A DNA stretch of 63,977 nucleotides, counting the filler, from Cercozoa sp. M6MM (taxonomy: Eukaryota > Protista > Endomyxa: Ascetosporea), in the NCBI GenBank assembly GCA_040357565.1. It is 11 parts of 11 records of this genome, joined end to end, with 100 filler letters (N's around TTAATTAATTAA, not from the genome) between each part and the next. Parts side by side here need not be neighbours in the genome. Positions count along the whole stretch, not along the records: positions 43,299 to 56,337 come from JBDODJ010000368.1; 10 more parts are not named here. One strand, given 5' to 3'. Shown here one piece after another: positions 1 to 63,977 of this stretch; the stretch's first letter is position 1, and each line of letters opens with the position of its first letter. The notes under the pieces are model-generated. The model saw nothing but the letters and a program-made list of their open reading frames with translations. It was not told the DNA's origin and did not search any database. Both the position numbers and the translations under genes were made by a program.

Positions 1-29
1 CCCCCCCCCCCCCCCCCCCCCCCCCCGAC

Positions 30-245
30 CTGCCGGTGATGGCCTGGACAACCACGTCCTTGTGCGACAGGAATGCAGGTACCGAGGCACTCTGTACAAT
101 CGTCGGCTTGTCGAACCCGAAGCCTTCGGGCACATTTTTAATGGTTGAACCCGCAGCTTCCAAACAGCGAAACACACGCACCTTCAACACCGGACAGCGT
201 CTCGCCAGATAAATTCATATCGTGCCATGTTTTCGCGACTGCCAT
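30..245 (-). CDS. DEAD-box RNA helicase, DDX55/Spb4-like, 5' part (2 exons, truncated by window edge)
   Basis: Spliced translation MAVAKTWHDMNLSGETLSGVEGFGFDKPTIVQSASVPAFLSHKDVVVQAITGS contains the Q motif and the start of motif I. Confidence 0.8.
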
Positions 246-888
246 CGCAACGACTGTCTCGCACGAGGTAAGTACACGTAGTTGCTCTAGTCCGTTTCTA
301 GTGCACAACACTTGTTGTGTACATTTGACTCCCTTAAACAGTGGATTTAACGCTTCAGAGCCGATATACTCAGAATTTATAGACCGTCCATGCCGACGTC
401 GTATCGTACGCTGTAGCCACTGAGGAAGGGAGTCGCGTGTCACCCACCGTGTGTTGTGGACTCAAACCTCGTATACACGACCCGGAGGTTCGTTAGCTTC
501 GCTTCTACTTCCGTCAGGCTGTGAGACGATGCGCGCAGTGTCGAAAGACTCTCGTTTTTTTCCGTCTCTCGTTAGCCCCTGGCGCCGCGCCCCACGTTCT
601 CTAACGAGTCGTCGGATGCCTTAGCTTGCAGCTCAGCGCCTGGCGGCCACGCTTTTTCCGCTCGTTTTTCGTGTGTTTTGTCTCGTGTCCGTTTTCTGTT
701 TTCTGTTTTTTGTTTTCTGTTTTTTCCATGAGCGGCGTCGATTTGGCAATTTTGCGCTTTGGCCTGCGAGTTCAATTTTGTTTGGGAGTGTTGTAGGTTC
801 TTTTGTGTTTTTGGTTCTTTGTGCCCTGGTTTTGGTTTTTGTTCTCAGTGTCTCATCTTGATTGATGTGTTGTTGTTGTTTTTCGCAG

Positions 889-1519
889 ATGTCGCAGTCT
901 CGTTCGCGTTCCCGCTCCCGTTCGCGCAGCCGCTCGCGCTCGCGCTCTGCCCCGCGTGAGGAGAAGTCGCGCTCGCGCTCGCGCAGCCGTTCGCGTCCTC
1001 GTCGCTCGCGCTCGCCGCGTGGCCGCTCCCGTTCGCGCAGCCGCTCGCGCGACAGCGTGAAGACGGGCACCGTCGCCTTCTGGCACCGCAAGCGCGCCTT
1101 CGGTACAATGCGTTCTCTTGTGTCAAAGGAACTACCAGTTTATCCACTGTGTCGTATTTGTAGGCTTCATTGAGCCGAGCGTTGGCGGCGACCGCGTGTG
1201 GTTCCACCGCTCGAAGTGCGCCTGTGACGGCTCGCGCTTTGACGACGTCGATGTGGCTGAAGGCGACCAGGTCGAGTTCACGACGCAGGTCGACAACCAG
1301 GGCCGCGTCGAGGCTCGCGAGGTCACTCTTGCCGGCGGCAAGCGCTTCCGCACCAAGCCGCGTCCGCGTGACGACTACGGTGGTGGCTACGGTGGCTACG
1401 GCGGTGGTCGCAGCCGCTACGGCCGTCGCTCGCGTTCGCGTTCGCGCAGCTACGACCGTCGCCGCTCGCGCTCGCGTTCGTACCGCCGTCGTTCGCGCTC
1501 GCGCTCGTACCGTCGCTAA
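889..1519 (+). CDS. Cold-shock-domain RNA-binding protein with N- and C-terminal RS domains
   Basis: ATG 889, intron 1103-1163, TAA 1517-1519. CSD reads KTGTVAFWHRKRAFGFIEP...VWFHRS...EGDQVEF...GRVEAREV, flanked by RS repeats and a GGY stretch. Confidence 0.9.
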
Positions 1520-1656
1520 GTTACAGCGCGCAGCTTGCTGACTGAATGATGCATCATAACCGTCCGGCAAAACTAACACCAGACCGCATGTGTGGACTTA
1601 GTCCTTGCTGTTTGTTGTTGTTTTTGTTTCGGGCCATCAGTCCAAGGCTGTGATGC

Positions 1657-2197
1657 TACAGCATGAACTACTGTATCCGCGCGGAAGCAACCCTACAACT
1701 TAAAAAATCCTCTCAAGAGAGGCGTGGAAGATTTTGACGTGTGTTTGCTGGTATCCTGACCTACTGAGAGCTTCAGTCCAGACTGTGGAACACCTGTGTT
1801 TGAGCAGGGAAGCCTTGAGCAAGCTTTTTGCAGCTGAACTCAAAGAAGGGCTCTCTCTCGACCAGGCAATCTGATCTCTCCAGGACCAGTTGTCTTCGCT
1901 TCTACCTGTCCTCTGCCTTTCCAGGGGCCCTTCTTTTCTTTACTTCCAACTCAAGTCCTTCTGAATCCTCACTACTCAGTTCTCACGACGCCTTTCCGTC
2001 TCAAGGACCCTTTATACTGACTGTCCTTTCTACAGTTCCCATCTGACGGGTGACTTTCCCGTCCACCACCAGTGCTTTGCCGCCCAACTGAACCGTTGGG
2101 TAACTCGCTCTTTCAAACTGACACCTTAGTCTTTTTTTGTATCCTGGCAAAGTACCCTCAATTTACCAAGGCCTGATCCCTATCTGAGAGGGCTGCG
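1657..2197. repeat. Dispersed repeat family A, copy 1 (probable degenerate TE)
   Basis: High identity to 59842-60324, with partial copies near 60450-60500 and 61960-62170. No intact ORF. Confidence 0.85.
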
Positions 2198-2333
2198 ATA
2201 ACAGTAAACATTCTCGGAGCTGAATATTCCACGACCATCAAGTGCTGCAGAAATTTAAAGTCTAGGGTGGAGCCAAAGGATCAGTGGGACACAAGCTGAG
2301 TTAGGTTGGGTCATGCTGCTACTAGGGTCGGAG

Positions 2334-3830
<1,497 letters not shown>

Positions 3831-4058
3831 TTCGTGGCGTATCTAAACTAAATACAGTGCAACGGGCACCGTTTGTCACACAATCCAGTTTTGGCTGTTC
3901 TCAAAATGCAGAACCGGACTTTAGCCAGCAGATACTTGTCTATTTGATTCTTCGTGTCGGTCAGACAGGGGAGTGCTGGGGAACTACTGGAACAATGTTT
4001 ACTGAACTGGAACAATGCGTTTGAGGCGAATCTCCACCATCGTCTGGGCGTTGTCATT

Positions 4059-4256
4059 CTAGGCTTGCTGCCAACCGTCGTTGGAGCCAGAGTTGTCATT
4101 TAGCACCTCTTCCAGCTTCTCCTGCATCGCGTTCCCGATCAGCCCGTACAAGGCCTCGTCGTTCAATTCAAGGACGTTGTCGGCAACGGCCCGATTGACG
4201 GTCGAGATAAAGGCCTCTGCGAACTCGAAATGGAACGTCGTGCTGACCGCAGGGAC
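4059..4256 (-). CDS. Last exon of an unidentified gene
   Basis: Acceptor TTAG, then 65 codons (VPAVSTTFHFEFAEAF...NDGWQQA) and TAG. The rest is lost at the contig end. Confidence 0.5.
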   Translation of the reverse strand, partial: VPAVSTTFHFEFAEAFISTVNRAVADNVLELNDEALYGLIGNAMQEKLEEVLNDNSGSNDGWQQA

Positions 4257-4322
4257 CTAAGACGCCGCTTGAATGACCGCAACAACTTAAAGCCCGCTTC
4301 CACGTCGCAACTGGGGGGGGGG

Positions 4323-4422
4323 NNNNNNNNNNNNNNNNNNNNNNNNNNNNNNNNNNNNNNNNNNNNTTAATTAATTAANNNNNNNNNNNNNNNNNNNNNN
4401 NNNNNNNNNNNNNNNNNNNNNN
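4323..4422. other. Artificial contig linker (also 7722-7821, 11726-11825, 31334-31433, 38138-38237, 41390-41489, 43199-43298, 56338-56437, 58196-58295, 62794-62893)
   Basis: Identical 44N-TTAATTAATTAA-44N structure, with stops in all six frames. Confidence 0.98.
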
Positions 4423-4466
4423 GCCCTACCTCCACCTCTTACCCCTTACCCCACCCCTCACTGCAG

Positions 4467-7693
<3,227 letters not shown>

Positions 7694-7821
7694 GTAGCTC
7701 TTGTTTTACCCCCCCCCCCCCNNNNNNNNNNNNNNNNNNNNNNNNNNNNNNNNNNNNNNNNNNNNTTAATTAATTAANNNNNNNNNNNNNNNNNNNNNNN
7801 NNNNNNNNNNNNNNNNNNNNN

Positions 7822-7946
<125 letters not shown>

Positions 7947-8026
7947 TAGCCAGCTTTGCCTATGGAAAGCTCTGCGCTGTTGGAAGCTGTTACTTGACAG
8001 AAGTTACGATTCTACCGTGTCTTTAG

Positions 8027-8329
8027 GAAGAGCGGCGCTTGCGCGCAAAAAGACGCAGTAACGCCTTTGCGATGCCGCAGTTCAATCATGTCAGTTGGCG
8101 TGACAGCAATCAACAGCGTCGTGTGCATCATGCCACCTTCGACGACCCTCTTTGCTCGCACGACAACGACGACTACTACAACTACAACTATCCTCTCGAC
8201 CAGCTGTCCGACGACAATGGCGACTACTCCGACACTGTGGACGAGCATGTCTCGTTGCTGCCGCGTCGCTCACACCGACTCGTGCGACAGCGCAACAACT
8301 CTGTCCACAGGATACGCGTGTTTGGCTGA
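8027..8329 (+). CDS. Last exon of an unidentified gene
   Basis: Acceptor TTTAG, then an open frame EERRLRAKRRSNAFAMPQF...RIRVFG and TGA with host-like codon use. Confidence 0.45.
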   Translation, partial: EERRLRAKRRSNAFAMPQFNHVSWRDSNQQRRVHHATFDDPLCSHDNDDYYNYNYPLDQLSDDNGDYSDTVDEHVSLLPRRSHRLVRQRNNSVHRIRVFG

Positions 8330-8449
8330 TCTCGTTTGATCCCTTTTTGTTCTGTCATTTCACTCGACTGGTTTTGTCTCGTTCAACTTAGCTTGCAATC
8401 AGAACGTATGTAAGTAAAATAAATCAAGGAAACCGCGAAAACTGGAGGC

Positions 8450-10381
<1,932 letters not shown>

Positions 10382-10544
10382 AAACGCAACTGGCTCACAA
10401 GAAACTGTAGTAACACACGCATACGCTCGTGCAAATGTGACACAAACAAGCAGCGTTTCTTGAGATCAGCCTGAATCACAGCTTCTCAGAATAGTGTAGG
10501 TTTACCTCTGTCGGTCGCTGGATTGGACCCAGTTCTACATTGGG

Positions 10545-11647
10545 ATGGCGCTGGCGTTGCATCGTCGGTGCCTCCTGAGGTGTGCGCGTAAATTCTCATT
10601 GGACGCGCTGTCCGCGCGGACACAGGAGATCGAGCGAAAAGTGCTGTCGGCACTGGGCAACGAAGACGAAGTGCAGAGGCTACGCCAGGAACGTGCGTTT
10701 GGTTTACATTTGCTGGTCTACTAATTTAGGAGCTATCAAATTTACAGGTGACCACTTGGAGGCTGTTTTGAGCGATGCTTCAGCCTGGGAGTGTCAAGAC
10801 ACGGCTCAAGTCCAAAGCAAGCGCCTGTTGTCATTGCAACAGGAACTCGCATCTGTTGATGAAGTTTTTGATGAAATAGAGTCTGCTCGTGCTCTTCTCG
10901 AGGTAATTCGCTTTGCTTTGAGGTTACTTTCTCTTTTCTATCTCTTCTTGCTGCAGCTGCTGGAAGAGACCGATCAAGATGCCGAACTGACGCAAGAGTT
11001 GGAAGAAGTACTTGCCTTGTGCGACACGTTGCACGAAAAAATGATCATACAACGCAAGCTGAACGAACCGTTTGCCATGTACTGATGCGATCTGTTGCAT
11101 GATGTTCTTCCCGTTTGCTTATGTTTCTTGTGTACCAGGTGCGACTGTTATGTCCAGGTCACGGCAGGACAAGGAGGAGCGGCGAGTCGCAGATTAGTCA
11201 AAAAGCTGCGAGACATGTATGTTCTTTGAATACGAAGACAGTGCGCTTCCCAGATTGCTTTGATTGCAGGTACGTGAATTATGCGACGAAAGAAGGCTGG
11301 GAAATTGAGGAACTCGACTGCACCGTTGTAGAAGACGGCGACGGCGATGGCTTGTCAAACACGACTCTGCTTGTTCAAGGCGATCATTGCTTTGGCTGGT
11401 TACGACATGAGCACGGCGTTCATCGACACAAGTACGTCTACTGGAAAGGAAGCAAGAAGCACACCGATGCCGTGGCTGTTCGAGTGACGCCGCATGCACC
11501 TTCCGATGGCTTTGTTCGCGGGGTATGAACAGGTCACAGCAAACCCTATTTCCTGTACAGTCCTGATTTTAATCACAGAACGAAGTGGACGAGGAGCTCA
11601 AAAGGCTCGTCGACGTTGATAATATGACTTCCGAACTTAAGTTTGAG
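10545..11647 (+). CDS. Organellar (probably mitochondrial) class-I release factor, RF2-like, 5' part
   Basis: Arg-rich presequence MALALHRRCLLRCARKFS; DCYVQVTAGQGG, MYVNYA, GDHCFGWLRHEHGVHR, KKHT match RF2 domain 2. The GGQ region lies beyond the contig end. Confidence 0.82.
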
Positions 11648-11692
11648 GTACGTGCACTTTGCAAACTTCCAATTGACAACGTGTGTGTGTGT

Positions 11693-11725
<33 letters not shown>

Positions 11726-11825
11726 NNNNNNNNNNNNNNNNNNNNNNNNNNNNNNNNNNNNNNNNNNNNTTAATTAATTAANNNNNNNNNNNNNNNNNNN
11801 NNNNNNNNNNNNNNNNNNNNNNNNN

Positions 11826-12042
<217 letters not shown>

Positions 12043-13154
12043 GCAATGTGGAGGACGGTGCCATCACGGTGCATATCATCGATTCGGTCACTGGCCGTCT
12101 GCTGCACAAGGTACCTTCTTGTCCCTCTGTCTTTGTCTTTACCCTTCTCCCCATGACACAGATTCTCCTGGAGAATGCCGTGTTGGACAGCACGCATCCG
12201 CACGCGCTGCTTCTGGTGGACAACGTCGTTCTGGCCAGCTACTTTGACCGCCAGAGGAAGAGTATGCCCTTGTACCTCCCTCATTCCCTGGTCCCGTCAT
12301 CCTTATCCACATGCAGCCTACGCTCTGTCGGTCATCGAACTCTTGGACGCCGACACGAGTGCCGACTCGGGAGAACTGACTCTTAGTGCCAAGAAGGACG
12401 CGTGGACGCAGGTGACGCCGCTGACTGAAACCGTCACCTACGCACTCGACACTCCTGTACTTCCTATCTGCCCCTGGACCTCTCTACCCTTTACCCCCCC
12501 CCCCCCCACAGGTAACGCAGCTGGCACATACGGTCACTCGGTACGGCGTGAGTGAAAAACAAGTGGTTGCCACTTTGCCGTCGGGTCAGCACGCTGTGCT
12601 CAATCTCATCGACACCGACACACGTCGCTCCTCGGAGCAAAAGGTTTTCTCGGCAGTGGTTCTCCTTGTGTCGTGACACCTGACCCTACTCTGTGGCATT
12701 AGGAGATGCAACGCCTGGGACTGCAGCCGCTGGCGTCGCCGGTGCTTAGTCTGAGCAACCCGCTATCGTTCGTCACGCGCGAGCGCGTCGTCGCTGGTGC
12801 CTCGGTTCACTCCACGCACGCGGTAGGACCCTTTCATCGCCATACCCGTACGTCATGTGTTTTGTGAATAGGCCGTCGAAAGCACGTCACTGTTGCTGTT
12901 GACGGGCGCGCGCGCTCAATGGCTCCTCACGTCGACAGCACCCAGCGGCTCCTTCGACGTTCTGCCTGTACACTGTGCTAATGTGCGCAAACACAATACC
13001 TCGATGGCTCCCTGGTCTGTGCGTGCAGAGTGACTTTGCCGGTGTGACACTTGCCGCCGTCTGCGCCGCCATGCTTGCTGCCATCATGGTTACCAGGAGC
13101 ATGGCCGACGATAAGGTGCTCCGGGAGCACTATGAAACGAACAAGGCAGACTAG
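12043..13154 (+). CDS. EMC1: ER membrane complex subunit 1, C-terminal part
   Basis: VHIIDSVTGRLLH, TVTRYGVSEKQV, VESTSLLL, APSGSFDVLPSDF, a C-terminal TM and TAG at 13152-13154. Confidence 0.85.
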
Positions 13155-13567
13155 ACCGGGCCGGACACGACCAGTAGCATCGACGACCCGATCACGAGTT
13201 TCATCTCGTCTGTGACTCATCGAGATCGACCAGAAATCACAGCGTATAGTACAGTACGTCCGTCAGACAGGTGCAGGAGATAGACTTCTTCCTCTTCAGT
13301 TTGCGGTGAATTCAGAACGGGCGTGCACTCAGTTTGAACGGAATTGAACGAAGCAAAGCTTCGGCCGTCTTTTATGCCGTTATAAACAGTACACACTGTA
13401 TCTAACCGGACACTTCCGGGCTTTTAAAGATTTAGACAAGATTGTTCAGTGCCCCTCGCAGCTCGTGGTGGGAGAGAGAGAAAAAAGAAATAGTATCTGG
13501 TTTGCAAACTGACCGGATTGCTATCAGCTGGAACTCGGGGCCCGAAACCTGAACTACTGAGCAAAAC

Positions 13568-15517
13568 ATGTCTGCACAGGTTTGTGAGAAATGGTACGAC
13601 TTTCAAAAGGGTGGATTTGTGTCGCTTTCGTTCCGAAAAATAACAAGGTTGTCCAGAAACGACGTAAATTGGAAAATATAGGACTGACGTTTTGGTCGAT
13701 GAATCAAGCGCAACGGCACCGAACTCTGTCGCAAAGATTGTCGCATCTATGGCAGTTGTCGATGGCGTCGCTGCTGTGTTCTGTCTCATCCTGATCACAC
13801 GATTAATCCGTTTTTGGACGTGCAAGGGTGACACTTCCAACAAGAGCTTAAAAACCCGCGAAAGAGACTCTAACTTTGTCGCTTCCGAAGATAACCTGGA
13901 GGAGGAAGGCGAGAAGGGAGATATGGTGCGCGCATCCGACACGGAACTTTTGCAGCGCTTGTCACTCTTTGAAGACGCAACGTGCATGTACAGTTTAACC
14001 TACATGCAACCGAACTGATATCGGCTAAGCGAAATACCCAACTGAAGTTGTTGTTTTCTGGCTACCCGTAGCGACAACACGAAGAGCGCGACAGGTCGTA
14101 TGTCGTTGCACTTCGCCACCGTACTGCTTTGCGTTGGCCAGATGGTGCTAGCCTCGCTCGTTCTTTTGTCGGACCCTTTTTCCATGCTCCCGAAACGCGC
14201 TCTATGTAAAATTTAATTGTAAGTTTAATTTTACTGAATTATGTTCAAACGACAGTTTCGGTGCTGGGCGGATGTGCAGTGTGAGTCTTTAACGCTTGAT
14301 TTAGGTGTATCCGAACATCTTGTGCACGAGGATATTATGTGCAGTGCCGAGATTGTGCTTTCTCTTCGAATGGTTTCGGTCGCAAAGAATCGTGCTCGCG
14401 CTCTTGGGTAGATTAACATAAATTGCAGTACGGTGAAACGTCCCCTTCTCCCAGTAACGTATATGAATGAATGCAGTTTCAAGGTCGCTTCGGTGTTTCT
14501 TATCCTTCTGGCGACGGCAGCAATGTGCTACGGTGCCTACGAACTCGCCACCTACATGTTGCTTGTCGGTGAAGCACGGAAGAATTATTCGAATCCTGCC
14601 GTTTGCGAGGTACTTTACAAAGCAGCATGTTGAACACTTAATAGGATACTGTACTACGTCGGTTTTGTCTTCTATCCCAGTTGGATCACAAGCATCAGTT
14701 GCGTCACCGCGACTACCCGATCTGTATTTTGTTCACCATCTTCAACTGGGCAGCTTTCGTTTCAAGTTGATTTGTTTAAACTCGGGGGATATCACTGTCT
14801 TTATACCTGATATTGCCACGACAATTTTAGTGTGGATTGACGTGCAAAACAACTTCCGGTGCTGTGGTTGGTTTGAACACGAGCACGTTCGCGCGCGCGT
14901 TGGTGCGCATCTATTTCATATATGATGCTCATCGCTTGCAAAAGTTATTCTTCGCATTTTCTCTCAGAACTCCAAACTGGCTCCTGGTGCACTCTGTTGG
15001 CCGAGCAGACCATGAAAACCAGCCGTGTGCCGTCGTCTGTGTCGGTAACCTTTGAGTCACATATACAATACGCAGGCGACGAGTTAAAAAGCGCACTCGG
15101 TGTGTAGTGCCGAGAGACAATGCTCGACTGGTCACAGCTACAAGCCCTTGCTTTGCTATGTGGTAAGCCGAACTCGCGACATCCAGTGATCCGCACGGCA
15201 CAATGTTTCTAGGCACAATGACGGCGGGTTTGTTGCTGGTGGCTAGTCTCGTCGTCGAGTGTTGTTGCTGTTCCCAAGGTTTCGATATGAACAGCGGGAT
15301 CATGCGATTCGACAGCCCCATAATAACAGACAAAGCCAGCGACAAGAAAAACGACAACATTTTACCGACTGGCAATAATACACCGGTCAGCCAGGCAGAT
15401 GTCGTTGTTCAGGTAAATCCCATGAGCAGCAGCCACTGCGAGTTTCGTTTTTTTGAAGCATGTGCGCAGATGGCACAGCCCCAACACTATCGCGCTGTCG
15501 AAGGAAGTGACAATTAA
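13568..15517 (+). CDS. Tetraspanin-like protein with a putative extra N-terminal TM segment
   Basis: Spliced model has four tetraspanin TMs, a large loop with WIDVQNNFRCCG plus later Cys residues, and ECCCC after TM4. Confidence 0.7.
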
Positions 15518-16037
15518 ACCAAGCATGCTGCCGAAGGAAGCGCCAATCAAACAAGCACACGTTTTGACCGATGCGCTCTACAGTATTAAAAAAATATATT
15601 TTGGCTACAGTATGCAAGCCCGACAAAAAAAATCAAATAATGGACCAAGCCAGAAGCGCGTGCCGGACCGAAATGCTCAGATCGAGATTGAATTCACAAA
15701 TTGCAGCAACAAGCTTCATAGACGCAGCAGACCAAGTGAGTTACACACGTCTCTGGCCCAGGCACCGCGTTTTTGGGAAAACTGTCCTTTTGTGGCACGC
15801 GAATGGAGCCGAACAGAAACGCCCGGCTGGGCACAGCTCGCTGCATGAACTTGTGCTTTTGTTTCTTTCCCCAAACGTTACCCCGGTGTTTGCTGGCAGT
15901 TCTTCGGCTTGCCGTTTTTTTGCTGTTTCTGCTGCTTGTTTATGTTTTCTTATATTGCTCAGTCGGTGTGTGCGCCAGCGTTCCCATTCTCTAGTTCTTG
16001 TCGGATTCTGAAGTAGTGCGACAAAACTGACCTCAAG

Positions 16038-17815
16038 ATGGTGGTTATGGCCGAGCAGGAGCAGTGGGTCCAGGTGCAGATCAAGTCGTTTACGCGCTGG
16101 GCCAATGCCAAGCTTGCCGTTAAGGGCTATAAGGTACGTCAAACGTTCTTTTTGCGCGCCCCAGTCTTGTCACGATTTAATGTGCGAATCGCACGTGCTC
16201 AGGGCATCAGCGACCCGTCAGAGGTCGACACCTCGTGGACGGACGGCCACCTGCTGGCGCGCCTCATCAACGCGCTGTACGACCTGCCGGTGCCGCGTCT
16301 CAACAAGAACCCGCGTCTGCGTCCGCAGAAAATCGACAATCTCGTGCAGGCGCTCAAGATGGTCGATGCCGCTGGTGTGAAGACCAACTTCCTGCAGGCC
16401 GAGAACCTCGCGGACTGCAACCTCGTGCCGATCCTCGGTATGATGTGGTCGATCATCCTGCACTACGCCATCAACGGCATCAGCATTGACGACCTCAAGT
16501 CGAAGGAGGGCCTGCTGCTCTGGGTGCAGAAGCAGCTCAAGGGCTACCGCGACATTGACCCGCCGAACGTGCAGAACTTCCACCGCGACTGGAAGAACGG
16601 CCTGGCCTTCTGCGGCCTGATGCACCGCTTCTACCCTGAGAAGGTCGACTATGACACGCTGGAGAAGGGCAACGCCGCCGAGAACCTCAAGCTCGCCTTC
16701 GACACTTTCCAGGAGGTCGGCATCCCGGTGCTGCTCGATGTCGAGGATTGCCTCGTCGACATGCCGGACGACAAGGCCATCATGGCTCAGGTGGCCGAGA
16801 TCTTCCACCACTGCGCCAAGTTCTCGGTCAAGGAGGACGCCGCCCGTCGTTTGGCCAAGTTCGCCGGCTTTGCTCGCCGCATGAAGCAGTCGCAGGAGGA
16901 GTATGAGCGCCGCTCGCAGGCCCTCAAGGACTTCTACTCCTCTAAGGGTAGCTTTCTCCCCGTTTCTGCTCCTCCCTCTCCCTCTCCCTCCCTCTCTACC
17001 TGAAACATGTTTATGTTTGTGCAGCCGCCGAGTTTGACTCTGCCGTGTTCGAGGGCAGCGTCAACGACGTGCAGGACATGTACAAGAATTTCCGCGACTT
17101 TGTCGTGTCCGAGAAGCCGCAGCAGGAGGGCGAGAAGCTCGACGTGGCCTCGCTGTACGCCGACATTCAGACGGAGCTGTCGTCGCGTGGTCGTGCTGCC
17201 TACCAGCCGCCTGAGGGCCTGGTACCCCAGCCCAGCCCAGCCCGTTGTTCGTTGTTGACCTTTACCCCTTCCCTCTCCACAATATAGTCACCGACCGACG
17301 TGTCCAAGGCGTCGCTCGAGCTGGCCGCGGCCGAATCGCAGTACTCGGAGAAGCTGCAACAGTTCCGATTCTCCTTCATCGAGGAGGTCGACTCGGCCTC
17401 GCTGTCGCCGGAGCAGCTCGCCGAGGTTGAGCAGTCGTTTGACCACTTCGATCAGGACAAGTCGGGCTTTCTCGACAAGATCGAGTTTAAGGCCGCGCTC
17501 AACGCCATCGGTGTGCCCTTCCGCGAGGGCGAGGAGTTCGACAACCTGTTCGCGCAGGTGGCGCAGGGCGACGGCCGCATCTCGCGCGACGAGTTCATCA
17601 ACTACCTGACGACGATCAAGGCCGACCGCGAGGACGCCGCCACGCTGCTCGAGTCGTTTAAGACGCTCGCCGACCAGCGCAGCGCCATCGCTGCCCCGCA
17701 GCTCCGCGTGCCGCCGATGGAGGACCAGGACATCGAGTTCCTGCTGTCGACGATGCCGGAGATCGAGGAGGGTCAGTTCGACTACGCCAAGTTCGTCGAG
17801 GAGGCCTTCGAGTAG
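16038..17815 (+). CDS. Alpha-actinin-like actin cross-linker (about 521 aa, short rod)
   Basis: Exons 16038-16133, 16203-16947, 17025-17221, 17288-17815. CH1 (WVQVQIKSFTRWAN), CH2 (KEGLLLWVQ, WKNGLAFC), EF hands (FDHFDQDKSGFLDKIEF) and C-terminal FDYAKF. Confidence 0.93.
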
Positions 17816-18113
17816 ACGTTGCCGGGCCACCTTTTTTCGTCGGCTAGCTTGCGCTGTACATAGCCAAGGGCACTTTCATTCATAGCATTCGCGGTGTGGG
17901 TTTGCACTCAACTTGGCAATTGTTTTGAACTGAACCAAACTCTACAAAGCTACAGAAATTTACTGCTGCGTCAACCTTAATATACTGAGTGAATACCCGA
18001 CCGTACATACTCGTACTGCAAGCGCTGCATTCACCGCGCCCGACAGAAATTGAGCTAAAATATGGCTGGTGCGCGAAACGATGCTTCAGGTTGTCGTGTG
18101 CGCTAGCGTAACA

Positions 18114-18236
18114 CTACGTTGATTCGGACTCGGAAAACAGCGGAAACGCCAAGGCGTCGACAAAGGCGGCGAAACTACCTTGCTGCGGCTGCGGCAGTGG
18201 CTCAAGCGTCGCCTAGAGAACAAGGCAGACAGACAT

Positions 18237-18285
<49 letters not shown>

Positions 18286-18295
18286 NNNNNNNNNN

Positions 18296-18345
<50 letters not shown>

Positions 18346-19048
18346 ACATGCAGCTGGAGAGTTCTTTTCGCGTCAGCAACAGATGAAACGAGCGCGGCGT
18401 GAAGCTCGCTTGGTTCCAATGAGACCACATGATTGCTCTGCCAACAGAGATGTATATAATAGTCTTTTCGACATGCGCAACTGAGAACCGAGATGTGCAT
18501 GCCTCGGACAGCGTATCAGCCAGCTCTGTTTGGTGGTTGTTCTGCAGCGTCGTATTGACCACGCACACGCAGTGTGGCCGCGTGGGAGCGCGCAAGGTTT
18601 CCAGTAGTGTGCCAGCACCTTTGAGTGTTAAGCGGTGCATACGCTGAAACGTGTCCCATCGTCAACAAAAACAGATACCGGCATGACACACGACAAGCGT
18701 AGCAGTTGACAACATTTCGGGCACCCTGCTGTCGTAATCAAAGCATGTGACCTAAGCACATGCATTTCGGCTTGTCGGGTTTCGAATTGCAGGGCAGATA
18801 TAGGTACACGAAGGCTCTGGCGGGTTGCCTCGCTCACTAGCCGTGAGGGCCGTTCTGAGGCTCCGTGCTGTATGATGAGCTCGTCAATCCCTACACAGGT
18901 AAATCCACTCAGGTTATTTTGGCTTCGACACACATAAAGGCACCAAACCATATCCGACGATGGCAGAAACAAACACTTCGGCTCCCTCGTCCAAAGCCCT
19001 CACGAGATCGTCAAACTTTGTTGTTCCAACAGTAATTACACACTTCAT
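18114..19048 (-). CDS. ALG13: UDP-GlcNAc transferase catalytic subunit
   Basis: MKCVITVGTTKFDDLV, LIIQHG, GAGTLLETLR, VVNTTLQNNHQTELA; last exon LEPLPQPQQGSFAAFVD ending in TAG. Confidence 0.92.
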
Positions 19049-19360
19049 TGGACCGAAAGTACTGCACTGAGCAACCAACAGAGTCGTGTAGGGAGCAGTA
19101 TTGATCATGGATAATTTTTGTTTTTGTTTTAATTTTTCCAGCCGCCCTGACTCGGTTTCTCTGAACGGAACTGACAATCAAGCACTGTCCTGTAGTGCTG
19201 TGCCTCCATACAAACCGCTAAACTGTACATGTGAGTTTGGTTTTGCTGCACTGCTTTTCCATTTCCCAGAGCATTCCTTGTTTTTGTTGGTTTTTACTGG
19301 TTTTTTGACTTTAATTTTGCGTCAACTAAACTGCAGTTTTGGAGTTAAGTGTCTGCGGAA

Positions 19361-20578
19361 ATGCCGGTGAAGCGCGTGATGGCGCCGACGCGCTCTGTGC
19401 CGGTATGCTTTTTTCTATCGCAAAAATCGACTTGTGTTGCTGTTTCAACGGACACGGTGTGCGCAGGAACTGTTGAAACAAAGCGAACATCATGACAAGG
19501 ATGAGCGTTTCATGGCTGTAGTCTTTTCTCTCGACCGTACTCTGTGTCTTGCCATGCTATCCCTGTCTATGTGCGCAGATTAGCGACCTGGTGGCGCTGG
19601 TCGAGAGCGGCAACGTGCGATTCGACTCGTCGACCCAGACGCGCATCTGCAGTACTGCAATACACCCCAGTGTTTTGTACTGGAGGCATATGCGGTCTGT
19701 ATGTGCGTATCTGTGGTAAGCAGCCTCCGTTCTTAAGCGTCTTGAAGAGGACCAGAGCAACGACGTGCAGGTGCGTGCGCAGTGTCTCGAGTGCCATCGG
19801 AGGGATGTGGGTGTGTGAGCTGTCTAACTGTAGTCCATCACGGTCAAGTGTCTCTCCACGCTGGCTGAGAAGTTCGACGATGTACATTCGCTTGTGTTGC
19901 AAGCATTGCAGCTTGTGTGTAATGGGATGTATGTATGTCTGTATGTATGGATTCGTGAAGGAACACACGGCCAACATCGTGCGTCGCATGGCGAACCTTG
20001 TTCTCAACAGCCAGAAGAGGTAGAACATTTACGAATCGTATGTGTGTGTGTGTGTGTGTGTGTTTAACATCAGTGTTTCATACATAGCGAGCTGCGTGAC
20101 ATTTACTCAATCGGTCTCAAAACAGTGCTGCAGTCGCTCAAGGACAGTTCCGACGACGGCGCTGCGTACGACTGGATCTATCTGTCTAACACATGCACAT
20201 TAAGACACTACAGCAGCAGCAGCAGCCTGGACACGGCGATCGCGCTGCTGGACACTCTACTGGATGGCATCGCGTCGCGTGTCTCCGCCTCCACCGACAG
20301 AGGTAACCTTGCCGGTCATATATGCTCCTGCTGAGGTAGATCTCTCTGTCTGCAGAGGATCACGAGGTGCTCCCGGTTTGTGTCGAACTTGTTGGCGATC
20401 TGCTGCGCAAGGTACCTTCTCTCCTTGACTGTGAGACATATGCTGCATGACGGACATCTGCGGGTTGATAGTACCGCCACCAGCTGAAACTCGCCAAGAT
20501 TGACGCGCTGACCAAGGCGCACCTGCCTGCACTGCAGCACCACAACTCAAGTACCTTATGTCTCTGTCCACACACACA

Positions 20579-20620
<42 letters not shown>

Positions 20621-21522
20621 GTAGGCATGTTTTGTGCACGTTATTCAGGTGTGCGTTCCCGTGTGGCGACCGTGCTCGGACAGATTGCGGGTGCGCACCA
20701 CATCACAACCGATCGCTACAACAATCTGGTACCCTTTTATTCGTTAACCATGCACCTTACCGCGTGACTGCTGTTCCGTCAGATGGAGCACGTGGTCAAG
20801 CAAGTCGAAAATAACTTTGACTCTTTGCGCGCGTCCGACCTGGTATCTGTTTGTCACAATACTCACCTGATACTGCCACTGATGCCGCATGTATGCGTGT
20901 GTACAGATGGCTCTGAGCGCCGTCGCGCGCAATGGCGGCGCACGTGCTTCGGTCTTTGTCGCCACACTGCTGCCGCTGCTGAACCGGTGCTCTCACCTCT
21001 CCGGCAACATAACATACTTGTATTAATGTGTGTATGTGTGTATGTATGTGTGTGTGTGTGTATGTGTATGCGTATGTGTGTGTAGCTGCTGCGAAAAGGA
21101 CGACATTGAAGTGCGCGAGCAAGCGCTGCATTCACTAGATGCTGTGCTGTCTGCTGCCTCGCCTTCCTCGTGTACCTTATGACATGTGTGTGTGTGTCTG
21201 TGTGTGTGTGTATGTGTCTGTGTCTGTGTCTGTGTGTCTGTGTATACTGGCGATTGTTCCACTACAGCAACGAAGGAAGCGGCAGCAGCGGCAGTGCACA
21301 CGTGCGTCACTCTGATGGCACATGACCCGAACTACTCCTACGGCGAAGATGCTGGTGCCACCCTCATAACTGCGTTTCTATGTCTTTGTGCCTTTTGTTT
21401 CATGTAAGCTCTGTACCCTAGCAGGAGCCGAATCCTCCGAAAGCAGCGCGAGTGAGTTAATGCAGGACGATGGATGGGGCGCCGAAGACGATGGTACACA
21501 TGTCTGTATCTGCTATGACACA

Positions 21523-21570
<48 letters not shown>

Positions 21571-21580
21571 NNNNNNNNNN

Positions 21581-21639
<59 letters not shown>

Positions 21640-22469
21640 ACGCACACGCACGAACAGACTCGTGATGTCTCTTCAGGCTTTGGCGGCGGTGATGACGGCT
21701 GGGGTGACGAAGACGGTGTGTTTGTGTTTCTCAAACACCGAGTAGCAGCACAAGTGTATGTGCGTGTTGTAGGCGCGGCTACAGGTGGCTGGGACGATGC
21801 CCAGGGCGGCAGCAACCTCTACGACTTCACCGGTGCCAGCGGCGACATCGAGGACGACGACACCAACTGGAAGGTCCGCCGTGCAGCCTTGCAGGCACTG
21901 CCGACGGCTTTGATGCACGCCCCGCAGTGTACCCTCCCCCGCCGTGTATGTGCACATGTGTGCAATGTCCGTGTGTGCTGCTCAGGTGCCGCGGAGACTG
22001 CCGCTGCGCTGATCAATCGCTTCAAAGAACGCGACGCCAACGTTCGTCAGGTGACCTCGTGCTTCTGCTTGCTCTGATGATCTTTGACTGCTTCCCTCTG
22101 CCGCATACAGGACGTGTTCGACACGTTTAGCAAGCTGATCGCTCGAAACAGCAGTACCATCTACCGATGTCACATGTCACATGCGACAAGTAGGGTTTGT
22201 GTTTGTGTAACAGGTGTGGTGGATGCCACGAGTGCTGTGGAAACACTCGCCAAGCACTTCGACTCGCCCGGCACACGTGCTGTTTCGCACACGGGTATCC
22301 GAACTCTGCTCTTCCTCTCTTTGTCCGTACGTTGATTTGGCAGGTGCACTGCGTGTTGCGCGCGGTATGCTGCGTGCCAACCTCCTGCACGCCGAGCACT
22401 GGTATGCCCTGTGATTGGCTTTGTCTATCAAGGTCCCAGGTCTCAGTGCGTGTAAGTCGAAACGAGAGC

Positions 22470-22519
<50 letters not shown>

Positions 22520-22529
22520 NNNNNNNNNN

Positions 22530-22588
<59 letters not shown>

Positions 22589-23261
22589 TGTGTGTGTGTG
22601 GTGTGTGTGGTGTGTCTGTGCAGGCCGTCGCTGCAGCCGATGGTGATGCGTGTGTTGTCGGACGCAGCGCCTTCCAAAGCTGCTGCCGGTGCCGATGTCG
22701 ACGGCGTCATTGCTGCCTTGGTAAGCGCGATTCCCATTCCCTTCTTCTCGTGCCTGTATGCGGTCACAGTATGTTTGCCGTGTACCCGCAGGACGTGGTA
22801 CTACTCGCACTGCGTGTCTGCAGCGATGCCCTGCTGGACTCGGTGTCGGAACTGGTGCCGGTGATGCGCTCGCCGCTGGAGAAACTGCACACGCGCGCTT
22901 TGACTCTTCGCGTGCTCGGCGAGTTGGCACAGCGTACACAGCGGTGCCTCCTCCTTGCTTTCGCATTTCACACGGTCTCTGAGTGGTCGCCTGTCTTGTT
23001 ACGTGTGCACATGTATGTATACAGCGAGCTGGAGACGACGTTCGACATGGTGATGCCGCTACTGCAGCAAACCGACGCCGAGCAGACCGTCAAGGACGCC
23101 GCTGCTGATGTAGCGACCTGCCATTCTTTTGTTTGTGAATTCATACAAGTGACATGCTTAGGCCATGGGTCGTCTGCTGTGCATGGGTGGCACGGCACCA
23201 CTTGCCTCCAAGATCGCCCAAAAAAATGTACGCACTCCCTTTACTACTGTGTGTGTGTGTC

Positions 23262-23310
<49 letters not shown>

Positions 23311-23320
23311 NNNNNNNNNN

Positions 23321-23370
<50 letters not shown>

Positions 23371-25455
23371 GGAAGTATTGCAGGTGCTGCAACTGCTGCT
23401 GGATCGTTTGAACAACGAGGTACATTCCTCACACACTTATGTATGATACGGTGCACACAATTCCTACGTGCACATCAGACTACGCGCGTGGCCGTGCTGC
23501 GCGTGCTGCAGATGGTCGCACACGCCGTCGACACGACGTCCGTCGACTTGTCGCCGCTGGTATCGGCACTGTCTGTCTTTCTATCCCTTGACCCCTCCCC
23601 CGTGGTTGTGCAGGTGCCTGCCGTGTGTGAGCATGTGGCCGAGCTGCTGCGCAAGTCTCAGCAGTCATTGCGTCACGAGGCAAGCGCCACGCTGCTGTAG
23701 TCGGCGACTTTACTACGTATGAGCTTATATGATGGGTATGCGGATGTGCAGCACGCTGTCCGAGCACGCGACGCTGGCACGACTGGTTCCTCAGCAGGTA
23801 GCCCCTCCTTCGCCCGACTACTTAGACCATCCCCCACCCATATTGTGGTGATGGCATCTTGTGTCTCGCAGAGCATCGAGGCAGCGGCGGCCTTTGTTGA
23901 TGACAAGGACCTGTTCGTGGCGTCGCATGTGCTTCGTTCCGTGCAGGCGCTGCTGCCGCTGGTAGAGTCTAGTCGTGATAAACGTGCATCTGTGTATGTA
24001 TGCGTGTATGACTTTGCATGGACTGTACAGGGCCTAAACTGTCCGTCACTGCTGTTGGAGCGTGTTGTAATGCTCGCCAAGTCGCCGCTACTGCAGCGCG
24101 CGTCGCTCAGTGCCGTGCTGGGCTTTCTGGCTGCCTACATGCGACAGCAGGTACCCCACAGTCTGTGTGGTATCGCTTATTCTGACTCGTCTGTATGGTA
24201 CTGTGCAGGGTTCACAGACGCCACAGCTCTCGCAGCTTCGCGAAGCTTTCGTCAAGGCGGCTCTTGAGGCCGTATAACTTGCCTTCGTGTCTGCACGCTA
24301 GTATTGCTTTGGCTGTGTGCTGGATTAGAGTGCCGGTGTGGATCGCAAGGTGATTACGCACACTTGCGCCAAGTGCGTCGCCACGCTCGTCACTGGCAAG
24401 TAAGGTTCCCGTACTTGTGTACATACATGCTGTAATGCTTGCTTCTCTGTCTATGTGTCCGTGTGTACAAAGGAACGACGTCGATGACGAGTCTGTGGCG
24501 CTGGACGCCGCCGTTGTCAAGGACATCGTCACGCGTGCCTGTCAGGGTAGCGCCACTCTTCTTTGTCTGATCAGCATACAGTCTATCACCTGTGCTGACT
24601 ATCAGGCAATGGTTTCTGGCTGCGTGTGCTTGGCGAGATTGGTACCTCTGCCTGTACTGCACGTGTTGTGCGCCCTCATATGTTCGTACAGGCCTCCGCG
24701 CGGACCTATCGAGCGACGCGCTGTCGGGTGGTCAGCTGATGCAGCGCCTGTTCGATGTGATGGACAGCAGCTCCAACGACGGGTGCCTTACTCTCTACCC
24801 TGTATGCTTGTGGAGCGAAAGTGTACGTGTGTGTGCCTTACTCAGTGCATCTACCTCCAGTGTCGGTAGCACTGAGGAGCAGAGCGTACTCATCTCATCT
24901 CTACTTATGTATATATGCATGTGAACTCGTCTGTCGTGTCTCCGAGCAGAAGAGTGCCACGAAATGGGACGCGTCGTTTGCTCTCGGCGCAGTTGCATGT
25001 GGTGCGCACGTGTATCTGTGCATGAGTCTTTTTGGTGTGCCAATGGTGTGCGACTGTAGGCAACGTCCCGGTGCTGCTGCCGCAGCTGCTCGCTCTGCTT
25101 GAGGAGTCCTCCAAGGTAGTCACCACACAAGTGTTTATGTCAACGTGCGTGCGTCCTTACGTAAATTTCGTGGTGTTGTTTTGCAGGGCCAGCAGGCAGA
25201 GCACTTCCTGTTGCTTAATGCGGTGCGCACTGTTATCGCGCGACACCTGGACAAGCGTCAAGTACGCTTGGAACTCACGCCAATGCTAGTGCTATACACT
25301 ACCTTCTTGCCCATTTCTGCAGGAGTTGGGCGAGTTGGCAGGTGCTGATCATGCACTCGAACTGCTGCGACAGGCGGCGCCGCAACTCGTGCCGCTGCTG
25401 CTCAAGCAGGTACACCGGGGCCACACTGACTTCTGCCTGTGCTTTTGTACAGTGC

Positions 25456-25510
<55 letters not shown>

Positions 25511-25774
25511 GTGTGTGTAGGCTGCAGCCTGTGGCAACGAGGACGCCGGTGTCGTCGCCATGGTGGCCGAGGTATGTTGTCTGACACACTACTTTGTTGG
25601 TAACCCAGGTATATTTCCTCAGTGCCTCGGTCGTTTCGTGGTGGTTGATCCGCGTGCCAAGGGCGACGCAGTGCGTGCCATCGTGCAGTGCGGTTCGCCC
25701 GACCAGCCGGTAGGCCAGTCTACCCAGCGCACTGCCTTTCTCTCTCTCGCGCGCGCGCTCGCTCGATTTCTTAG

Positions 25775-25821
<47 letters not shown>

Positions 25822-25856
25822 GTCTCTGTCTGTGTGTCTGTCTGTCTGTCTGTCTG

Positions 25857-25895
<39 letters not shown>

Positions 25896-27529
25896 TTTGT
25901 ATGAATCTGTGTTTCCAGGTCTCGGCACGTGCGGTGGCAGCAGTTGCTTTCAAGTACGTGTTCGGCGACAAGACGGCGCGTGACACCTTCTTCGCGCTCA
26001 ACGCATCGTATCGCCCTGTTCATATCTGCTAAAGATGTGCATGTATATGTAATGTGTGTGTGTGTGTGTGTGTTAGCAGGATGAGCGAGGAGAACGAAGA
26101 GCTGCTTCCAACGTTCGAGCGACTGCTGATTGAGGTCTATCTTTCCTGGGATGGTTCTCTACCTATAAATATATTGTGGATGTGTGTAGGATGAGGTGGA
26201 TGTGCGACGTCGCGCGCTTATGTCGCTCTGCATCGCTCTTGACGCCGATGCCGCTGCCGTCGCTACCAACGTACGCACGCCCTCCTTGTCTTCTCTCTCT
26301 CTTCGCTGTCTTTCTATTGATCTGTGGGTTTGTGTGTCGATAGGGTCGCCTGATGCGCTACCTGAAGTCTACAGTGACTGACGCTGTCACTGTCAAGCCC
26401 GAAGTACGTCTTGTATCAGGTTGTGTCGTGTCTTTGTACACTTCTGCGCACGCAGCTGATCCGCGAAGTTGACATGGGTCCATTCAAGCACACGATCGAC
26501 GACGGACTCGAGCTGCGCAAGGCTGGCTTTGCTGTCATTGAGCGCATTATCGAGAAGGTACACACACACACACACACACACACACATGCATGCCCATCTT
26601 TAACGCTGTGTCTGTCCGTAGGTGCTGCGTAATACTGCGCTGTCGCAGAAGCTCTCGGCTGAGGAGGTATTCGTGCCGGTGAATGTGTGGCTATGGGCGT
26701 ATACACCTCGACCTTGGTTTTTAAAAGCTGCCGACGCTGTCGACCATCGTGCCGCTGCTGCAGAAGGGCATGAACGACCCCGATTCAGACGTGCAGTACC
26801 TGGTATGCGTATAGTCTCATGACGCTATGTGTATAAACTCGCATCGTCGGAGGCTTGTCACTGATATGTCTTTCCGCAGGTGTTCCAGATGTTGTATAAG
26901 CTCGCATCGTCGGAAGCGTCCAGCACATCGGATGGTATTTCGCTTTCGTATGTTGATGGCATATCTGTTATGTTTCTTCTGTGCCCTTGTTTTAGAAACC
27001 GACCATGATGTCGGTACTGCTGCCTTGCCTGTTACACTGGCATTAGCGATGCGCTGGACGTTGTATGTGTGATTGTAGATTCTGAAAGCACGTCATGCGC
27101 CACCGCGCTTGTACCCTTCCTGGACAGCTTTTCGACACCGCTTCTGACGTCGATCAAGGCACTCATCAAGAAGTACAAGGAACTCGAACGCGATTCTGGC
27201 GAGGTACAGCTACCTTCTGTATTTTCAGTTTGTAACGTCGCTTGTCTGATGGGCACAGGGTGATGGCAAGGCGCAGACAGAACGTTTTGTGGACACGCTC
27301 CGCACGGCCGTTAAGTTCATGTTCCACGCGCAGCAGGTACCCCCCCCGCGTGCGATCACAGCTTCCCTATTCCATGATTGAGATGCCCGTACTTCTTCTA
27401 TAGGCACCGGGCGCTGAGAGTGCTGAGCGATACCAAAAATTCTACGTGCGTGTGACCAAGACCAAGCTCTTAATGGACATTCTCGTTGAATACAAGGCCA
27501 AATGCACGCGTTTCGCCATTCGCCGCTAA
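19361..27529 (+). CDS. CAND1: Cullin-associated NEDD8-dissociated protein 1 (about 55 exons; ATG 19361 or 19379)
   Basis: DKDERFMAISDL, ELRDIYSIGLKTV, HDPNY, DDDTNWKVRRAA, LINRFKERDANVR, LLDRLNNETTR, LIREVDMGPFKHTIDDGLELRKA; TAA at 27527-27529. Confidence 0.95.
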
Positions 27530-27773
27530 GCCTTCTAAGCCTTCGCTTTTTGCGCTCGCCTGGTGGCCGTGGCCGATTTCCAGTTAAGTATCGTATAGCG
27601 TAGACGGATATACTGTGTCAGTCACAATTGGCGGGGAGCAACCAACCCAAACAGTCATATCACGTTCCGACGTTTTATTAAATCAAACAAAATTGAACTT
27701 GAAGACGCGTGCGAGAAAGAATCGATCAATCGCCCGCTACTAGCAGTCACAGACGACACCTCGACTTGGGTCC

Positions 27774-29801
27774 TTAATCGGACACATTTCCGTCAGCGTC
27801 GGTGTCAGAGACAGCACTCTCAACGCTCTCAAACGTAGTCGTACGCGCAAAGTTGCGAGCGTCGACAACGTAGACCGGCTGCTCGGCGTCGACATAGTGT
27901 TGGCCACGCATCTCGATGAGATCTTTGTTGCAGAAATTCACGAGACCGACGCCAATTGTGTTGCCTGCGGCAAGTCGCACACGTTCACCGTTATGGAGCA
28001 CTTAATATGGGATAACAGGAACCAACAATACCCGTCGATGCAGAAAGCACGTTGACGGCCTCGCCTGCCTCGAAACGTCCGCGCACGCGAGTCACACCCA
28101 CCGGGAACAGGTTGGCACTGCGCGTGAGCATCGCCTTCTGCTCAAATTGGATGCATCCACCACACGACATTCGTTGGTACGTGTAAAAAAGAAAACGTAC
28201 GACAGCGCCGTCGTCGACCAGGATCGAGCCAGTTGGCTTGAGCGTCAGCAGCCAACGCGCACGTGGCTTGAGCGTCAACACCTGTGCGTGCAAGAAAAAT
28301 GCATTTAAGGCGTTCTAAACAAACCACCGTAAACTCCGACAAGGCCTACCTCGTTGGAGTGCTTGACCGGCAGGAAACGCGTGCCAAAGCCGAGATCCTT
28401 GTCGCCAAAGCCGGCTTCCAAATGCTGGATCACGCGCATCGGGCTAAGGAACACCAGGCAAACGTTATGTCATCAGTGGTGCCCACCAAAGAAAAGCAAA
28501 AGTACTCTTTCGACGACAAGATCACGGCGGTGACACCTGCGGACGATGCCAGACGAGCGCCTGCCACCTTGGACTCCATGCCACCGGTGCCCCAGGTCTC
28601 CTCGTTCTCGCCGTCGTCATCGCTGTTGTGGCCATCGTCGTTGCTGTTGCACGAGTCGCTCGGCTCACCGTCACGCTTCTGCTTTTGCACATCAGCCGCA
28701 GCGTCGGTGGCAGTGTTGTCTTTGTTGACGTTAGTCTCGACATTCTCCTCGTCGGCTTGACTCTCTTCCTCGCCGCACAGGTCCTACAGCATACACACAC
28801 GTGTACACACACACAAGGGGAACCTAGTCGGTGCTAATGTCCAGTTAGTCATAAAGGTACGGCATCCATGTCCTCGCTCGGGTGCACGCACGCAATACGC
28901 TGCGCGTCCGTGAACTGTCCGTGTATCAAACAATCAGCCACAACAAAGTGCCACTCAAACACAAAACAAAAGAAGCGCTACGCGCTGCGGGTTTTTGTCG
29001 TAGACTGCATCGACGTCGGTAAGCAGGAAGAGCCAGTCGGCGCACATCATGCCCGACACCAGCGCCGCGAGTCGGTCGTTGTCGCCAAAGCGCAACTCAC
29101 GCGTGGCCACTGTGTCGTTCTCGTTCACGATGGGCACCTAATTATCAATGCAAATGCAAACACACGCACACATCCACACCCCAACAGAAGCACAAAGTAC
29201 CGCGTCAAGGTGCAGCAGCTCACGGAAAGTGGCACGTGCGTTGACTACATACAAGAATTAAATCACAGACACCACACAACTGAACAGAAAGAACAGAGCA
29301 TACTGTGATGCTCTCTCTCCGTTAGATTGTTGCTCGTAAGCAAAACTTGAGCGCACACAACGCCAAAGGAAGCGAAGTTCAGGTCATAATGACGGAGCAA
29401 CTTCATCTGTCCGATGGCCGCAAGCGCCTGTCGCTTCGCCAGAGCCGACGGCTTCTCGTCCATGTCGACGTTTCGGTAACCACAGCCAACAGCGCCAGAT
29501 GACACCAGAATGACATCGTAGCCTCGTTGACGCACTGCCACCACGACCTCAACGATACGGGCCAACTACAAAAGGATCACAGTCAAAGAAACCATCCTGC
29601 AAAAAAAAAAAAAAACAAATCACAGCCGATGGCTTCAGTGCGAAACCACTTTCGTCGTCGATAAGTGAACTTGTGCCAACTGCAAACTATCACATTCAAA
29701 AGCAAACCACAGCAACGTTTTAAAGCAAGAGCACCTTTCAGTACAACAAGCGGCTTCTGCTCTTCGCTGGTCAGCGTTGCCATGCTCAAAGATTTTTTCA
29801 T
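27774..29801 (-). CDS. Glutamate 5-kinase with PUA domain (monofunctional ProB/Pro1 type)
   Basis: [69 protein letters not shown]; PUA motif [19 protein letters not shown]. Confidence 0.93.
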
Positions 29802-30686
29802 CGCCGTGTTTTCGCTTTTAATACTGTTCTTTGCTTGTGCTGTCAATATTTCGCCAGACAGAATCGCTAAAATAGTCTGTACAGAAGCAACTCAGTCAAC
29901 AAGCAGTCAACGCAAGAAACAATGCTGAACAAAACGCGCACATTTGCAATGTGCCACAAAAGCCAACAAACAACCCACAAACGAATTAAAGCAGCCAACA
30001 AACAAAACACAGGGCACCTTCAGATGTTCTTCCAGTCCACATTCAGGGCCGTAACGTTCTTCAATGGTCAAAACTTTGACCACAAAACAAAACGCAACAA
30101 AATATTTTGTGTCCAAATATTTTTGTGTTTGTCCCAGCGGCGCGCTGGAGCAGGTCCTTAGGACAGCTGATGTCCAGGCTGGACCAGGCTGGACAAGCAC
30201 GTGGGGCCCTTACCAGCCTAGATCAGCGCTGCCACAGGTCCTAGGACAGCAGATGGAACGAAAAAAACTGAAACAACGCAAAAAAATTTGTTTGCTCGGT
30301 GCTCCCTCTAAAACCCTCGCAAAGCTGTTTCTTACCTATAACTAGTTCCGTCAGAAAGTGTGTGCCCTCAAGGTGCCTTGAAATTGCAGTTTGTGGCGAA
30401 AAACAGAATGTTGAAAAGGAACGAATTTTCGTTCCGATTTTGCGCTGCTGCGGGCAGTTTTACAAGCAATAAATGCAGGTTTTTCGTTTATAATTGAATA
30501 TAAAATGGCTTCAAGCTATTGAACTTCTGTGATAGAGCATTTCGAGAGCGAGGCTAACGTTTGTACAACCGGCTCAAGCAATTTCCCTTTATCGGCTCGC
30601 ACGGCAAACGCCGGTTCTGTTCAGTACATTGGCGCAGAAGGCAGACTTGGATAGTTCGTGCGTGTGTTATTACCGCCGTAATTCTC

Positions 30687-31230
30687 ATGCTTCGTTTCTT
30701 TAGTGCGACGACTCTGCGTCAAGTAAGCACATTGTTCCCACCGGTGTGAATGACGATGACCTTGGATCTTTTTTTCCAGATGCAGCAGCGCTTGTTCAGC
30801 GCACGTGATCGACGAGCTGTTGAACCTATCAGGTGCGATGTGTTTACAAGCAGATGGGCGTGTGCTGTGCAATGATAGTCTGTGTAGTGTCATCCGCCGT
30901 TTCCGTTTTAAGAGTCGCGAAGGCACGCTGCAACACGAAGACTGGGAAAACATGCTACGCACGGTTTGCCGTGTTGCCAAGGTACAGCAATGCACACATG
31001 TACCTTGGGTTTTAATTGATATTACAGGTGGAAGCTCCGACGCTGTTGCCGCCGCGTGCGCAGTCAAAGCTTCTGTTCGCCTTCGGTACACGTTTTTGCA
31101 CGTTGCTTGCAAAAGATGTATGCGTTTGGACATTTATAAAGGCGACGCCAAGCGCCGCTACCCAGACACAGAGCTTCCGAACGATTTGAAGCTGGAATTG
31201 CTTTCGCTTGTTGAGAACATGTCCCATTTG
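30687..31230 (+). CDS. Putative mitochondrion-targeted helical-repeat protein, 5' part
   Basis: Five exons splice in frame from presequence-like MLRFFSATTLRQMQQRLFS. LLPPRAQSKLLFAFG weakly resembles FAST/HPR-type repeats. Confidence 0.45.
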
Positions 31231-31249
31231 GTTCGTCCCATTTTGAATA

Positions 31250-31325
<76 letters not shown>

Positions 31326-31442
31326 TGTCTGTGNNNNNNNNNNNNNNNNNNNNNNNNNNNNNNNNNNNNNNNNNNNNTTAATTAATTAANNNNNNNNNNN
31401 NNNNNNNNNNNNNNNNNNNNNNNNNNNNNNNNNAAGACTTAC

Positions 31443-31961
31443 GTAGGACACAGGGTAGGCGGCGATCGACATCGACGCCGGTCGAACCACGGTGGGTCGG
31501 CGTTCCTGAAAAAATGGACTGCTCTATGGGCTCATATGGGCTCACACATCGACTCTCTGTCTATCGGCTTTGCCTGTATGGGCTACCGAATCTCCCTATG
31601 GAATCACACGTACCTGCGCGAGCTCGCGAACGTTCGGTTTCGGCACCTGTACAAGGGGTGGGGTAAAGGGGTAAAAGGGGGATAACGTGGACAGGGGGTA
31701 AGGGGGTAAGGGGGGTAAAAGGAAACAGTACCCACATTTCGTGGCCTTGCAGATTGCGCACGAGCAGACGTGGTTTTCCAACAGTGTTTTCGACTTTCAC
31801 AATGCATCCTGGGAGGGGGGGGGGGGGTAACTACTCTACACACTCCCAGACAGACTCGCGGTCGTACCAGGAGTCCACAAGCCGCGGATGTCCTTGCGTG
31901 CCATCTCCAGCACCGACTTCTCATTGAAAACGACCTCGCACTCGGCGCCTGCACGAGGGAC
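31443..31961 (-). CDS. Agenet/Tudor-like domain protein, partial
   Basis: Spliced VPRAGAECEVVF...GLWTPGCIVKVE...LLVRNLQGHEMWVPKPNVRE follows the Agenet pattern G-x2-xEV...GxW...I...V...E-x-V-x4-VR. Confidence 0.55.
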
Positions 31962-32382
31962 CTGCCCAACCGACCAAAAACCGTGGTTGTGCACAAACAA
32001 AAACAACTAACACAGCCCCAGCTGCACAACAGACTAAGCTAAATCATCTAATACTGTAGTAAACCACTCCTGAGCACGATAACTATGAGGGGACTAACGA
32101 AATTGTGGCTTGCCCTACCCACTGGAGTTCGACGCGTTTCGAGCGAAAGATTGACATGGTGGGCCCAAGGCACCTTCCACAATGTCTCTGACTTTAAATC
32201 GTGCGTGTAGCGAAATAAGATGATTGATCTCATTCGGCCACCCAGTCCTTTTCTTGTTGCGGTATAATTTTGTTTAGCGATGGGCCGCGCGGATGCCTAA
32301 GTTGTTCGAATTCACCATTTTAAACGGACCCGACCTGCCAAGTTTTCGTTAGAGAGGATCACAAGAACGACCCAGGTTTAGC

Positions 32383-33245
32383 ATGCAGCAGGAGGGCTTT
32401 GATCGCAAACTCGTATTTCGAGCAATTCTTGCTGGGGGAGCTTTTGCAAGGACGGTTTGAATGTTAAAATGTGAGTTTCTTCGTTTGAAAGTGTTTTACC
32501 TGCAGGAAGAAGTGCGCGCACGCCAGGAGGAAGAAGAGCTTCGACGCAGTGCACAAAAGAGTGCTGACAAAGCAAGTGAAGTCGAGAAGCACCGACAGGA
32601 GTCCGAGTTTTTCAAGCAGCGGGCTGAATGCGCTTCCTTGTCCCAGATGCAACGGCGCGCAAGCGCGAAACTGGCGATTTCCCAGGAAACCAAAGCGCAG
32701 CAGGAAGCTACCTTCGAGTACTTCAAGGGTGTCGAAGAAAGCAGGTGGCAAGAAACTCTCGACCGACAAGCAAGCATCGAAAAGGCGTAGCAATTTCAGT
32801 CAGATCAGTTTCCAGTTGTTGCTCCAGTGTGTATCGTTGTATCGATGACTGCAGAATTAAGGCGGAAGAAGAGGCGAAACAGATGGCCGAAGTAGAGTTG
32901 TTGAAATCTGAAGTTATGTCGGAGGTACGGCCTAGCCTTCTCCCTTGCACTGCACCTGCCAGTAATCTACTGTTCTGGCTGTGTACGTACCTGCAGTTGT
33001 GCCACGTGACACGAGCAAATGAATCCGAGCTTCTAGCAGCAGTTGGTACCGCTGAGTCCGCGCTCGTTCCACCTCCTGTTGAGAGGTGCAATCAAACTCA
33101 GACCTGTTGCAGTAAATTAACTCTACCCTACGAATCTCGCAGGCAGCGGCAAGCGGAAACGCGGCGCCGTTCCAAGTTGTTTTTAAAGGAGATGGCCTCC
33201 TCCGGCAAGCTGCCAGTCATGTCGGGAAGCGCACTCGTCATGTGA
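32383..33245 (+). CDS. Unidentified coiled-coil protein
   Basis: E/Q/R/K-rich exons (EEVRARQEEEELRRSAQK...) joined by GT-AG introns, ending in TGA at 33243-33245. Confidence 0.5.
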
Positions 33246-33446
33246 CTTTAACCACCTGGTTATGGCGTGCCCAGCGCCTCGGCTTGCACGGCGAGTCGCG
33301 AGGGCGATATGAAGCACTGCACTGAACTCACTCTGTACGCCAACTACCGGACACTTCCGTTCGGCCACCGCACGATTCGACTGCGGTCTCGGCTTTAGCG
33401 TAGATCGCGATTGCATGGCTTCACGTAAATTATGCTCTAAAACGAA

Positions 33447-35215
33447 TTAGTCGCCATCCTTCATCTGGCCATCGTCAGTCGCGTGCTCACTGTCCGCCTT
33501 CGGCGCAGCAGACGCCGTTCGCAGCTGGAGACGTGAAGCATCGGGCCGACCGTCGTCGAGGAGCGGCACCTGCACGCTACCGACCTCGACGGCGCCTGTT
33601 GACAAAAACAACCACAGAACACTCATAGAAATGCACGGGCACATGGGAAGAGAACACACCTTCAACGGCAACAGCGGCATCCCAGCCATGCGAGACCACA
33701 ACGTCGATACAATTGTGCGACTTGTGGACCTAAGTGCAAGATCGCATGCGAGTGTCGTCAGAAAAGAGAAACCAAGAAACGGAGCTACCGCGAGTTGCAG
33801 CTGTGCTGTTGTCATCTCCTCGGTGAGAAGACCCTTCTGCACCAGCTCGTTTAAGACGCAGTTCCTTACAGTCTGCAAGATGGACAACTTTGAGCCAGAA
33901 ACGGTCAAGCACGAGGCCAGTGGTACGAGCCAGTCGCGTGGAGGCATGTGCAACAAGGCACACAGTTTTCGCTCTCTGACAACATGTTGTAACCCTTTCA
34001 TCGAAAAACCAAGACGCTGACAGAACATACTCGGCAGGTAGTTGGTGGAACTCGGGTTCATGACTGAAATCTTTGGGCGCCAACATCTGTGGTCGCAACT
34101 CTTGCGTCTCTTCCTTGACCTACTTAATACCAACATCACATCGACATCAAAGCGAAAAACAAAAGGATGGTACAGGTGCAGGCTCATGCGCTGTGCTCGC
34201 CGGTCGCAACTGTGCCGCTGAGATACGTCTTCGCTGGACCTGCAGGAACACATGGTGCTCAGGACTACCGACACTCGCCAAAAACTCAGGTACAGGCACG
34301 CGCGGCAGCGTGTACTTTTCCACCATTTGTCGTTCCGCGTCAGTGAGGTCCACCAGCGATCTCTACGCAAAACAGAAGCATGTGATACAGACGGAAAAAA
34401 CACACAACGCTTATCCACACGACATACCAATTGAAGACCACGCGTGGCTCGGCGCGCGGGCTGTTGTCTACTCGACACAGCACGAGAAATTGAAGCCCCC
34501 TGCACCCCAAAGAGCACCAGAAATACCGGAAGTTCGACTCGAGCCATCTGTTGCCTTCTGCAAGATTCTTGAAACCTGCTTCTCTAGGAACAACGAAAGG
34601 TGGCTTCGAACAGAAAAGCATAGCGAGAATTATTCGAAGAAACGACACCTCATTCGCTGCAACTCACGAATTCGCCTGCGCAGGTGCATTTCTTCCACGA
34701 GTCCGCGGAATAGCGCGTCGTGCTCGGCAGGCGATTGGAAGCGAGCCTGTTCAAAACAAGAATCTCAAAGAGGCGAACACAACACAAGAATATAGGAGTA
34801 CGAGTGGCTTCAAGTTCCGCCAGATGTCTCGCTCTGGCGGCGAGAGTCGCGGTGGCGTTTTCAGCGCTTCCAAACCTCGTTGGAACAAGAACTCGCGTCG
34901 AATCTTACGAGCCTAGATTTGAAAAGGTAAAACAGTACAACAACAACAACAAGAACAACGCCAACACTAAAAGATACCTGAAGAACGCGCCAGTACTCGC
35001 GCATGATTTGCTCCTTCAACTGCTTCGCCTCCTCTTCGTCGTCGTCGTAGAACTCGATCTCCTTCAGGTGATGCTCGAAGGTCTAGCAACACAAGCAAAC
35101 GTGAGATCACAGACAACACTGAGTCACGAAACGAAAGAACCTGTTTGTATTCAAAGTCAAAATCCCGTCGTTTCACGTTGAAGCCTGCGATAGGAAAAAG
35201 TTGCATGCAAGGCTG

Positions 35216-35268
<53 letters not shown>

Positions 35269-36033
35269 ATGAACGCACCCAGCACATCCGCAGAATTCAA
35301 CAACGATGCGTGTAATTCAGAAGGAAGCTTTCCCTGTCAGACAAAGGTGTACGATAAAGCAAGACTCCCAAAGCAAACAAGTACTTACCTTTTCCGGATC
35401 TGGGTGCGGAGCCATCGGAACGGCGACATGCTTCTTGTGCTTGGACGCCTTGACCGGCATCTTGTCCTCAGTTGCAAGGTAGCACTCGTAGTAGTGTCGC
35501 TCGCACTCTGCGCGAGGTTTGGTTCGCACAATTTCGGCCACTTGCTGCCAGTTTCCGACACCTACAGACACGCTTATAAGCATGTCATTGCGACATTTGT
35601 CGCACGCGCTTTTTACTCTGCAGTACCATAGCGTTCGATGGAAGCGAGCAAGCGCATTTCTTCGTCAGCACGCCACGAATCATCGAGCACAGGACTGTCC
35701 ATGGCAGGAAGCAAGCGATAAGCGTGCTCGCGCTTGTGTTTTCCGGGCTCCATGCCGAAGGAAAAGCAGTCGAGACACAGCACGCAGCCGCACTCGGCAC
35801 AGTGAACCATCACGTCAGAGTAAACATTTTCGCCTTCGCCTATGCGCCGGGGACGCAAGCAGGACTCGCAGTCAAGTTCTTGAACCTGCCCGCCACTCAA
35901 ACGTCAAGCAAAGCAAGAGCAAAACACCCTAGAGCAAAACATCCGAACGCACCTGCTTGCTGCGCAGGAAAATCGGAGCTACAAAACGTGAGTCCTCTAG
36001 GTCTGTCGACAGCACGTGATTTTCGGTCGACAT
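33447..36033 (-). CDS. ADA2: Transcriptional adaptor 2 (SAGA subunit)
   Basis: ZZ finger (CAECGCVLCLDCFSFGME...HKREHAY), SANT (WRADEEMRLL...GNWQQVAE...ECERHY), GFNVKRRDFDFEY, and a SWIRM-like C-terminus. Confidence 0.9.
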
Positions 36034-36374
36034 TTCTGGGCCGCTCACTCAACGCCCGCGCGGAAAGGCCGGAAATACGAAGTGGGCCGACACCACCAGC
36101 CTCGAGGTTATTGGGACGAAAAACACCAGCGAGCTATGGATTCGCCAGGAATCACTCGAACACTAAGCCAATCGGTCAACAGCGCGTGGGAGACTTGTCC
36201 TGGCGTTAGTGAGAACAGACTCACTTGGCGCACCCTTAAAAAAACGAATCTGGCGGGGTTTGCATTTCCTGCAAGCACACTGTGTGTGGCGCTGGGCACT
36301 CGCTAATCATGGGCGACCCATCGCATCAAAGGCGCCGGAGCGCCATTCAGGAATTCGAGCGCGCTCATCACATC

Positions 36375-38118
36375 ATGAGTCGCGGTACAGAGCTCTGTGT
36401 GCACGCATTTGCAGTTTTGCTTGCGAGCGCTCTGTTCTAGATGACGAGTGGAACAACGCGCTGGTGAAGAATGTGACGCTCGACTGGTTCTACAACCCGC
36501 ACACGGTAGCAATTGTCCTGGGCGGTTGCGGGAGGCTTGACTGTCGAGTGTGTGCAGTTGTCTGCACTGGCCGTGGTGCTGCTCGGCGTGATTTCGCTCG
36601 CGTTTTTTGGTGGCGTTGGCGACAACGATGACGCACAACTCGATTGTACTCGAGGCTTTGTGGGAGGATGTCTGTATATGTGAGAGTGCAGGGCAGAACC
36701 TGCGCATCGGTGTTGCCGTTGCCGCCGCTTGTTTCCTGGGTGACTTCTTGCTTTCATAATAAAGGAAGCATGGATCTAAGGGGTTCAATAGTTTAAGGGG
36801 GTTAAGGGGATTAAGGGAGATGACAAAGAGTGCTTGCTGTCTGGTGGAACAGTGCTCGGACTGCTGCACTTCCCGGCCGGTCCTTTCACTCGGTACTGTT
36901 TCCATGCCTAATTTGTACGGTCTAATTTGTACGGTCCGTGTATGTGCCCATATGTACCGTACATTTGTACAGGCCGCATCCGGTGTTGTGGCGTCTGACC
37001 TTTGGTGTTGGCGTGCTGTATCTCTTCTGTCTCGTCGTGCTGCTCTTCCAGTCGCAGGTACACCCAACCCACCTCATCCCCTTTGACCCTACCCCACCCT
37101 CTACCCAACCCAGGCGGGCGCGCGAAGAATGATGCTCTTCTTCAGCGACTCGCTTAACAAGCCGCTCAAGGCCAAGAGGTAGCTCCATCCCCTCTCCTTA
37201 ACCCCTTACCCCCCGTGCCCCTAGTTACGCGGCGGACTGCTCGTTCACGTGGGAGGCGATTCGGCCCAACCTGGACCGGTTCGTAGTGGCGCACTTTCTG
37301 GGCTGGGTGGGCAAGGCACTCATGGTGCGCAACCGTCTGATCTGCTGGACGGTGTCGATCACGTGGGAACTCATCGAGATGGGCCTCATCTACGCGCTGC
37401 CGAACTTTGAGGAGTGCTGGTGGGACCAGTGGCTCCTCGATGTCCTGCTGGCCAACGGCATCGGTATCGAGGTAGCCTCCCCCCCTCCCCTACCTTCCCT
37501 TACCACCTACCCCTACCCTACCCCTACCCCTACCCTACCCCTACCCCTACCCAACTCTACCCCTACCCCTACCCCTACCATATTCCTACCTTTACCCATA
37601 CCCTTACTATATTCCTACCCCACCCGATCCCTTGTCCCCAGGTGGGTCACCGATTGTGCGACTGGCTGGAGATGCGCGAGTACCGATGGAGCGGCATCTT
37701 TCAGATCCCCACCATGGCCGGCAAGGCCAAGCGACTTGCGCTGCAGTTCACTCCGGTATTACCCCCCCCCCTCCACCCTCCCTTACCCCTGACCCTACCT
37801 TTTGACCCTACCTTTTGACCCTACCTTTTGACCCTGCCTGTAGGCCAGTTGGACGCGAGTGAGATGGGAACCGTTCGACTCGATTCGTCGACTGCTCGTT
37901 GCGAACTTTTTGATTTGTACCTCACTCCCTTACCCCCTACCCCCGCACCCTTAACCACAGCCGGCCTCCTTAATGTCTCGTGTGCAGTGATGCTGCAAGC
38001 GATAGAGCTGCACGCCTTTGTGCTCAAGGTGGTGCTGTGGGTTCCGATCGAGCACGTCATCAATCCGATCCGACTGGCGATGTGGATGTTCCTGGCCTGC
38101 GCTGCCGTGCGACAGCTG
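36375..38118 (+). CDS. PTDSS: Base-exchange phosphatidylserine synthase (3' truncated)
   Basis: TLDWFYNPHT, RPHPVLWR, YAADCS, AHFLGWVGKALMVRN, SITWELIE, LPNFEECWWDQWLLDVLLANGIGI, ELHAFVLK. Confidence 0.93.
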
Positions 38119-38248
38119 TATGCTTACCCCCTGCCCTNNNNNNNNNNNNNNNNNNNNNNNNNNNNNNNNNNNNNNNNNNNNTTAATTAATTAANNNNNNN
38201 NNNNNNNNNNNNNNNNNNNNNNNNNNNNNNNNNNNNNCCCCCCGGTAG

Positions 38249-41200
38249 AATGACGGCGCCTTGTACAAGGTCGCTCGCGATCCTGTACTCTGGCGTGTCT
38301 TTTCTCCGTGTGTTTGTGCTAGTACTAGCATAACCTTCCTCTTTCTTTTGTTGTGAGACTAGATTCTGCGCGAGTCGTCGGACCTGAAAGACCGCGAGTC
38401 GCGTCTGTACCGATGTCTACCCCATCCCTTGCACTCCTTTTGATACTGAGAGGCGACAATTCCCTCAGGCCGCTAAGTTCGCGCGTCGCTTTCGAACTGA
38501 TCGCACCGTCGCTGAGACACGACTGGCTAGAACTGGTACTCTGTGTACCAGTGTGCCAGTGTGTGTGTGTGTGTGTGTGTACATATGTACACTTGAACCT
38601 ATCTGATGTGTGCAGAGACTAGAGGCCGGCGACACGATTCGTGTGAAACGACCGGTGATTCGAATTCCGTGCGACGGGTGCGTTGAATTAGGGCGGAGAC
38701 TGGGGGTAAATGGGATGGGGGGGGGGATACTTTGCTGCCGTGTAGACTGTGCGACGACGTCTGGCAGTACCGCTTCGTGTGTTTCTTTTGTGTCGCAAGT
38801 AGGGGAGTATTGTACGAGAGGTAAGCTGTCCTGTGAGACTAGGTGGCCGACTTTGCCGGCTTTGACGAGGATGATTCCGGCTTTGACGACGGCGAGGTCA
38901 TGCTAACGCTGTCGATGCGACAGGAGGAAGGAGCCGATGTGATCGACCTAGTGACTGGACCGATCGCCTCGTGGCCCGCACTACGCGATCGTACCGATCT
39001 GGACCGACTGTTTGATTCGGTAGCCACCTTAGATACACTGTGCTGTGTTGGTCTGTACCTCGACCTACACTCTCGTAGTTCCCTTTCGCTATAACTGCCG
39101 TGCGGACGGTACTGTGTTTCCTTTGGTTTGTCTATAGGTGTATGAGTAATCACAAGGGAGTGTATTCGTAGGCCAACCACTTCAGACTCAACGGGTGTCA
39201 AGACGAGGCAGACGCGCGTCTCTGTGGCCAGGCCAGTCCGCCACCAAGCAACACGGTAGACTGCAGAACTGCAAGAGACGTGGGGACTGAAGCCACTCCT
39301 ACTGTCTGCCCTCAATATAGGTCGAGGATGTCAAGTGCCTCATCGTCAGCAAGTGTCCCGTCGACACGGATGAACAGCAGGACTGGTAAGGGAGTGCTAG
39401 GGTACATTTAAGGAAGCAACGCATGTGTGTACCCGTGTTGGACACAGGCTCGTGCTGGCCGGCGTCGGTCTGCACCTGTTGCGACATCCGGAGATTCGGG
39501 TAGTCGCTTCACCTTCTCTACCCTCCCCTCCCCTCCCCTACCCCTCCCCTCCCCTACCCCTCCCCTACCCCTTACGTCCACCCTTTACTTCCCGCGCCCT
39601 GTACCCCTTTACCTCCTTGCATGCAGGTGATGGCATTTGTGAAGGATCGATACCTGCTGCAGGGCAGTAGGCTTGCTTTGTGTTCCTCTGGTCTATCTTG
39701 TTGGTTGCATGTGCATGTCTATGTGTGCTGACAGGCGAGACAGATTGGATCGGCTACGACAGTGTTCTGGTACGAACAGACTGCGGTACTACAGGACGGG
39801 TTGTTTGTACGAATGTACAACTTAGAGCACGGTGGTGAACCGTCAGTTCGGTCTGCAACTGGTCGATTTGAACGATGATGGCGCCATCGACGCACTTGCC
39901 GGTACTGCCGTGTCTGTCAGGCAACCTTGTCTGCATGACAACCCTGTTTGTGTTTCTGTTGGACAGACGTGTCGAACGAGGTGAAACAGACGCTGAAACA
40001 ACTCGACGTTGCCAACAAATTCGGTCACGCCGACGTCGACATTGACTCGTGTAGGCTGCTTACCCTTCCCATTCCATCCCTTGTATCTCTGTCTGGAGTA
40101 GCCACGGTGCTGCTGGCACCGGTTCCACGCGGACTGGCGGAGTACAACCTGCCGGTACGGGCTGAGTTATCCATGCACATCTAGTATTTACAGTATATAT
40201 TATTTATATGTAGTGTGTGCAATTATATATATATATATATACCTATATGAATGTATGGTGTATGTATGGACAGCTGGGTGCCATGGCAGTGTGGAAACGA
40301 CACAAGTCTAACGCTCTGTTTGACGTGTAAGGATGGTCTGTCGATGTGTAATTTCTTCTGTACATGAAACGTGGATGGTCAGTGGGACCTACGGTGAGGT
40401 ACCGTCGACCAACGCGACGGCGTACCAGTGCAAGTGAGTTGTGCCTGTCCAATCATGTGGTATCATGGGCATGTATGGTGTGCATGCGACAGTCCATGCA
40501 CCGAGTCAGTGCACGAGTTCTTGGTACTCTTGTCCTTTACCCGTACACCCTACCCCTTATCCCCGTGTCTGATGACCCCACTATACAAACAGTCCTACGC
40601 CGTGCCGTTTGAAGGCTCGTACTACCCGGTACTATTTCCATGTGACTGAACTGACCTGGCCCGACCCTAACCTGACCTGACTGGACTGACCTGACCTGAC
40701 CTGACTGCGCAGCTCGTGTCCTACAACGGCGCCTTCTTCGTACAGCTCAAACAAGTCGCCAACCCGCAGCTCGACGGCAATTGTGAGGTGTGTGCCTGGC
40801 TTTGCCCCCTCTTCACCTTTACCCCTACCCTCTTGTGCGTACAGTTGGTGGGCAACGTGGTGCAAGGCTGCTCACGTCTTGGTATTTTCTCATTGTTCAA
40901 AACGGATCCCTTTTTAGTGGGGTGGTGATACTCCGGGTGGTGATACTCTCGGTGATGGTCACAGGTGGCAACCGACTGCAGCTGATGGCGTTCAATCTGG
41001 TTTGTCATCTCTTTTACCCTATCTCCCTTTGACTCCGTGCCTTGCGTGGTAGAACACTACAGCGTTTCACTACGGCGTCCGACTCGTGTACGAGGACAAG
41101 GTACGACTTACCTCCTGTTAAATTCTCGCCCTACCCTCCCCCCCCCCGTATGTTTGTTGTGCAGTACACCTTTTCGAGTGGCAATGTGACGGTGCAGCTT

Positions 41201-41318
41201 GTCTCTCGTAGTGATTGTTGGTGTGCCCAACTAATGCACCCTGTGTGGCGAGAGTGTAGATTGGCACCGGTCTGGCCGACTCGCAGACGATCGAGTTCGA
41301 CTTGCCGCCTGTGCCGCA
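38249..41318 (+). CDS. Unidentified, probably extracellular protein built from very short exons (partial)
   Basis: More than 20 exons, mostly 21-80 nt, splice in frame. Contains DLNDDGAIDAL and N-glycosylation sequons NAT, NTT and NVT. Confidence 0.6.
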
Positions 41319-41327
41319 GTAGTTTTG

Positions 41328-41389
<62 letters not shown>

Positions 41390-41537
41390 NNNNNNNNNNN
41401 NNNNNNNNNNNNNNNNNNNNNNNNNNNNNNNNNTTAATTAATTAANNNNNNNNNNNNNNNNNNNNNNNNNNNNNNNNNNNNNNNNNNNNGGGGGGGGGGG
41501 GGTAAGGGCGAAAGGAGTGGGGGTAGAAGGAGCATAC

Positions 41538-43198
41538 GCGCCGATGACGACTTCTTGCGCGATTTGAGCGTGCGCAGCTTGTCCAGTCGTGCCTTGACTC
41601 GCTCCAGCTCTACCGTGGGAGGGGGTATGAGGTTGTAACGGGGTGGGATAGAGGGACAAAGCACCATTCTGCAGCTTGTTGCTGATGCCGAGACCGCCGC
41701 GCGTCCACAAAATCGACACGAGCGCCGTGGCCAGTCGCCGCGTTTCGCTGCGTTTCTTGAGCGAGGCGAACCGTCGCTCCAGTCTGACGTAGTCCTGCTG
41801 CGCCTGGATCTACGGGCACACACACACACACATGCACACACGCACATGCACACACGCACATGCACACACACACACATGCACACGTGAGCACGGGTGTGAT
41901 CGGGTTGATAACCACTCCCAGTGAGATCAGTGGGACAGGATACGCGTGCCAGGCCGTGCTCGCCAAAGCCGCAGCGCGCCAGCAATCGCAGCAGCACCGA
42001 GTCCTCCTGCGGCGACCATGGCGACACGTCGAGCACCTCGTCGCCCGGCGCGTTCTCCGCCGTGTTGCGTGGCCTCTTGGCCTTGCTCTGTGCCGACATC
42101 TGTCCAACGGGGGGGGGGGGGGGAGAGAGGGCAAGGGGTTAGCGGGAGTAGGGTAGGGACTACCTTGGCGTCCACCAGGAGGTCGGCAATCGGCGTGACC
42201 TGCGACGTGAAGCGCTGCTTAAGTCGCATGTGCTGCGCCTTGGCCCTGTCGACGTCGCGTCGACACTCAGCGCACAGTCGCGCCAGCTGCACTATCTCCG
42301 CCGAGCACACCTGTCGGGAGGGGAGTAAGAGGGGCGAAGAGGTGGGCAATGGGGTGGGAGGTAAAGCAACACACCTGGGCCAGCATATCGGCGGCACGCA
42401 CGTGCGCCCCAGTGCCGAGGAACTCGCGCAGTGCGGGTGATCCCGTCACCGGCATAAGCAGCATGTGCGCCAGCATCGGCAGCGACACCACCGTGTCCTG
42501 CCCGGGAAAGGGAGGGGTGGAGCGGACGGAGGCAGCAAGGTATCAACACGTACCTCCAGCAGCATGCGCAGCTTGGCGCCCTCCTGCGACAGATCGAGTG
42601 TCACGCAGTGCCGCATGGCCGACATCTGCTTGGCCGACAACTTGAGGTTCTCGTCGTCCCTATCCATACCCAAATCAATTAAGGGGGTGCTTTGCATACT
42701 TAAAGGGCCCGGTGTGTATACAGGATGCGCTGCAGTTTCTTGCGCGCCGAGCGTTGGCAGCCAGCGATGAATTTCTGCTGCTGCTCGCGCAGCTGTGCCA
42801 CCTTCTTGCGGTCCTTCTCCTGCCACAGGGGGGGGGGGGGGGGAAAAGGGCCCCGCGGGAAAGGGGGTGGGATGTGTGTGGGGGGGCATACCTCATCGTC
42901 GTCACCAACGCCGAGGTAGGCCAGTCGGTGCGAGAGCTGCAGCTCCACGGCCAGCGCCAGCAGCGTGCGGAACAGCGTGTCGGCCCGCGACAGGACCTTC
43001 TGCGCCTCCTTGCGCCGCGTCGTGCCCTCCTCGTGGTCCTTCATCTCCTGCGCCGTCCAGGTGATCAGCCGCGCCACCACGCCGAGTTTGAAGGCGCGCC
43101 GCCTCTCCTGCAGCAGCGTCAGTGCCGGCTGCTCCACCTTAAACAACTGGTTCCGCGCGTACTCACTCGTACCTGCCTCCATGTCAGCCTCCTTCTCT
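41538..43198 (-). CDS. Internal fragment of a probable CHD-family chromatin remodeller (SANT/SLIDE-like region)
   Basis: WSPQEDSVLLRLLARCGFG...I resembles the CHD SLIDE motif W-x2-EED-x2-LL-x5-GFG; high-GC3 exons. Confidence 0.5.
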
Positions 43199-43345
43199 NN
43201 NNNNNNNNNNNNNNNNNNNNNNNNNNNNNNNNNNNNNNNNNNTTAATTAATTAANNNNNNNNNNNNNNNNNNNNNNNNNNNNNNNNNNNNNNNNNNNNCA
43301 GAGTGTTATCTGGCTACTGGTTACTCGTGTGTCCTTATGGGGCAG

Positions 43346-45276
43346 GTGGAGGTGACACATCGGAGAGCATGGAGATCAGCGGGCCCACCAATGTCGTGCA
43401 CAAGATGCACATGGGTACCGAACCTTCCCTGTCATCCTAGACTTTTCCCCGACCCTCTACCCCCACCCCCTACCTCATACTCTCTTGTACTGCACCATAT
43501 AGGTTTCGACGGTCAGTCGGGCGAGTTCAAGGTCGAGAACATTCCCGACGAGTGGAAGGCACTGTTCAAGAACGCCGGCATTCGCAAGAAGGACCTCAAG
43601 GTGCGTTACCCTTTCCCCTTTGTTCTACCTCTTACTCCCTTCCCCTTGAGTATCGGTAGGACGAGCGCACGCGCAATGCCGTGATGGGCCTGGTGGCGCA
43701 GAATCTCGGCAGCAGCAAGGACGACGTCATGTCGCAGCTGCAGCGTCCCGCGCCACCTAAGCCTCCCCAGACAGCTCCTCAGGCACCTGTCCAACATCAA
43801 CCTGTGCCATCACAGGCACCACCTCAGCGTCCACAGACACCCACTCCCCCACAGGCGCCGCCGCAACGTCCCCAGGCGCCTGTACCTTCTCTTACACCCA
43901 TTCCCCTACCCCTTCCCCTTCCCCCCCCCCCCCCCCCCGTACTGTCATAACGTAGCAACCGCCACAGCAGCCACAAATTCGCGCAGGCGGACCGAGACCA
44001 CCGCCACGGAGGCCTGGTAGATCTATGCCCCCTGCTTCTACCCTCTTAGCCCCTGCCCCCCCCCTTTGGCCCCTGCCCACCCCTTTACCCCCCCTCCCCC
44101 CACCTTGTAGTCGCTCCAACACCGCCGAGACAGCCGGCCGCGCCGCCACGACCTGCAGCTCCTGTAGCTTCATACTCTCCAACACCATTCGACCCTTAAC
44201 CCCCCTCTGTCCCTTACCTTGTGCCTATGTACCCCTGACCTTTTACCCCTGACCTTTTACCCCTGTCGTTTTACCCCTGTCCTTTTACCCTGTCCTTTTA
44301 TCCCTGTCCTTTACCCCTGCGCTTTACCCCCTGCCCGCGTACATCTGCACTAGGCCCGACCGTCGGCGCCGACGCGACCGTCGCAGCCGCCGGTGCCGAT
44401 GCGACCGGTGGCACCGCCGCGACCTGCGATGCCTACGCCGCCGCGTGCGCCTGTTGCTCCGGTAGGCCTCTGTTGTATCACCCAACTATCTGTAGTTTAT
44501 CATATATATATTTATTATATATATTGTATATATAGAGATATATTTATAGATGTATGCCTACACTGATACCTATCACCTTGGACATCAATGACAGACATCG
44601 CCAGTGGCACCGCCAACGCCGCCGGTGGCACCGTCGGCCGCCCCGCCCACTGGTCCGCCCACTCGTCCGTCCAGTGGTCCTCCCGACGGACGCGCCGACC
44701 TGCTGTCGGCCATTCGCGGTGGCGCCGCACTGTCGCCCGTGCAGAGCAAGGAGAAGACTGCGCCTGCGTCTGTGCCTGCCTCGGGCGGTGGCGACTTGCT
44801 CTCGGCCATCCGCGGTGGTGCCAAGTTGCGTCCCGTTGGCGAGCGCGCCTCCTCGCCCAGCAGGTGCAGTGTGGCTGTCCTCTACTTTCTTCCTACCATT
44901 CTTCCTTCCTGCCATTGTTACTTCCTACCGTTCTTCCTTCCTACCATTCTTCCTTCCTGCCGTTCTTCCTTCCTCCCATTCTTCCTTTTGGCTCTCGCAC
45001 TACCCACCTGTGTACAGCAACAAGCCTGAGGCACCGGCGCTCACGGGTGGCCAGGCGGCCACCTTGCAGGACCAGCTCAAGATGCTTGTCACGGTAATCC
45101 CTCCGACCTCCCTTCCTCCTGCAGACCTCTGATCTGTTTACTTTTCTCTTAGGCCATGCGTCCTGCCATGGAGAACGACGACGGCGATGACTCGGACTCG
45201 GACTCTGGTAAGTTCAGTCTTGGCCTCTCGTCTTCTTGGCTTCTTGAAGTGGGTGTTTTGCACAGACTGGGACTAA
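43346..45276 (+). CDS. WAS: WASP family Arp2/3 activator, 3' part
   Basis: CRIB/GBD EISGPTNVVHKMHMGFDGQSGEFKVENIPDEWKALFKNAGI, Pro-rich region, two WH2 motifs (GRADLLSAIRGG; GDLLSAIRGGAKLRPV), and acidic tail DDSDSDSDWD then TAA. Confidence 0.93.
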
Positions 45277-45550
45277 ATCGATTCCAGTTTGGACTAGCCG
45301 GTCAGTATTTTAAAGTACCGTACGTGACGCCGTGCCATAGTTAGTCTTCTAAGAACGTTGAAGCTTGGCGACATGAAGCCGTCAAACGTGCGTCATTGGG
45401 GCACTTGACGCCGTGCCGTACTAGTACTGTACCCCGCTTTGCTTAACAAAACTGGGAAAACTCCGCTAGACCAACGATACTGGCTGAAACTGAAAGAAAA
45501 TGGTGGATGGAAAGTCTCAGGCTTAGTTGCTGCACTGCGCGCGGCAGTGG

Positions 45551-46220
45551 TCAGTGCGGTTGCGGTTTATGCCCGTCGACGTAAAAGTTCCGTGTGGCAG
45601 CAGGCAAGGACACACGCGCGCCGTCCATATCCTCCGTTACCGTGACTTGGCAACTGAGGGAAATAGACATGAATGTAAACCCAGTGAGAACATGACATGC
45701 AGAGGGCGCGTGTACCCAAGACGCGACGTGTCTGTAAGGCCGAATGCCATGTCGAGCAAATCCTCCTCTTCCTGTGCGGATAGATTGTCCAAAGATAATA
45801 AAGAAAATCATTGACTCAACACACCTCGAGCGGTGGCTGCTCGTCTTCGAGTCTGTCGAACTGTTCGGGCTCAAGGATCACGTGGCACGTCGAACACTGA
45901 AGCACCTCATGAAACAATAAAGGAAGCAACAATAAACTGCATCAAACGTACAGCAAGGGAAGCCTCGCAGGCGCCCTCCAGGTCAACGCCGTTGTCGTGC
46001 GCCACATCGAGTAGATGGGCACCCACCTTGGCCTACTGATACCTCAGTTGGCGCGGGCATTGGGACAGTAGTTTTTGAGTACCTTGACAGGCAGTTCCTC
46101 GCCTTCGGGGGTGACCCAAATAAGGTCAACAAACTTCGTGCCGTCAGCTCCGGTACTGACCGCGAAGAAACGAGTTGTCCGCGCGGAGCGAGCAAAACGC
46201 ACAATTGCCCTCGACATCAT
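45551..46220 (-). CDS. Mitochondrial [2Fe-2S] ferredoxin (Yah1/FDX2 type)
   Basis: Presequence, [51 protein letters not shown] then TGA. Confidence 0.95.
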
Positions 46221-46437
46221 CTCGCAAACAACAAGCACTCCCAGTCGACTAAATCTCGAATTTTCTTAGAGATCTCGGGCGACAAGAGCCTGCGGACACT
46301 GCGGGCGCCCACGTGCGCACAGGCCAAGCATCATCACTTCTAGCTGGCTACATATTTCTTTTTGGGAATCGTGAGATTACTTCAGGAGATTTTCTGAGTA
46401 GTGCAGAACTGTGCTGATACTCGCTGCGTGTGTTCAA

Positions 46438-46832
46438 ATGGAGGTTGTCTCAAGAAAGTAAGCCCAAGCTTGTATCAAAAAATCATCAAGGTCGCGATTC
46501 TTGGATTTGTTTTTTTTCGGCAGAGAAGTGGCGCGAGCTGACGCATGCAAGCTTCTCGCGTCTTTTATTCGGCGACAAGAGGTCGAGTTGCAGCAGTCGG
46601 GCGATTCCAGCAGTGCGCAGAACAACGTCGAAGCACTGGGTGCCGAGCGACTGGCACAGGACTCGCTGTCCTCGCTGAGGGTACCCCACTTAAACAGTTC
46701 CAGTGGTGTCGATCGTTGGATTCTTTGTAGCGCGTGCACACGTTTCTGATGCGCCGCGAGCAACCGTCGGGCATGACGTCGACGGTGGGTGCCACCAACG
46801 AGCAGATGCTGAGCGATGACGAGCAGTTTTAG
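46438..46832 (+). CDS. Small 3-exon protein (about 92 aa), possible RNA polymerase I A14-like subunit
   Basis: Clean GT-AG splicing gives MEVVSRKEVARADACKLLASFIRRQE...QDSLSSLRRVHTFL...SDDEQF. The CDS is well supported; its identity is tentative. Confidence 0.55.
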
Positions 46833-47013
46833 TTAATTTGTTACAGACTGACTCAGATTATGCAGTCTCCGCGGGGATGAACCCAGACAGACCAGTTGGT
46901 CTCCCATCATTGAAGTAAAAGAGAAAGGAGAGTTAAGAGTTTGTGGCTCTACGGTACTACTGCCCATAGAGCTGTGGCTGGACCTGTCTGAAAGCCTGTC
47001 CTGTAGATTGAGC

Positions 47014-47261
47014 CTGCCAGTTGGCAAAGAGAAAACCTCATCTACTTGGCATCAGCTGGTCAGTTGCTCTGCAGTTTGTACTGATATCCACCTCTACAAG
47101 TAAGCATTGACTGCTGTAGAGAGAAGGGGTTTTCTTGTTAAATCTTCTCACGATTTTCCCCGTGACGGAAGTTTCCGTCTACAACTCCGTCTAGTTTGAC
47201 GTAAGAACCCAGTTGGGGTAATTGTTCACTTCGCTTCTTCAAACTAAATCATTTGATTTCC
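47014..47261. repeat. Dispersed repeat family B, copy 1
   Basis: Reverse complement of 58296-58536 with few differences. Confidence 0.88.
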
Positions 47262-47624
47262 TCGCTTCGTCTAATTGACGACTTACTTCTTTTATTTAGT
47301 TCTTTTCAGACAACTGTCAGTAACAAATTACAGTAGTACGCTGGTCGGGCGAATGCGAGTTGACCTGACGCTTCAGTTCCTCCGTTGAACTGAAATGCCA
47401 AGTCCGTTTTTTCGGAAACTGAAAGGACTTACTTCAACACAAAATTAAGGAATTGCCGAGGATTATATCTCGTGATCTCGCAACCGATTTGGCCCTAAGT
47501 TACTCTAGTGTTTAATGCACACTACACCTTCACACGTCTAGCGCGGCAAATACGGTGTACGGCATACGCAAGCAGATCGTGGTTTGGTCGGGCCCGGCGC
47601 GGCGGGTTAAAGCTCTCACGCGAT

Positions 47625-49610
47625 CTAAGCAGGTTTGTGGAGCTTGGGGGCAATCAGTCCGCGCAGCATGTCGACCGTGTTACCGTCCGGGTGCAATTCG
47701 ATCACCTTATCGTCAGAGTCGCACAGAGTCGCTCGCAAGTAGCCTGAGCATGCCAGTGTTACTCTCACTTGGTCTACTTGTTAAGTTGGACAAGGCTTGG
47801 GGCGTACCACTTTCGGTGAGACCGGTGAGCACAGCATCGAAGGCTTCGCCCTGTGCGTCAGCGATGGTGACTCGCTGGCCCGAGTGCAGCCAGCGACCCA
47901 AGTAGGCGTCCAGGAAGGGCGCAAAGCCGCGTCGTTCGAACTGCCAGAGTGCCGGTTCAAGACGGTTCTGCAGTACCCATGTGTATCGGGGATACAGGAA
48001 GGCCGGATGACACAAGGGTAAGACATACACAAAACTCAGCGAGCAGGTCGTCACATCGCAGTGCTTTGGGGTCCTCTTGCTGTTGCAGTGGAGACACAAG
48101 GGTACAACAAACTCATTGAACTATACAAGTAAAGACAAGGAAGGTACAGGTGACACGGCATCGAGTCCCAAGAAGTCGTAGTTTCCTGCAAAGTCGCCTC
48201 GCAACACGGCGCTGTTTAGTGCCTGTTTAAAGGAGATTGCTGGGGCGGGGGGGGGGGAGGGTAATAACAAACGACTGTACAGCAGTAGGCGCAGAGTTGC
48301 ACACGTTGAGTCCAATGCCGACAATCTAAAGCAAGGATTAAAAAGACAAGGAGCATACAGAGTTGAGGACGACAAGTACCACGCGAAAGTCGCCACCAGC
48401 AAAGGCAGTGTCCGCAATGACACCGCCTACCTTGCAGTGTCGACCGAGCCAGAGGTCGTTGGGCCACTTGAGCGACACGAGACCCGGTGCACTCCTGGGT
48501 CGCAATGCGTCCACCTGGTAACATCATATCCGTACGATAACACACCCTACCTACCATATAAATTACAGAAACACACCGACTCGGCGAGAGTGAGAGCGAT
48601 CAGGTACTGCAGGAAGGGCAGATGCCGCGCACGGTGCCGAGGAATCCTGCACGACAGCGAACACAGCAGCGAGCCGCCCTTGCTCTACAACACTAGAGTA
48701 CTTCAACAAGCAAAATTAATAGACCTGGCACACACCTGCCAGACATTGCCACCGCGCCCTTTGCCTTTGGTCTGGTCCTGCCCAAACTCTCGATACAATG
48801 TCCCCTTTAATAGCACCCTTCCTCATGACTGATGGCCTGCGACTTGAGCAACGTACAGCAGCCAGAAAGAGTGTGCCGTCTGGAACTTTATCCATTTTGT
48901 TTGCCGCTGCCTGTTACATAGCTACTGCTGCACACTATTTGGCTTCCTTTCGTGTGTGTGTGTAAATGCACCAGCAACGTCTGGGTCGAGGAACATCGCT
49001 CTGAAAACAGGAAGAAACGCGCCAACTTTCGAGTACTCAGTTTGGACGCGAAACGATCCATCTGCGAAAACACACCATAGCAAAACGATAAAGCAGCATC
49101 TAGAACAGACACAAAGGTAACCTCAAAAAACGGTTGAGTCGAGCATGCAACGTCTTCGTACTGCTCGGGTACTTCGATACCTTCGGCCAGTCGGTTCGCC
49201 TCTGTGTGCCAAGCGCTTTCAGAATCACAAGCAACAATTATGCCCATTTAAAGAACGTACCCAAGTGATCCTGCACGACGCGCACCCGAGGAACCTTTTC
49301 GAGCTGTGTCGCGAGTTTGTTACTCGAAACCGCTTTCACGAGGAGGGGCTTGCCCTGCAGTCAGACGGTCATACTTGGGAACTCGCTCTTGGGTACATTC
49401 AGTAGTTGTACACAGGATTTTTCGAACGCGGCTCGGAGACCGTCGGTTTTGACTTCAGTGTCAGCGAGCAGTGAGGTCTGTGCACCCAACCACAAACAAC
49501 GGCATGAAGCAGCAAAAAAAAACAAAAAAACAAAAAAACAAAAAACATGTCCGGCGAGTCATTGCGAATACCACAAAGATCGTCTCATCCTCGGGATATA
49601 AAGCATCCAT
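47625..49610 (-). CDS. Biotin-protein ligase (holocarboxylase synthetase)
   Basis: CSSTQTLL, QTKGKGRGGNVW, LPFLQYL, KWPNDL, YLGRWLHSGQRV, ELHPDGNTVDMLRGLI. Confidence 0.9.
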
Positions 49611-49795
49611 ATTCCCGAATATGTGCAAATTGGATCCACTAAAGTGTGTACGAGCGCTTATACACTGTAACAGGCGTTCTCTTAATTTGAGCCACAAATA
49701 CTGGGTCATCAGAGCCGAAGCCAGAGAGTGCTGTGAGAGCTCTAAAAACGACTGCCCCGGTGCGCAAAACAGCAGGCTTGATAGAGTAGATAACA

Positions 49796-51282
49796 ATGAA
49801 CCAGCTTGAGCAATTGAAGCAGTTCAGCACCGTGGTGGCTGACTCTGGTGAGTTCGCGACGCTCGCGCAGTTCGGCGCCGAGGTATTTTTTCCCCGTGAC
49901 ATTTGTGCTACAGGGTCTGCACGCGTGTACACCTATCTTAGGACGCGACGACAAACCCTTCCCTGATCCTGAAGGCCGCGCAGATTGACGAGTACCGTCC
50001 TCTGAGTGCGTTCTCAACTCAGATTTCTCGCCTCGCGTTTGATCGTAATACAAGCAAGTGTATATCTGTGCAGTTGAGGAGGCCGTCGAGTACGCCAAGA
50101 GCAAGGATGCCGAGAACCCGTTGTCGCACGCCATGGACAAGGTAGTCTGTGCGCCTGCTGTCACGGGATGTGTGTTTCACTTTTAACGCTCCAGGTGTCC
50201 GTGAACTTTGGCCTCAAGATTCTCGAGATCGTGCCGGGTGTCGTGTCGACTGAGGTGTGCTGATCCAACAGAAAAAGGAGGAACAACCTATTCAGTTTCT
50301 GCTGGTGTGTTTTGTGTAGATCGACGCGCGTCTGTCGTTTGACAAGGATGCGTGCGTGAAGAAGGCGCTCGAGATCATCGCGCTCTACGAGCAGGCCGGC
50401 ATTCCGCGCGAGCGTGTGCTCATCAAGATTGCTTCCACGTGGGAGGGCATCCAGGTAGTTCAATGCCGAACCTTTGCCGGTTCTGTTTTCGTGATGTTGC
50501 GTTGCTGTAGGCCGCCCGTGAGCTGCAGAGCAAGCACAATGTGCGCTGCAACCTGACGCTCATGTTCTGCCTGGCTCAGGTAGGAGCAGCTTTGATGTTT
50601 GTTCCCGCTCCCTGTGTGTTTGTACGTCGGCTGAATTCAGGCTGCTGCGGCTGCTGAGGCTGGCGCCACGCTGATCTCGCCGTTCGTGGGCCGCATCACG
50701 GACTTCCACAAGCAGAAGCAGGGCGTCGACGCCTTCGAGCCCGAGAGCGACCCAGGTGTGCTGTCGGTACGTGCCATCTACGCCTACTACAAGAAGTACG
50801 GCTACGACACGGTCGTTATGGGCGCGTCCTTCCGCTCGAAGGAACAGGTGCTCGCTCTGGCTGGTAACTACCGCTAGTGCTTTTTTATTTTACCCCCCCC
50901 CCCCCCTCCGCTACCCTTCCTGGTGTAGGCTGCGACAAGCTCACGGTGGCACCCAAGCTGCTGACGGCCATGTCGCAGTGCAACGACTCGGTGGAGCAGA
51001 AGCTTTCGCCTTCTGCTGAGGTAGTTACTGCACCAGGCACCTCTGCTGAGGTAGTTTATGCTATTGTAGGTCGAGGTGCCTGAGAAGCTTGACTCGTCGG
51101 AGTCTGCCTTCCGCTGGGCCGTCAACGCTGACCCGTGTGCTGTCGTAAGTCTGGATCCTCTTGCCCTCATCTCTTTTGTTTTGTGAGCATTTTGTGTGGT
51201 GCAGGAGAAGCTCAGTGACGGCATCCGCCGCTTCGCTGCCGACACCGAGAAGCTCGAGAAGCTTTTGTCGGACATGCTTTGA
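49796..51282 (+). CDS. TAL1: Transaldolase
   Basis: [87 protein letters not shown]. Confidence 0.97.
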
Positions 51283-51676
51283 ATTCAATTGAATCACGAA
51301 GAATAACCAACGCAGCCTGTCTAAATCGCGCATAGTATATTCTTTCTTTACCCAGCCGGGATTCCGATCTAATCAAGAATCTAAACTTTCAATGTATCTT
51401 CTGAGCGGACCCAAGTGATCGCTCCATTTGTTTAATATTCATGTTTAAGTGCCATGCCCGGCGCTCCGATGTTGCTTGGAAGAAGCAAGACTATAGACAG
51501 GAGCACGGCTCACACGTAAGCTTAATTAGTCTTGGCGCATTTTTTCTGTGCCAGTCGCGCACAGAAAGAAAATTCTCGGGGAACTCTCTCCGAATTAAAA
51601 CAGTGTTTTGATTTTGTCTCTTCTGGTGATGTTCTAACTTTGTTTATCGCGTGGATTGAATGCAAAACAGTCGATT

Positions 51677-54600
51677 ATGTCGTCGCTTTCAAAAAAGATC
51701 GCAGAGATCGAAGAAGAACTCTCGCGAACACAACGGTAACTCGATTGCTCAACCAAGTCAGACTGGCGTTGCATGACAGTGCTTTTGGTTCAGGAATAAA
51801 GCGACAGAGAAGCATGTAGCTAATCTACGCGCAAAGCTTTCGGACCTACGGCGTCAGTCGCAGCGGCACAAGGTGGCAGCGGAGCGCAAGGCGACTCACC
51901 GCACAGCGACAGCGACGCAGTTCGCCGACAAGCACGGCGCCTCGATGTCGTCACTGGTACGCGTTTCTTGCACAGTCGAGCAGACGAACAAGCAACTGAA
52001 CAACCGATCAATGTGAACGTAGGGCGGATTTGGTGGCTACAGCGGTTCCGAGCGTGTGGCGCATACGGCTCAATTCGTACTCTTTTTGTTTTATAGCATG
52101 GTGGGTCTGTCTGTAGCCCAGTATACATGTGTGGCTACAGGCTGCGCTGGGTGGTACGGCCACCGAGTTCGACCTGGACTTTGTCGATGCCAGCGGCGAC
52201 GGCGAGGTCGACGTGTGTCTGCGCCGACTGGGCAAGAAGGACGCCAAGACGAAACTGCGCGCACTCAGCGAACTCACACGCACACTCTCGATGCGCAAGG
52301 GTACCCACCTCCTGGACGCTTCCTTAACAATATAATTTGCGTCCTTAAATACTTGTGTGCACCCCTTAACTATCGTTGTGCACCTTTAAACGCGAGGGAA
52401 TGTAGCCAAAGGTCTGCGCAAGGTGGCACCAGGTGTCATCACCATGTTTCGTCGACTCGCCTGGGACAACGATGACAGGGTACCTTACCTGCTGTACATA
52501 TGGACACGTGGGGTACGTATGAAGGACGTCTGGACTGAGTGGTACATTTGTACACACATTGGGACAGGTCAGGACAGCTGTGTACGGGCCGTTTGGCGTC
52601 TGGCTCGCCGGCATCGGACGACACGCAGCGCCGCACCTCAACGACGTCTTTGTGCACTGGTACTGCACTGCGCTCGAATGGACATACCAATGTGTGGCTA
52701 CGCTCTGTACAAGTACCGGTCTGTACAAGTACCGGTCTATTTGTACAAGTGTATGTGTGGTGTAGGTGGTCACACCGGTGCGACCCATCGCCAGAGGTGG
52801 CGCAGGCCGCGAATCAGGTGCTGGACGAGGTCTTTCCGGACGCACCGTCCAGGTAGTCAGCGATAACTGATCGATCATTGACCGATCACTGATCGATCAG
52901 TATGGAACCGTCAGACACCTTTCTGTGTAGTAACGATGACGGCAGTCGGCGAAGGAACCTGCTGCGTTTCGTGCGTCGTGGTACATTCCTCATCTAGCGA
53001 GGGGGAGGGGGTAAAGAGGTAGAGTAGGGTAGAGAAGGTAAAGAGGTGGGGTAAGAGAAGGGGTAGAAGAGGGTATGGGGGAGAAGAGAGGGGTAAGAGG
53101 GGGGGGGGTAAGTCTCTGGAGACCTCGGATGCAGGCTACCTGAGAGAGCTGCGCCGCGTGGTGCTGGCGTCGCCGCAGACGCTGTCGCCGCCGAATGCGT
53201 CGCCGCAGGTGCGTGCGCATGTCCGCGCGGAGCCGACTCGGTGGTCACATGTGTCCCTCTGTATGTACATGTGTACAGGAGCGGAAGCAGCGGTACGAAC
53301 GCGTCGTGTCGAGTGCGCTCAAAGGTCTCGCCGAATTCGTGGCCGATTCCGACGAGGTTCAGTCGGCCGTGCAGACTTACGGCGGTACTCTTTGACCCTT
53401 TGCCCCTCCCCCCTATAGCCTGTCCTTTACCCACCCCCACCCCTTCCATTACCGCCTACCCTTTACCTCTCCCCGTACCCAGAGGAAGAGGAGAATATGG
53501 CAGCCTCGCTGGTGGACTGGGTGGATTCGGAATTGCGCTCACTGGCCACGTGCAAGTACACGCATCTCTCTCAGTCACTGTGCACGTGGTCACTGTGCAC
53601 GTGGTCGCTCTATTGACGGTGTGTGTAGGTACGTACGTGTGCGAGCCTCGATGTACGACCTCGTGTCGGCGCTGTGTCGCTGCTGCGCACGTGTCATCAA
53701 CACCGACGACCGACTGGCGTAACCGTTTTGTCACTCTCACTGGGACACGTGCCAACTGGGAGACACGTGTGTGTGTGTGTGCAGTAAGTTCGCGCCACTG
53801 GTGTTTGGCGCACTCGCCGACAGCGCGCCGCAGTGCCAGCCGTCGCTCTGGCGAATGCAGGTACCCTCTGTCCTTTTGGACCGCGTCGTCCGTCTGTACA
53901 GTCTGTTTGTACCTACTCCTGGACACATGCACACATACACAGGTGACACTGCTGCGCGTATGTCCGACTGCCTTTGAGTTCGTGCCGTTCCAAGAGGTGG
54001 CACAGCGACTCACGAAACTCGTGTCCGGCTCGATTCGAGGTGCCTCACGTTGTTTTTTATTTTTGTATTGTCCCACATCCGCGCGGATGACTGAAAAAAC
54101 GAAAAAGAAAATAAAAACCTAGGCCGGCACGGAGCGCTGGTGCTGCAGTGTCTGCTGCCGTTTGTGGTGCATGCTCGGGTGCCCGAAGCGAGGTGCTCTT
54201 TGTGTACATGTATGTACGTATGTATATGTATGTGCGTATGACAGGGACAGCATGTTATGTGTATGTATGTATGTATGTATATGTATGTATGTATGTACGT
54301 ATGTATGTCCGTATGCATGTATATGTATGAGTGTATGAGTGTATGTATGTATATGTATGTGTGTATGTAAATGTATGTATGTATGTATGTATATGTATGT
54401 NNNNNNNNNNTATGTATGTATGTATGTATATGTATGTATGTATGTATATGTATGTATGTATGTATGCATGTATGTTGGTAGGTATATGTGTGTATGACAG
54501 GGACAGCAAGTTCGTGCGGCACATGCTGACGCTGGTGTGGCCGCGCGGACGCGCCAGCGTGGCGTCGTCGGACGCGGCGGTGCGCTGCTTCTGCGAGCTG

Positions 54601-56315
54601 TGCTTCTTCTGGGCGCAGCACGCTGCCGAACACGGTGTGTTTACCCCCCTGTTTACCCCCCCCCCTGTTGACCCCCTGTTTGCCCACTGTTGATCCCTCT
54701 GTTGATCCCCCCTGTGACCCCGCGGACAGAGGACGCGGAGCTGGGCGAGGCGGTCCGCGCGGAGTTCTGGAGTCGGTTCGAGGCGGTGCCGGTCCGCGCG
54801 GCGCTGTTCCGCGTACTGCGCGAGCTGCTGCCGCGGCAGAGTGACGAGGCCGCCGTGAGACTGCTGGGACTGCGCACGCGCGCACTGGCCGAGCTGCGTG
54901 GCCACGTGGCACTGGCCGCCGCCACTGACAGTGATCACAGTGATCGATCAAGTGATCTCACTAGTGATCATGCCAGTGATCATACTGATCACACGGATCA
55001 CACTGATCGATCGAGTGATCGAGAGAGGCACGTGCGCAAGAAACTCACGGCGCTGCTGCTGCCGGCGCTGCTGCTGCGCGAGCAGTCGGGACAAGTGGTG
55101 CCTTTACCCCTCTCCCCTACCCCCTACCCTCCCCTACCCTACCCCCCTACCCTCCTTGCCCCCTACCCTACCCCCCTACCCCCACACTAGGAGGAGGACG
55201 CCAAGGAGGCCGTGCGTATCTTCACGGACCTCGTGCTGCATACGTCGGTACTCAAGCATAGACTGATCGATCACGGGTGATCATGCGATCACGGTGGTCA
55301 CTTGTGATCGATCACTAGTGGTCACATGTGTCTCTGTATCCGCAGGAGGACCGCGCGGAACTGCGCGAGGCGCTGAAAACCGTCGTGTGCGCCTGGCAGC
55401 GGCCGTCGCGTCTCCTGTCCGGTATACACGCGCGCTGTCCGTTTGGACGGGGTCTGTTTGTACGGGGTCTGTTTGGGCGGGTCCATTTGGACGGGGTGTC
55501 TATTTGTACACACCTGTGTAGCCGACGGTAGCCACCTGGCCGAGGTGCTGGTGTCGGGCGACGTGTGGTCCTTCGCGTCGCCGCAGCAGACTGCCGACAG
55601 GTTTACCCCCCCCCCCTCCCTACCCCTCTACCCCCTACCCCTTACCTCTCTACCCCTTACCTCTCTACCCCTTACCTCTCTACGCCTTACTTCTCTACCC
55701 CTTACCTCTCTACCCCTTACCTTTCTACGCGTACCCCTACCCCTACGCCTAACCTTTACCCATCCCACCCCTCGGACAGGATCGAGATGCTGGCGCATGT
55801 GCTGCGCGAGAGGACGGACGTCGTGTGGCGCCTGCTGCCGCGTCTGTCGACGTGGCCGCTGTCGCCGCTGGCGCGCCTGCTGACGGCGCTGGCGTAGTTT
55901 TACCCCCCCCCCTTACCCCCTTTACCCCCCCCCCCCTTTACCCCCCTGTCGCAGTCGACAGGGTGAGCCGAGTGAAGGCGAGGAGTTGTTGCGACAGGAA
56001 CAACTCATGCAGCGACTGCTGCGCCGTGCCGCCACTGCAGAGGGTAGTTTACCCTCCCCCCCCCATCCCATTCATACCCTCTTAACCCCTTGCTACCTAG
56101 CACACGCCTTTGCAAGGGCGGTACGAGCGTTGTTGCTGTTGTTGCCGCATCCTCTGCGTGTCGACTGTGCCACCATACTCGTGGTATACCCTCTACCCTA
56201 TCCTCTTTACCCCTACCCCTACTCCTACCCTACCACTTGGGCTGTACGGACAGGACACTCTGCGTGCTGCTGCGGTGGAAAACGACGTCTCCACTGCGCT
56301 GTGTGCTGCACGTTG
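51677..56315 (+). CDS. LTN1: Listerin E3 ubiquitin ligase, N-terminal part, with a DRG-like N-terminal extension (3' truncated)
   Basis: GFGGYSGSER, CLRRLGKKDAKTKLRALSEL, FRRLAWDNDDRVR, APHLNDVFVHW, CDPSPEVAQAA...FP, RYERVVSSAL match the LTN1 N-terminal domain. Confidence 0.88.
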
Positions 56316-56437
56316 GTAAAGTTATGCCCCCCCTTTTNNNNNNNNNNNNNNNNNNNNNNNNNNNNNNNNNNNNNNNNNNNNTTAATTAATTAANNNNNNN
56401 NNNNNNNNNNNNNNNNNNNNNNNNNNNNNNNNNNNNN

Positions 56438-56479
<42 letters not shown>

Positions 56480-56513
56480 CCTCGTGTAAACACACACCCA
56501 CAATGAGCCTACC

Positions 56514-56875
56514 GGTGTTGGCGACAGTGCTAGCACGCTGCGGAGTCTGCATGCCAGCCATGCTGCCAGCACTGGTGCCTAGAGTGAGGCTGCGGCCACT
56601 CAAGTTGCTATGATTGATGACGCTCTCGTTCCGCGCGGTCGCAGCGTCCTTGTCACCAGAGGAATCAGTCGCGACATCCGCCTCCTTCTTCTTGGACTGC
56701 GTCGCAAACATGAGCAGCGGCACTATCGCCCGTGAAGTCGCTGACTGTCAGAAACGACATGCATAACACAGGCAGCAGAAACGAATCCTCAGCGTACCTT
56801 CGAACGCTGCCGTCTCAGCGTCAACGCAAAGCTGCGACGTTCTTTTTTTGACTTCTTCGCACTTGCTACTTCCAT
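56514..56875 (-). CDS. 5' part of an unidentified gene
   Basis: Two exons splice to MEVASAKKSKKERRSFALTLRRQRSKSATSRAIVPLLMF... Confidence 0.45.
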
Positions 56876-57000
56876 TCGCCTTTATCGTAATATTATGCCT
56901 TACTACAGCCACTTTCGCTTGCACGGCCAACAGCCGGATTCGCTTTTCCTGCCTAACCGTTAAAACCGCGCGTTGTGGCTATCATGCAATCACTCTCCCA

Positions 57001-57024
57001 GCCAATCACAGAACACCAATCAGA
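57001..57024. promoter_or_regulatory. Tandem CCAAT boxes in a divergent intergenic region
   Basis: GCCAATCACAGAACACCAATCAGA lies between divergent starts at 56875 and 57240. Confidence 0.35.
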
Positions 57025-57239
57025 ACATAGCTTACCCTCGCACGTTCTGTGAATAATCAAGCGTTTCAGTGCACACGCTCGAAGTGGGCAACAGAACGAT
57101 CTTCTCTGGTCCGGAGGGACAGATAGACCGTTTATTCTGTACTGTACGCGCCCACCAAAATAATAAGATTATTCGAGCAGCTCTCCGCTACGAGCCATAC
57201 AGTATAGGGAGCGTGCCACAAGTGTGCAAACACTCGCGG

Positions 57240-58123
57240 ATGTTGCGCCACGGTATGCGTAACGGCGCCAGGCACGTCGCTCGCCTGCGTCGTGTGCGCA
57301 TCGAACAATGCCGCGCCCTGGTGCGTTTCTCCAAGCAGCAGGAGCGTCTGGCGTCTGTGTGGAGTTGTTGTTGTTGTCGGCAGGTGAAGACTCAAGTGCG
57401 CTGGTTGTCGACGGAGAGCTCAGTGAAAGACGGCGCCGTTCTGCCGGGTACCTTGCCCGTTGTTTGTTGGTGTCGATACATGCCTGTATGTGAGGTCATG
57501 TGTCTGTTTGGCGTAGCCGATCTGGACGCAATGAGTTCAAAACGCGAGGACCTCGACGAAGAGGAGGAGGATGATCTATCCGTATCAAGGCATATGAACC
57601 AAAACGAGACTGGTGATAGTCGTAAGAACCATACCTTCGTGGCACGTGTGATCTCCGAGGACGAACTTGCACGCCTCGATGATGACGAGGTGCATGATTT
57701 CCGAGCTGTCCATATGCGTGTACAATCAGTAGTCCATATGTACACTTCAAACAGGACGATCGGTACGTCCACGCGGACCCTGAGGTTGAAGCGCGGCAGC
57801 ACGAACTGCGCGAGTTCGCGCGTGAGCGTGAGCGCCGCCGACAGCAGCTCTACCTTGACAAGAGTACACTCACTCCATCTAAGAGTCTAAAGGGTAGGAG
57901 GTGAAACGTTGTGCTTACACAGAGAAACAAAAGCGCAACAAGCACCTCCGACAGCGAGAGCTCGGTCTGCGCAAGCGCGATCGCATTCTGCGCGCGCAGC
58001 GCGAGGTAGTCTCCTTGTTTACCCCCCCCCCTTCTTACTACCAATTATTGCTCTTGTGCACAGGCGGAGAAGGCACAGGTTTACCTGGCGAATATTGATC
58101 CCAGCATGAGTCAAGAGATTGAG
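57240..58123 (+). CDS. Putative mitochondrial RRM-containing protein, 5' part
   Basis: Arg-rich presequence MLRHGMRNGARHVARLRR...RWLST, acidic and coiled regions, then RNP2-like VYLANID just before the contig end. Confidence 0.5.
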
Positions 58124-58295
58124 GTATCACCCGTCTCCATTTATACAGGTATATATATATATAGACAGATATATATATATATGTATATATATATANNNNN
58201 NNNNNNNNNNNNNNNNNNNNNNNNNNNNNNNNNNNNNNNTTAATTAATTAANNNNNNNNNNNNNNNNNNNNNNNNNNNNNNNNNNNNNNNNNNNN

Positions 58296-58536
58296 GGAAT
58301 CAATGATTCAGTTAGTAGAAGCGAAGTGAAGAATTACCCCAACTGGGTTCTTACGTCAAACTAGACGGAGTGTAGACGGAAACTTCCGTCACGGGGAAAA
58401 TCGTGAGAAGATTAAAAACCCCCTTCTCTCTGCAGCCAATGCTTGCTTGTAGAGGCGGATGGATATCAGTACAAACTGCAGAGCAACTGACCAGCTGATG
58501 TCAAGGAGATGAGGCTTTCTCTTTGCCAACTGGCAG
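58296..58536. repeat. Dispersed repeat family B, copy 2 (inverted)
   Basis: Reverse complement of 47014-47261. Confidence 0.88.
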
Positions 58537-59735
58537 TTTACAACTAAGTTTACACCCAAATACTGCGAAAGTCTAGAATGCAATGCCAGAGGCAGACTCA
58601 GGACTCCCAACTGCAAGGGCAAACAACGGCTACAAAAAAACAAACGCGAAGTAAGCCAGTGCCCCGACTGCGCTGGTATCTGGGAAAATGCAGAAGACAC
58701 TCTCGACACATACCACCGATTGCTGGAATGCAAGGTAACAGAAGCTATCAGAAACAACACCAATGCGGTTCAATGGCGCACAATTGAAGACATACCTCCA
58801 ACCCTGAGAACCTAGCAACACTCAGCAGAATGCGCCAAGGCACCAAGATCTCCTGGGACGAGGAAGCAACTGTCGAAGGACAACTAGCCTCCCAGCAGGC
58901 ACTGGACCGAGAGGTCCCCGACATAGACTAGGCCACCACTCACAGCAGTGGTGGCCCTAAGTCTATGTCCGTTTGTCTGTTTTGTTTAGGTATCGAGTGG
59001 AGAGACGGGAGGACGACGACGGGACGACCCGACGCCGCCTGCGACGCCTCTCTACTTGTAGCCCGCTACCTGCACCAACCATGAAGTCGACTTCGATGTC
59101 TGGGGAACGTCAAAAGGGGAGCTGTATGGTCCTACCCTAAGCGGGCGGTAGACACGGCCATGCTCTTGTGCAGAGGAACTACATAGTTGGTTTCCTAGAA
59201 GACTTAACTAACTAACTAAACTTAGAGCTAAGCATAGCAGATCGGGAACTTTTGGTTGTTCCTCACACACCTGTCTCTACATACAGAGCATTGTGACTGC
59301 AGCTTTTGAAACACTCTGAAACGCACCTTCTCCGCTCGAACTCCAGGGTGCGCTCCACTTCGCTCAGCGTCGCGGCATCGACTCCAGTTTCAAACAATTG
59401 AAAAACGAGTTCGGCTTTTTTCAAACAATTGAAAAACGAGTTTGGCTTAGCTTGTGCTGTCAGCGACACCACGGGTTTACCGAAACGCTGTCAGCGACGC
59501 CAGCGCAAACGCCTTGTGCTGTCAGCGTCTCCCAGAAAAGGGTAAGGCGTTTGCGTTGGGTTTGTGTTTGTGATTTTGTGATTTTGGTGATTGTTCAGAG
59601 TCGCGATCGATCTTCGCGTTTCCGGAATCCCCGAAGCTCGAAGAATGGCTTCATAAAGGAGAGTTGTTGCTCTTAGGGGGCATCTTGGTCGCCGGAGCTG
59701 GTGCTGCCTTGAAGATATCTCCCGTCAGGATGACG

Positions 59736-62170
59736 GTGGGCGGTTGGGCCGGGAGATCTAGCACGCCATACGCCATTACGTCAGTAGTTCAGTAAACTGA
59801 ATGTCAATTTAAATAAAATCGTGTAAAGGCAAGTTCTGTGTTACAGCATGAACTACTGTATCCGCGCGGAAGCAACCCTACAACTTAAAAAATCCTCAAA
59901 CACAGGTGTTCCACAGTTGGACTGAAGCTCTCAGTCGGTCAAGATACCAGCGAGCACACGTCAAAAATCTTCCACACCTCTCTTGAGTAGGGAAGCCTTG
60001 AGCAAGCTTTTTGCAGCTGAACTCAAAGAAGGGCTCTCTCTCTCGACCAGGTAAATTTAAACTTAATCTGATCTCTCCAGGACCATTGTCTTCGCTCCTA
60101 CCTGCCCTCTGCCTTTCCAGGGGCCCTTCTCTTTTTTACTTCCAACTCCCGTCCACCATCAGTGCTTTGCCGCCCAACTGAACCGTTGGGGTAACTCACT
60201 CTTTCAAACTGACACTTGGCCACTCTTCCAAGAACAGACTTTCTTACGTTCCTTAGTTTTTTTTGTATCACTGGCAAAGTACCCTCAATTTACCAAGGTC
60301 TGATCCCTATCTGAGAGGGCTGCGGGAACATCAGAGGGCAAATTTTGTGTGGGGGGCGGGCCCCCCCGCCACGAAAAAGCAATGTATCGACCAAGGACGA
60401 CTTCCTTCGGTCGAGATCCAGTGGATCTCTTTTTTCACTACTGATTCCACCATTGCTTTGTGCCGCAAATGTTACAGCATGTCTACTGTATCCGCGCATG
60501 ATATACCCATTTGGACAATTGCATCTTGTGGCAGTGCAGAAGTGCTTTGAGCGCCTCATTTTTTGTTGGCAGCTCTCTGTGTCGTGTAGCTGACTTCGTT
60601 TCCTTGTCCAGGCTGCGAGTTATGCACACGACTCTGCGAAGAACGCCTTCCCGAGCGGCGACAGTAATATCTACCCCAAAAAGGGTGATGGCTACTCAAG
60701 TGGCCACTCGAGTGGCCATTCGACTTGTAAGTACCGCCCGTGGACAACGCGGCCTTAATTAAAGGAGCGCCGAGACGACCTCGAGAGAGAGAATATGCAG
60801 TTTCATAAGAGACTTTCTTTTGCGAGTGTAACAAGACGAAACCGTTACTAGCCCTCTCTTATAGGGCCTACGTCTTGTTTCTTGTGATAAACAAAGAGTA
60901 CGTTGCTTCCTACAATATTCTTCAAGGGCTCTCAGTTCCCAATTCCTTGCAAGTTAAGACCTGCCCCTGGCTCAACTCTTGCAGTGGTGGAGAATCCGGG
61001 TTGCTTTTGCTCTTGCAAAATATTGTTTCCTTTGCTTTTCGGATTTTTTCTGGCAACCCTCCAACCACACCCAGTTTCACGTATCTCACCTCTGATTCTG
61101 GTTCGATCCAAGCGATCCAAGCTATCTCCTTCCAACCGCTTTGGCTAGCCCTGTGCTCCCAATTCAGTTGCGACAGGCAGATCAGTTTCCTTTGGCTTTT
61201 ACCTTGTTTCAACGATAGGTCGCTCTCACAGCTCCTGAATAGAACAAGGAACGAAAAGCAAGAGCTTGCCTCACCTGTCCATGATGGAGGTGGAACACCA
61301 CTCTGATCCATTGTCGGCTCCCACTTCTGGACCCCGTCCATGGAGTGAGTGGCCGGCAGTGAACGATAGCGGTCTGGACATCAACCGCTTGCTGCGACAC
61401 CTACCCTTGTACCTGGAAAAGCTCCGCACAGCGGTCTTTACCGAGTACTCGCTGCAGATCCCTGAGCAAATGCACGAGTGGCTTACACAGGATGACCTTA
61501 CGCAGGAGGTAACTCAAGCCATCTCTCTCGGTCAGCTTCTCCATGCCGGAGAATGAAAAAGGTTTGTTTCGTGGTCAGTTTTGTTTTTTGACCATGATGC
61601 CGTTTTTTAGGACTGTCGCTGAGCCGGGTCCTCACGTCCTTGTATTGCTTATTGGTATTGCTTATTCCTATTTGGTGCAGCCACGGTGTGATACAGCAGT
61701 CAATGTAAAACTGACTTATCTCTGTTGGTTTAGCTGGCACGTAAGTTTACGCGCGCGTGGGAGAACAGTAAATCTACCCATGATTTTTGCGTGTGGGCGG
61801 TTGGGCCGGGAGATCTAGCACGCCATTCCGTCAGTAGTTCAGTAAACTGAATGTCAATTTAAATAAAATCGTGTAAAGGCAAGTTCCAGAGGCCACCAAA
61901 ATGCAATGTATCGACCAAGGACGGCTTCCTTCGGTCGAGATCCAGTGGCTCTCCTTTCCACTACTGATTCAACCATTGCTTTGCGCCGCAAATGTTACAG
62001 CATGATCTACTGTATCCGCGGGGAAGCCACTTCCAGACGTTAAGAACCCTCAAGAGAGGCGTGAAAGATGTTGCGTTGACGTTTCACGGTCCTTAGTTTT
62101 TTTTTTTGACTCAACCATTGCTTTGTGCCGCAGTCATGCTACAGCATGATCTACTGGTTGATCCGTGCGG
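59736..62170. mobile_element. Mosaic cluster of family A repeat fragments (degenerate TE region)
   Basis: Direct repeats at about 59736-59836 and 61793-61886, about 60379-60497 and 61903-62020, and 59842-60324 matching 1657-2197. No recognisable transposase or RT motif. Confidence 0.6.
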
Positions 62171-62225
62171 TGGAACTTCAAAACAAGAACGAGATCATCG
62201 CATCGAGCGCCAGGACCCATGTAAA

Positions 62226-62732
62226 CTATTGCAGCTGTCGCAGGAGCTTGCGTCGCCGGTTGCCACGCCGGTTGCGTCGCTGCTGGAGTCGCTTGCGCGG
62301 CGCGAGCAGCAAGTCGCGCTGCTGCGTCGAGTGACGCTGGTGCTCGAGTCGCTGCACGACGACGTGCGCCTGCAGAGCGACCAGTTGCTGCTGCAGCTGC
62401 TGCTGCGTCAGTGTGCGTGCCAGCACAGGCGCACCTGACAGCAACGGCGGTGCCGGTGTCTCGGTGCTCTCGGGTGGCACTGGGCCCAGTACCTGCTGCT
62501 GCTGCTGCTGCTGTTGTTGGGTGCGTCGCTTTCGACGTCGTCGTCGGCGCTTCTTCTTGGGCGGCTCCACTCTCTCCGTCTCTGTCTGTGCCTGTGTCTG
62601 TGTCTGTGTTTGTGTCTGTGCCTGTGTTTGTGTCTGTGCCTGTGTTTGTGTCTTGCTAGTGTTCTGTGTCTCAACTGTCTCCGCTTCTTCTCCTTCTTCT
62701 GGCACTGGCTGGCGTGGCCGTTTCTTGCCCAC
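62226..62732 (-). CDS. Last exon of an unidentified low-complexity, probably nuclear protein
   Basis: Acceptor TTAG, then GKKRPR..., a TQ repeat, PKKKRRRRRRKRR, poly-Q and TAG. Confidence 0.5.
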   Translation of the reverse strand: MGKKRPRQPVPEEGEEAETVETQNTSKTQTQAQTQTQAQTQTQTQTQAQTETERVEPPKKKRRRRRRKRRTQQQQQQQQQVLGPVPPESTETPAPPLLSGAPVLARTLTQQQLQQQLVALQAHVVVQRLEHQRHSTQQRDLLLAPRKRLQQRRNRRGNRRRKLLRQLQ

Positions 62733-62893
62733 TAACGATATACATATATTATCTAGAATGTATACAGAACATATACACACATATATATATATANNNNNNN
62801 NNNNNNNNNNNNNNNNNNNNNNNNNNNNNNNNNNNNNTTAATTAATTAANNNNNNNNNNNNNNNNNNNNNNNNNNNNNNNNNNNNNNNNNNNN

Positions 62894-63906
62894 TGGAGGC
62901 ACGTGTCGACTGGCTGTCCTCGGTACCTTTGCCTCTGTGTGACTGGGGTGACACGTGCTCACTGGGTGACACGTGCTCACTCACTTGGCACGTGTGCGGC
63001 TCGACAGGTGCCGATGGAGAAACGCGCCGACGCAGTGAAACACTTTGTGCGCCGCTGTCTGCTGGTACTGTGGCGTCCCACCTTGTTCGACTGTCCTACT
63101 CTACTACCTACTACCTACTACCTACTGTCTGACTGACTGACTGACTGACTGACTGACTGACTGAACAAGTTTGTTGCTTGCTGCAGCCACGTGTGCGTCT
63201 GTCGCCGTCGGATGCTCTGTACCTGCCTGTCCTACTGCTGTCTATATGTGCATATACATGTATATATATGTGTGTGTATATACATAGATATACATATATA
63301 TGTATACATATAGATATACACATGTATACATATACATGTATGTATGTGTGTGACAGCTTCTGCTCGCGGTTCCTGCAGTTCGCCTTCCGCGCGGACTCGT
63401 CGCTCCCGTAGGCTGACCTGTGACCCTTCCGCGCGGAGCCTTTTCCCCCCCCCCCCCCTGGTCTGGTGTGCGCAGAGTCTTTGTGGTGGCGCGCCGCGTT
63501 TTGTCGCAACTGTCGCGCGCTCTCTGCGCCTGGTCCGAGGATGAGGTGCCTCTGCCTGTGTGCATATGTGTGTGTGTGTATGTGTGTGTGTGTATGTATG
63601 TATGTATGTATGTATGTATGTATGCATGTATGTATGTAGGTATGTATGTAGGTATGTGTGTATGTATGTAGGTATGTATGTATGTTTGTATGTATGTTTG
63701 TATGTGTGTATGTTTGTATGTCTGCCTATGCCTATGCCTATGCCTATGCCTATCCCTATGCCTGTGCCTATGCCTGTGCCTATGCCTATGCCTATGCCTA
63801 TATGCCTATATGCCTATATGCCTATGCCTGCATGTGTCTGTGTGAGTCGGCAGGTGCGCAACCTGGCGCGCTTCGTGGGCGACCTGCTGCCTTGGATGCA
63901 GCTGCA
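62894..63906 (+). CDS. THOC2: THO complex subunit 2, internal fragment
   Basis: Spliced VKHFVRRCLLPRVRLSPSDALFCSRFL...LCAWSEDEVRNLARFVGDLL matches the Tho2 C-terminal domain pattern (FLQxCxxPR...DAxYCARF...TENEAxxxGRFL). Confidence 0.8.
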
Positions 63907-63977
63907 GGTCACGCGCCTGCTCGGCGCCGCCGACGACGAGTGGGCCTGCTCTTACCCCCCTTCTTACCCCCCCCCCC

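Follow-up and report, generated by a model that had tools for sequence, protein, structure and literature searches.

A predicted listerin (LTN1) gene of the amoeba Lemnamoeba sinaloensis opens with a helix-turn-helix (HTH) hairpin of the type that begins the DRG GTPases. The best explanation of the whole evidence, to which we give a probability of about 0.6, is a listerin whose DRG-derived hairpin is translated and would act as an additional anchor to the 60S subunit. We present below the gene model, the two likenesses, the choice of the start codon, the possible role of the hairpin and the origin of the fusion.

The gene model and its locus

The window, i.e. the whole 63,977-nt stretch of DNA analysed, contains a 13,039-bp piece (43299-56337), which is an intron-rich eukaryotic contig with a GC content of about 0.55. 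The source organism, Cercozoa sp. M6MM, is now Lemnamoeba sinaloensis, an amphizoic marine amoeba of the Apofilosa (Rhizaria). Its genome is compact: genes hold 13 introns on average, introns measure 82 bp on average, and the median distance between genes is 162 bp.

Translating exon by exon, we obtained a single open frame from the four upstream exons (Table 1), joined via GT-AG introns with borders at 51736/51793, 51957/52022 and 52077/52140. Querying a library of 1.84 billion proteins with exon 4, we retrieved MES1913291.1, an NCBI hypothetical protein of Cercozoa sp. M6MM (796 aa, 100% identical). The lengths of exons 1-3 (59 + 163 + 54 nt) give 92 codons, in agreement with the offset of exon 4 in this protein. 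The public entry also matches, letter for letter, the spliced peptide of the initial annotation. Thus, the model proposed there, with four exons, GT-AG introns and one frame, was reproduced by our translation and is identical to the public protein. The other library matches of exon 4, which we left uninspected, were spread over multiple stretches and are read as likeness of acidic segments, not kinship.

When mapped onto the window, MES1913291.1 occupies 24 exons separated by 23 GT-AG introns of 57-308 nt, among which intron 1 is ordinary in size. The public annotation of the contig was made by funannotate train/predict/update with RNA reads. All searches with the joined protein were run with MES1913291.1; the exons spliced from the window were used for mapping and codon statistics only.

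The upstream neighbour is a complete transaldolase gene on the same strand, with its stop at 51283. We considered the hairpin as a C-terminal extension of this gene and ruled it out, as the transaldolase is complete and ends there. The spacer that follows contains an in-frame stop at 51635 and an out-of-frame ATG at 51660.

Table 1. Features of the 5′ region of the predicted listerin gene, in window coordinates
Feature	Position	Strand	Description
Spacer, presumed promoter and 5′-UTR	51284..51676	+	393 bp, GC 0.42
Exon 1	51677..51735	+	Met1-Gln19 and two bases of Arg20 (CG|G); predicted helix 1 of the DRG-type hairpin
Intron 1	51736..51793	+	58 nt, GTAACT...TTCAG, phase 2
Exon 2, first part	51794..51857	+	codons 20-41: apex N21 K22 A23 T24 and predicted helix 2
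Exon 2, middle	51858..51944	+	codons 42-70; basic tail, GC3 0.86, exon-like codon bias in frame
Exon 2, end	51945..51956	+	in-frame ATG (Met71) and first codons of the canonical listerin N-terminus
[quoted passage not shown]
Exon 4	52141..52300	+	residues 93-145 of MES1913291.1
Exons 5-24 and introns	52406..56316	+	listerin N-terminal domain and helical solenoid, up to the contig edge

The body of the protein is listerin

Performing a phmmer search of the PDB with MES1913291.1, we found human listerin with an E-value of 5.1e-22 over residues 105-487. Pfam reported Ltn1_1st (PF22958) over residues 112-313 (E 1.9e-14; 53.6 bits with a cut-off of 27) as the sole domain found. The structural picture is that of a long helical solenoid of the HEAT/ARM-like kind: a model made without alignment was all-helical to residue 796, and its nearest structures in the Atlas were HEAT-repeat clusters. 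The contig end at 56337 falls inside the gene and MES1913291.1 stops at residue 796, so that the C-terminal RWD and RING parts lie beyond the piece. By its sequence, the gene is the putative listerin (LTN1) of L. sinaloensis; listerins are E3 ligases of the RQC, which bind nascent-chain 60S subunits in a NEMF-dependent manner and mark the incomplete proteins of stalled ribosomes with ubiquitin.

Comparing the protein with human listerin (PDB 3J92, 9GY4), we find that the N-terminal domain and the helical solenoid are homologous over about 380 residues, and that both proteins carry a GFGG-type segment ahead of the N-terminal domain. However, the amoeba protein has about 50 extra residues before the aligned domain, with amoeba residue 105 facing human residue 55; its excess over a normal listerin is therefore roughly hairpin-sized. 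In the Atlas, alignments with listerin clusters begin only near residue 104, and none of these clusters covers the hairpin.

The N-terminus resembles the DRG hairpin

In the same PDB search, only four sequences appeared at E ≤ 1. Besides human listerin, these were the yeast DRG proteins Rbg1, twice (1.3e-4 and 1.5e-4), and Rbg2 (1.6e-3). The Rbg1 alignments lay amoeba residues 1-41 onto the first 41 residues of Rbg1, Met1 to Met1, and the amoeba N-terminus is identical at 22/41 positions with Rbg1 and at 20/37 with Rbg2. When the hairpin exons were searched singly against the PDB, Pfam and NCBIfam, we obtained chance coiled-coil matches, none of them significant, because the pieces are too short and the DRG signal needs the joined peptide.

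For a second test, the apex motif of nine residues, Q-x-NKATEKH, was back-translated and searched for in the genomes of 185,579 prokaryote species, with one genome for each species. The scan gave 42 matches, while about 4 were expected by chance by our own estimate; 40 matches are archaeal DRG genes (Thermoplasmata, Nitrosopumilales, Micrarchaeota and others). Except for L015, whose ORF is cut off, these are GTPase ORFs of 330-376 aa or ORFs cut by a contig end, with the apex motif about 17-31 residues in and the G1 motif about 65-86 residues in. In contrast to the amoeba protein, the archaeal DRGs are complete GTPases, with G1 about 65-78 residues in, and they were used here only as a profile for the following test. 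The profile was built from 27 distinct archaeal DRG N-termini and scored on the 28 columns outside the motif used for fetching, of which at most 15 are identical between the amoeba peptide and an archaeal DRG. The amoeba flanks scored 36.2 bits, a value reached by 0/100,000 shuffles, none of which exceeded 17 bits. Among 71,218 decoy windows, one scored above the amoeba peptide; this was L015, itself an uncaptured DRG, so that no true decoy did.

Structural comparison points in the same direction. The ten structural neighbours found in the Atlas for residues 1-75 are, without exception, N-termini of GTPases or short fragments; the DRG-type domain set is present in several of them, one is labelled as DRG2 family, and two have neither family nor name. 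AlphaFold without alignment gave helices at residues 3-20 and 25-66 with a turn at N21-T24. Residues 1-40, with pLDDT values of 77-87, were modelled more confidently than the rest of the N-terminal end, and the values fell below 50 over residues 55-113.

The hairpin of Rbg1 and Rbg2 (Rbg1 residues 1-44; PDB 4A9A, 7RR5, 7NRC) likewise stands at the extreme N-terminus, and the two sides have in common the R-T-Q-x-N-K-A-T apex, the Glu12-Arg39 pair and the helix 2 zipper. The amoeba hairpin keeps the Rbg1 core residues Glu12 and Arg39, the zipper residues Val28, Leu31, Leu35 and Leu38, and the apex residue Lys22. Glu12, Arg39 and the zipper are highlighted in the crystal paper on Rbg1 and in the DRG review, and the apex lysine of DRGs is hydroxylated by JMJD7. 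According to the DRG review, the HTH is unique to DRG GTPases. Judged from these matches, the N-terminal stretch is almost certainly a DRG-type hairpin.

The GTPase parts of DRG are absent

No DRG-type G1 motif (GxPxxGKS) occurs in the six frames of the piece 43299-56337. The Rbg1 and Rbg2 alignments stop at amoeba residues 41-42. We found no S5D2L or TGS domain in MES1913291.1, in which Pfam detects listerin sequence only and the listerin alignment starts from residue 105. A truncated DRG gene was considered and ruled out, since the piece holds neither the G1 motif nor another DRG part. Unlike Rbg1 and Rbg2, the amoeba protein has no G domain, S5D2L or TGS. [quoted passage not shown] Helix 2 of DRGs leans with one face on the S5D2L domain. 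Such packing within the same chain is not available to the amoeba protein, which has no S5D2L, and this face stays free. Taken together, a listerin body, a DRG-type N-terminal hairpin and the absence of a GTPase domain, all claimed in the initial annotation, are upheld by these searches.

Translation probably starts at the first ATG

The stretch between the hairpin and Met71 (codons 42-70) matches neither DRG nor listerin, but its codon usage is informative. It scores 1.37 per codon in frame, compared with the exon mean of 1.17, a level that was reached by 0/230 noncoding (intron or spacer) windows and by no off-frame exon window. The frame has no ATG between 51677 and 51945, which leaves 51677 as the sole in-frame ATG upstream of these codons. 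Retention of intron 1 would give an immediate stop (TAA at 51737-51739). Codons 42-70 can thus be translated only from 51677 via the annotated splice. Their exon-like bias, together with the lack of another ATG, therefore favours translation from 51677, and we consider it probable, with good though not full confidence, that listerin is made with the hairpin included.

The first alternative is that listerin is made from Met71, and that the hairpin exons, untranslated or translated only rarely, are what is left of a DRG 5′ fragment in the leader; the gene predictor would then have joined them on because the frame stays open by chance. The residues after Met71 indeed look like a canonical listerin opening. 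The hairpin codons have a GC3 of 0.45, close to the composition of introns (0.50) and the spacer (0.42), whereas GC3 is 0.77 elsewhere in the gene. In the transaldolase upstream, the first exon has a GC3 of 0.80, so the low value of the hairpin is not a general 5′-end effect. Moreover, the hairpin does not exceed off-frame exon windows in codon score, and MES1913291.1 forms a singleton protein cluster. Against a start at Met71 stand codons 42-70, strongly biased in frame and without an ATG of their own. The ATG at 51945 has T at -3, a weaker context than the A at -3 of the ATG at 51677. A start at 51945 would also leave about 660 bp of noncoding DNA after the transaldolase stop, to be compared with the genome median of 162 bp. 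Finally, none of the structural core residues has been lost from the hairpin, and its differences from DRGs are mainly conservative. A free drift that reset the third positions would have destroyed this peptide, which counts against an untranslated remnant. We infer instead that selection at the protein level, under a different synonymous regime, shapes the hairpin codons. Weighing these points, we regard a start at Met71 as unlikely.

The second alternative, to which we give somewhat less weight still, is that both forms are made through alternative transcription starts or leaky scanning, and that the hairpin marks a conditional isoform. The gene does have two in-frame ATGs followed by the same four residues, and the out-of-frame ATG in the spacer could modulate initiation. 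However, we identified neither a second promoter nor an alternative splice site, and translation from 51677 remains our preferred reading.

A possible extra anchor on the 60S subunit

In published structures, the HTH and G domain of Rbg1 and Rbg2 contact H43/H44, the sarcin-ricin loop and H89 of the 60S subunit, while the A-site tRNA is touched by the S5D2L domain. The description of the hairpin as a tRNA/rRNA-binding module in the initial annotation thus needs to be narrowed, since it is the 60S rRNA that the HTH and G domain meet. On the listerin side, the mammalian RQC structure has an N-terminal helix of listerin (residues 13-27) that NEMF-M, the sarcin-ricin loop and the P stalk hold in place between them. 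The end of listerin/Ltn1 to which the amoeba hairpin is attached is therefore the part that docks with NEMF at the sarcin-ricin loop and P stalk.

We propose the following architecture and role. The frame would open at 51677 with a DRG-type HTH of 41 residues, made of two amphipathic helices and an N-K-A-T apex, and about 60 poorly ordered residues would tether this hairpin to the normal N-terminal domain of listerin. Translated with listerin, the hairpin would give the protein a further anchor on the 60S subunit, where the sarcin-ricin loop and stalk base lie. Split 60S subunits would thereby be bound with higher affinity; alternatively, the anchor would occlude the GTPase-associated centre during ubiquitylation of the nascent chain. 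The simplest reading is that the hairpin adds an anchor to the 60S subunit, because it sits on the listerin end that works where DRG hairpins bind. Deletion of the HTH inactivates Rbg1, yet the deleted protein is still found in polysomes; the hairpin's own affinity for the ribosome may therefore be low. By analogy with the two known factors, we put the chance that the hairpin works as a 60S anchor a little short of even.

A broader reading, which we hold more tentatively, is that the DRG hairpin may be a self-sufficient, portable 60S module directed to the sarcin-ricin loop and stalk base, grafted here onto the NEMF-pinned end of listerin. If so, recognition of split 60S subunits by this listerin could be less, or differently, dependent on NEMF. 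Its binding could also bring the listerin into competition with DRGs and translational GTPases at this site, and the apex lysine could provide a second class of substrates for JMJD7-type hydroxylases. The natural chimera amounts to an experiment of evolution, in which the hairpin is placed without its GTPase on the listerin end that docks at the same 60S site. The fusion suggests that the hairpin alone makes a useful 60S contact, and it implies that the N-terminal anchor of listerin may be assembled anew with parts of a different ribosome factor. The initial annotation had gone further and seen a physical link between two stalled-ribosome pathways. We do not retain this claim, as the hairpin alone was borrowed, without the GTPase, the TGS or the DFRP-binding surface.

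Distribution of the fusion

Searching for homologues with exon 2 among proteins of 30-95 aa, a size range that holds neither DRGs nor full-length listerins, we retrieved nothing or only the query protein itself. The same outcome was obtained with residues 1-92 and 1-330 among proteins of 438-1393 aa, a range likewise devoid of DRGs and full-length listerins. Metagenome scans with protein patterns and with a 28-nt exact pattern of exon 2 gave no match. No relative carrying the fusion turned up within these size ranges and scans, and it is so far seen in one lineage, as a predicted gene. In the searchable literature we found no listerin with a DRG domain, in line with the earlier statement that no such LTN1 had been described. 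The predicted combination of hairpin and listerin is thus a new domain architecture, in the sense that we found no earlier description of it in the literature searched.

Origin of the fusion

The border between the hairpin and the listerin-like sequence lies inside exon 2 (51794-51956), close to codon 41/42, with a jump in GC3 from 0.45 to 0.86, and not at an intron. Because of this position, classical exon shuffling, which the initial annotation had invoked, is not what the gene displays, at least in the strict sense. The Met1-to-Met1 alignment with Rbg1 suggests a different event, in which the 5′ end of a DRG gene, with its start codon, was probably copied.

An artefactual join, through a chimeric contig or contaminant DNA, could also place two unrelated sequences side by side, and the assembly is a draft from short reads, labelled as a MAG, in which simple repeats are the points where contigs break. 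However, helix 2, the tail and the listerin start all lie within one 163-nt exon of unique sequence, which is 5 kb away from the contig end. There is no simple repeat at the hairpin/listerin border, and the flanking genes and introns are uniform in style. We therefore judge an artefact of assembly or annotation very improbable, and retain the fusion as a property of the genome.

We also noticed an 11-nt direct repeat, ATGTCGTC(G/A)CT, whose two copies lie at the two ATGs with a spacing of 268 nt. The fusion event may have left this repeat as a footprint, or it may have arisen by chance. Eight further short repeats of like quality are present within the same kilobase.

Codon usage changes inside exon 2

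Examining codon composition, we find that the 41 codons of the DRG-type N-terminal hairpin (51677-51857) have a GC3 of 0.45, compared with 0.86 for the following 29 codons and 0.77 for the remaining listerin gene. In the adjacent transaldolase gene, exon 1 has a GC3 of 0.80, versus 0.45 in the hairpin. The change between the hairpin codons and those that follow lies inside exon 2.

We also searched 185,579 prokaryote species genomes for the nine-residue apex peptide of the hairpin, Q-x-NKATEKH. Exact matches numbered 42, of which 40 were archaeal DRG N-termini and the other two, both bacterial, were short chance ORFs. Among the genomes searched, the peptide is thus nearly exclusive to DRG-family GTPases of archaea.

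A direct repeat marks both in-frame start codons

An 11-nt direct repeat, ATGTCGTC(G/A)CT, is present at 51677-51687 and 51945-51955, that is, at both in-frame start codons of the listerin gene, and its two copies are spaced 268 nt apart. Thus, M-S-S-L opens both candidate N-termini. The repeat may have been left behind when the hairpin was added by insertion or duplication, or it may have arisen by chance. Another ATG, out of frame and with T at -3, lies at 51660-51662, 17 nt 5′ of the annotated start; an overlapping upstream ORF would begin there if the 5′ UTR takes it in.

Introns and repeats of the listerin gene

Several listerin introns begin with GT..TTTACCCC and are made of pyrimidine-rich near-repeats, TACCCCTTACCTCTC and similar, so that they resemble members of one family. 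The paper on the Lemnamoeba sinaloensis genome reports no introner signal. A TGATCA/GATCGATC-type repeat occupies 54925-55025 within the largest listerin exon, where it encodes a low-complexity stretch rich in Asp, His, Ser and Thr. Because the same DNA motif fills two listerin introns, this annotated exon might include an intron that escaped recognition or a repeat that became exonised. The longest intron (308 nt, GC 0.30) consists of a (TATG/TGTA)n simple repeat with an N gap at 54401-54410, which fits the genome paper's remark that the draft assembly breaks at simple repeats.

Features of the listerin gene and of other genes on the contig
Feature	Position	Strand	Description
WASP-like gene	43337-45100	+	P21-Rho-binding (CRIB) domain, E 6e-9; two WH2 motifs, E 5e-12
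Transaldolase gene	49796-51283	+	Pfam TAL_FSA, E 1.7e-22
Listerin intron	52853-52930	+	TGATCA/GATCGATC-type
Listerin intron	54193-54500	+	longest
Listerin intron	54635-54729	+	GT..TTTACCCC start
Listerin exon	54730-55097	+	largest
Listerin intron	55098-55190	+	GT..TTTACCCC start
Listerin intron	55248-55345	+	TGATCA/GATCGATC-type
Listerin intron	55601-55779	+	GT..TTTACCCC start
Listerin intron	55894-55954	+	GT..TTTACCCC start
Listerin intron	56044-56100	+	GT..TTTACCCC start

Other genes on the contig

The transaldolase gene directly precedes the listerin gene, and both are on the + strand. The WASP-like gene also has a proline-rich stretch.
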